64,000 bases of DNA. Origin: Octopus vulgaris. Lineage: Eukaryota. The stretch's first letter is position 1; each line of letters starts with the position of its first letter. The notes beneath the pieces are model-generated. The model saw only the letters and a program-made list of their open reading frames with translations. It was not told the origin of the DNA and searched no databases. The DNA lies in the NCBI GenBank assembly GCA_951406725.2, contig OX597836.1, positions 46,748,001 through 46,812,000 on the forward strand, written 5' to 3'. The position numbers and the translations under genes were made by a program. Below, piece by piece: positions 1 to 64,000 of the stretch.

Positions 1-184
1 TTGGAGTCACCCCCTTGCACCCACTTACTCCAATCATCTCTCATTAGTCCCTTGAATTGTTTGTTGATACTGACCCCCAGAGGTTGAAGCTGGCTTGTCA
101 GGCCAATCACTGCCAATTGGCTTTCTGATCTTTTTGCCAACTTTTTTGTTTCGTCAGTTATATAGGCCCTGAACTGATCTAACA

Positions 185-568
185 GGAGGGGAAGCACTCC
201 ATCGGTTACGACGATGAGAGTTCCGGTTGATCCGATCAACGGAACAGCCTGCTCGTGAAATTAACGTATAAGTGGCTGAGCACTCCACAGACGCGTGTAC
301 CCTTAATGTAGTTCTCGGGGATATTCAGTGTGACACAGAGAGTGACAAGGCCGGCCCTTTGAAATACAGGTACAACAGAAACAGGAAGTAAGAGTGAGAG
401 AAAGTTGTGGTGAAAGAGTACAGCAGGGGTCACCACCATCCCTGCCGGAGCCTCGTGGAGCTTTAGGTGTTTTCGCTCAATAAACACTCACAACGTCCGG
501 TCTGGGAATCGAAACCGCGATCCTACGACCGCGAGTCCGCTGCCCTAACCACTGGGCCATTGCGCCTC
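185..568 (-). mobile_element. tRNA-derived SINE (family E), full length, with 11-bp target-site duplication (TSD)
   Basis: Minus strand begins with a tRNA-like head (gcaatggcccagtggttagggc...ggtttcgattccc, A/B-box-like). TSD ctgatctaaca at 174-184 and 569-579. A very similar copy lies at 51069-51455 (+). Confidence 0.9.
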
Positions 569-994
569 CTGATCTAACAACAGCATAGATGGCTTCTTAA
601 AAAGGTTCCCAGGTCTAAGAGACTCCAAATCTTCTCGAACCAAAGCTTCATACCATCTTGATCCATCCAGCCCTTTGCATGAACATACACAAGAACCCCT
701 TCTGGCAGCTTCTCCTTTGGAAGTATCTTCCTTTTGAAAACAAGCATGGGTGGCAACTGGGTACCAACAGCACAGCATGCCAAGACAACTGTGTGGTGGG
801 TCTTCTCATGCCTACTTGTCTTGATGCCTACTGTTTTGGCCCCTTTTTGATTTACAGTTTTGTTGGAAGGAACATCAAAGTTAAGTGGAACTTCATCCAA
901 ATTTGTTATGTGGCAAAGTTCAAAATTGATTTCTTGCATAAATTAATGATATAAGAATGAAACTTAAGAATCTTTTCTTCATCAGGCATCTTCT

Positions 995-1069
995 ATGGAC
1001 CGTGAAGTCTGGCGTAGCATGGTAAATTCCATTGTCTCGACCACGGTCGAACAATGATGAATGATGATG
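995..1069 (+). mobile_element. 75-bp 5'-truncated LINE 3' tail (RTE-type, (tga)n tail) with 11-bp TSD
   Basis: TSD aggcatcttct at 984-994 and 1070-1080. The sequence matches the end of the longer copy at 53432-53606 (MDHEVWRNIVNSIV...). Confidence 0.85.
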
Positions 1070-1954
1070 AGGCATCTTCTGAACAAGCTTGGTTCTCGTC
1101 CTTAGACTCAAACTATTCCTCTTCATAAAAGAGCAGCATCAGATGGGCGTGCCTTTAAAACCAGTTGTCTCTTCTGTCTCCTGTTCTGCCTCTTTGCTCT
1201 TTTTTATCTCCTGAGCAATTCTTCTTCCTCAATCAATGAGGATCTTTGTCGAAACAAATGCACCAGTTTGAGTTTTTCCTCCAGATTTGGCCACCTTGCC
1301 TTTTTGCTTCATGCTGCTCTCTTCATCCTTGGCATCTCTAAAAGTTCGTCTTTGTGCTTTCCCCACAGTCCAATCATGGCAGCCACAAGAAGAGGAGGCC
1401 CAAGCTGTTTTGCTGCAGCTCTATTTCCATATTCCTCTGCAAACTGAATCACTTTCAATTTGAAATTTGCAGGATATAAAATGCGTTTTTTACTCTCGGA
1501 AATTTTTATGCTAACAGAAAACAAAAATCTATAAAAAGAGGAATGCAGGATCAATTTAAATAAGAGCAGGCAATACCTAAGACTGTGTCTCAGTTGAATT
1601 TCCATATATGGTCATGCTACATTCACACCTGTTTCAGTGTAAGCTGCATTGCCATATATGGTTATTGAGTATGCTTGCTATCTCTGATGGATTGTATGAC
1701 CTCCGTATGTGGCCAGAGTTTTTAAATAAGTGTTAATGTTTGCACTTGTGTGTTCACTCGCAATTTTAAATACAATTTAGAACTTTCATGTTGATACAAA
1801 AATACGGATTTAACAGTCTTGGTGAGCATGAGTAAGTACTGCATCCCTAATTAGTGGTTTGGACTTTAGCTGTTCTTTCTAGCATAAAGGATTCCTATGA
1901 TGGAAACCTCCTAATGTGTTTAAATGTACACTGTATTTAATATATATACATACA

Positions 1955-1980
<26 letters not shown>

Positions 1981-1986
<6 letters not shown>

Positions 1987-2143
1987 GGGAGAATTTACGA
2001 AAAAAACAAAAGACGAAAACAGGTGGTGTACAAAACAAACAGATATATTAGTATAACGCTCAGGAATAGAAAAAGTCTTTTACGTTTCGAGCCTATGCTC
2101 TTCTACAGAAAGGGACACAGAAAAAAACAAGGAGAGGAAAAAA

Positions 2144-2188
<45 letters not shown>

Positions 2189-2385
2189 GGGAGAGTTTAC
2201 GAAAAAAACAAAAGACGAAGACAGGTGGTGTACAAAACAAACAGATGTATTAGTATAACGCTCAGGAACAGAAAAAGTCTTTTACGTTTTGAGCCTACGC
2301 TCTTCTACAGAAAGGGACACAGAAAAAACAAAGAGAGAAACATGGAGAGAAAAAAATGTGTGTAGTGGCTAACGATCTATCAGAG
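1981..2385 (-). mobile_element. Tandemly duplicated (period about 202 bp) PLE-type terminus separated by (TA)n
   Basis: Two near-identical units start at 1981 and 2183. A related copy lies at about 37090-37310 (+). Each unit carries a degenerate hammerhead-like core (gaagagc(a/g)taggctc(g/a)aaacgta). Confidence 0.6.
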
Positions 2386-2615
2386 CATTATGGTAGGTTC
2401 ATGCGGCTCCATTTAATCGATCACTGCAGACATTACATCAATTTGAAATAAGCCGCTCTCCTCAGAAGCATACGACCATATAGATTTTCAACATACAGGA
2501 TACTCCATTACAGTTTTTAAGTAAATTTTTCATCAGTACGAGAGACTAAAATAATTCATTGCTTCTTTTTGCTATTATTTTAGTAGAATAAATTTAGGGA
2601 AAAAATGCTTAAATT

Positions 2616-2836
2616 ATGTATGTATGTATGTATGTATGTATGTATGTATGTAGGTATGTATGTATGTATGCATCTATGTATGTATGTATGTATGTTTTTA
2701 TGCATCTATGTATGTATGTATGTATGTATGTATGTATGTATGTACGTATGTATGTATGTATGTATGTATGTATGTATGTATGTATGTGTGTATGTATGTA
2801 TGTATGTATGTATGCATGCATGTATGTATGTATATG

Positions 2837-2870
<34 letters not shown>

Positions 2871-3120
2871 TGTATGTATGTGTGTATGTATGTATTTATG
2901 TATGCATGCATGTATGTATGTATGTATGTATGTATGTATGTATGTATGTATGTATGTATGTATGTATGTATGTATGTATGTATGTATGTATGTATGTATG
3001 TATGTATGTATGTATGTATGTATGTACGTACGTACGTATGTATGTATGTATGTATGTATTTATATGTATGTATGTATGTATGTATGTATGGATGGATGTA
3101 TGTATGTATGCACGCATGCA
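2616..3120. repeat. (ATGT)n microsatellite
   Basis: About 500 bp of tatg repeats; explains the MYVC/HTYI ORFs. Confidence 0.98.
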
Positions 3121-3239
3121 TGGATAATTCAAAGTGGCTGAAGAAAATAATGGGGGTCAAGAAAGAGGAAAGGTGATACAGCTCCATTCCTCTTTGTCCT
3201 TAGCATATTCAAAAGACCCAATACAGTGAGAGGCCAACA

Positions 3240-4620
3240 TCTGCTTATAATTAAATCCATTGGGAATTGGCAGTTAAGTTCTTGTTGTTTGTGATAAATT
3301 AATTAATGTCATGTCCTCTTCCCTTTCTGCATAAAAGAATATGTTTCAGAAGACAAATTAATGATCGTGATGAGGTGATAACCAGAAAGAGGAAGGGCAG
3401 GGGTGACTTAACATATGATTATCAACTAAAAGGGGCCTAAACTGGAAAACAAAGGAGGTCACAAAGGAGTGGGAATTAAAAGTATGGGAGAAAAAATGTG
3501 CATCCACACTTAGCAAAATTTATATATATTAAAGAATTAAAATTTAGAAAAGATTTAAGGACCAAGTAAGAGAAGAATAGCTAAAGGAATTTAAGCCATA
3601 AATGTGGGGTACTTTTATATTGAATAGAAACCTCATAATGCTTCTTCCTAGCATAATGTTAAGGGGGTCATGATAAAACTATTCATCAATGAACCTATAA
3701 TTAAATTCAGATATCCGAGTAGGGATACACATTTTCTATTGAATCAAAACCAAAGATTAAGGGCTGACGAAAAAAATAAGATAAATATTTCTATAACAGG
3801 TAAACTTATTTAAAAAACCTTGGCAAAATATATTTATATAAAAATTACCAACATTACGAAAAAATCTGAAAGGATATATGAAGGTATAAAAATACCACAT
3901 ACATATACATAAAAATATCATATATAACTATATATAAAATGAAATATATAGTGCACTTATAAAATATAAATTTAAATAAATAAATATCATATTGTATTGT
4001 ATTATATTGTATCATGATTATCATAGAGAGAAGTTACAAACTCCTTCACAATCTAAAGAAATTACACCAGTATATATGAGGGTATATAGATATACTAAAT
4101 ACAATAATATAATATAAGATAAAAGAATAAATGAAATTAAATAAAAATGAATAATAGGGAAAATATTTGTATAAATTTCAATAAAGATTTATAAAATGAA
4201 AAAATCGAAATAAAGATAAATATTTTACATTGCGAATGCCATTGAATATATACTGGATCTAAAAAGAGATAAAAGGTAAAAAATATGGATAAGTCAAGGT
4301 ATTGATAACAAAAGCTAATTAAAAAAATTAAAAAAATAAGATAAAGATACCATTGGAAATGGCTTTACAAAACATTTGTAAGATATATTATTACAGGCAC
4401 AGATGTATGTAGAATGATAATAGTTCTTAGGGGGTATATAATATCCTTAAGGGAGACATAAGATCTGATAATCCATTGTAAATATATACTTATTATGACT
4501 GACAGGGAAGAAAGCCTGAGAAGCAAAGGGAAAATAGTTTAATCTAAGTATGGTAGAAATGCAGATTAAACAGGTAGAGGTTATACGAGGCCAATATTAT
4601 GTATAATTCCATACAATAGA
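3240..4620 (-). mobile_element. Highly decayed Penelope-like RT region (probable)
   Basis: Minus-strand traces FGFDSIENVYP (about 3710-3760) and IMLGRSIMRFLF (about 3620-3660) occur in the order expected for PLE RT motifs. Very AT-rich, with many stops. Confidence 0.4.
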
Positions 4621-4679
4621 GGTTATGTTATGAAAGATATGACACCCCAGATAATTTCTGCCACTAAATCATAGTATAC

Positions 4680-5068
4680 TCTCTTTTTACTCTTTTACTT
4701 GTTTCATTCATTTGACTGCAGCCATGCTGGAGCACCACCTTTAATCGAGCAACTCAACCCCAGGACTTATTCTTTTGTAAGCCCAGTACTTATTCTATCG
4801 GTCTCTTTTGCCGAGCCGCTAAGTAACGGCGACATAAACACACCAGCATCGGTTGTCAAGCAGACACACAAACACATACACGCATATATATATATACATA
4901 TATACGACGGGCTTCCTTCAGTTTCCATCTACCAAATCCACTCACAAGGCTTTGGTCGGCCCGAGGCTATAGTAGAAGACACTTGCCCAAGTGCCACGTA
5001 GTGGGACTGAACCCGGAATCATGTGGTTCGTAAGCAAGCTACTTACCATACAGCCACTCCTGCGCCTG
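4680..5068 (-). mobile_element. SINE family A (tRNA-like head, CORE-like cttgggcaagt, internal (TA)/(TG)n, (gtaaaaga)n tail)
   Basis: Same roughly 400-450-bp consensus as about 20 other full or partial copies in the window. Confidence 0.9.
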
Positions 5069-5099
5069 TATATGTATAACATTATTTGTTTCTAAAATA

Positions 5100-5531
5100 T
5101 TTGAAGATACAGGTGATTCTATGCACACAGGATATGCTAAGGTCTAATCTAATCTAATATTAATTAGGTTATTCTTATTTACCTACTTACAAATTTCATA
5201 AATTTCCATACAACATAGTTTGCGTCCATATTGGCTATCTTTATGGCGGAGCTCCCCATACTATATCCCAATTAAGGCTAAATTTACTATCACTATACTT
5301 AAGTTCCCCAATTTTACTAGATAATGATGTACTATTAGCTTTATGTTTAAGTTTAAAAGATGCAAGATGGTTATTAACATGTGACTTCATGCTTTTTTGA
5401 GCACCCGATGTAAACAAAGTTACTAGTTTCAGTCAATACTGTACATTTGTACACAACATTTTGGGCTAAACAATGACTTAATAACGGGCATTGAGATCTT
5501 ATCCTACAATTGCAGCTGGGGATATTATTGC

Positions 5532-5585
<54 letters not shown>

Positions 5586-6257
5586 TATTATTAGTGTTGT
5601 TGTTGTTGTTGTTGCTGCTGCTGTTGTTGTTAATAGTAACATTACTATCATTTGTAGCATCATTCAAATTCATTGTAGTATAATCAGGTGTTGTGCCAGT
5701 AATGCCTGAGTTATTATATCTAGCAGTATTACAGCTTATATTAGTTCTATTTTTCAGGATTCCTACATATCCACTATTATTATCATCATTACAGGGGCTT
5801 AAAACACTACTGACATTATTATTACTAATGCCCCTGGCTAATTTTATATTTCTTCTATTAAACCGGGCTATATATGTATGTATATATATATATATATAGG
5901 TACAATAAATTCAGGGTGAATACTTGATAAATGTAAGCACCTGAATATGCCAGCTAGTAGCATAGGTAATAGGATATATGTATCAAAGGAAATAAATGAA
6001 AAACAGGACACAAAAGGATGTTGTGGTACATATGTTTTGGGCTTTATAGAACAACTTATTCTTACATCAATGCATAATCGACATAACAGATAGTTCAAAA
6101 GCCTTCTTCAGCCGCGTGCAATCGCTACACCAAAGACTTGTATCACATTATAAAAGGTTTGAGAAAAAACATTTGGTATTGTTTATAATGGTAGGTAAAC
6201 AGAGTACCATTGGGAAAGTTTACCTACCATTATAAACAATACCAAATGTTTTTTCTC
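5100..6257 (-). mobile_element. Penelope-like element 3' part: Cys motif plus GIY-YIG endonuclease (Naiad-like), with an inverted 5' end
   Basis: CNCRIRSQCPLLSHCLAQNVVYKCTVLTETSNFVYIGCS (ORF 5374-5673), followed by NHLASFKLKHKANSTSLSSKIGELK. Asn-rich microsatellite linker. 40-bp perfect inverted repeat at 6161-6200/6218-6257. Confidence 0.85.
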
Positions 6258-6265
6258 TATCTATC

Positions 6266-6297
<32 letters not shown>

Positions 6298-6424
6298 CAT
6301 ACATTCACACACATATATACATACATACACACACATATATATATACATACACATACATCTACATACATATACATACATACATACATATACATACATACAT
6401 GTATGCGAATATGTGAATATATGT

Positions 6425-6780
6425 GAATCAGAATCGAAATCGATCAATGGAAATTGCAGCTGAGATACCAGTGCCGGTGGCACATAAGAGAACCATCCGA
6501 ACGTGGCCGTTGCCAGCGCTGCCCCGACTGGCCTCGTGCCGGTGGTACGTAAAAAGCACCATCCGTTCGTGGCCGTTGCCAGCCCGACCTGGCCCCCGTG
6601 CCGGTGGCACGTAAAAAGCACCCACTACATTCATGGAGTGGTTGGTGTTAGGAAGGGCATCCAGCCGTAGAAAAATTGCCAGATCAGACTGGGCCTGGTG
6701 CAGCCTTCTGGCTTCCCAGACCCCAGTTGAACCATGCCAGCATAGAAAGCGGACGCTAAACGATGATGATGATGATGATG
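6425..6780 (+). mobile_element. SINE-like family C (repeated gtgccggtggcacgtaaaaagcacc module; ggaagggcatccagccgtag; (gat)n tail)
   Basis: Other copies at about 20365-20548, 23580-23893, 26510-26925, 26990-27242, 27612-28049, 34025-34330, 36617-36742, 43012-43190 and 60480-60790. Confidence 0.85.
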
Positions 6781-7139
6781 TATGTATAAATGAATGTAAA
6801 TGTGCGTATGTGTTTCATCAACACGAACACAACCACCAACAACAACAATATATTTGTATGAAGAAGATAAGCAAATCCATTTCAAATAAAACACAGAATG
6901 TGGTCTCCTCCAGTGTTTCAAAAGTTGAACGAAATGTGTTTCATCTTGGGTCTATGAGGACTGACTTGAGACAAAACAGCCACAATGCAATTATCAAAAA
7001 ACAATATAACCACCACAATGCCAACAATACTCACCCACCGTCACCAATATCTAAACCTATGCAACCCACATCATCAGCACTATCAAATCAAATTCTTTGA
7101 GTTCAAATGGCTACAACGGATATCAGCAGCCCAACGCAA

Positions 7140-7472
7140 GTGTGCATGAGTGTGTGAGAGTGTATGAGTGTGTGAGTGTGTATGAGTGTGTGAGTGTGTA
7201 TGGGTGTGTGAGAGTGTATGAGTGTGTGAGTGTGTATGAGTGTGTGAGTGTGTATGGGTGTGTGAGAGTGTATGAGTGTATGAGTGTGTATGGGTGTGTG
7301 AGAGTGTATGAGTGTGTTTGTATGGGTGTGTGAGAGTGTATGAGTGTGTATGGGTGTGTGAGAGTGTATGGGTGTGTGTCCCTGTGTGTGTGTGTGTCCC
7401 TGTGTGAGTGTGTATAAGTGTGTGTCCCTGTGTGTGAGTGTGTATAAGTGTGTGTCCCTGTGTGTGTGTGTC

Positions 7473-7533
<61 letters not shown>
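7140..7533. repeat. Compound (TG)n-based microsatellite
   Basis: gagtgtgt/gtatg variants grading into pure (tg)n. Confidence 0.95.
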
Positions 7534-7535
<2 letters not shown>

Positions 7536-8153
7536 ATGATTTAAGTCAGATTTGCAAGCAGCAAATTACCTATAAAATCTAGTAACCCTTCAGCCAACTG
7601 TAACCATATACCGTACAGTACTTGCTCTTCCTCCGTCTTTCACCTTTTCATCTCATTTTCATTTCTGCATCAATAGGAATCAGGCAATTTTTCATTCTCA
7701 CAAATCAGATCTTTCTTGAGCCAATTTTTTAACAACATATTTTATAGTAAATCACTGTGGCTGCCATTGGGATTAGCCTTCAGTTTAAGATAACTGGAAA
7801 GAAGCTATCAAGTAGACCTGAAGGCAGAAGTGTGAAAAGGAACCGCAAAGAGATTACAATGGATATTAAAGCGTGGTCTTTTGAAAAGACTTGATGCAGA
7901 AGTAAAACTAGGTTATATTGCTGAAACACTAAATCTTCCAACATCTACAGAGGGAACAAAATGTCTAATAACAGAGAGGAAATTATATCAATTGCTAAAG
8001 AAGCTACTCCATAAATTGTCCAGACCATATTTTCCCATAGATCTAATGTAATGCCTAAAATGGAACAACACTTGTGTATACAGATCAAAGATCAGAATTA
8101 TGAGATAATGTACAGATAAATATGAGGATAATTTTTAAAAAAGACAAAAGTTT

Positions 8154-8329
8154 GAGTGGCTGTGTGGTAAGTAGCTTGCTTACCAACCACATGGTTCCAG
8201 GTTCAGTCCCACTGCATGGCACCTTAGGCAAGTGTCTTCTACTATAGCCTCGGGCCAACCAAAGCCTTGTGAGTGGATTTGGTAGATGGAAACTGAAAGA
8301 AGCCCGTCGTATATATGTATATATATATG

Positions 8330-8369
<40 letters not shown>

Positions 8370-8575
8370 CGTTTGTGTGTCTGTGTTTGTCCCCCCAACA
8401 TTGCTTGACAACCGTTGCTGGTGTGTTTACATCCCCGTAACTTAGCGGTTCTGCAAAAGAGATTGATAGAATAAGTACTAGGCTTACAAAGAATAAGTCC
8501 TGGGGTCGATTTGCTCGACTAAAGGTGGTGCTCCAGCATGGCCACAGTCAAATGACTGAAATAAGTAAAAGAGTA
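8154..8575 (+). mobile_element. SINE family A inside Tigger
   Basis: Family consensus. Confidence 0.9.
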
Positions 8576-9065
8576 GAAAATGGGAGGTGAAACTTCTAAT
8601 GGAAAACCCTTTTTGGCAAGCAAAGGCTGCTTTGAAAGATTTAAAAAGCACAAGAATTTGCACAACATAAAAATGATTGCTGAAACCGTGACTGCTGGGG
8701 CTACAACTAACTATCCTGAATATTTGATGAAAATGATTGCTAAAGGGGGCTACACACCTGAGCAAGTATACATTATTGATGAAATTGCACTTTTCTGGAA
8801 GTACATGCCTGCTAGAATTTTTATACATCAAGAAGCAAAATCAATGCCAGGACTTAGAGCTTCCGAAAATTGTATGACACTTCTTTTGGGATGAAATGTC
8901 CCTGGAGATATGAAATTAAAGCCCCTACATGTGTATCACTCCAAAAATCTAAGAGCTTTCACAAAGTTTAATTAACCTCTGATCTGGCATTGAAATGAGG
9001 AGGTAGGGAGGACTAAGAGCCTCTTCAAAAAGTAGTTTACAAACGTTTTTTTGACCTGCAGTAGA

Positions 9066-9237
9066 TAGGCGCAGGAGTGGCTGTGTGGTAAGTAGCTTGC
9101 TAACCAACCACATGGTTCTGGGCTCAGTCCCACTGCGTGGCATCTTGGGCAAGTGTCTTCTGCTATAGCCCCGGGCCAACCAATGCCTTGTGAGTGGATT
9201 TGGTAGACGGAAACTGAAAGAAGCCTGTCGTATATAT

Positions 9238-9273
<36 letters not shown>

Positions 9274-9480
9274 TTGTGTGTCTGTGTTTGTCCCCCTAGC
9301 ATTGCCTGACAACCAATGCTGGTGTGTTTACGTCCCCGTCACTTAGTGGTTCAGCAAAAGAGACCGATAGAATAAGTACTGGGCTTACAAAGAATAAGTC
9401 CGGGGGTCAATTTGCTCGATCAAAGGCAGTGCTCCAGCATGGCCGCAGTCAAATGACTGAAACAAGTAAAAGAGTAAAAG
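9066..9480 (+). mobile_element. SINE family A inside Tigger
   Basis: Full-length consensus flanked by agtaga (9060-9065 and 9481-9486). Confidence 0.9.
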
Positions 9481-10411
9481 AGTAGAGTACCAGACATATC
9501 CCCAATAAAGCAATGCTTCTTTTAGATATGGCACAGAACCAGTCAGCAAAGTTAGATGACTTTTCTGAGAAAAATGTGAATAAAATATATCCTCAAGAAT
9601 ACAACTTCTTTGCTCCTGCCAATGGATCAAGGTGCAATAGCTAACTTCAAGGCATATTATATGAGAACTTTCAAACAACTCATGTAAGTAATTGACAGGG
9701 AGGAAAAACCTAGAGTTAGAGATTTCTGGAAGAAATTCAACCTAATGAATGCATAGACAATATAGCTGGGTTATGATATGATGTGAAACCTTCAACTTTG
9801 AATGGTGCTTTGAAAAATATATGTCCAGACTGTATCTGTGACATTAGAAGTTTTCCTGAAGGAGAAAGCCTCCATCAAATTCAGAAAGATACTGTGACAC
9901 TTGAAAAAGATGTAGGATTTGAAGAAATTATAGAGGAGGATATGATTGAGTTGCAAGTGTCCCAGAGAGAAAATTTATCTAATGAGGGGCTGATGCTGTT
10001 AGAAAAGGAACAAGCTGAGAATACAGATGAGACAATGGGAGTTCCATCTACACCACTTAAGTTGACTCCAAGAATTATTCCTAAAGTGTTGGCACTTATC
10101 AAGGAAGATCTGCAGGTTTTTGTAGATAATGATCCTAATCATGAACATTAAATAAAAATTACCTGAACTGTTTACAATGGACTCAGATCCTATGCTAAGC
10201 TGTACAAAGAGATGATGTGTCATAAACAACAAACAACTCTAGACGAGTTCTTCACTCCTCAAGCTGATATTCTTGATGATGAACTCTAAGATAGCAAATA
10301 TTGTCACCCAGCCTCGAATTAATGCTCAATCCACCCCCAAACCCTCACACAGTAGTAAACATCTTTTGCAGTAAAAAGGTACTCTTATGATATTATGCTT
10401 CTTATTTATTC

Positions 10412-10808
10412 CTTTACTCTTTTACTTGTTTCAGTCATTTGACTGCGGCCATACTGGAGCACCACCCTTAATCAAGCAACTCGACCCGGGACTTATTCCT
10501 TGTAAGCCCAGCACCTATTCCATCGGTCTCCCCCACCGAACCACCAAGTGACGGGGACATAAACACACCAGCATCGGCTGTCAAGCAATACCAGTGGGAC
10601 AAACACAGACACAAAAACACACACACATATATATATATATATATACGACGGGCTTCTTTCAGTTTCCGTCTACCAAATCCACTCACAAGGCTTTGGTCGG
10701 CCCGAGGCTATAGTAGAAGACACTTGCCCAAGATGCCACACAGTGGGACTGAACCCGGAACCATGTGGTTGGTAAGCAAGCTACTTTCCACACAGCCACT
10801 CCCGCACC
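10412..10808 (-). mobile_element. SINE family A
   Basis: Family consensus. Confidence 0.9.
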
Positions 10809-11049
10809 TTTATGTATTCCTCATGAAGTGTTTGTGTGGTTATCTGCCATCTATTTCGAACTGTGAATATTTAAAAAATTGTTATTTTCATGTATAAAGG
10901 TGACCTTGTTGCTTATTCTCTGCTGTTTTCTTGTGCTTTTCTTTCCCCTCCCCAATGGAAAAGTCCGTAGAAATACAATCTCACTTGATAATATGAAAAT
11001 CAATTGGAAATTAATTTCACGTAATGGAATTTTGTGAAGCATTTCTGTA

Positions 11050-11128
11050 GATATACCTATATGTATACATTTATATACATATGCTGTTACATATACACAT
11101 ACATGTATGTATGTCCACATATGTATAT

Positions 11129-11183
<55 letters not shown>

Positions 11184-11404
11184 AATGAATATATATGTAT
11201 ATATATACAAATGTATGTATATATATATATATACAAATGAATATATATATATATATATACAAATACGTACATGTATATACAAATATATACATACTTACAA
11301 TCATATACAAATACATGCATACATATATGCACAAACACATACATATATGTACAACTACATATATACATACATACATACATACATATATATATATATACAC
11401 ACAA

Positions 11405-11443
<39 letters not shown>

Positions 11444-11468
11444 CACATACAAATAAATATACATATAT
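11050..11468. repeat. (TA)n/(TACA)n microsatellite
   Basis: Directly visible. Confidence 0.95.
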
Positions 11469-11469
11469 C

Positions 11470-12349
11470 TTCTTTTACCTTCTACATGTTTCAGTCATTT
11501 AACTGCAGCCATGCTGGAGCACTGCCTTTAGTCAAACAAATCACCCCCAGTACTTATTCTTTGTAAGACTAGTACTTGTTCTATTGGTCTCTTTTGTCGA
11601 ACTGCTAGGTTACAGAGTCACAAACACACCAACATCGGTTGTCAAGCGATGGTGTGGAGACAAATACAGACACAAGTATGTATGTATATATATTTCCCTC
11701 TGCATCCGTCTCCCCCCCTTCTACGTTTCTCTATCTCTCTCACCTCCAGCCCCCTCGATCTGTCTCTTTCTTCTCCTCCCTCGTCCACCTTCTCTCTCTT
11801 TTCATCTGTCCCTTTCTCCTGTCTTTTGTTCTCACGTGACCGCTAGCTGCTGTTGAGCGCTCTTTTCGTTCCAGCAGCCGCCGAAGCAACACGTATTTGT
11901 TCGTCTCCCTGCGGCCATTAGGCACAACTTCATAAGCCAGCCCCATACTCAACTCGTCCTGTCGAAAGACCCTTGTCCTACGTCCTGGTTTTGTTTTGTT
12001 GTTTATTTTTTATTTTTACCGTTATTGTTTTTACGTTTTTGTATTCTTATTGGTGTCACATATTCTGTATTTTTGTTCGTGTACTTCGTTCGTTTTCCAT
12101 CCTCGTGTTGTATACATTCGAAGCTTTCTTCCAGGGGATCTAATGCGCTTGGCTTAGATTTCCCTTGGCGGGCTGCCCATATCGGAGCAATCTCAAGATT
12201 AATCAGCCGAAATTGCTAAGATGATCTGGTTCTTGACTGATGACTGAGGGCTTCGAATGTCCCGTCCTGTGGTTCTTGTGTCGTCTCTGTGGTGTTTCAT
12301 GTTCTTGTCCATGTCTGTAATTATTTTTACTGTTTACCTATATATATAT

Positions 12350-12381
<32 letters not shown>

Positions 12382-12803
12382 CATATATATATTGGGTTGG
12401 TGCATAATTATTGCGACTTCTTTTCAACAAATTTTATTCATCAAAAACAATATGTAACAAAAACATCTTTAAATGATTATTCTGGAGCATATTCACCATC
12501 CACTTCAATTACTGCTTCCCACTTGCTTGGCAGACGGTCAGACTGTCATTTAAAGATGTTTTTGTTAAATATTGTTATTGTTTTTGCTGAATAAAATTTA
12601 TTGAAAAATGCCGCAATAATTATGCACCAACTCAAAATATATATGACAGGCTTCTTTCAGTTTCCATCTACCAAATCCATACACAAGGCTTTGGTTGGCC
12701 TGAAGCTATAGTAGAAGACACTTGCCCAAGGTGCCAGGCAGTGGGATTGAACCCAGAACCATGTGGTTGGGAAGCAAGCTTCTTGCCACACAGCCACTCC
12801 TGT
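11470..12803 (-). mobile_element. SINE family A split at its internal TA tract by a PLE-type 3' fragment (about 11690-12340) and a mariner MITE
   Basis: SINE tail half at 11470-11680 and head half at 12645-12803. The intervening fragment resembles 46430-47070 in the opposite orientation. Confidence 0.75.
12391..12636. mobile_element. Mariner-type MITE
   Basis: Terminal inverted repeats (TIRs) ttgggttggtgcataattattgcg / cgcaataattatgcaccaactcaa (Hsmar1/MADE1-like), in TA context. Confidence 0.85.
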
Positions 12804-12999
12804 ACACACACACACACACACATATGTATTATATAGAGAAGTAATGTCTATCACCACACCAATATGGCTGTTCTGTAGGAGCCGACATTTCTTGTGAAGG
12901 TGTATGCTCATCTGGGACCTTAAACAACAGGAGGTCAAGTTTGTTTCTTGAAAGCATTCGCCCCCCCCCCCCACACACACACACACCGACCCTTCATGC

Positions 13000-13835
13000 A
13001 GATCTCTCAGATATTTTGACAAAGTATTAAATAACCATAAGCTTTTGAATCCCAAACTATTGCTGCACATGGTCATTAAACCAGATGGAACGGCTGGGAC
13101 CTTTGGAACTGTGCAGTTACATCCAGTTCGGGGGCTGGTATATCTCTTGAAGCCAAAATTTGGTGCCGTCCCTTCCAGAATCTTCCTTAACTATATCACT
13201 GCATATCTCTCCTGTCTTTGCTCCAGAGAGTAGAGTTGTAGCTCTTTCAGTCTACCCCAGCAGCTCAGCTGTTCCATTGATGCAATCTTCCTGGTGTAGT
13301 TCTGCTGAACTGCCTCAAGTTCTGAATTAATTTGACACTGTTGGTCAACTACGACTGAGAACAGTAGTCCAAATGGGCCGAGGACAAATGTTCTCCATGG
13401 GACCAGCAGAGTTTCCTGATCACCTTAATCTGAAAGTTCTCAGAATCCATTGGGCCATTGATTTGCATGTTGCTGCCATCTTGATGATATGGATGAGAAA
13501 TGAGATGATGCTCATATCAATCTCCATATCACATCTTGTACTTGATTCCAGGATTACCATTCCTTTTAGTTCGAAGTAACTTTGTTGTGGCATGTTAGCA
13601 CAAGCTGATAGAAGAGGGCTAGCAATTTTCCTGCATTAAATTGCATGTTGTTTTCCTTGTCCCATTTACGTTTGGCATCGAAGTCTTTCTGTAGAAGATT
13701 AGCATTGAGAGGTTCTTTGACTGCTTCTGCTACTTTTGTGTTGTTGGCATTGCCAGTAAGTGTGGACGTCAGAGTAAAAGCCACAATAAACAGCAGCGTC
13801 CCCAACACAGTTCCTTGTAATACTCCACACTCCAC
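13000..13835 (-). mobile_element. Decayed CR1-group LINE RT C-terminal fragment
   Basis: GVLQGTVLGTLLFIV...NANNTK...LQKDFD...WDKENNMQFNAGK (ORF 13566-13841), then ELEAVQQNYTRKI...RLKELQLYSLEQRQERY. Confidence 0.85.
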
Positions 13836-13902
13836 ACACACATATGTACATACACATACCTATATGTATACACACACACACATATATATACACATACATA
13901 TG

Positions 13903-14132
13903 TTTCTTTACTACCCACAATGGGCTAAACATGGAGGGGACAAACAAGGACAGACAAATGAATTAAGTCGATTACATCAACCCCAGTGTGTAACTGGTAC
14001 TTAATTTATCGACCCCGAATGGATGAAAGGCAAAATTGACCTCGGCGGAATTTGAACTCAGAACGTAACGGCAGACGAAATACGGCTACGCATTTCACCC
14101 GGCGTGCTAACGTTTCTGCCAACTCGCCACCT
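13903..14132 (-). mobile_element. SINE family B (Meta-domain-like gcctttcatccttt..ggggtcgataaa..agtacc)
   Basis: Consensus shared with 15362-15593, 39802-40330 and diverged copies at about 20190-20360, 21563-21780, 24357-24510, 27247-27605, 43945-44160 and 60075-60450. Confidence 0.85.
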
Positions 14133-14407
14133 ATATAGACATACATATAGTTAAATAACATTTGGGTAACAATCTTTCAGTGTGCTATGCATAGCATGGC
14201 CACAATTATTTGCTACCAGTGGAAATGCCCTTGCTACAGGATTATCCTGTAGCAAGGGCATTTCCATCAGGAGTTCCATAGTATTTGTAGATTTAAATAA
14301 ACAGATAAGTAATAGAAAATGGATTAAATGACATTCTTTAAAATCACTACAATTGTTTCGACACATTTTTACTCTTGTCAAAATTGGTGAAATGATATGA
14401 TTAACAT

Positions 14408-14514
14408 ACTACATAATTATTTACATTATTTACATTTGACGGATATTTGTCCTCATCTTGTTTGTTGTTAACACAACATTTCAGCTGATATACCCTCCAG
14501 CCTTCGTCAGGTAC
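14408..14514 (-). mobile_element. PLE-type terminal fragment with degenerate hammerhead motif
   Basis: Minus strand: gtac-CTGACGA-aGGCTG(gagggtatat)CAGCT-GAAA-t-GTT-gtgt. Confidence 0.6.
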
Positions 14515-14817
14515 TGTGTAAGTCGGACCTTTTTTGTATGTATACAAATATACATTTTTTTGTATTTCATATATTTAATATACTTTATGTATTGATCTGT
14601 CTAACTTGCTTATCCCTACATTCACTCCTCTGCCCACTCAAGTTTAAATCTCTTGAGCACTTCTGAGTGGAGAATATCTGATTCTCATCTATCAACTATA
14701 TGTATATATATATATGTATACACATATAGGTACAAACATATATATACACATATATACAAACATATGCATACATACATATATACATACATGTATACATATA
14801 TATATATATATATGTGC

Positions 14818-14853
<36 letters not shown>

Positions 14854-15361
14854 GCATGTGTGTGTGTGTGTGTGTTTTATTGAGTATTTTACCTTAACTT
14901 TTGGTTCTCTTATTTTTTTCAATGTATTCTTTAAGCTTTTTTCCAGTTTCACGATCAAGGGTATGATTGATGTAAAACGCCAACCTTTCCAAGAAACTTC
15001 ATCCTTAAATATCTGATGCAGAAGACAAGTGATTTTATCAAATGTATCCAATCTACGTTGGATACCAAATTCAAAGAAATTTGGAATTCAAATAAATAAT
15101 TCATATAACTGAACAAAAGAAAGACAGTTGTCTTGCCTCCTGTGTAAGCATTTACCAAAAGATTGAATCAAAAATACAATAATGATAACGGCACAGAACT
15201 ACTTCTGTAAACACCTCCTCATTTTACATTTAAGGATCTGCATACCAAACTGAGTCAAAACCTTCAGTAAGGCTTATGGACCCTACTAAATTTGACAATG
15301 GAATTACTAGAAAGAAAATTTCTAGACAGGTGTATACTCCACCTATATCTTTATGGAAAAA

Positions 15362-15593
15362 AGGTGGCGAGCTGGCAGAAATGTTAGCACGCCGGGCAAA
15401 ATGCGTAGCCGTATTTCGTCTGTCGTTACGTTGTGAGTTCAAATTCTGCCGAGGTCAACTTTGCCTTTCATCCTTTTGAGGTCGATAAATAAAGTACCAG
15501 TTACGCACTGGGGTCGATGTAATCGACTTAATCCCTTTGTCTGTCCTTGTTTGTCCCCTCTATGTTTAGTCCCTTGTGGGCAATAAAGAAATA
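15362..15593 (+). mobile_element. SINE family B with 18-bp TSD
   Basis: tatatctttatggaaaaa at 15344-15361 and 15594-15611. Confidence 0.92.
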
Positions 15594-16049
15594 TATATCT
15601 TTATGGAAAAATAGCCTCGAAGTAGTACAATGGTTTCAGTCTAGATCAAGGAAGAAAACTAATAGATTCCTGTAATTTAATATTGAAACTTATTATGCTG
15701 CTATAATTGAATCATTTACCATAAAAACAATCAACTTTGCAAGAACAATAATAAACCATCAGTGCCTGGGATGTAGACGTTGTCCTCCAAGCAAGGAAGG
15801 CACTAGTTTATTATAACAATTCAATTTGGATTAATAAAAGCTCCAACATCTACTTCAGCATTACCATGGAAGACAACGACTTTGAAAAGTTTAATGACTT
15901 CGTCAGTTGTTACTCGCTGCATAACCTCAGAGTTTACTTCACAAGAAATGAAGGATGATTATAGAGATGACTGTCAGTTGATAATACAAAATTGCATTCC
16001 ACAAACCACTAATAACAAAGTGTGTAACAAAATTCTTCTTCTTTTTTTT

Positions 16050-16499
16050 TTTTGTCTTTGGTCAGAAAGTGTCATTTCTTATATGCTTCAATCTAAAAAT
16101 CAAAAGAAATGACTACCATTCGCTTCAAACTTTGCATTCTTCACCTGGACATCAATGTTTTGAAGCTGACCTATTTTCCATTACATTTCAGACAGATTCA
16201 CTGCAGAGTTGCCAAAGCTGAAATATTGTTATAGCAAATATTCTGCTCAACACCACAGATTTGTTTGTCACTTGCTTGACCTTAACCACTTGAGCATGTC
16301 CCTTAGTGGTTGACAATATGTGCATCTCTGATCATGAGCAGGAGTAAGTGGAGAAGCATCATAGCCATGTATCAAGAGGGATTCTTTGGGGTTTGAATAA
16401 AAGTAACAAAGGCAAAGTTTGAAGGAAATATTAACCATTTTTCATAGTTTCTAGGGGTAAACAAATAGGAAATAGCAGTTGCTACCCAAGGACAAAAAA
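16050..16499. mobile_element. Old MITE-like insertion with imperfect terminal inverted repeats
   Basis: tttttgtctttggtc..atttcttat versus atagg..aatagc..cccaaggacaaaaa; internal ttcaaactttgc/gcaaagtttgaa. Interrupts the PLE RT. Confidence 0.55.
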
Positions 16500-17139
16500 T
16501 TTGTTACAGTAATATAAGGAAAAGCTTGCATTTTTTTTTTAAGAATCTAAGATTACACAAGACTGTAAAATTCATCCTTACATACACAAATTTCCTTGAT
16601 GTCACCCTAGACCCAGACACTCCCTTATATTACTCATTACACAAACCAAACATGTCCTTGCAATCAAACAATAGTCTTTTTCTTTTCCACCATCGAAACT
16701 ATTCTAAACTATTCTAGCAATTCTTTAATACCATTCTGCTTAACCTAAAAATACTTCTTTTGAAGGTACCCTGATTTCCGGAGTTTTTTTTTTTCCTTTT
16801 TAAGTTTTCCAATTTGCCATTGAAGCATGAAATAAGTTGATTTTTATTATGTGCATTAGAGATGCATCTGAGATTCTGGAACATGGTGCAATGAGTAATT
16901 CTTTTTATGTAACTGTACAGTTGTATGTGTGCATATATATGTGAGTATATATATATATACATAAAGTGTATGTGAAGTCTATACAATGTATATGAAAGTA
17001 AATTATGAAACAGCCATAACGATACAAAATTAAATCTTATTTGCTTTTCACTTCTCCTGAATTTTAAATGGTTATTATTATACACTCTTCACTAGTTTCT
17101 CCTGGATTTTCAGGTACATAGTCATGTTAAATTGCATCC

Positions 17140-17302
17140 TAAGTTTAATTACTGTGTTACCTGATACCCGGGTTCAGAGATGGTGGCGTGCATGGAAAGG
17201 TAAGCATGCAACACTATGTCCGGACACAATAAAAAGTTGTCATGCAAAGCTAATGACCATGGGCTCTGTGAATGATGCAAGAAGTGGCCATCCAACCACA
17301 TC
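17140..17302 (+). mobile_element. Tc1/mariner transposase N-terminal HTH fragment (DUF4817-like)
   Basis: VQRWWRAWKG...PDTIKSCHAKLMTMGSVNDARSGHPTT resembles VQRxFR...TI...KFxxTGSVxDxxRSGRP. Confidence 0.7.
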
Positions 17303-17519
17303 TTTTATCTTTTACTTGCTGCAGTCATTAGACTGCAACCATGTTGGGGAGCACTGCCTTGATGGATTCTAGTCAAGCAAATCAACCTTAGTACCAATAG
17401 TTTTTCATTTTGAAAGGCTGGTGCTTATTCTATTGGTCTCCTTTGCCTGATATAAAGACACACACACAGACACACACACACACATACATGCACACACAGA
17501 CACACACACACACATACAT

Positions 17520-17596
<77 letters not shown>

Positions 17597-17790
17597 AACA
17601 CATACACACACACACATAAACACACACACACAACAGGCTTCTTTCAAGTTCCATTCACCAAATCAACTAACAAAGCTTTGGTCAGCCCAAGGCTATATAG
17701 TAGAAGACACTTGCCCAAGGTGCCCAGCAGTGGGACTGAACCTGGAACCATGTGGTTGGGAAGCAGACTTCTTACCACAGCCACACCTAA
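17303..17790 (-). mobile_element. Diverged SINE family A with expanded (CA)n
   Basis: Family consensus at both ends. Confidence 0.8.
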
Positions 17791-17943
17791 GCCGCCTATA
17801 TATAAATTCAATTGGAGTGAAACTAAAATTGAACATCCTTTGCATTTTAGTTCAAAGTGAAATATACTAATACAAAGAGAACTTATAAGTGAGGGGAAAA
17901 GACTAATCAGTGATCTAGAATTTGCAGACATACTTATTGTGTG

Positions 17944-17979
<36 letters not shown>

Positions 17980-19029
17980 TTGACAATCTCACATCAACAG
18001 TCATCTAGACTGCTAGTGTAAATCAGACTTTGATTAGATCTTGAAATCTCTTCTTTGTAAGACCAAGAATAGTGATATCTTATTCAAGGCACTGAAACCA
18101 TTATCATGGAATCTATTCATAATTTGCTGAGTAATCTAGAAGTTTGACAGTTTATTTAAATATATTTTATTGATTAACCTAACATTAAACAGTGAACAGA
18201 ATATGCCAATAGATGAATGCCCCTCCTCTTCATTATCATCATCACCATCATCATCACCTCCATCACTTATCCTCCTTTCTCAATAGGTTCAATATCATAA
18301 ATCACCATCTCTGCCATTTTGCTCTATCCCTGGCTACATTCACTATATTTAAGTCTGTCCACTTCTTTATATTAACCATTCACATAATTCTCAGCTTTCC
18401 CCCTTCTCTCTTTTCCCTTTTATTAAATCTTCTTTTAACAGTCTCTCTGTAAAACCATTTTCTTTCCAATTAAGAGACCAAAATATTTTAGTTTTCTCTC
18501 TTTGATGGTGTCCAAGAAAAAATTCTTAGTTTTTACCATTTTCAATTATCATTGATTAAAAATATCCATGGCATTCTCTGCCCAAGACGATATTCTCAAA
18601 AGCCTTCTATATTTCTAACTTCTCAGACGCTGTCATCTATTTCATGATACTTTTGTTAATGTCCATCTTTCAACTTTCTCTATGCTAGAATGGACTATAC
18701 ATAACATTTTAATCATCTTTTTTTGGCTTCGATATTAATGACTTTCTTGCTATCTCAATCCTTTTGATTTCCCTTTCATATTTCCCATTTTCTCATTCCA
18801 TATATTATCTTTTCTATATTATCTTTGGTCTCTCTTTCATTTATTTGTCCCCCAATTGTACTATTTATTTTCACAGACTTGCTTCTTGTAGATTACCATT
18901 CATTTTCTTTCCTTTACATTCATTTCCATTCTACAGGATCTAACTCTGTCATTTACTCCCATTACAAACTTCTATAGGTTGTCTCTAGATATTGTATATA
19001 CATCTTAAATTGTTGATGTTCATAAAAGT

Positions 19030-19360
19030 AAAGGGTAAAGGCCCTCTTTTGTCATGAAGGACCATAGAATTGCACCCAGAAAGTTCTTCTCTGAGGCACA
19101 AATCCAGGCAAGGTTGTTTAGGAAAGACCAGTGGTCGCCTATGCCGACCAGTTTCTCCTCTCCATTGATGTTGTCCAAGAGAAAGACAAAGGCTGATACA
19201 GCTTGGTACCAGAGACATCACAATCTATTTCTACAACTGAGTGAACAGGAACAACATGAAATAAAGTGTCTTGCTCAAGAACACAACATACAGCCTAGTT
19301 CAGGAGTCAAATTCACAACCTCGTGATTGTAAGCCCGATGCTCTAACCATGGAGCTTTGT
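19030..19360 (-). mobile_element. SINE family D (tRNA head, CORE-like gtgttcttgagcaagacactt)
   Basis: Homologous to 41395-41682 (+), 42684-43010 (-) and 58655-58997 (-). Confidence 0.8.
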
Positions 19361-20812
19361 GTGTTCATAACCTATTAATACCAGTGGTGTGTCTTTTGAA
19401 TACACTGTGACTGTGTTGAATTCAAATGGAAAGGCCCAACTGAATTAAGACCCTGCATAAGTGGTAGGTTAACAATAGGTGCCTATGGTTATCTTGGTAA
19501 AGAGAAACCAAATGTGGAGAGTACACAATGGCAGTGATATATAATATCTTTTATCTTTTACTAGATTTAATCATTAGACTGTGGCCATGCTGGGGCACTG
19601 CCTTGAAGAATTTTTAGTCAAATGAATCAACCCCAGTACTTAATTTTTTTAAAGCCTGGTACTTAATCTATTAGAGTTTTTTTTTGCCTAACTGTTAAGT
19701 TATGGGGGATGCAAACACACCAGCACCAGTTGTCAAGCAGTGATGGGAGACAAGCAGACACAAAGACACTCATACATGTATATATATATATGTTTAGATA
19801 TATATTGTGATATGGCACAATCAACACTATCACAATGGGGAGACTTAGAGATATCCTTATCCCTTTTGCTAATCAGGTATTTAGTAGATACCTCCTGTTC
19901 TTGGATATCGTGATTGTAGCCTTCTTGATGAGATGTGATGTACTTAATTGCAGATCCAGGAGAGGCAGTTGTGGGTCTCTTCTGTTGTCACAGATTTTGA
20001 AATTTTTAAATTAAGTGAAAATTTCCAAATTTTGTATATTGATGTAATTTTTTACACTGAATCCAATTTTGCTATTGATTTGTTCCAGAAAAATTTTACA
20101 AAAACATTTCAGAAGTTTAAAGTTTGATCCTTTTTACTCAGTAACAAAACAGGATTTGGAAGCAGATATTTTCTAGCTTGTGGGATGTATATATACCTAT
20201 TCCTTTACTACCCACAAGGGGATAAACATAGAGAGGACAAACAAGGACAGACAAATGGATTAAGTCAATTATATCGACCCCAGTGCGCAACTGGTACTTA
20301 ATTTATCGACCCCCAAAAGGATAAAAGGCAAAGTCGACCTCGGCGGAATTTGAACTTGAATTTTACGTGCGGGTGGCACGTAAAAAGCACCCACTACACT
20401 CATGGAGTGGTTGGCGTTAGGAAGGGCATCCAGCCGTAGAAACACTGCTAGATCAGACTGGGCCTGAAGCAGCCTTCTGGCTTCACAGACCCCAGTTGAA
20501 CCGTCCAACCCATGCTAGCATGGAAAGGGGACGTTAAGTGATGATGAATGTAAGCTAATTTGACAAGTATTCACTTCCAAGTTTCTCTCTAAGTAGGTTA
20601 GTACAGCAAAAGCCTTACTCCACATGGAGCAAATGTAAACTAGAGGATCAATGTTGGCATTCATTGTTCTTTTGAACAGATAAATGAGGGCTGGCCCTGT
20701 ACAATATGAGCATTTTATACCAATGATGACTAATAATCAGATTCCTCCCAAGTGATTTCCCTTTTTAACAGTGAAACTCTCCATTGAAAGAGTTTCAGTT
20801 GATAAAAGTTTG

Positions 20813-21248
20813 GGATCTTCTTAGTTTGAACGGCAGTTTTTTCTAGCGGTGTCATATGAAATTGTCACCCATAATTATGACCCTAGAATCGATCTATTGC
20901 ATTTCAATCTCTTTTAGGGTTAGGGTTAGTTAGGGTTAGTTAGGGTTTGGGGTGGGGGAAGGGTATCTTTTTTTCTTCACAAATGTAAATAAACCCAATC
21001 TGTTTCTTAAACGAGGGACATATTCATATGGCACAGAATGCTTTTTAACTCAATAGACGCCATTGATTGGTTGAAATTGCAGAAATTGAAGAAAAAAAAC
21101 AACAAACATCTTACAAACCATAGAATTCTCTCAATAAAGCCAAGAGAAAAAGATGTTTTATAAACACATTCTACCAGTATATGAAGTTTAAAATTTTTTA
21201 GTTACCTAGAAATTATGTTAAAAACTGCCATTCAAACTGAAAAGATCT
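20813..21248. mobile_element. Non-autonomous DNA transposon (MITE) with internal TTAGGG repeats
   Basis: TIRs gatcttcttagtttgaacggcagtttt / aaaactgccattcaaactgaaaagatc. Flanks aaagtttg (20805-20812) and gaagtttg (21249-21256). ttaggg x4 at about 20914-20946. Confidence 0.85.
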
Positions 21249-22266
21249 GAAGTTTGAAGAAAGACATTTGCACAGTATTCACTCTGTAACTCATTTAACC
21301 ACTTTGCATCAGGATTGTGCTGTTTACATTCCAAATCCTTTTCTAGAATGACTCCAGATTATCTAGAGGAAGGAGCTATCACCACCCTGGGGATATGACC
21401 TGCCATACTGTGGTACACTGATTTATTTAATAATACTTGAAATTCATGGCTTTTTGTTCTCAAAGGTTTACTTTCTTTTTTCTCATCACCATCATCATCA
21501 TCAACATTTAATGTCCATTTTCCATGCTGGCATGGGTTGAATGGTTTGAACAAAATTATTCAAGGTGATGAACTGGCAGAATCATTAGCACACCAGACAA
21601 AATGCTTTGTGGTATTTTGTCCCTCTTTACATTCTGAGTTCAAATTCTGCAGAGGTAGATTTGACTTTTATACCTTCAAGATCAATAAAATAAGTACCAG
21701 TTGATCACCGGTGTCAATGTAATTGACTTACTTCCTTCCCCAAAATTGCTGGCCTTGTGCCAAAATTTGAAACCGTTATTAAAAACCTATTCACCTCCCA
21801 CTTGTAATTCCTGTCTAGGGGCCACTTACTTGTCCGTGAATGTTTCTTGTTGACAGTTCCGATAAACTTTAGATAATCTATCAAAGTTACTGTCGATGCT
21901 TTGTGAATTTATTAGTCACTTTGCACTCATCTAATTATTGGTATGTGTCTGAAGAGCTAATCCATTTTGATTGTTTCTTTTCACTGCAATCTGTCTGTGC
22001 GTCTCCCATCTGTTGGTGAATGAAAATAGCAACACAATATAACAGAACAATTAGTGACCAAAAGTAGAGATATTCGGTTTCTACTAATTATTCTTTAGTT
22101 GTTTGGTCCACCAACATTTGGTTGGTCAGTTTATTTTTTTTATCAATTCATGCAGTAACAGTAATTACTCTTTCATGTAATTGCTCGTTACAGTGATAGT
22201 AAATTTTTGCATAATTTAGCTGATAAGAGTTCTTTCAGTGGTTTGTACTTTTCTCTAATGATTATT

Positions 22267-22299
<33 letters not shown>

Positions 22300-23086
22300 A
22301 TTATTATTATTATTGTTATTATTTGTTCATAAGTTACTGCCTCAATTTTGTAATGGCAGCAAGTGTGCACCCACCCCACGTGACCTTTGTTTCCCTCTTA
22401 ACTTTCTGAAAAATGGATATTTTTAAATGAAATTTTCAACAGGCATAGCTGTGTGGTAAAAAGGTTTCTTCCCAAACACATGGCCTGGGGTTCATTCCCA
22501 CTGTGCAACACACCAGCATCGGTTGTCAAGTGATGTTGGAGGGACAAACACACACACACATATATATACATATATGTATATATGACAGGCTTCTTTCAGT
22601 TTCCGTCTACCAAATCCACTCACAAGGCTTTGGTCGGCCCAAGCCTATAGTAGAAGACATTTGCCCAAGGCGCCACACAGTGGGACTGAACCCAGAGCAA
22701 TGTGGTTGGTAAGCAAGCTACTTACCACACTTCCACTCCTGCACTTTAATTAATTTGATACAACTTGTCCAATCATTTGTTAAATTGCTTATTCTTTATT
22801 GTTATATATATCATATAAACACTAATTCTTTATTCGTTATTTTACAGCTATGAATAATGAGTGGTGAAAAATTTGCAGTTAGGACCATTTAATGCTACCT
22901 GTGGACTGAGTAGCCATTCCATGTTTAAAAACTAGTTTTATAGTTACTTCTTTCAAAATTCCTTCCTATAGGAATACAAGTAAGGTTTAGCAACAAGAAA
23001 AGCATCCTACTGTAAAACAGTACCTCAACCATATATATATGTCTAACACATACTAGTATGGGAAAAAGGACATAAAATGAACAAAC

Positions 23087-23130
<44 letters not shown>

Positions 23131-23131
<1 letters not shown>

Positions 23132-23497
23132 ACGTAAAGTGTACTAGCCATCTGAATGTGGCTAGCCACAGGGGGTGGGTGTTACTGAAGCTTTTAGCCC
23201 CAGGAGATCATCGTCTCCAGCTGGCTTTAGACACACTTTCTGTGCCCTTCTGATATTCGCAAAGGGAGGTCATCTCCTCTCGAAAACCTAAGTGATACAT
23301 ATGGACTATAGTTTCAAGGTTTTTGCCTCTCGTCACTTAGGTTTTCGAGATGGGATGACCTCCCTTTGCGAATATCAGAAGAGCACAGAAAGTGTGTCTA
23401 AAGCCAGCTGGAGATGATGATCTCCTGGGGCTAAAAGCTTCATTAACACCCACCCCCAGTGGCTAGCCACATTCAGATGGCGAGTACACTTTATGTT
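23131..23497. repeat. About 165-bp near-perfect inverted repeat with 37-bp spacer, flanked by (TA)n
   Basis: Arms at 23131-23295 and 23333-23497. Confidence 0.95.
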
Positions 23498-23542
23498 GTC
23501 GAGCGGTTACTGTTTACATCTCGTTCGGAGATTTATTAATGC

Positions 23543-23573
<31 letters not shown>

Positions 23574-23919
23574 GTTCTGATACCTGTGCCAGTGGCACGT
23601 AAAAAGCACCATCCGAACGTGGACGATGCCAGCTGGCTTCTGTGCCGTTGGCACATAAAAAGCACCAACCGATCGTGGCCACTGCAAGCCTCCCCTGGCA
23701 CCTGTGCTGATGGCACGTAAAAAGCACCCACTACACTCATGGAGTAGTTGGCATTAGGAAGGGCATCCAGCTGTAGAAACACTGCCAGATCAGACTGGAG
23801 CCTGGTGTAGCCTCCTGGCTCCCAGACCCTGGTCGAACAGTCCAACCCGTACTAGCACGAAAAACGGACATTAAACGATGATGATGATGATGATATATAT
23901 ATATATATATATATATATT

Positions 23920-24007
<88 letters not shown>

Positions 24008-24327
24008 TGTATGTATATATAAGCAGCGTGAGAGAGAGAGAGTTTTAAAAAATTGTGTATGGAAAATAATTAAATATTCATCTCTGAGGAACTAAAAAGA
24101 AAAATTCTTAATTGAAACAGAAAATTGTTATTGCTTTATGCAAAATTTCAAAGGTAAAAATTTAAAACTCAAAAGAATTTTCACAACAGAAAATGAATTA
24201 ATAGTGGAAGCAGAAATGTTTAGAGAAAAAAAAAAATTCACACGAAAATTACTAATAAATAAAAAGATAAAATAAATAAATCAAAGAAAAAGTAATTTGT
24301 ATGAAAATAGTTTTAAGATTGATTTAT

Positions 24328-25172
24328 AGGCACAGGCATGGCTGTGTGGTAAGAAGTTTGAGTTCAAATTCCACCGAGGTCGACTTTGTCTTTCATCCTT
24401 TCAAGGTCGATAAATTAAGTACCAGTTATGTACTGGGGTCGATATAATCGACTTAATCCGTTTGCCCCCTCTGTGTGTAGCCCCTTGTGGGCAGTAAAGA
24501 AATAAGAAATAAGAAGCTTGCTTCCCAACCACATGGTTCTGGGTTCAGTCTCATTGAGTGACACCTTGGGCAAGTGGCTGCTCCTATAGCCTCAGGCTAA
24601 CTAAAGCTTTGTGAATGAATTTGATAGACAAAGACTAAAAAAACCCATCGCATGCATGTGAGTGTCTGCGTTTGTCTACTCCTACAATTTAATAACTGGT
24701 GTTGGCATGTTTATGGCCCTGTAACTTAGCAGTTCTGTAAAAAGAGACTGATACCAGGCGTAACAAAAATTATGTACTGGGGTCAATTCATTTGACTAAA
24801 AATTCTTCAAGGTGGTGCCCCAGCATGGCCACAGTCTAATGACTGAAACAAGCAAAAGATAAAAGATGTGTGTGTATGTGTGTGTGTGTGTGTGTATGTG
24901 TGTGTATGAGTGTGTGTGTGTGTCTGTGTATGAGTGTGTGTGTGAGTGTGTGTGTATCTTTGTGTCTGCATTTGTCCCCACTATCGCGTGACAACCAGTG
25001 TTGGTGTGTTTACATCCGTGTAACTTAGTGGCTCGGTAAAAAGAGACTGATAGAATCAATACCATGCTTAACAAAAACTAAGCACTGAGGTCAATTCATT
25101 CAACTAAATAATTCTTCAAGGTGGTGCCCCAGCATGGCCACAGTCTAATGACTGAAACAAGTAAAAGATAAA
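24328..25172 (+). mobile_element. SINE family A with a family B insertion (about 24357-24510) and a duplicated tail half
   Basis: Family consensus segments. Confidence 0.75.
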
Positions 25173-25704
25173 CGATCAAAGAGACCCCCCAACACCCTCA
25201 TCTCCCCTGTAAACATTAAAAAAAGACGTATTTGGTACTTGGTCACCTTTTCACATCATTTACTTTTGTATCTAATGTTACAGCTTAGTTCAGACTCAGT
25301 GCATTTCTCTTAAATTATTTCTGTGTGAATGCACAATGTTTCACGTTTAAATGAAATCACATCATTTACAAACCATATTCCGACCAGCTGTCCTTTTGTT
25401 TTTGTCCTGAAGGACTTCTAAAACTGACAAAGAACCAAAAATAGCTCATTGTGTAATATACTTTCTATTTGATAATATCTTAGATTTTCTCAATTACTTA
25501 TAACATATTGATTTTTTTTATTTCTGCTCAAACACACAAACCATTGTTTTCTACCTTTTCATTAACGATGACCTTAATCTAGCCACCTTAACCTAATGAC
25601 CTCCACTCATTCAATTTTCTTGTTGAAATCTTAGAAGTTCACTTCCATTTCATCAATGTTAGAAACCTCAATGTAGCAAAACTTTTGTTTGTGTTTCCAT
25701 AGTA

Positions 25705-26232
25705 TACTTCCTCCTTACACCTCCTCCTCCTCCTCCTCCTCTTCTTTACTCCCTATCCCCTTCTTCCTTACTCTTCCTAGCTCCTTCCCCCTCCTCCTCC
25801 TCTTTACTCCTCATCCCCTCCCTCCTTACTCTTCCTAAGTCCTCCTCCTCCTCCTCCTCTTCTTTGCTCCCTATCCCCTTCTTCCTTACACTTCCTAACT
25901 CCTCCCCCCTCCTCTTCCTCCTTACTCCCCATCCCCTCTTTCCTTACTCTTCCTAAGTCCTCCTCCTCCTCTTCTTCTTCTTCTTTACTCCCCATCCCCT
26001 TCTTCCTTACTCTTCCTAACTCCTCCCCTCCCCCTCCTCTTTACTCCCCATCCCCTCCCTCCTTACTCTTCCTAACTCTTCCTACAACTACTACTACTCC
26101 TACTCCTACTCCTACTCCTCTCCTACTCCTCCCCTCCTCCTCCTCCTCCTCCGTACCCCCCTACTCCATACTCCTCCCCTCCTCCTCCTCCTCCTCCGTA
26201 CCCCCCCTACTCCATACTCCTCCTCTCCCACT
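25705..26232. repeat. CT-rich imperfect tandem repeat (about 50-60-bp units)
   Basis: Repeated ctttactcccca/tccccttcttccttactcttcctaa motif. Confidence 0.9.
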
Positions 26233-26249
26233 TCTCTCTCACCTAACTG

Positions 26250-28110
26250 GTCGTGAGTTGATTGATAAAATAAACACCAGTTGAGCATTGGGGTTGATTT
26301 AATTGACTTACTCCTCCCCCCCCCCCCGACGCTGCTGGCCTTGTGCCAAAATTTGAAATCAATATTTATTAATGAATGAAGGTGGGGAGCTGGCAGAATC
26401 TTTAGCCCCCTAGGCAAAATGTTCAGGGCATTTCATTGGTCTTCAAGTTCTGAGTTCAAATTCCACCTTTCATCCTTATGGAGTCAACAAAATATGTACC
26501 AGCTGAACATCATCATCATTTAACGTCCGCTTTCCATGCTAGCATGGCAAACCAGAAGGCTTCACCAGACTCCAATCTGATCTGGCAGAGTTTCTATAGC
26601 TGGATGCCCTTCCTAACGCCAACCACTCCAAGAGTGTAGTGGGTGCTTTTACGTGTCACCGTCATGAGGGCCAGTCAGGCAGTACTGGCAACAGCCACAC
26701 TCAAATTGTGTTATTTATGTGCCACCTGCACAGGAGCCAGTCCAGTGGCATTGGCAACGACCTCGCCAGTAAGGCAGTGCAGGTAACGATCACACTCGAA
26801 TGGTACTTTTTACGTGCCACCAGCATGGAGGCTAGTTTGTTGCTTTGGCAACGATCATACTCGTATGGTACTCTTAGCGCTCCACTAGCATGGATGACAG
26901 TCATCAAATTTGATTTTGATTTCAACTGGGGCTGATTTAATCTCCCCCTGACACTGCTGGTTCTGAGCCAAAATTTGAAACCAATATTTGCACGTAAAAA
27001 GCACCATCCGACTGTGGCCGTTTGCCAGCCTCCCCTGGCACCTGTACCGGTGGCACATAAAAAGCACCCACTACACTCACGGAGTGGTTGGCGTTAGGAA
27101 GGGCATCCAGCCGTAGAAACATTGCCAGATCAGACTGGAGCCTGGTGCAGCTTTCTGGCTTCCCAGACCCCAGTTGAACTGTCCAACCCATGCTAGCATG
27201 GAAAGCGGACGCTAAATGATGATGATGATGATGATGATGATGAATTAAGGCAGTGAGCTGGCAGAATCTTCAGCACGCTGAGTAAAATGCTTGGCAGCAT
27301 TTCGTCTGTTCTTACATTTTGAGTTCAAATCCCACCAAAGTTGACTCTGCCTTTCATCTGTTCAGGGTTGATAAGATAAGTACTAGTTGAGTACAGGGGT
27401 CATTGTGATTGACTAGCCTCAAACTCTGAAATTGCTGGCCTTGTGCTAAAATTCGAAACTAGTATCTAGAAATGAAAAGGAACCGTGAGCTGGTGGAATC
27501 CTTACTGTGCTGGGCAAAGTGCTTAGTGGCACTTCGTCCATCTTTACATTCTGAAGTTGGCTTTGCATTTCCTCCTTTCAGGGTTTATAAAATAAGTACC
27601 TGTTGAGGATTCATCATCATCATCATCATCATCATTTAGCGTCCGCTTTCCATGCTAGTATGGGTTGGACGGTTCAACTGGGGTCTGGGAAGCCAGAAGG
27701 CTGCACCAGGCCCAGTCTGATCTGGCAATGTTTCTATGGCTGGATGCCCTTCCTAATGCCAACCAGTCCGTGAGTGTAGTGAGTGCTTTTTACGTGCCAC
27801 CGGCACAGGTGCCAGATGGGGTTGGCAAACGGCCACGGTTGGATGGTGCTTTTTACGTGCCACTGCCACGGGGGCCAGATAAGGCTGGCAAACGGCCACG
27901 GTCGGATGGTGCTTTTTACGTGCCACCGGCACAGTTGCCAGACGGGGCTGGCAAACGGCCATGGTCGGATGGTGCTTTTTATGTGCCACCGCCACAGGGG
28001 CCAGGCCAGGCTGGCAAACGGCCACAGTCGGATGGTGTTTTTTACGTGCGAGGTTGATATAATCAACCTTCAAATTGCTGGCCTTGTGCCAAAATTTGAA
28101 AACAATATTT
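26250..28110. mobile_element. Cluster of nested family B and family C elements in both orientations
   Basis: Family C at 26510-26925 (-), 26990-27242 (+) and 27612-28049 (-), inserted among family B fragments. Confidence 0.8.
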
Positions 28111-28984
28111 GTAAATGAATGATCAGTAATATATTCTATACAATCTGTGAGTTATGCAGGAACTTTTTTAAGAAACATTTTTAGTTATAAACAAATCTTT
28201 TATCAAAGCTTTTTTTTTTAATATGGAAACAAGAAGAATTACTCTTGAGATTTGTTGAGAGTGTGCAGGAGGGGAGGGTGTCATTCAGTTGGGAAAGAGA
28301 AGTTATTGATGTTCGTTAATGCTTTGGTAATTTCATTAGATAATGGCTTAATAGCTTTAACATGTTTTATAGGTTTCTGGTGGGCTTTATAATTAGGAAT
28401 TTACATCAAGGCATTTACTATTATATTAATGAAAGAAAGCACTAATATTATTATTATTATTATTCGTGGTGGTGGTGGTAGTAATGTTATTGATAGCACT
28501 ATTATTATTATTATTATTATTATTATTATCATCATCAATGTTGTTTATGCAGCTCCAATTCGGAATATGACTTTTCACAGATTACTTGATAAAAATTTTA
28601 TTTTGTTAATTTTTTTCATTCTGAAGTTATGGACATTTCCACCAGACAGCCATTTGTAACTTTGTTTGCTTTTCATAATGGCTGTAGCAGTGGTAGTAGG
28701 AAGAGGTGAATGTTACAGTGGTGGTGGTGGTGGTGGTAGTAACTATGATAAAACAAAATGTTTACACCAACCCTCAGGATTTTTCCATCCCATCTCCCTC
28801 AGAAAAATAGATTTAAGAAACAAACAGACATAACCAATTAATAGAATTGCAAGTACAAACATTTACAAACATTTACAACCCAACCATAAAACAATACACA
28901 CAAGGTGAATACTGGAAATGGTGATTTGAAAGAGGGAATACGAATTTATATTGCTGAGATGAGAGATTGATATTGTGCATACTG

Positions 28985-29400
28985 TTGGATTGGTGTCCTC
29001 AGCTGGAGTGTCGCTTTCACTACGTTTTAGCTGTTGTATTCTCCTGCCTTCTTCAGGTGTCTTGTGTTGAATTCAGTTGCTGTATGCTTGTGATATGCAT
29101 AGCATGGTAGATAAAGACGTTGGTTCACCTAGAGGTACTAAGATCAATCCCAGGCAATGCACTAAGGTAATTCACAAAAAAAAAATCAATGGAAGCAAAA
29201 AGAAAATGTCACAGAAAGCAGAGAACAGAGGGAGAAAAATGTACTCCCCCCCCGACCCGTGGATCAGGGGTAGGTGCAAAATTCTGATACAACAGAATTC
29301 AGTAGAAGACACCTGAAGAAGGGTAGAGCATGCAACAGCTGAAATGTAGTGAAAATTAACAATTGAAATGAGGACATCAGTCTGACTGATATAAATAGTA
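28985..29400. mobile_element. Two diverged, oppositely oriented PLE-type termini, each with a degenerate hammerhead motif
   Basis: Minus 29018-29059: cac-CTGAAGA-aggc..gct-AAAA-c-GTA-gtg. Plus 29310-29351: cac-CTGAAGA-agg..ct-GAAA-t-GTA-gtg. Confidence 0.65.
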
Positions 29401-29752
29401 TCCATGAAAGGGGGAAATAGTAAAATGGTCAACAATGACACGAGAATGTCTCTGGGTCTGTGCCATTCTAGGAAACTAAGAAAACATGAAGATTTGTCAA
29501 AAAAGACAACAGGGATTTGTTTGAGAGATTTATCCAATGTAAAGCAAGGAATAAAATGACATGGCTACATTTTGTGAATAAAAAGAAACAAAGCCATGTT
29601 TACCTAAGAGAGGAACTTGAGGAAATTCCACCAACATGTAGCAAGAAATTCATTTAGAGGAAATTCCACCAACATATCGAAGCATGTAAAGACAGATGAA
29701 ATGCCGCTAAGCATTTTGCCTAGCATGCTAATGATTCTGCCAGCTCACCACC

Positions 29753-29813
<61 letters not shown>

Positions 29814-29895
29814 TGATGATAATGATTATGATGATGATGACGATAATGATGATGAAGATGACGATGATGATGATGATGATGATGATAATAATAAT

Positions 29896-30450
29896 CACAT
29901 CTCACTCCTCTGGAACTTCACTATTCAAACTGACAGAAAGATAGTTGCAAATAGGCCAGACATCATATTGAAAGACTTCAGACAAAGAATATGCCTCCTC
30001 ATTGATATGACTGTCCAAGTCAACATAAATTTATCTGTCAAGACCTACCAAAATCTGAGTAAATATAAAGATCTTGAAATAGAAATGAGCAAAATGTGGA
30101 ACCTCAAGACTAAAACAATACCTGTTGTCATAGGTGCCCTAGGAACGATAGCAAAAGGGACTGATTCCAACCTAGCTCAGACACCAGGAAATACCAAAAT
30201 GGCAGAAATTCAAAAGATAGGAATTGCCCATATCCTACACAAAATACTTTCCATGTAATCTCAAGTTTTAAAACAAACACAATTTTCTTATGGTTTCTTA
30301 AACATTCTCTAGAACAAAACTATGTACAAAACCAAATATATGGCTCCCTAGGCATAACACTAGCATGAACATCCAACTTGTCTCTTGAGGTCTCTGGGTG
30401 AGACTTGGAGCCAACTTGTACAAATGTAAAGCAAAAGTCAAACATAAGAT

Positions 30451-30452
<2 letters not shown>
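29896..30452 (+). mobile_element. R4/Dong-clade non-LTR retrotransposon 3' end (restriction-like endonuclease) inserted in (TAA)n
   Basis: LLWNFTIQTDRKIVANRPDII...LLIDMTV...KYKDLEIE...WNLKTKTIPVVIGALG (PD-(D/E)-type RLE), stop at 30258, then 3'UTR. (aat)n on both sides. Confidence 0.9.
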
Positions 30453-30511
<59 letters not shown>

Positions 30512-31017
30512 GTTTCAAATTTTGGGGAGGAGTAAATCGGTTACATCAACTCCAGTGCACTTCTGTTATTTATTTTATCAACCCCCAAAAGAGATGAAAG
30601 GCAAATATACATATGTGCACACACACACACACATACACACACATACACACGTACACACACACACACACACACATTCAGGTAATTGCAATTATTATAAACA
30701 AAAGCTCAGGTGCAGCTACGTGGAAAGAAGTTTGTTTCCTAACCATATGGTTCAAGGTTCAATCCTACTGTGTGGCACACCTTGGGTAAGTATCTTCTAC
30801 TATACCCTCTGACCTACCAAATCATTGCTAGTGGATTTCGTAGGTGGAAACTGTAAGAATCCCAACATGTATATATATATATATATATATATAAATTTAA
30901 CAATTAAGGATAAAATCTTAATAAGGAATCTTAACAAGAAATAATTAGGTAGTTAGCGTGAAAAACCTCATAAGAGAAAAAATCCGAAAATAATTTTTTC
31001 ACTTGAAAATATTTATT

Positions 31018-31395
31018 TATATTGTATAGAGGGCATTATTACACATAAATGCCACACGCTAAGAGGGACATAAGTCATTACTACCAAAATTTAACTAATC
31101 ATACCGAATGCAGCTCTCGAAGCAAGACATTTAAAAAACTGAATTTATTAAATTGGTTTAGTTTGAAACAAGGTGGCAGACAAGATCTCCCCACCAAAGA
31201 AGTCGACAATTGTAATTTTTGAGCCAATAATTGTAATTTCTGAGTTGATGATCGTAATGTTTGAGACAATTCAGTTTTTTAAATGTCTTGCTTCGAGAGC
31301 TGCATTCGGTATGATTAGTTAAATTTTGGTAGTAATGACTTATGTCCCTCTTAGCGTGTGGCATTTATGTGTAATAATGCCCTCTATACAATATA
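31018..31395. repeat. 128-bp perfect inverted repeat with 122-bp spacer
   Basis: Arms at 31018-31145 and 31268-31395. Confidence 0.95.
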
Positions 31396-31458
31396 TATAT
31401 ATATATATTATATATACATACATAAGAGAACAAGATGTACGTTACGCCGCAATAATAT

Positions 31459-31889
31459 TACTCTTTTACTCTTTTACTCTTTTACTCTTTTACTTGTTTC
31501 AGTCATTTGACTGCGGCCATGCTGGAGCACCGCCTTTAATCGACCAACTCGACCCCGGGACTTATTTTTTTTTATAAGCCCAGTACTTATTCTATCGGTC
31601 TCTTTTGCCGAACCGCTAAGTAACGAGGACATAAACACACCAACATCGGTTGTCAAGCAATGCTAGGGGGACAAACACAGACACACAAACACACACACAC
31701 ACACATATATATATATACATATATACGACAGGCTTCTTTCAGTTTCCGTCTACCAAATCCACTCACAAGGCATTGGTCGGCCCGAGGCTATAGCAGAAGA
31801 CAGTTGCCCAAGATGCCACGCAGTGGGACTGAACCCGGAACCATGTGGTTGGTAAACAAGCTACTTACCACACAGCCACTCCTGCACCT
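31459..31889 (-). mobile_element. SINE family A
   Basis: Full-length consensus. Confidence 0.9.
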
Positions 31890-32064
31890 ATATATGTATA
31901 AAAAAATATATATGAAAATACAAAATGGGACAAGAACGCAAAACACTCACAGAGATGACACAAAAAACGGACGGGTCCAAATGACCCGTCCGTTATTTTG
32001 TGTCGTCTCTGTGAGTGTTTTGTGTTCTTGTCCCATTTTGTATTTTTATATATATTTTTTATAC

Positions 32065-32070
<6 letters not shown>
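31890..32070. repeat. About 88-bp inverted repeat with 5-nt loop, made of a PLE-type terminus
   Basis: Arms at 31890-31977 and 31983-32070. Arm sequence is related to 12260-12330 and 46435-46510. Confidence 0.9.
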
Positions 32071-32100
<30 letters not shown>

Positions 32101-32108
<8 letters not shown>

Positions 32109-32765
32109 GTAATAATTTGAATTCGCCTTAAATGGTCCCTTTGCATACTGAACACTTGGTGAAATTGATTAATAATTAATTAATTTTACCCTCAATTGTT
32201 GAAATTATAATTAATCTCCCTCTAATTAATGCTTCGGATTTTACCGAAATAAGCATAGTGTTTGCTGATTTTAACCCACGCTGGTGGAAAGGGGAGAACA
32301 GAAATTCTTCGCTTGCATATTTGAGTTTGTTGGCACTGTTAGTTACGAGCAGATCTTCGAAAGCGATGAGAAGCCGAAAGGGTATGCTCTCACTTTCAGT
32401 GTTTTCAAATCCAAACCAAGGAGTTTCTGAGCTGATGATAGAAGTGTCGTGTTGACTAATCTTGAAACGTACGTTCTCAAATAACCTTTGCATTTGATTT
32501 TTTGATGTCTTTACCCCCAAACTTTCGTGAGTTGAGTTGCGCAAACACTATATGAGAGAGGTTTTCTTTAAGTATTAGAAATAGTTTTAAAAAAGTTTTT
32601 TAGCTGCTATTTCTAATGAGTTCAGTATGCGGCAAAGTAATTTATTTTACTAAGCCCTTTTATATAATGTAATAATTTGAATTCGCCTTAAATGGTCCCT
32701 TTGCATACTGAACACTTGGTGAAATTGATTAATAATTAATTAATTTTACCCTCAATTGTTGAAAT
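32101..32765 (+). mobile_element. Retrozyme-like / non-autonomous PLE-type element: 105-bp terminal direct repeats, 560-nt unit, central hammerhead
   Basis: Direct repeats at 32101-32205 and 32661-32765, (TA)n on both sides, hammerhead motif at 32428-32479. Confidence 0.75.
32428..32479 (+). ncRNA. Type I hammerhead ribozyme motif
   Basis: UGAG-CUGAUGA-[uagaagugucguguugacuaaucuu]-GAAA-C-GUAC-GUU-CUCA. Helix I UGAG/CUCA, intact core, palindromic stem-III loop, predicted cleavage after 32475. Confidence 0.8.
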
Positions 32766-32787
32766 ATATATATATATATATATACAC

Positions 32788-32886
<99 letters not shown>

Positions 32887-33442
32887 GGGTTGATTCATTT
32901 GACTAAATAAAATTCTTCAAATAGTGCCCCAGCATGGCCGTAGTCTAAATGACTGAAATGAGTAAAAGGTCGAGGATAAAAGATATACATACATGTTTGT
33001 GTGTGTATATAACTCATATAAATATACATGCACACAAATGCAAACACACAAACTTACACACACACACACAGGCACATGCACACACACACATGCACACATA
33101 CAAACACACACACACACGTATCCGTGGGTAATATTTATAAACAGACATTTGTATTAGAACAATTACATATATATGTATATCTACGAGTGTGTAAGTGTAT
33201 GTGTGTGTGTGTTTGTAAATGTGTGTGTGTGTGTGAAGGAGTCTTTGAGTGCGAGTGTTTCAAGCAATTTACTCATCAGAATAGATGTAATTAGTGTCCA
33301 GTTGGCTCTTATTAGATTTGATCAACAAGCTGGCCGCGATCCAATCTGCTTAATCTTTGATTATATCCACGAAATCAATCTAGAATTCTTCCAGAATTCA
33401 CTTCCTTCACCTGATCTCTTTTATCATTAACCGAATTACCAT

Positions 33443-33900
33443 TATTGTCTCAAACATTACAATCATCAACTCAGAAATTACGATTATTGGCTCAAAAATT
33501 ACAATTGTCAACTCAAAAATTACAATTATTGGCTCAAAAATTACAATTGTCAACTCAAAAATTACAATTATTGGCTCAAAAATTACAATTGTCAACTCAA
33601 AAATTACAATTATTGGCTCAAAAATTACAATTGTCAACTCAGAAATTATGATTATTGGCTCAAAAATTACAATTGTCAACTCAAAAATTACAATTATTGG
33701 CTCAAAAATTACAATTGTCAACTCAAAAATTACAATTATTGGCTCAAAAATTACAATTGTCAACTCAAAAATTACAATTATTGGCTCAAAAATTACAATT
33801 GTCAACTCAAAAATTACAATTATTGGCTCAAAAATTACAATTGTCGACTTCTTTGGTGGGGAGATATTGTCTGCTACCTTGTTTCAAATTAAACCAATAT
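33443..33900 (+). repeat. 42-bp minisatellite (dimer of related 21-mers), about 9 units, inside a sequence also present unexpanded at 31146-31270
   Basis: Unit ggctcaaaaattacaattgtcaactcaaaaattacaattatt. Confidence 0.95.
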
Positions 33901-34578
33901 AATAAAGAATCTGACATGGGTTGTGAGCCTTTATAGTAGAGGTTCAATCTATCTGACAGTCTGCCTTACAATTTCCCTCACAGAACTACAGTAAAGGGCT
34001 CTTGACCATCTTCCTCCCCCATCCCATCATCATCATCATCATCAGCAGCATCATTATCATCAATTCATGTCCATTTTCCATGCTGGCATGGGTTGGACAC
34101 TTTGGCAGGAGCTAGCAAGACAGAGGGCTGCACTAGGCCCTAGTCATCTGTTTTGGTATGGTTTCTATGGCTGGATGCCCTTTCTAATGCTAACCACTTT
34201 ACAGGGTGTACTGGGTGCTTTTTTACATGGCACCAGCATGAGTGCCTTCGATTCTTTTTTATGTGGCACTGGTACAAGTGATTTTCATGTGGCACCAGCA
34301 CAGGTGCATTTTACATGGTGCCATGTAGAATTGAACATGGAGCCATGTGTTTGAAAAGTAAATTAACCTACTCCTGTGGGTGCAGGCATGGCTGTGTGGT
34401 AAGAAGCTTGTTGCCCAACCACATGATTCTGGGTTCAGTCCCACTGCATGGTAACTTGGGCAAGTGTCTTCTACTATAGCCTCGGGCCGACCAAAGCCTT
34501 ATGAGTGGATTTGGCAGACAGAAACTAAAAGAATTCCATTGTATATATGTATGTGTGTATGTATGTATATATATATAG

Positions 34579-34609
<31 letters not shown>

Positions 34610-35809
34610 TCTATAATTATATACATAATTATAATCTGGGGTTAGTTAAGTGCTTCACCAACGTACTGAATTAGAAATAGACACTAATGTCCTTTCAACT
34701 ACCATAAAAATGGGTAGGTAGGTAGGTAGGTAGGTAGATAGACAGACAGACAGACAGACAGAGAGATAGATAGATATACTTCATCATCATTATCATTTAA
34801 TATCTGCTTTCCATGCTGGCATGAGTTGAACAGTTTGACAGAATCTGGCAAGCTATAGAGCTGTGTCAGTCGCCAGAATCAGCTTTGGCTTGGTTTCTAT
34901 AGTTTGCTGCCCTTCCTAATGCCAACCACTCTTGAGTGTGTACTGGGTACTTCTTTTCTTGACACCAGCACCAATGAAGTTATCAAGTAGCTTGTAAGAC
35001 AAAGAAAAGAAAGGAAAAGGAAAAGCCTTTCTTGGACTGAGTGGGAGTGGCTTTCAGAAAAGTGGGTGTGGCTTTATACAGATTTTAAAGGCTAAAGTAT
35101 AAGAGAGTGACAAGTGCAGTTACCTTGTGATGGAGGAAGTACAAGGCTGCTCGTCCACATTACATGAAGATGAGTGAGAAGAAAAAGAAGAGAGATAAAG
35201 ATGGTGGAAGATGAATACAAGGGAGGAGAGAAAGAGTCGATCAGGAGGATGGTGTTGAAGGGGAGTAATTTCATAAGGTAGTGAAAATAGGGTAACAATC
35301 AGAGGCACACAACTGTGGAGGGCAGCAGTGTCATAAATCGATTGACAGATGAGAAAGAAGGGAGGTGATGTGAGGGGGTAAGAGTGGAGGATGAATGGAA
35401 AGAGTAACAGTTGCAGGGATGGAAGTTAGAGATATATGAGGGTGGCTATAAAGGGTGGAGAAACAAAGGTAGGGTTTGCATCAATAGCAGACATGATAGG
35501 ATGTTGAGTTTGATGGCAGACAGGAGAGGTGTTAAAGGTGAGATATGGCAGCCCCAAGATATAGCTCAAAGAGGCAGGAGAGATAACTGAAAATGCAGAA
35601 AAGGGGTCATTGGTGGGAAGTAGTATGGGAAGGGATGATACTGAGAATGAGATATGGAGCTTAAAAGGGAATGATTTTATGGGGAGGTAACTGGTAATGC
35701 AAAACAGAAGGTATGAGATGTTGGGATATGCTTGAGGTGAGTAAATTGGATGTGGGGCCCAGCATATAGAGGCATAACACAATGCTTTTAGGACCTCAAT
35801 TTTGCTGCT

Positions 35810-36150
35810 GCCCAGAGGTTTTCTTGAGCAAGGTCAATCACCAATCATCTCAGTTCTTTGATACCTATTCCATGAGGATCAACATCTTGAGATCAACCTT
35901 CACTATTTCATATCTCAGCTTCCCGAGTCCCCCTCTTCCACAAGTTCCATCCACCTTAAGCAACGGACACTTATCTACTTATTTATACAGCTGTTCTTAT
36001 CCACTCACATCACATGACGAAACCATCAGTCTCCTCTCTTGCACACTACATCTGATTCCTCTTCTGCCTAATTTTTTCTCTCAATACATTATCACTTTGT
36101 CATACATGCACACTGATGTTGAACATCCAGTAGAGCATACAAGCTTCTTT
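35810..36150 (-). mobile_element. RTE LINE 3' ORF remnant
   Basis: Reverse complement contains gtgcaagagaggagactgatggtttcgtcatgtg (VQERRL..WFxHV), homologous to 55360-55400. Confidence 0.7.
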
Positions 36151-36446
36151 CCTTTTTCCTCTCCACATTTTCTCTGCATTCAGGGCACATTTTCATGTAA
36201 TTTTTCTGTTTATTCACAAACATCATACAATTTGCCTTTTACACTGAAACAGCCTTTTTGTTACCAACAGTAGTAATAGCTCTCTGAACATTCTCCATCC
36301 TATTCTTACTCTAGCAATTATACTTTCAGAATATCTACATTTCCCTACTAATTAAGTTACCTAGGTAACGGAAACAGTCTACTATGTCGATGGATCCCCC
36401 TAGGCTTTTTAGATTATCTACCTATTTAAAGCTTACTGTGCTTTTG

Positions 36447-36483
<37 letters not shown>

Positions 36484-36538
36484 ATACAAAGTATTAATGA
36501 GATAATCAGAGAAGGAAAGAAAGAGTGATATATATATG

Positions 36539-36601
<63 letters not shown>

Positions 36602-36739
36602 TATATGTATATATATATCATCATCATCGTCGTTTAACGTCCGTTTTCCATGCTAGCATGGGTTGGACGGTTCAACTGGGGTCTGGGAAGCCAGAAGGCT
36701 GCACCAGGCCCAGTCTGATCTGGCAATGTTTCTACGGCT

Positions 36740-36790
<51 letters not shown>

Positions 36791-36981
36791 AGAGAGAGAA
36801 AGAGAGAGAGATAAATAGATAAGATAGATGGATAGATAGATACATACATACATATCAGTATATATACGTAATTAATTAGCAAAACAGAGAAAAATAATAA
36901 GAAAAAAAAAACAATGTGAGGGCATAGTACATACAAAGTATTAATGAGATATTCAGAGAAGGAAAGAAAGAGTGATATATA

Positions 36982-37025
<44 letters not shown>

Positions 37026-37617
37026 TATATATATATATATGTGTATAAATGTGTGTATATATGTATACACACACACATATATATCTTCTTTTCTAGTCAT
37101 TCTACCATGCTGGACTGCTGAACTCTACTCAGTTTTTCTCTCTGCATTTTTATCATTCTCTCACAATTCTTTCCTCTTAGTCCTTTCTGCTGAAGAGCAT
37201 AGGCTCGAAATGTAAAAGACTTTTTTCATTTTTTTCTTCAGTGTTAAACTAATACACCTGCTTGTTGTTCCTACACTTGTCTTATCTTTTGTTTTTTTGT
37301 AAATTTGAATCATATATATATATATACATATACACATACATATAGATACATGCATGCATATATACATATACTCACACGCAAATGCCAATGTGTGTGCATA
37401 CATACAAACTTGCATGCATATACACAGACACATGCATTATCTCGATGCTACCACCACATACACCACCAAAACCTAATGCCAACACTAACTGATAATACAA
37501 ATGTTTGCCTGACATTAAAATTGTAGCAGATATCAGCAAAAACTACACAATCGCATCCCAAACACCACCACCATCACCCAGTTTCTAAGGCTCTGTATGA
37601 GTGTATATATATATATA

Positions 37618-38154
37618 TAAACAAGTCAAATTGCGATAAAATAAAAATAATTTTTATCGCTGGTATTTCTAGCACAAGCCATATATTTTTCATATATCAG
37701 TACATTAAGGCGAAATATGTGCTAGGAACACAGAAGCTAGATAAATTTAGTGAAATAAAGATAAAAACATTTACTAACTCGGTTCCTCTTAGACTGCAGT
37801 TTCTTTCTTTTCAGCAATAAAGATAATTTATTTGCTCAGGGAGAATTCATCGGTAAGAGCCCTGTTGTTCTGAGATCCTAACTCACTAGAAGCATGTGCT
37901 TCTAATGATTTACTCTCTCTAACTAATCAGATCACTGCGCAGACTCAGAACGTCCCGACAAAACTAGGGATTTCTGGTATATCGTCTAGCGCTCAAAATT
38001 TATCGAGAAATATGTAAACAAGTCAAATTGCGATAAAATAAAAATAATTTTTATCGCTGGTATTTCTAGCACAAGCCATATATTTTTCATATATCAGTAC
38101 ATTAAGGCGAAATATGTGCTAGGAACACAGAAGCTAGATAAATTTAGTGAAATA
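37618..38154 (-). mobile_element. Retrozyme-like / non-autonomous PLE-type element: 140-bp terminal direct repeats, 397-nt unit, central hammerhead
   Basis: Direct repeats at 37618-37757 and 38015-38154, (TA)n on both sides, several internal hairpins, hammerhead motif at 37786-37859 (-). Confidence 0.75.
37786..37859 (-). ncRNA. Type I hammerhead ribozyme motif (U4C core variant, long stem II)
   Basis: Minus strand: CUCUUA-CCGAUGA-[auucucccug-agcaaauaaa-uuauc-uuuauugcu-gaaaagaaa]-GAAA-C-UGCA-GUC-UAAGAG. 6-bp helix I, GUC site, palindromic UGCA loop. Confidence 0.78.
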
Positions 38155-38174
38155 TATATATATATATATATCTT

Positions 38175-38606
38175 TATTCTCTCTTTCTTTTACTCTTTTA
38201 CTTGTTTCAGTCATTTGACTGTGGCCATGCTGGAGCACCGCCTTTTAGTCGAGCAAATCGACCCCGGGACTTATTCTTTTTTGTAAGCCCAGTACTTATT
38301 CTATCGGTTTCTTTTGCCGAACCGCTAAGTGACGGGGACATACACACACCAGCATCGGTTGTCAAGCAATGCTAGGGGGACAAACACAGACACAAAAAAC
38401 ACACACGCACACACATATATATATATACATATACATATATACGACGGGCTTCTTTCAGTTTCCGTCTACCAAATCCACTCACAAGGCTTTGGTCTGCCCG
38501 AGGCTATAGTAGAAGACACTTGCCCAAGATGCCACACAGTGGGACTGAACCCGGAACCATATGGTTGGTAAGCAAGCTATTTACCACACAGCCACTCCTG
38601 CGCCTG
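38175..38606 (-). mobile_element. SINE family A
   Basis: Full-length consensus. Confidence 0.9.
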
Positions 38607-38917
38607 TATATATATCAGTATAGCTTTTTGTGTCTCTCTGTTTCTATTTGTGTCTGTCTGTGTGTCTAGCTGCCTGTCTTTTTGTGTCTGTTTTATTTCT
38701 ATGATGGAAAGTGTTCCAGTCGTATCACAGAAGTACTGCTGCCCTGTTGTATGCAGAAACAACAACAACAGCTATAACAACATTAGTGCTAAAGTACAAC
38801 AACAACAACAGCAACAACAACAGACAGACAGACAGAAATGTGTTGATGATTAAAAAAAACCTGATGACATTTATTTTGATATATAGTGTAGTAAATATAG
38901 TTCAAGTTCAGGCGACA

Positions 38918-39342
38918 GTGGTGGTGTGTGTGTGTGTGTCTGTGTGTGCGTGTGTGTGTTGGTGGTTGTGTGTGTGTGTCTGTGTGCATGTGTGTGTAGG
39001 TGGTTGTGTGTGTGTGTGTGTTTGTGTGTGGAAAGTTGCGTGTGTGTGTCTGTGTGGGTGTGTGTGTGTGTGTGTGTGTGTGTATCTGTGTGTGTCTGTG
39101 TGTGTCTGTGTGTGTGTGTGGAAAGATGTGTGTGTGTGTCTCTGTGTGTGTGTGTGTGTCTGTGTGTCCGTGTGTGTCTGTGTATGTGTGTCTGTGTGTG
39201 TGTGTGTGTGGGGGGGGGGTGTTTGCATGCACATGTGTGCTTATGTGTGTGTGTGCACGTGCATGTGTGTGTGTGCACGTGCATGTGTATGTGTGCACGT
39301 GCATGTGTGTATGTGCACGTGTGTACATGTGTGTGTGTGTGT
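38918..39342. repeat. (TG)n-rich microsatellite
   Basis: Directly visible. Confidence 0.95.
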
Positions 39343-39499
39343 TTTCTTTTTCCCTTTTCAATGTACTATTAGCTTTGACCAACCACCTAATTAGTAAAGA
39401 AAAGCATCTTATTTAATTTATCATCCCTTAAATCACAAGAAGGTCCTGCTGGTTTTTATGGTCCCAGATATCAGAATCATTTATAGTTGTACAAATTAA

Positions 39500-39720
39500 G
39501 AATTTTCATTCTCTCCCCAAGAACTCGAGTTCAGCCACACTTTGCCCCAGGTGAGTTCATACCTACCCTGTTGCTCCAATGATAACGGGTATGAAACTGA
39601 AAGTTTATCTTGGGTACTGGGTTTGCAAACTCATTATCAGGGGCCCACAGATGTCCTCTTTCTCTTGTAGTTTTCTGACCACGTTAGTGTTTAGAGGGCA
39701 GAGCATATTTAGAAGACAAA
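39500..39720 (-). mobile_element. RLE-type LINE C-terminal remnant
   Basis: CPLNTNVVRKLQEKEDICGPLIMSLQTQYPR*TFSFIPVIIGATG resembles the EKxxKY..L...PVIIGALG motif. Confidence 0.6.
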
Positions 39721-39767
39721 TTAATAAAACAGACCATAGTGAGAATAAAGATGGGGAAGTATAAAGG

Positions 39768-39801
<34 letters not shown>

Positions 39802-39802
<1 letters not shown>

Positions 39803-40330
39803 AGGCGGGGAGCTGGCAGAAACGTTAGCACGCTGGGCGAAATGCTCAGCGGTATTTCGTCTGCCACTACATTCTGAGTTCAAATTCTGCCGAGGTCGAC
39901 TTTGCCTTTCATCCTTTCAGGGTCGATAAATTAAGTACCAGTTACACACTGGGGTCGACATTATCGACTTAATCCGTTTGTCTGTCCTTGTTTGTCCTCT
40001 CTGTGTTTAGCCCCTTGTGGGTAGTAAAGAAATAGGTATTTCGTCTGCCGTTACGTTCTCAGTTCAAATTACGCCAAGGTCGACTTTGCCTTTCATCCTT
40101 TTGGGGTCAATAAATTAAGTACCAGTTACACACTGGGGTCGATATTATCGACTTAATCCGTTTGTCTGTCCTTGTTTGTCCTCTCTATGTTTGTCCCCTT
40201 GTGGGCAATAAAGAAATAAGAAATAAGAAATAAGAGAGAGAGAGAGAGGAGTGCAAGAAAGACAGTGGGGTCGATATGTTATCGACTTAATCCGTTTGTC
40301 TGTCCTTGTTTGTCCTCTCTATGGAGGAAA
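39802..40330 (+). mobile_element. SINE family B, head-to-tail partial tandem copies
   Basis: Full copy at 39802-40035, then a 5'-truncated repeat at 40036-40230 and a further fragment. Confidence 0.88.
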
Positions 40331-40659
40331 TAAGAAATAAGAAATAAGTAAGAGACAGAGAGAGGACATGGAGGAGAGTAAGAGAGAGAGAGGCAGAGAG
40401 AGAGAGGGCAGAGTGAGAGGGAAGGAGGAGAGAGGGAGAGGATTGTTGGTTATGAGAATGAACAGAAACTGTATAAGCTGTTACATCTAATAATCTCAGC
40501 TGCCAACTTTTGTTATCTCAGATTAAAGGAAACCCTTGTAACAACACTGAATACATCCTACTTAACACAGGTTGTCAGATCCATGTGGTAGAGTATAATC
40601 TATAGTAGTGTATGGTCTATCTATTTGTCTGTCTGTTTATCTATAAGCATGTACATATC

Positions 40660-40995
40660 TTAGGCAAGTGTCTTCTGCTATAGCCCCGGGCCAACCAATG
40701 CCTTGTGAGTGGATTTAGTAGACGGAAATTGAAAGAAGCCTGTCGTGTATATGTATATATATATGTATTTGTGTGTATGTTTGTGTGTCTGTGTTTGTCC
40801 CCCTAGCATTGCTTGACAACCGATGCTGGTGTGTTTACGTCCCCGTCACTTAGCGGTTTGGCAAAAGAGACCGATAGAATAAGTACTGGGCTTACAAAGA
40901 ATAAGTCCCGGGGTCGATTTGCTCGACTAAAGGCGGTGCTCCAGCATGGCCGCAGTCAAATGACTGAAACAAGTAAAAATAAAAGTAAAAGTAAG
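40660..40995 (+). mobile_element. SINE family A, 5'-truncated
   Basis: Family consensus. Confidence 0.88.
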
Positions 40996-41394
40996 TAAAG
41001 ACACACACACACACACACACATAATGGTTGTTCACTTGCAGTCCAGGAACACCCATCACTTGGTGCTTGGTGCATAAGAGCACACATTTATATCATTGCC
41101 TTTTATTATTAAAAGTCTTAAAATTTTATATAAAAGTTACCTTTATGAAAATGTGGCTGAGAGGAACAACAGAAGAATTTATGCAAAAATAGGAAAAAAG
41201 AAAAAAAAAAAAACGGATGTAGGGAGCTCAATTCCTTATCAGTTGTCAGCCAGATATCATCACAGTTTTGAGACCTGATGACAATATTGTAAAATCTGGC
41301 ATTGTGTCAGTGACAGGAGTTGCTGGGGCCATAAATAAGGAGACATGGGAGAAGATCAAAGACAGGAATAAATGATACAAGAATATAAGAAAAT

Positions 41395-42641
41395 ATGGTT
41401 AGAGCATTGAGTTTACGGTCGTGAGGTTGTGAGCTCAAATCCCGGACCGGGCTACGTGTTGTGTTCTTGAGCAGGACACTTTATTTTACGTTGCTCCAGT
41501 TCACTCAGCTGTAGAAATGAGTTGCAACATCACTGGTGCCAAGCTGAATCAGCCCCTTGCCTTTCATTTGGATAACACTGGTGGTGTGGAGAGCGGAGGC
41601 TGGTATGCATGGGTGACTGCTGGTCTTCCATAAACAACCTTTCCCGGACTTGTGCCTGGGAGGGTAACTTTCTACGTGCAATAGTAAATAAAGTTAAATT
41701 ATGAGAACAGGAAAACATATATATATATATACATATAAACATATATCAGGAATGGCTGTGTGGTAAGTAGCTTGCTTACCAACCACATGGTTTCAGGTTC
41801 AGTCCCACTGTGTGCCACCTTGGGCAAAAGGCTACTACTATAGCCTCGGGCCGACCAAAGTCTTGTGAGTGGATTTGTTAGACGGAAACTGAAAGAAGCC
41901 CATCGTATATATAAATCCTTAAATCCTTAAAAATGTTTTAGCCCGAAGGCCACGGCCATGCTGGGGCACCACCACTGTATATGTATATATAATATGTGTG
42001 TGTGTGTGTATGTTTGTGTGTCTGTGTTTGACCCTCCAACATTGCTTGACAACCAATGCTGGAGTGTTTATGTCCCCGTAACATAGCAGTTCAGCAAAAG
42101 AGGCCGATAGAATAAGTACTAGGCTAATGAAGAATAAGTCCTGGGGTCAATTTGCTTCACTAAAGGTGCTGCTCCAGCATGACCACAGTCAAATGACTGA
42201 AACAAGTAAAAGAGTATGTATGTATATATATATATATATATATATCTTTTCTCTTTTACTTGTTTCAGTCATTTGACTGCAGCCATGCTGGAGCACCGCC
42301 TTTTGTCGAGCAAATCGATGCCGGGACTTATTCCTTGTAAGCCCAGTACTTATTCTATCGGTCTCTTTTTGCCGAACCACTAAGTGACGGGGACATAAAC
42401 ACACCTGCATTGGTTGTCAAGCAATGCTAGGGGGACAAACACACACACACACTCACACACATATATATATACATATATACGACAGGCTTCTTTCAGTTTC
42501 CGTCTACCAAATCCACTCACAAGGCATTGGTCGGCCCGGGGCTATAGCAGAAGACACTTGCCCAAGATGCCACGCAGTGGGACTGAACCCAGAACCATGT
42601 GGTTGGTTAGCAAGCTACTTACCACACAGCCACTCCTGCGC

Positions 42642-42679
<38 letters not shown>

Positions 42680-43010
42680 TCTGAGACCCCCTTCGGTCAT
42701 GACACAGACCATGGGATTGCACCTAGAAAGTTACCCTCTCAGGCACAAGTCCGGGCAAGGTTGTTTATGGAAGACCAGCAGTCACCCATGCATACCGGCC
42801 TCCCTTCTCCACACCACTCATGTTATCCAAGAGAAAGGCAAGGAGCTGATTCAGCTTGGCACCAGTGACGTCGCAACTCATTTCTACAGCTGAGTGAACT
42901 GGAGCAACGTGAAAATAAGTGTCTTGCTCAAGGACACCACACGCAGCCCGGTCCAGGATTTGAGCTCACAACCTCACGACCGTAAACTCGATGCTCTAAC
43001 CACTGAGCCA
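41395..43010. mobile_element. SINE block D(+) A(+) A(-) D(-)
   Basis: D 41395-41682, A 41745-42215, A 42245-42642, D 42684-43010. Confidence 0.88.
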
Positions 43011-43191
43011 TGTGCCACGTAAAAAGCACCCACTACACTCACGGAGTGGTTGGCGTTAGGAAGGGCATCCAGCCGTAGAAACATTGCCAGATCTGACTGG
43101 GCCTGGTGCAGCCTTCTGGCTTCCCAGACCTCAGTTGAACCGTCCAACCCATGCTAGCATGGAAAGCAGACACTAAACGATGATGATAATG

Positions 43192-43260
<69 letters not shown>

Positions 43261-44305
43261 CATATATACAAGAAGCCATGGAATGGGACTGAACCCAGGA
43301 CCATATGGCTGGGAAGTAAATGTCTTACTAAACAGCCATGCCTATGCGTATATGTTGTATATATTTCTGTGTGTTGTGAAAATATCAATCCCTCAATACA
43401 TATATGTTGCCTAGTTTAGCTTGAAAACACATTTCTGTTAACTCTGTTCATGTTTTAAAAGTATTTTTAGATATTTCTATTTATAGCTCTTTATATTGGG
43501 AAAAAAGGCATTTATAGAGATTTTTCAAAGAGATATTTTATTATTAGAATATAAGACATCAATAATCAGGATATTTGTTATTTTGTTTTTGCTGAAGTCC
43601 TTGAGAAAGATGTCGTTGGTGTCTATGAATACATACAAGATTCATGTAGTTGTAGCTCGTTTTTTTTTATGCTCTGTGATTACATCTGTCTGTTTTAAAA
43701 AATAACAATGTTGAAATACATAAATATAATATCTAATAGGTCTATTTTCCAACCGATATATACATATTTATTAACGTGAACAAGGTTGAGATGCTGAATA
43801 TAGACAATCAAAATTAGATGCTATAAATCTTTTCTACTTCATCAATCTACTCTTTTGCAAACATGATGTTCAGCAAACAAAAATGATAACGGATTTTATA
43901 AATTGGCCCTTGGTGCTTATATGCAGTGGGGAGGGCCTATATTGGTTTCAAATTTTGGCACAAGGCAAGCAATTTTTGGGAAGGGGTTAAGTCAATTATA
44001 TCAACTCCAGTACTGAAAAGGTCTTATTTTATTGACCCTGAGAAAAATAAAAGGCTGAACTGACCCCAGTAGAATTTTAACTTCCAATGTAAAGATGGAC
44101 AAAATGCCATGTAGCATTTTGCCCAGCATGCTAATGGTTCTATCAGTTTTCCAACTTGCAGGGTGGGGGTCTATATTATTTTGACTCTATCTGTTGGTAT
44201 TGAGTTTGCCCCAACAAAAGTTCCTTATTGTAATTTTAGTTGAAATGCCAAACAGAGTACAAATTGCAAAGACTTAAGGTTTCTGGTGAGAACATGGCTA
44301 TAATG

Positions 44306-44530
44306 ACTCTCTACTCTTTTACTCTTTTACTTGTTTCAGTCATTTAACTGTGGCCATGCTGGAGCACCACCTTTTTAGTTGAGCAAATCGACCCCGGGAC
44401 TTATTCTTTGTAAGCCCAGTACTTATTCTATCGGTCTCTTTTGCCGAACTGCTAAGTTACGGGGACGTAAATACACCAGCATCGGTTGTCAAGCGATATT
44501 GGGGGCACAAACACAGACACACAAACACAT

Positions 44531-44585
<55 letters not shown>

Positions 44586-44752
44586 TACAACTGGCTTCTT
44601 TCAGTTTCCGTCTAACAAATCCACTCACAAGGCTTTGGTCGGCCCGATGCTATAGTAGAAGACACTTGCCCAAGGTGCCACGCAGTGGAACTGAACCCGG
44701 AACCATGTGGTTCGTAAGCAAGCTACTTACCACACAGCCACTCCTACGCCTA
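44306..44752 (-). mobile_element. SINE family A
   Basis: Full-length consensus. Confidence 0.9.
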
Positions 44753-46223
44753 TGTCATAATGGTAGAGTTACAATTTACATTCCATAGAGAATAAGGTTC
44801 CACATTGACAATTCTATTTCAATGCAATCAAAGGATAGAAATCTAAGTTTGCTGTTGTGAAATCTGACTCACAACACAGAGGAATCAAGGTAAATTGTAC
44901 AAGTGATTTAGTCCTGTTCTGCTACTGTTTTGGTCAATTTACCCATGTGTCTTGGACAACTTACAAAAGTGCTATCTTCCAGGACTCAATTGTTTCTGCC
45001 AATTTATAAAGCAGTCAATTATAAAACACTTCATTGCGAATGGAATTGCAATTTATTCAGTGATATATTTATTGGAAACTCCTGAAAGTTCTGTGACTCC
45101 ATTCCTTGTTATTTTGGTTTTAAAATCTCTTTTGGTTTTGGTTAAAGTGATGTCAAAGAAAGAAACAGAATAGTCCGAGAGAGAGAGGGGGGGGGAGATG
45201 GAGAGAAAGAGAGGGGGAGGGAAGGAGAGAGAGAGATGGAGAGAGAGAAAGAGGGAGGGAGAGAGATGGAGAGAGATGGAGAGAGAAAGAGGGAGGGAGG
45301 GAGAGAGAGAGAGAGGAAAGGAGAGAGACAGACAGACAGACAGAGAGTGGGAGGGAGAGAGAGAGAGAGAGGTAGAAACAGAAAGAAAGGAATTAAGAGT
45401 GCAAAGAAGCGAGAACAGAAGTGCAATGTTTATGGTTCCATTGATTTGACAGCAGCTCCATCTTGTGGAATTGGTAAAATATCTCCTCCCAAGAGATTGT
45501 CACAAATCTCTATTTTTCTGAAACAACCAATAATACAACCTTGACCACTACCACCGCTACTAGCAATACTACAAACATCATCACCACTACTATCAACCAC
45601 CACCAACTCTACCAATGAGCACATAACCACCACCACCACCACCACCACAACCACCACCACCATAACCACCACAACCACCACCACCACAACCACCACCACC
45701 ACAACACCATCACGCTACCACCACCACCACCACTGCCACTTCTATCAATGATATTACAATAACTAAATCACCATCACCATCTCATCACCACCTCCACTAC
45801 CACACCACAACACCATCACGCTACCACCACAACTATCACCACCATCATCATATGAAATGACTAACTATACTTTGAACCAGTGATTGCTTAATTAGCTGAC
45901 CCCAAGAGGTACAGGGTCAAATAGCAAAAGTACAACCAGGAGATACCACTATAGTAACAACACAACAAGGAGCAAAAGAAGCCATCACATGGTTCCAGGT
46001 TCAGTTCCACTGCATGGCACCTGGGCCAAGTGTATTCTACTGTAGGCTAACCAAAACTTTGTGAAGGGATTTGGTTGATGGAAACTGAAAGAAGCCCATC
46101 ATATAACTGTAATTGCTATATGGTTGAATGACTAACACTCATGCCCAATACATAGGCATTTGAATTTATTTTTTACAATCCAGCTGTTCTTTCACACAGA
46201 ATTTTGTCTATCTTCAAACCACT

Positions 46224-46295
46224 GGCTCTGATGAGGCTTATATAAGGGAATTGAATTGTTTATATATCAAAACAGGCTGAAACAAACTGTTGGCT
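46224..46295 (+). ncRNA. Degenerate hammerhead motif
   Basis: GGCU-CUGAUGA-GGC[..]GCU-GAAA-C-aaacu-GUU-GGCU. Helix I relies on G-U pairs. Confidence 0.5.
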
Positions 46296-46380
46296 TTTTG
46301 GGGATTTTTAAAAATTGTTTATGTTATATTATTATATAAATAAATCATTGGATTGTCAATTGTATCTCTCTATTCAATTT

Positions 46381-46429
<49 letters not shown>

Positions 46430-46434
<5 letters not shown>

Positions 46435-47075
46435 AAGGAATACAAAAAATGGGCCAAGAATGCAAAACATCCACACATGATACAAAAAGGGACAAGAAAA
46501 AACAGGGATGGGTTATTTGGAGTTTTCTTTCCTCAGTCGAGTTCCAGATTATCTTTGCAATTTCAGCTGGTTATACTCGAGATTGCTCCAACCTGGCCAG
46601 CCCCAAGGAAAAACTAAGCTAAGAGCATTAGATTCCTTGGAAGAAAGCAGTGAATGTATACGAAAATAAGGACGGAAAAAAAAACCGGAGAAATGGTACA
46701 CAAATATAAATGCAAATAACTGGACATTAACAGGTGCCTTTTGACTAAGGACGAATTAAATTAATCTGGTGTGGGTGAAAGAGAAGCCTTATGGTAGGGA
46801 CATAAGAGATGACAGGCATGGGGAGGAATATAGGTGTTGCACGGATGGTAGTTGAACCAAGAAAGAAAGGTCAGGCTTGGCCAAACACTGGTCACGTGGA
46901 AGGAGAGGAGAGAGATAGAGGCAGAAGAATAGAAGAATTAGGGAGGGACGAGGAAAAGAGAAAAGGGACAGAGTGAAGTGAAAGAGGAGGGAAAGTGAGA
47001 ATGAGGAGAAAGCCAGGAAATGTGAGAGAGGGGGGATGAAAGAAAGAAGACTGGAAAGAACGAAGTAAGTGTGAG
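46430..47075 (-). mobile_element. PLE-type 3' terminal fragment
   Basis: Homologous to about 11690-12340 (ggagcaatctc..ccagc.gaaattgc.aagat.atctgg; cacgtgacc), bounded by (TA)n. Confidence 0.6.
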
Positions 47076-47246
47076 GGGGGCTGATAGAAAGAAAGAAAGA
47101 ATGTATATATGTGTGTGTATACATACATACATATATACATACATATATACATACATACATATATACATACATATATACATACATATATACATACATACAT
47201 ATATACATACATACATGCATATATATATATATATGTATGTATATAT

Positions 47247-47605
47247 AGAAGAAGAAGAAGAAGAACAAGAACAAGAAGAACAAGAACAAGGAGAAGAAGA
47301 AGAAGGAGGAGAAGAAGAAGAAGAAGAAGAAGAAGAAGAACAAGAAGAAGAACAAGAACAAGAAGAACAAGAACAAGAAGAAGAAGAACAACAAGGAGAA
47401 GAAGAAGAACAAGAAGAACAAGAACAAGAAGAACAAGAAGAACAAGAACAAGAAGAACAAGAACAAGAAGAAGAAGAAGAAGAAGAAGAAGAAGAAGAAG
47501 AAAAAGAAGAGGAAGAAGAAAAAGAAGAGGAAGAAGAAAAAGAAGAAGAAGAAGAAGAAGAAGAAGAAGAAGAAGAAGAAGAAGAAAAAGAAGAAGAAGA
47601 AGAAA

Positions 47606-47636
<31 letters not shown>

Positions 47637-47683
47637 AGAAGAAGAAGAAGAAGAAGAAGAAGAAGAAGAAGAAGAAGAAGAAG
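47247..47683. repeat. (GAA)n/(GAACAA)n microsatellite
   Basis: Explains the poly-E/R/F/L ORFs. Confidence 0.97.
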
Positions 47684-48216
47684 GCGAGGATGAAGGAGAG
47701 GAAGGAAAGGTGATGACCTTTGATCCATCTTAGGATATTACAAAAATTAGTCATTAATAAAAGTCTGTATGAACGGTGTTTGTGTTCCGCAGTCCATTAT
47801 TTTAGTGCAATTATAAATGGTTGTTTGTCTAGCAGTGACTAACAATGGAGAGGGTAACTATTTCAATTTCCTTGTATAATAATTATGGTGGCCGTTGATG
47901 TATCAGAACTCAATGTTAGCTGAGGCTGTTACGTTAACTTGATAAATGCCTTTTAAAGTAATAATATACACACACACACATGCACACGCATGCGCGCACA
48001 CACATGTACATACACATGCACTCATGCACACACACACACACACACATGCACATGCGCACACATGGATAGGGTGCATCATTGTTTGTATAAAGACAACGAA
48101 ACAGGTTGGCACCAGGAAAGGCATCCAGCCATAAAATACTGCTTTAAAAGGAACTGCCTGACAGTTGCCTACTAAATGGAGAGACAGACATAGAAACAAC
48201 GATGATGAAATAGAGA

Positions 48217-48262
<46 letters not shown>

Positions 48263-48421
48263 GTAGAAAAAATGTGTGACAATTATTCGGTAGCCAAGAT
48301 AAAACAAGAGTTTTATCTTGGCTACTGAATAATTGTCACATATTACATTTACAGATAAATTCCTCTATTTACATAATATTGAGGTCTCTTTCTTTCTTTT
48401 GTTATCTTACCGTTTTTACCA

Positions 48422-48482
<61 letters not shown>

Positions 48483-49152
48483 TATATTTATATATATATA
48501 TTGTCCAACCCGTGCTAGCGCGCAAAACGGATGATGATGATGATATATATATATATATATATACATGTATATATATATATATGTATGTATGTATGCATAT
48601 ATATATGTATGTATATATATATATGTGTGTGTGTATATATGTATGTATGTATATATATTATGGTGTAGCAGTGGCTGTGTGGTAAGTAGCTTGCTTCCCA
48701 ACTATATTGTTCGGGGTTCAGTCCTACTGCATGCCACCTTGGGCAAGTGTTTTCTACTATAACCTTGGGCCAACTAAATTCTTCTGAGAGGATTTGGTAA
48801 ATGGAAACTGAAAGAAACCTATAGCATACGTGTGTGTGTGTATGTGTGTGTGTATCTGTCTGTCTGTCTCTTTCTCTTTGTCCACTACCACCACTTCACA
48901 ACCGGTGTTACTGTGTTTATGTCCTCATAACTTAGCCATTCAGCAGAAGGGAACAATAGAATAAGTACTGGGCCAAAACAAGTAAGGGCTGGGGTTGGTT
49001 CATTCAACTAAAAACTCATCAAAGCTCCCCCCACCACCTGACTGGGCTAAAAACTAGGTACTTAATAACCAAACCCTTTAAAGAGCCTAACCCAGCCTGT
49101 TTTATTCGAAAGTGATGCCCATCATCACTATTGCCATGAAGAAAAGGATATT

Positions 49153-49358
49153 ACTCTTTTACTCTTTTACTTGTTTCAGTCATTTGACTGTGGCCATGCT
49201 GGAGCACCGCCTTTAGTCGTGCAAATCGACCCCAGGACTTATTGTTTGGAAGCCTTGTACTTATTCTATCGATCTCTTTTGCTGAACGGTTAAGTAACAG
49301 GGACATAAGCACACCAGCATCGGTTGTCAAACACAGACACACAAACATATACACACAC

Positions 49359-49427
<69 letters not shown>

Positions 49428-49593
49428 TACGATGGGCTTCTTTCAGGTTCCGTCTACCAAATACACTCACAAGGCTTTGCTCGGCCCGGGGCTATAGTAG
49501 AAGACACTTGCCCAAGGTGCCACGCAGTGGAACTGAACCTGGAACCATGTGGTTGGTAAGCAAGCTACTTACCACACAGCCACTCTTATGCCT
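49153..49593 (-). mobile_element. SINE family A with 5-bp TSD
   Basis: atatt at 49148-49152 and 49594-49598. Confidence 0.9.
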
Positions 49594-50299
49594 ATATTGT
49601 AGAACATTATAGGATTTCTATGTTTTATAATTTCGACTGTGTTTGTACTTCAGAGCAATGTCCCAAGTTGCTCTCTGCTTATGATAACAACAACCTCATA
49701 GTTTTCTCTACGGCGTATCAATTATTCATAATTGATAATGTAAAAGTCTAAAATGGTTGCAGATTCCAGTGCAATATTGAAATTACTGACATTGCTTTTT
49801 TGCAGCATCTCTTGAGACTCAGCTCAAATATTATACATAAAAAGATGATGTTTCTCTAATGGGACTGTCTCTTGGAAGAGACTGAAGTGTTTCGATCTTG
49901 TTCTAAGTCTGCTCTTGTGCTTTAAAAGCTGGTATGAATCTCTCAGCTTGAAAAGAAATCATCTGAAAACTGTTGAATTTCTCAATAGTGGAAGCAAGAT
50001 TTCTTAAGGGCTCCGAGGGATCAACAAGTACAGCTAGACTAACTTTTCTATTAGAACAATGCCTTACAGCTGTCAAGTGTTTTTGTTTTTCACTTAAGCA
50101 CTTGTAACAAACTTTGGGATATGGTGCTAATTTTTCCAGAAGCATAATCCCATTTAGGCTCAGAGTTGAACTCATCTTTCTTCTATTATTCATGTGTACA
50201 ACTGAGATTTAGCCTCTGCTTTTCTTACCGATTGAGCTTTACATTTGGCCTGGTGCATTTGTGGGCTTTCGTGCCACTTGCGCACAACCTATCTCTCTC

Positions 50300-50516
50300 T
50301 CTACTCTTTTACTTGTTTCAGTCATTTGACTGCGGCCATGCTGCAGCACCGCCTTTAGTCGAGCAACTCGACCCCGGGACTTATTCTTTGTAAGCCCAGT
50401 ACTTATTCTATCAGTCTCTTTTGCTGAACCGCTAAGTGACGGGGACATAGACACACCAGCATTGGTTGCCAAGCAATGCTAGGGGGACAAACACAGACAC
50501 ACAAACACACACACAT

Positions 50517-50553
<37 letters not shown>

Positions 50554-50718
50554 CGACGGGCTTCTTTCAGTTTCCGTCTACCAAATCCACTCACAAGGCT
50601 TTGGTCGGCCTTGAGGCTATAGTAGAAGACACTTGCCCAAGATGCCACGCAGTGGGACTGAACCCGAAACTATGTGGTTGGTAAGCAAGCTACTTACCAC
50701 ACAGCCACTCCTGCGCCT
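50300..50718 (-). mobile_element. SINE family A
   Basis: Full-length consensus. Confidence 0.9.
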
Positions 50719-51068
50719 GGTAACATTCTGTTAAAAGTGAACTTGTTATTCACCAAGAGTCTCCTATTTCTTTGAACAACCAATCTGTTTCTGCTAAGTC
50801 TTGTCTTCTGTGAGCTGCATTCTTGACAGCATTTGTTGTCACAGATTTTCTCTTCCAGCTGCCCTCAAAACACGCAAACAGTTGACCCTTCTCTAACCAT
50901 ATTTCTGTTGAACTACACTGCACTTGTTTCAATAAATTTTGAAAATTAAAAAAAAAAAAAATTCGGTAAAATATCTTGGTCATTACTAAGCCGCTAATTA
51001 GAACATAAATTAACATGGAATTTTAATGGGAGATTTTAATTTAGATCACTTTATATAGAAAGTTTGTG

Positions 51069-51455
51069 TGGAGGCGCAATGGCCCAGTGGTTAGGGCAGC
51101 AGACTCGCGGTCATAGGATCGCGGTTTCAATTCCCAGACTGGGTGTTGTGAGTGTTTATTGAGCGAAAACACCTAAAAGCTCCACGAGGCTCCGGCAGGG
51201 GATGGTGGTGATTCCTGCTGTACTCTTTCACCACAACTTTCTCTCACTCTTACTTCCTGCTTCTGTTGTACCTGTATTTCAAGGGACCGGCCTTGTCACT
51301 CTCTGTGTAACGCTGAATATCCCCGAGAACTACGTTAAGGGTGCACGTGTCTGTGGAGTGCTCAGCCACTTACACGTTAATTTCACGAGCAGGCTGTTCC
51401 GTTGATTCGGATCAACCGGAACCCTCATCGTCATAACCGACGGAGTGCTTCCATC
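51069..51455 (+). mobile_element. tRNA-derived SINE family E
   Basis: Homologous to 185-568; flanked by the duplicated atatagaaagtttgt. Confidence 0.9.
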
Positions 51456-52776
51456 CATCATATAGAAAGTTTGTATCATAGAAGCTGGGACAGAGTTGGG
51501 CAGGTTGGTATCAAAAGGATTAACAAGAGAGGGAGGATGTTGTGAGGGACATCTTTTTCTGGGGTATTATTAATGTGAACATCATTTCAAACAAATGATG
51601 AGAAATGAAAGGATTATATTTGGTTGTGAGCGTAATTTGAACCTGTATCCATAAACCATGACTTTAACAATCAGTTGCTGATGAAGGTTATGCTAGTATG
51701 ATATGTTGAAATGCTGAAAATGTCAATGTAGTATCTGATTTTCATTAATTTCAGTGGAAAATGGGTCGTAAATCATTCATAAAAAGGGGAAAAGTATATT
51801 CAGGAACTAAAGATTCATGGGTGCAAGCTAAAATTATGGCTATAACCGAATGTTTTCCCCCTTTTTTTATTAAGGATTTACTACCCATTAATAGAAATCC
51901 AATTGTAACTGAAAGGGGATTCGAGGAAATGTGATTTTAAATAGAAATACGGTTACAAGATAAATGAGAGATGAAAGTAATTTTGCAAATGGGAAGGAGA
52001 GAAGATATAAAGATATAAGCAAAAAGGAAGGAGGGATGGGGGAAGGGAAATGACAGGCTATAGAGAGAGGGAGTGCGAGACAGAGAAAGAATGAAAGAGA
52101 GAGAGAGAGAGAGAGAGGATTAGGTGAGAGGAAATATGCAGTAGTGAGAGGGTTGCAGAGATAGAAAGTTAAGACAATGAAAGAGAGATATAAGAAGGCA
52201 AAAGCAAAGGACAAAGGGAAAGAGAGAGAGACAGTGATGAAGAGTGTGAGGTGGTAGGGGGTAGAGAGAGAGAGAGAGAGAGAAAAGCTGGGGTAAAAGG
52301 AAAGGGAAATAAATATAAAAAGATTTAGAAGTAAAAGAGTGGTCAAAATGGGGGGAATGAGAGAAGATTGAGAAAGAGAAACAAAATGAACGATTGAGAA
52401 AGAACGAGAGAGAAAGGAAAGGTTGAAAACGAAAAGGCCTCCAATGAGGTGCAGGAAGAGGTAGAGAATTGAAAGGCAGAGATTCAGCACTGTAGTGGCA
52501 GCAGAAAAAAAGCAATAGTGACACACAAAAGAAAGAGGGAGGAGAGGTGAAAGTCTGGAGGTGTAGGAAGAGATATTGAAAGCATTGCATCTTTTTGGTT
52601 GGGCTGTGCAAAGCTTGGTCTACCTAAAACGAAATAAAGCTGTATGAGGCAGAATTGAACACAATATATTTGCGTAAAGTTATATATAACACGTTTGCGT
52701 ATGGGCTACTCAAGTGTATATGTATGTATGTCTCACTTTCTGTCTCTGCTTTTCTCTCTTTCTCTCTCTCTCTCTC

Positions 52777-52825
<49 letters not shown>

Positions 52826-52887
52826 ATATTTCGGAATGGTCATTTTGCCAGTTTAGCCAATAAATCTTGCACAACAAATATATAAAC

Positions 52888-52934
<47 letters not shown>

Positions 52935-53431
52935 GTACTACAAGGTTAAAGGAGATACCTGAGATTAATTACGGAGGTATCAAATTGCTTGACCAGGCCA
53001 TGAAAGTTACAGAAAGAGTTATAGCCTAATTAATTAGGAACCGAATCAGATTAGATGAAATGCAGTTTGGCTTTGTGTTTGGAGAGAAGCACTACTGATG
53101 GCTTCATAGGCAGATAACTGCAGAAGTATTTGGCTAAGAATAAGCCATTCTACTTGGTATTGGTTGACTTGGAAAAGGCCTTCTACGGAGTACCCCACTA
53201 CGTGATATGGTAGGCTCTGAGAAAGCTGGGGGTAAATGAGGTGCTTGTGAAAGCTGTACAGGCCATGCACAGACTTTCTGTCTGTGAAGTGAGAGCCGTT
53301 AGCCATGAGCACAGTCATGAATTTAAGTATTCATCAGGGTTCGGTTCTCAGTCCCCTCCTATTTATCATTGTCCTCCTGGCCATAACAAAAGAATTCAAG
53401 ACTAGTTTTCACCCTAGGAACTGCTATATAC

Positions 53432-53606
53432 CCTGGAAGCCATCTGCTCGCGATATCAAAGGGCACACACTCTCCTACCCTGATGTAATCTCCAGGGATA
53501 CAGGCATCCAGCAACAGGACCTCCGTAATGCTGTGATGGACCATGAAGTCTGGCGTAACATAGTAAATTCCATTGTCTTGACCACTGTCGAACAATGATG
53601 ATGATG
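53432..53606 (+). mobile_element. 5'-truncated LINE 3' end inserted in the YxDD motif of the host RTE
   Basis: atatac duplicated at 53426-53431 and 53607-53612; (tga)n tail. Confidence 0.85.
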
Positions 53607-54148
53607 ATATACTGATGATCTTGCTATTATAGCAGATTGTGTAACAAAACTAGAAAAGAAATTCCTGGTGTGGAAGCAAAACTTGGAATTGAAGGGCCTA
53701 AAGGATAACTTAGCAAAGACTAAGGTTCTAGTAAGCAAGAAAATGGACAGGACCCTATATCTATCAGACAAATGGCCCTTTTTGATTTGTAGAAAAAGTG
53801 CATGCAGGAATTCCATTTGGTGAACCATGGACACACAAGAGGACTAGGGGAATACTAGGGAGGTTATCAGAGAGAGTAGTGTTTGTATGTGGAAGATGTA
53901 CAAGAGCCACAAAGACTACAGATACATGGGGAATTGATCTTCTCAAATGCCTTGGAGGATCTTTAGACGTATCATATAATACCTGCAATATAGGGGACCT
54001 AAATGGCAGTAGGGACGGATGTACAGAAAGTGTAGTGTAGGAAAAGGATAGAGAAAATTTAGAGAGCTTTACCTCTGTTGACAGCCAAAGGTTTCCTCCT
54101 CTGTGTGAAAGGAAGATTGTATGCTGCATGTTTACAAACAGCAATGTC

Positions 54149-55300
54149 ACATGGTAGTGAAACATGGTAATGAGATATGTTACATGGTAGTGAGACATGC
54201 TACATGGTAGTGAGAGATGTTACATGGTAGTGAGACATGCTACATGGTAGTGAGACATGTTACATGGTAGTGAGAGATGTTACATGGTAGTGAGACATGT
54301 TACATGGTAGTGAGAGATGTTACATGGTAGTGAGACATGTTACAGGGTAGTGAGACATGTTACATGGTAGTGAGAGATGTTACATGGTAGTGAGACATGT
54401 TACATGGTAGTGAGACATGTTACATGGTAGTGAGACATGTTACATGGTAGTGAGACATGCTACATGGTAGTGAGACATGTTACATGGTAGTGAGACATGT
54501 TACATGGTAGTGAGACATGTTACATGGTAGTGAGACATGTTACATGGTAGTGAGACATGTTACATGGTAGTGAAACATGCTACATGGTAGTGAGACATGT
54601 TACATGGTAGTGAGACATGTTACATGGTAGTGAGACATGTTACATGGTAGTGAGACATGTTACAGGGTAGTGAGACATGTTACATGGTAGTGAGAGATGT
54701 TACATGGTAGTGAGACATGTTACATGGTAGTGAGACATGCTACATGGTAGTGAGACATGTTACATGGTAGTGAGAGATGTTACATGGTAGTGAGACATGT
54801 TACATGGTAGTGAGACATGTTACATGGTAGTGAGACATGTTACATGGTAGTGAGACATGCTACATGGTAGTGAGACATGTTACATGGTAGTGAGAGATGT
54901 TACATGGTAGTGAGACATGTTACATGGTAGTGAGACATGTTACATAGTAGTGAGACATGCTACATGGTAGTGAGACATGTTACATGGTAGTGAGACATGT
55001 TACATGGTAGTGAGAGATGTTACATGGTAGTGAGACATGTTACATGGTAGTGAGACATGTTACATGGTAGTGAGAGATGTTACATGGTAGTGAGACATGT
55101 TACATGGTAGTGAGACATGTTACATGGTAGTGAGACATGTTACATGGTAGTGAGACATGCTACATGGTAGTGAGACATGTTACATGGTAGTGAGAGATGT
55201 TACATGGTAGTGAGACATGTTACATGGTAGTGAGACATGCTACATGGTAGTGAAACATGTTACATGGTAGTGAGACACGCTACATGGTAGTGAGCCATGT
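54149..55300 (+). repeat. 20-bp minisatellite (tacatggtagtgagacatgt), about 57 copies
   Basis: 55 in-register units at 54181-55280 plus degenerate flanking units. Confidence 0.98.
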
Positions 55301-56189
55301 ATCGAGAGGAATTCTGTGGGGTATTGAGATAAAAGTTAGGCATAAGAGGAAATAGATGCAGTGTGCAAGAGAGAAGACTGTGCTGGTTTGGTCATGTGAT
55401 ACATATGAATGTGGATAGTTGTATAAAGAAGGGCCAATCACTTCAAACAGAAGAGGGAGGCATGGGATGAAGCACTGAAGGCCAATCTCATGATACTGAG
55501 ATTTATGAAGGAAATGACAATGCATCGAGATATCTGGCATGTTGCTGTACTCAAAAAGACCTGACCCTCACATCAGAATCGATCTCCTAAACCACTTTGG
55601 CTAATGTCTGTCTGTGATGTGGTGGCGAACAGGGAGCAATAATAGAGAAATACAAACATTTCCTATTTTTCTATCTTCAAACAAATTGTTTATATAGACG
55701 TATTTGTATATGAAACATCATAACTTTCATTCCTGGCTCTAAAATCTGTAGAAACAGCTTTAAAGTGATTGTATTGCACTGCTAACACAAAAGTAAGACA
55801 CAGTATTGACTTATAAACTTTTAATGTTCTTGTTCATGTATTATTGTTGCGAAACGAAATTCAATGTTCCTACCAGTAATCAATATGTATGTACCAGTTT
55901 CCAGGAAAGTGCTTAATATGTAAATTGATCTATCTGGTAGTGTTACACTGCTAAACTTAGAATCCATTTGAGCAATGTGTTCGTGGATGGTTAATGGGTT
56001 GTATGTGGCACTGAGGAAAGAGCAAGAACTCCTGAAATATGCATGTACACCCATTCCCTATTTTTCTGTCTTCAATTGCATTGTTTACATAGACATATTC
56101 ATATACAAAACATTGTAACTTTTAGTTCTGAATCTAAATTTTATAGAAAATCAGTAGCTATAATTTATATGTGACACTCACATACACAC

Positions 56190-56200
56190 ATGTATGTACG

Positions 56201-56234
<34 letters not shown>

Positions 56235-56632
56235 TGTATGTATGTATGTATGTATGTATGTGTGTTTGTGTGTATGTATGTATGTATGTATGTATGTATG
56301 TATGTGTGTGTATGTATGTATGTATGTATGTATGTATGTATGTATGTATGTATGTATGTATGTATGTATGTATGTATGTATGTATGTGTGTATATGTATG
56401 TATGTACGTATGTATGTATGTATGTACGTATGCATGTATGTATGTATGTATGTATATATGTGTGTATGTATGTATGTATGTATGTATGTATGTATGTATG
56501 TATGCATGTATGTGTGTACGTATGTGTGTATGTATATGTGTATGTATGCATGTATGTATGTATGTATGTATGTATGTATATATGTATGCATGCATGTATG
56601 TATGAATGTATGTATGTATGTATGTGTGTATA
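56190..56632. repeat. (ATGT)n microsatellite
   Basis: Directly visible. Confidence 0.97.
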
Positions 56633-56975
56633 TAAATAGAAAGAGCAAGAACCATGAAAGTTGTCAATAACCAATGACTAATGTGATATTAATGTAACAT
56701 CACGTCCTGATATCCTCCTGCATCCTTATACCCACCAGCCTCCAGCCTCCAGCCTCCAGCCTCCAGCACATCATCAGATTCTGCCAGACGTTTTGCTTTT
56801 TACATCTCTTTAGAATTCATATTTTTAGTCTTTCCTTTCCTTATCTATTTTTAATTGAAGATCAGATTGTTTTGTTTTTTTTTTATTTCGTTCTGTTAAT
56901 ATGTGTGTGCGTGTGTTTATGTGTATGTGTGCATGTGTATGTGTGTGTGCGTGTGTGGGTATATTTTTTATGTAT

Positions 56976-58134
56976 ACCAAACCAAAACCACCACTACCAC
57001 CACCACATCCACAACCACTACCACCAACAACAACAACAACAACAACAACATTGCTGTCACCACCACCACCACCACCACATCCACTGCCATCACCCCCCAC
57101 CACCACCACTACCACCACATCCACTGCCATCACCCCCCCACCACCACCACCACCACTACCACCACATCCACCACATCCACTACCACCACATCCACTGCCA
57201 TCACCCCCACTACCACCACATCCACTACCACCACATCCACTGCCATCACCCCCACCCCCACCACTGCCATCACCCCCACCACCACCACCACCACTACCAC
57301 TACCACCACATCCACCCCCATCACCACCACCACTACCCACCACCACCACCACCACATCCACTACCACCACATCCACTACCACCACCACCACTACCACCAC
57401 ATCCACTACCACCACATCCACTACCACCACCACCACTACCACCACATCCACTGCCATCACCCACCACCACCACCACCACCACCACCACCACACCACTACC
57501 ACCACATCCACTGCCATCACCCCCCCACCACCACCACATCCACTCTTATGTAGGTATGCATGAGGCATGTTATTTATTTGTATTTAATTCTATTGGATTT
57601 TATTACCATTATTCGTTTATTTTTGGATAATGACCGGAGAACTCCACCCCGGATAACTAATATACTCCAACCTCTGACCTACAGCCATACTGTTTCCTCC
57701 TCCTTACTTTTTCCACTGCTACAACCGTGGCCACTGCTCTTCATATCTCACTGATCTTCTACTCACTTTCACATGGTTCTTCTTCTCAACTGATTTGTCT
57801 CTCACTTTCTCTCTTTCTCTCTCCTTCTTTCCCCTATCCCCCTTCTCTCTCTCTTTCTTCCTCTGGTCACCATATTGTGTCAACCCATCCAGTCCCCGGG
57901 GCCCAGTTCTTGCTCAATGATTTCCTGTCTTTTCAAGAGGAATGTCAGCCTAACAATCTCTCTGGCCTCACAAGACATGGCAATCTTATAAGGACAACCC
58001 TTTTCTTCCAGATCAAACATGTCTTCCTTATTACTACCACCATCACCACTACCGAAACCACCACATCTACCACCACCACTACCAAAACCACCACTACCAC
58101 CACCACATCCACTACCACTACCATCACATCTACC

Positions 58135-58166
<32 letters not shown>

Positions 58167-58420
58167 CAACACTGCTGTCACCACCACCACCACCACCACA
58201 TCCACTACCACCACATCCACTGCCATCACCACCACCACCACCACCACCACACCACCACTACCACATCCACTACCACCACATCCACTGCCATCATCCCCCA
58301 CCACCACCACCAACAACAATAACAACGCCACCACCACCACTACCACCATTACAACCACCATCACCACCACAACCACCACTGCTGCCGCTGCCACTACTGC
58401 TACTGCCACCACAACCCCCA
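56976..58420. repeat. Two related (CAC)n-rich compound microsatellites (56976-57545 and 58033-58420)
   Basis: Explain the poly-T/P/H/V ORFs. Confidence 0.93.
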
Positions 58421-58654
58421 CCTCTATCTCACCTCTGCTGCCATAGCCTCGACCACCATCACCACTCCGCCAATTTCTAGAACACATTAGCTCACTTCCT
58501 TCCTCCCATACCATCTACATTTGGCTCATCTCATGTATCTCTCTACAATACCCGTTCCTCTACTGAGGCCCAATCTTATATCTCATCTAAGTTCTTCACA
58601 TCCAAACACTCAGACCTCTTCAAGCCGCTTTGTTCTTTGCCCTAGCTCCTCGGG

Positions 58655-58997
58655 TAAAGGGTAAAGGGTAATGTCCCCCTTCAGTCATATATGACCATAG
58701 GATTGCACCCAGAAATTTACCCTCCAAGGCACAAGTCCGGGCAAGATTGTTTATGGAAGACCAGCAGTCACCCATGCATACCAGCCACCCCTTTCCATGC
58801 CACTGATGTTATCCAAGGGAGAGGCAAAGGGGCCGATACAGCTTGGCACCTGTGACATCACAACTCATTTCTACAGCTGAGTGAACTGGAGCAACATGAA
58901 ATAAAGTGTCTTGCTCAAGAACACACCACACAGCCTGGTCCAGGAATTGAACTCACAACCTCATGATTGTGAGCCTGACGCTCTAACCAATGAGCTG
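58655..58997 (-). mobile_element. SINE family D
   Basis: Family consensus with (taaaggg)n end. Confidence 0.85.
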
Positions 58998-59290
58998 CCA
59001 ACCCTTATTTGAATTTCCTGTAGGTTGCTAAGCCATTCCATGCACTTGTAGCACCACAAGAACTTCACAACTTTGCTTATTTCTTTGAACCATAAATGTA
59101 AGATTAACCTTGAATAAAATTTGCAAAATGTTAATCTCTGCCGATGTGTGTGTGTGTCTGTGTGTCCGTCCTGCCTTTGTCCCACCATTGTCAGAGCAAA
59201 AGAGCAAAGCTCACTCGATCTCGCTTCTCAGTATGAATACATTAGCGGGAAGAGACTTAAAAGATTGCAGCATGGTAGCTGCTCTACTAA

Positions 59291-59648
59291 GCACCACCAC
59301 CATCAACACCACTACCACTACAACAATCATCACCACCAACACCACCACTGCCACCACCATAACCACCACCACCACCATAACCACCACCACCACCTCCACC
59401 GCCATCACCACCACCTCCACCATCACCACCACTACCACCACCACTGTCACAATCATCACCACCAACACCAACACCACCACCACCACCTCCACCACCACCA
59501 TCACCGCCTCCTCCACCACCACCACCACTACCACCACCACTGCCACAATCCTCACCACAAACACCACCACCACCTTCTCCACCACCTCCACCACCACCAC
59601 CACCACCACCAACACTACCACAACCACCACCACAACCACAACCACAGC
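59291..59648. repeat. (CAC)n-rich microsatellite
   Basis: Directly visible. Confidence 0.95.
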
Positions 59649-59868
59649 AACATGTCTAAATACTTTATGGTGTCTCTTTGACTCCCTTTCAATTAAACAT
59701 TCTTTATTATTAGTGTGTGGTTAGGGGCTGGGGGAAGGGTCAGTAATTAGCATCGCTAATTGGACCCAATGGTAATTGCTTAGCTAATTGTTGGAAGGGG
59801 AGTTTAAGAGTATCAGTGAAGATGACGTTCATGCATGGGGAAGTGGTATGGATGGGGAGGGGGAGACG

Positions 59869-59899
<31 letters not shown>

Positions 59900-60949
59900 G
59901 AGAGAGAGAGATGGGGTGCAAGAGGGGAGTGAGAGGGGAGAGAAAATGGACTGGGGACATTGACATTATTTGTATAACATGATAATCTACTTATATAATT
60001 TCTACTACTACTACTATTACTACTACTACTGCTGCTGATGATGATGATGATGTTGATGATGATGTTAATAATAGTGGTTTCACAAGGCCAGCAATTTTGA
60101 GCAGAGGATATTACTCAATACCACTGACCCCAGTACATGACTGGTACTTTATTTTATCGACCTTGGAGGGATGAAAGGCAAAGTTGATTTCAGTGGGTTG
60201 TGAACTTGGAATGTAATAATTCTGCCACGCTGCTGCCTTTAATCATAAAAGCTTCAGCAGTTTTGGAGGGGAGGGGGAGGGCGTAGTCAATTCTGCTGAC
60301 TTGCGTACTTGACTGGAGCTTTATTTTAATGGTCCCAAAAGGATGAAAAGTAAAGCTGACTTTGATGGAATTTGAACCCAGAATGTAAAGAGACAATATA
60401 AACTGTGAGACATTTTATTCAATACTCTACTGATTCTGCCAATCTGCCAAATTAAATAAATAAATAAATAAATAGATAGCCTCGACTGGCTCCAGTGCCG
60501 GTGGCACATAAAAAGCACCATCCGAACGTGGCCAATGCCAGCACTGCCTTGGCTGGCTTCCGTGCCGGTGGCACGTTAAAAGCACCAACAGATTGTGGCC
60601 AATGCCAGACTCCCCTGGCACGTAAAAAGCACCCACTACACTCGCGGAGTGGTTGGCGTTAGGAAGGGCATCCAGCTGTAGAAACACTGCCAGATCAGAC
60701 TGGAGCCTGGTGCAGCCCCTGGCTTCCCAGACCCCGGAAGCTAGCGTGGAAAACGGACGTTAAACAATGATGATGATGATGATGATGATGATAGATAATA
60801 GTAATAATGATAATTTTAATAATAATAATAATAATCCTTTCTACTGGAGGCACAAGGACACAAATTTGTGGGGAAGGGACTAGTTAATTACATCGACCCC
60901 AGCATTTCACTGGTACTTATTTCATTGACCTCGAAAGGATGAAAGGATG

Positions 60950-60986
<37 letters not shown>

Positions 60987-60987
<1 letters not shown>

Positions 60988-61290
60988 GTGGGACAAATAG
61001 GGGCTGCAATTAGGGTGGAGCACTTGTAGAAAACAGCACTGCTTGGAACTGCTTAAATGCTTCAGAAGGTGCTCGAAAAATAAGTGAACAGCTGACACTG
61101 TAGTACATCTCCGGTGTTAGAAGCTGTGCAACAGCAGACGAAAGAATCAAATTTTATCAACAATGCAAGGTATTCAAGACGGGTGCAAAAAGATTTTACA
61201 GGGAAATTGGAGAAAACAAGACAGAAGTGAAGGAGCCGTCTAAGACTGAAGAAATGGAAGAATGCTGCAAGAAGATATGGAGCAACAAAA
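60987..61290 (+). mobile_element. R4/Dong-type fragments after (TAA)n
   Basis: EHL*KTALLGTA*MLQKVLEK* (C-terminus), then RIKFYQQCKVFKTGAKRFYREIG...EEMEECCKKIWS (pre-RT region). Confidence 0.7.
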
Positions 61291-61381
61291 ATTTTATTTT
61301 AAATTTAAATTTATATATATATATATATATACATATATACATACATATGTAAATACATATAAATATGTATATCTATATAAA

Positions 61382-61419
<38 letters not shown>

Positions 61420-61499
61420 CATACATACATACACACCCACTCACATCTACACACATTATTTACCATCATTAATGGCGCCATAACTATATCTGCTAAAAC

Positions 61500-63360
61500 T
61501 TAATGTATTTCATCTTCCATATGTGTCATACTCAAGCAGAATGGAGAAGTTGCTCTGATATCTTACCTGATATGTACGTCTTATCATTGTTAAAGCTTCA
61601 AGTCATTTACTTTCCCAGCAAATAGCTATGCTTCGATGATTGGAACCATTAAGAATGAGTTAATTACATTAAGACAGATCATTTCAGACCAAATTCTTGC
61701 CATTACTGCCAGAATATTCTTACATTATCACTTTATCACATACTCTGCCATGAAGAAATATTTGTTTCGCTTGAATCTAATCTAGATTGTTGGATGAAGA
61801 TAGAACTTATTCAATTATTTTCCATGACTTTTGTTTCACTAATTTACAACCTTCTTTTACCATTGAGTGGTTCCAGTTAGTTTCCATCGGACAAACCTAT
61901 GATATGGAAGTTGCCAAGTAAATGCTTCAAACAAATTCACAAATCCAGGCCCTCGTACCAACCAATGTTCATGTTACATTTCGACTTTTGATCAGATAAC
62001 TTTCTGTGATTGCACTTGTTTCTCAGTAGAGGCCAATAATAATAAAATACATGACTTAAAACATTCATTACTTATTATTAAAGAGAATAGAAAAATCATC
62101 AATTACCCAATCAATATATTCTATCTAGATCCATCTTACACCAATCTCATCAAATAAATAAGCAACATGTCAAATTTGTTATGGTCTGGCTATCTTGGAG
62201 ATTAATTTATAAGTATGATAGTATAAAAAGGTTGTGAGATCAATATAGGAATATATATATATATACATGTGGTGTTGATGATAATAGGAACAAAAACTAA
62301 AGCACTTAGTATAAATTAGAGTATATAATATGTAAGGAGAAATACACAAAATGTAACCAATCATGGTATACTATTAGTTTCACAGCATTATATAAAAACC
62401 GTTTCTTTAGCACTGCCATCTTTTATATGCAACCAAAACCAATGATTTTAAAGTCTAGGGAATATAAAATTCTAGGGTGGTAAATTATTTTCTCCATTGA
62501 CTGGTTTAAAATTTGAATTTTAAGCTATCTACTATATTTTGTGCCAAGCATCAAAACCTCATTGTGTGGTACATAAACATGCATATCTTCAAATAGTCAA
62601 ACCTAGATCTGAGATCTTTAAAAAATGTAAACACTTCAACAAACATTTACTTCAATACTGGAGCCCATCACATCTTCTATCTCTATCAGACCAGAGATCA
62701 CAGTACACCACATGAACAAATTCAGAACTCAACAAAGACAACTGAGCACAATTTCACTCTAGTATAATACAACGCTAGCTCATCTATGTCTCTCTACTTT
62801 CTTTCGCTCTCTCACCATTATCTTCAAACCCCAAATTCTCAACCTTTTTCACCTTCCTCTTGTTATGATTGTTTTAGATGGTGCAAATAGCACACAGTAT
62901 ATACACCTGTGTATGCACTCCGCAAGCAAAAAGTGAGATAAATAAGAGTTAAATCAGCACACATCTAAATGAAACTGGACAAATTTAGTAAAGTGGAAGA
63001 TAAAGTTTGGGAGGAAGCAATAGATGCCCAAAGTTACACTTGCTCATGGTTGTTTTACTTCACTGATGTCATCAATATTCTGATTAAAGACATTATCCTA
63101 AATTATCAAGACTATTGAAAAGGTTGCAAGACGCAACGAAAATTTTAGAAAATAAAAATAAGAAATAAGTGGAAATTTTACCGGTGACTGTGTTAAATAA
63201 TAAGGCGCTAAAAGAGAATGACTCTCCCCAGACACAACAGAATATGCTTCAACACACGAACTCATATAAAGAATCTTGCAAACCAAATCCAAAAATGAAA
63301 TACCATCTTTTGATCCACCAAAATCAACTGCTCAAAACGTTTGTTAACATATATGATTAA
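61500..63360 (+). mobile_element. Highly decayed Penelope-like ORF remnants
   Basis: WRSCSDIL (about 61542) and C-terminal KPRSEIFKKCKHFNKHL (about 62599-62650), similar to the PLE NxRSEIxxxCxH end. Confidence 0.45.
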
Positions 63361-63368
63361 CTAAACTA

Positions 63369-63934
63369 TTGGGTTGTCCAGAAAGTTCATGCCAATTTAT
63401 AGTAGCTTACATTTCGACTTATTTTAGAACATGGTTGAGTCCATAAAATAGGATTTGACTACAACTCCATTTAGAGCACAGTTTAAGCTATCTTTTCGTG
63501 GAAGAAGGTTTATGTTCTTATAACCTGTGTTAATTCTGTAACCCTTTAAAATGGAAGATAAGAAAGTTCATTTTCGGCACTTGATGCTTTGGGAACCAGA
63601 CAAAAATTGTTGTAGCTCGGCTGGGATGTGTTACCCCACCCTCCATATTCATCAGATATTGCTCCTTCAGATTTCCACTTATTCAGGTCTCTGCAGAATA
63701 GTCTTAATGGTAAAAAATTCAATTCCTTGGATGATGTGAAAAGATACCTTGATGAATTCTTTGCCATGAAACCACCTCAATTCTGGGAAGAGGGTGTTTT
63801 CAAGTTAAAGGAAAGATGGAGACGCATTGTGCAACAAAATGGTTCATATTTGGATGATTAAAAATGTAATGGCAAGTATTTATTGACCTTTTTCTTTCCT
63901 TTAAAAATCGGCAAGAACTTTCCGGACAACCCAA
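63369..63934 (+). mobile_element. Internally deleted mariner element
   Basis: TA-flanked TIRs ttgggttgtccagaaagttc / gaactttccggacaacccaa. Transposase start MEDKKVHFRHLMLWE is fused to the C-terminus LPHPPYSSDIAPSDFHLFRSL...WRRIVQQNGSY. Confidence 0.95.
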
Positions 63935-64000
63935 TATATAGAAAGCCTTAGAGTTTATTTATTTTTCTGAATAACCTAAGATATATCAGAAAAATGAACA

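Follow-up and report, generated by a model that had tools for sequence, protein, structure and literature searches.

Non-LTR retrozymes of animals are described as non-coding units with a GC content below 50%, many copies, and neither a primer-binding site (PBS) nor a polypurine tract (PPT), and they carry a type I hammerhead with a weak, palindromic stem III in a self-paired fold (PMC7229834; Li, Clavereau and Pollet 2026, bioRxiv 10.64898/2026.07.22.740005). Their units form arrays and measure 170-400 nt (PMC7229834) or 51-972 bp (Li 2026), and the model proposed for them predicts copies of more than one unit at new loci. The parts of these two papers at our disposal mention no (TA)n flanks. 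A retrozyme is called 'active' when at least two tandem units each contain a hammerhead (Li 2026). When nine Xenopus units were tested, eight did not cleave (Li 2026), and an axolotl retrozyme hammerhead with a U.U pair like the one described below does cleave (PMC7229834). The retrozymes of plants are LTR elements, in which terminal direct repeats enclose a non-coding core; each LTR contains a type III hammerhead, and a PBS, a PPT, and duplications of 4 bp are present as well (Li 2026, PMC7761336).

Several clades of Penelope-like elements offer a second point of comparison. Those of the Hydra clade encode a reverse transcriptase and endonuclease, carry a type I hammerhead on the sense strand, and insert in (TA)n in 26 of 27 families, one of which comes from Octopus bimaculoides (PMC8557442). 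In our own count, made for the Hydra clade only from supplements S1 and S2 of that paper, a U.U base of stem II is found in 14 of 25 hammerheads and a GUU site in 10 of 25; a single host accounts for 11 of the 14 families with U.U. Naiads of octopus use (TA)n as well. Non-autonomous elements of the Chlamys clade such as MRC1 are short and non-coding, are bounded by pseudo-LTRs, and were once mistaken for LTR elements; they match the 3' end of their autonomous relatives, the clade has a microsatellite bias, and most Chlamys elements have no hammerhead (PMC8557442). Insertion by a purified Penelope system did not need hammerhead cleavage (PMC11167929).

Here we analyse a 560-nt repeat unit in a 64,000-nt stretch of Octopus vulgaris DNA (the window), which an earlier note, made from the letters alone, had described as a retrozyme-like element. 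We conclude that it represents a new family whose design is already known from non-LTR retrozymes and non-autonomous Penelope-like elements. Full-text searches of the literature listed no description of a cephalopod hammerhead-bearing, Penelope-dependent mini-element, and the word 'ribozyme' is absent from PMC13282606; the family may carry another label in repeat catalogues (Repbase, Dfam). The finding extends hammerhead-bearing, Penelope-dependent mini-elements to an octopus genome.

Anatomy of the element

The features of the element are collected in Table 1. Its direct repeats proved to be as the earlier note had described them, identical at 105 of 105 bases with a period of 560 nt, and they cannot be extended on either side. 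Since their outer letters belong to TA runs (six on the left, one on the right), the element-specific repeat R is slightly shorter. TA runs lie directly outside both repeats, again as claimed. The locus thus reads R-U-R, or 1.19 units, with GC fractions of 0.28 and 0.36 (the latter that of U), below 50%. Both borders of R abut TA-like letters within the unit, here and in a second element of the window (element 1, below), which suggests that the ends are determined by microhomology with the target. The microsatellite target leaves no readable duplication, as seen in the TA runs on both sides here and in the loose contig ends of sequencing run X3 that enter TA runs.

Table 1. Coordinates of the element and its parts, numbered from the first letter of the window
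Feature	Position	Strand	Basis
Left (TA)n run, likely target site	32071..32106	.	sequence reading
R copy 1 (pseudo-LTR); exact match including TA letters is 32101-32205	32107..32204	+	105/105 identity
5' arm of an 11-bp helix pairing R with 32620-32630	32143..32153	+	predicted, p>0.9
14-bp hairpin in R, two G.U pairs on the plus strand	32158..32190	+	predicted
Open frame, 123 codons between stops, which we do not regard as a conserved gene	32179..32547	-	ORF list, variants, protein searches
Unique part U, 462 nt, GC 0.36; R+U is the 560-nt unit	32205..32666	+	
Interrupted hairpin; apex with GAGCA/UGCUC (32347-51 / 32385-89) and cc-gaaa-gg	32326..32409	+	predicted, copy variants
Type I hammerhead (predicted), with stem I of 4 bp, core CUGAUGA, stem II of U.U followed by 3 pairs, GAAA, a weak stem III, and a GUU site	32428..32479	+	descriptor match, predicted
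Self-complementary octamer ACGUACGU (palindrome)	32467..32474	+	sequence reading, fold prediction
Predicted cleavage site, which we take to lie after 32475	32475..32476	+	hammerhead numbering
AT-rich hairpin, 12-bp outer stem	32574..32617	+	predicted
Internal TATATA at the U-to-R junction; letters differ among copies	32661..32666	.	contig alignments
R copy 2, likely 3' end of the element	32667..32764	+	polarity inferred from hammerhead strand
Right (TA)n run, interrupted twice by CA, end approximately 32881	32765..32881	.	sequence reading

Plant-type LTR elements and TRIMs are expected to have TG..CA ends, a PBS, and a PPT. A terminal-repeat mini-element of this or another class, either a TRIM-like LTR element or one dependent on a tyrosine recombinase, in which the hammerhead is incidental, would account for a short unique part enclosed by identical terminal repeats and for the TG at bases 2 and 3 of R. 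However, R ends in GAAA rather than CA, no LTR ends, PBS, or adjacent PPT are visible on reading the borders of the element, the window contains no tRNA gene, and traits of Penelope elements include both the (TA)n target and the type I hammerhead, so that we regard such an origin as quite improbable. The element has terminal direct repeats, a non-coding core, and a hammerhead in common with plant LTR retrozymes (Li 2026, PMC7761336), but possesses a single type I motif outside the repeats. The features tested fit a non-autonomous Penelope-type element, being a partial tandem with pseudo-LTRs, a TA target, and many copies.

As a separate candidate, a SINE or Pol III promoter was rejected, as there is no match to the consensus patterns of box A or B, the plus strand has many T runs, and no tRNA gene is present. 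A near-perfect palindrome of approximately 180 bp (31890-32070) has the left TA run in common with the element.

The hammerhead motif

The hammerhead was found where the earlier note had placed it on the plus strand, with its stems, core, GAAA, and palindrome as stated. Stem I is formed by UGAG and CUCA (32428-31 / 32476-79), the core CUGAUGA occupies 32432-38, and GAAA occupies 32464-67. The description of the core as canonical holds for its letters, but not for the first pair of stem II, which is U.U, for the triplet, which is GUU, or for stem III, which is not predicted to form in the monomer. The octamer at 32467-32474 is predicted to form an 8-bp helix between two RNAs with an energy of -9.8 kcal/mol; a hairpin within a single RNA is not predicted.

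A type I descriptor, composed after the motif had been seen, matched one of 3000 dinucleotide-shuffled units and none of 30 shuffled windows. Restricted to the canonical core, it matches the real window twice, at 32432 and at 46228. The motif is beyond chance by the count in shuffled units. Rfam gave no hammerhead match at E<=10 for 32200-32660, and none is present among the 150 of 164 matches listed for the whole window.

The earlier note had made its reading depend on conservation of the motif among copies. None of the 50 listed variable places falls within the 27 positions of the core and stems I and III, which is suggestive only (P=0.07). The loose ends of run X16 include an intact core with an altered stem II, and a core altered at the free seventh position. 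When the unit is folded freely the motif is sequestered and no hammerhead forms, and stems I and II are predicted to cost 7.6 kcal/mol; taken by itself, the region of the hammerhead has a fold no better than those of its shuffles.

The hammerhead occurs once per unit, in U, and a single hammerhead outside the repeats means that this copy could not excise a monomer by itself. Having one hammerhead where the definition of Li 2026 asks for two, the element is not filed as an active retrozyme.

Copies in public sequencing runs

The element was found in 20 of the 24 public runs listed, and these 20 span four organism labels and 11 studies. In the four runs examined, 4779, 1815, 588, and 111 contigs aligned to the 560-nt unit at 80% likeness, and all 30 bins of the unit were covered in each of the four. 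Depth summed over contigs reached 1.6 million in run X1, a figure that is not a copy number. These data support a multi-copy family, and we infer at least hundreds of variant copies, presumably dispersed. None of the runs containing the element is recorded as RNA; eight are guessed to be RNA, and of these X3 shows the presence of the element rather than its transcription. Five pattern scans of viral, metagenome, and prokaryote collections returned no matches.

In many contigs the end of U is followed by R after a short spacer that varies (12 of 31 junction rows listed). This junction is present in any 1.19-mer and so is no proof of arrays. Of the contigs of run X3, one enters a TA tract at 32209 and a second does so just past 32192 (among 24 listed of 231 loose ends); evidence of TA targeting is confined to this locus and a few such loose ends. 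In all four runs there is a 2.5 to 5.8 fold drop in depth across 32214/32215, at a place that is also a divergent stretch. As summed contig depth depends on fragmentation, the depth of R relative to U was not used to deduce the structure of copies.

Predicted RNA structure and coding capacity

The unit is predicted to fold at -154.7 kcal/mol with 62% of its bases paired (z=-6.6), and z ranged from +1.35 to -3.39 in the 14 of 18 control stretches that lack simple repeats. Of the nearby hairpins that the earlier note had pointed out, the GAGCA/UGCUC pair set is predicted with p>0.9, while cc-gaaa-gg amounts to only 2 bp. In other copies the interrupted hairpin to which both belong tolerates base changes as well as a deletion of 17 nt. 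A second ribozyme at its apex was considered and rejected for now, because the apex has many substitutions and the 17-nt deletion, which lies between two 6-nt repeats, and has no Rfam match.

Substitutions among copies broke a predicted pair in 8 of 40 cases where 15.2 were expected (P=0.004), the 40 being those listed of 79 that passed the filter (12 of 17 indels were listed). Nine pair-keeping substitutions exchange G.U for Watson-Crick pairs or the reverse, which is workable on the plus strand. Applied to the fold of the minus strand, this test gave 7 against 14.4 expected and was equally significant; the test therefore shows structure, not strand.

The minus-strand open frame was the feature by which the earlier note thought its own reading might fail, as a conserved protein that explains the sequence. 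A small protein-coding repeat with an incidental hammerhead would make sense of the length of this frame, which is reached in only 0.6% of 2000 shuffles and for which we cannot offer an explanation beyond chance. Its variants, however, do not behave as those of a gene: among 37 listed substitutions 9 are synonymous, 26 missense, and 2 stops, the stop at 32317 accounts for 18-22% of depth in three runs, and 7 of 8 listed indels shift the frame. No family exceeded the Pfam cut-off, a word-indexed protein search found no homologue, and the Atlas held no usable match. A HMMER search of 1.84 billion proteins returned one match, a pyrin protein with 15 repeats, which was dismissed as an artefact of summing over repeats since its best single match scores 24 bits. 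A conserved protein is thus not borne out, the coding explanation is very improbable, and the element is likely non-coding. Its frames contain no reverse transcriptase bearing a GIY-YIG endonuclease at its C terminus, unlike those of an autonomous Hydra-clade element.

Proposed mode of copying

As judged from its sequence, the best reading is that the element would work like a non-LTR retrozyme. It has in common with these the non-coding unit of low GC content without PBS or PPT, the many copies, the self-paired fold, and the type I hammerhead with a weak palindromic stem III, and its length beyond one unit agrees with their model of copies at new loci (PMC7229834, Li 2026). It differs from them in its (TA)n flanks and in having 1.19 units with one hammerhead in place of an array, and its 560-nt unit is longer than the 170-400 nt of PMC7229834 and within the 51-972 bp of Li 2026. 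We think it probable that the locus is a recent-looking copy of a non-autonomous repeat that relies on a Penelope-type reverse transcriptase and endonuclease, has (TA)n as its target, and is copied from a circular or multimeric RNA template.

By this route the plus strand would be transcribed by read-through, and two hammerheads meeting in a tandem array, or in two RNAs through the palindromic stem III, would cut after 32475. The unit-length RNA would then be closed into a circle. A Penelope-type endonuclease would nick a (TA)n run, and reverse transcription would proceed from the R end, cross the cut site, and continue for more than one full turn, to stop at the internal TATATA, which would be able to pair with the TA target. 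The product would be R-U-R, 1.19 units, between TA runs. With its one hammerhead, the copy would be an offspring rather than a source of circles; and since it spans the predicted cut site in mid-unit and runs past one turn, its template would have been circular or a longer RNA that had not been cut, as opposed to a linear monomer produced by cutting.

The same element and partner could also operate without a circle. An R-U-R read-through transcript would be copied directly, with an internal start where the second R ends and a stop at the TATATA before the first, so that both ends are fixed, and the hammerhead would be a passenger or a trimmer of RNA. A lizard Penelope element behaves in this manner in vitro, with internal initiation and hammerhead-independent insertion (PMC11167929), and there is one hammerhead per insertion and TA-like microhomology at both R borders, both here and in element 1. 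The fall in depth at 32214/32215 in all four runs and the X3 contig that enters a TA tract at 32209 also agree with fixed ends, but the fall coincides with the stretch that diverges among copies, and copy number cannot be read from contig depth. Moreover, the palindromic stem III suits a dimer, and the first R-U-R would still require a copy of more than one unit. We consider direct copying unlikely, though less so than the other alternatives above.

Given a Penelope-type partner, whether for the circular template that we prefer or for direct copying, the Hydra clade would be the leading candidate, with somewhat less than half of our expectation, the remainder going to Naiad, Neptune, or others. 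The element has in common with this clade (TA)n insertion, a type I hammerhead on the sense strand, the U.U pair and GUU site that are frequent in it, and presence in octopus, and lacks its reverse transcriptase and endonuclease frame (PMC8557442). Its likeness to the Chlamys mini-elements lies in the short non-coding unit and the pseudo-LTRs. In Hydra-1_Obim the hammerhead lies approximately 30 nt from the right end, where here the distance is approximately 290 nt, outside the repeat, and by eye its 3' end and its hammerhead, which is without U.U, differ from ours. Two words of 11 and 10 nt that its 5' end appears by eye to have in common with the element, at window positions 32380 and 32304, in opposite order, may be a weak lead. 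Five short words of the element were not found in the available text of the PMC8557442 supplement, where line breaks can hide matches. We treat a Hydra-clade partner as a lead.

Given its identical repeats, the abundance of its family, and the occurrence in octopus of a partner clade that targets (TA)n, the element makes a convenient system for the question of how Penelope pseudo-LTRs arise, by copying of circular RNA or by internal initiation on an uncut transcript. A wider proposal would hold that octopus genomes contain several unrelated and very abundant ribozyme elements, array-free 1.2-1.4-mers with a single hammerhead that cuts only intermolecularly via its palindrome, all dependent on the Hydra clade for insertion into (TA)n. 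We regard it as unlikely. If true, these array-free elements would be a large, unrecognised source of circular RNA and would name a retrozyme-partner pair outside vertebrates.

Element 1 and other features of the window

Element 1 (37620-38160) has a period of 397 nt, direct repeats of approximately 135-144 bp, and TA flanks. On its minus strand there is a type I hammerhead motif that starts at 37853. Here stem I has 6 bp, the core reads CCGAUGA, stem II is long, the loop UGCA is palindromic, and the site is GUC. The claim of a second unit of the same design is thereby upheld. The two elements had been said to lack similarity by eye, and this was confirmed in the orientation that matches their hammerheads (best local score P=0.84), but not in the other orientation, in which an AT-rich patch of 30 nt stands out (P=0.006). 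The longest word common to both, of 10 nt, was rejected as a sign of relatedness, being expected by chance (P=0.38). The earlier note had gone on to propose a diverse, genome-wide population of TA-targeting ribozyme elements; the ribozyme motif, TA flanks, multiple copies, and non-coding nature stand, and the existence of several such families in the genome is a reasonable extension from two loci.

A third pair of direct repeats flanked by TA (36480-36974, period 447, repeats of approximately 50-60 bp) has other repeats nested within it and no match to the hammerhead descriptor. On the plus strand at 46224-46295 there is a type I hammerhead-like motif with a GUU site, approximately 90 bases before a TA run, and this motif possibly marks the 3' terminus of a Penelope-like remnant. 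Three similar CUGA-GA motifs at 29313 (plus), 29056 (minus), and 14510 (minus) are presumably decayed minimal hammerheads of Penelope-type ends. A degenerate minus-strand frame at 5090-5520 resembles by eye the linker and endonuclease of the Hydra clade (CxC..CP..C, VY, YIG); neither Pfam nor database searches supported this fragment, and a search with it gave no candidate, which is weak evidence.

Other repeats of the window include a plus-strand fragment at 29896-30255, which has many relatives in Octopus bimaculoides (top matches 74-76% identity) and which we take to be the endonuclease end of a non-LTR retrotransposon; these matches point to an octopus as the probable host. A DDE_1 transposase remnant is found on the minus strand at 577-942 (Pfam E=4.8e-06). 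Tandem arrays lie at 33350-33933, with a period of 21/42 bp, and at 54144-55300, with an apparent period of 20 bp.
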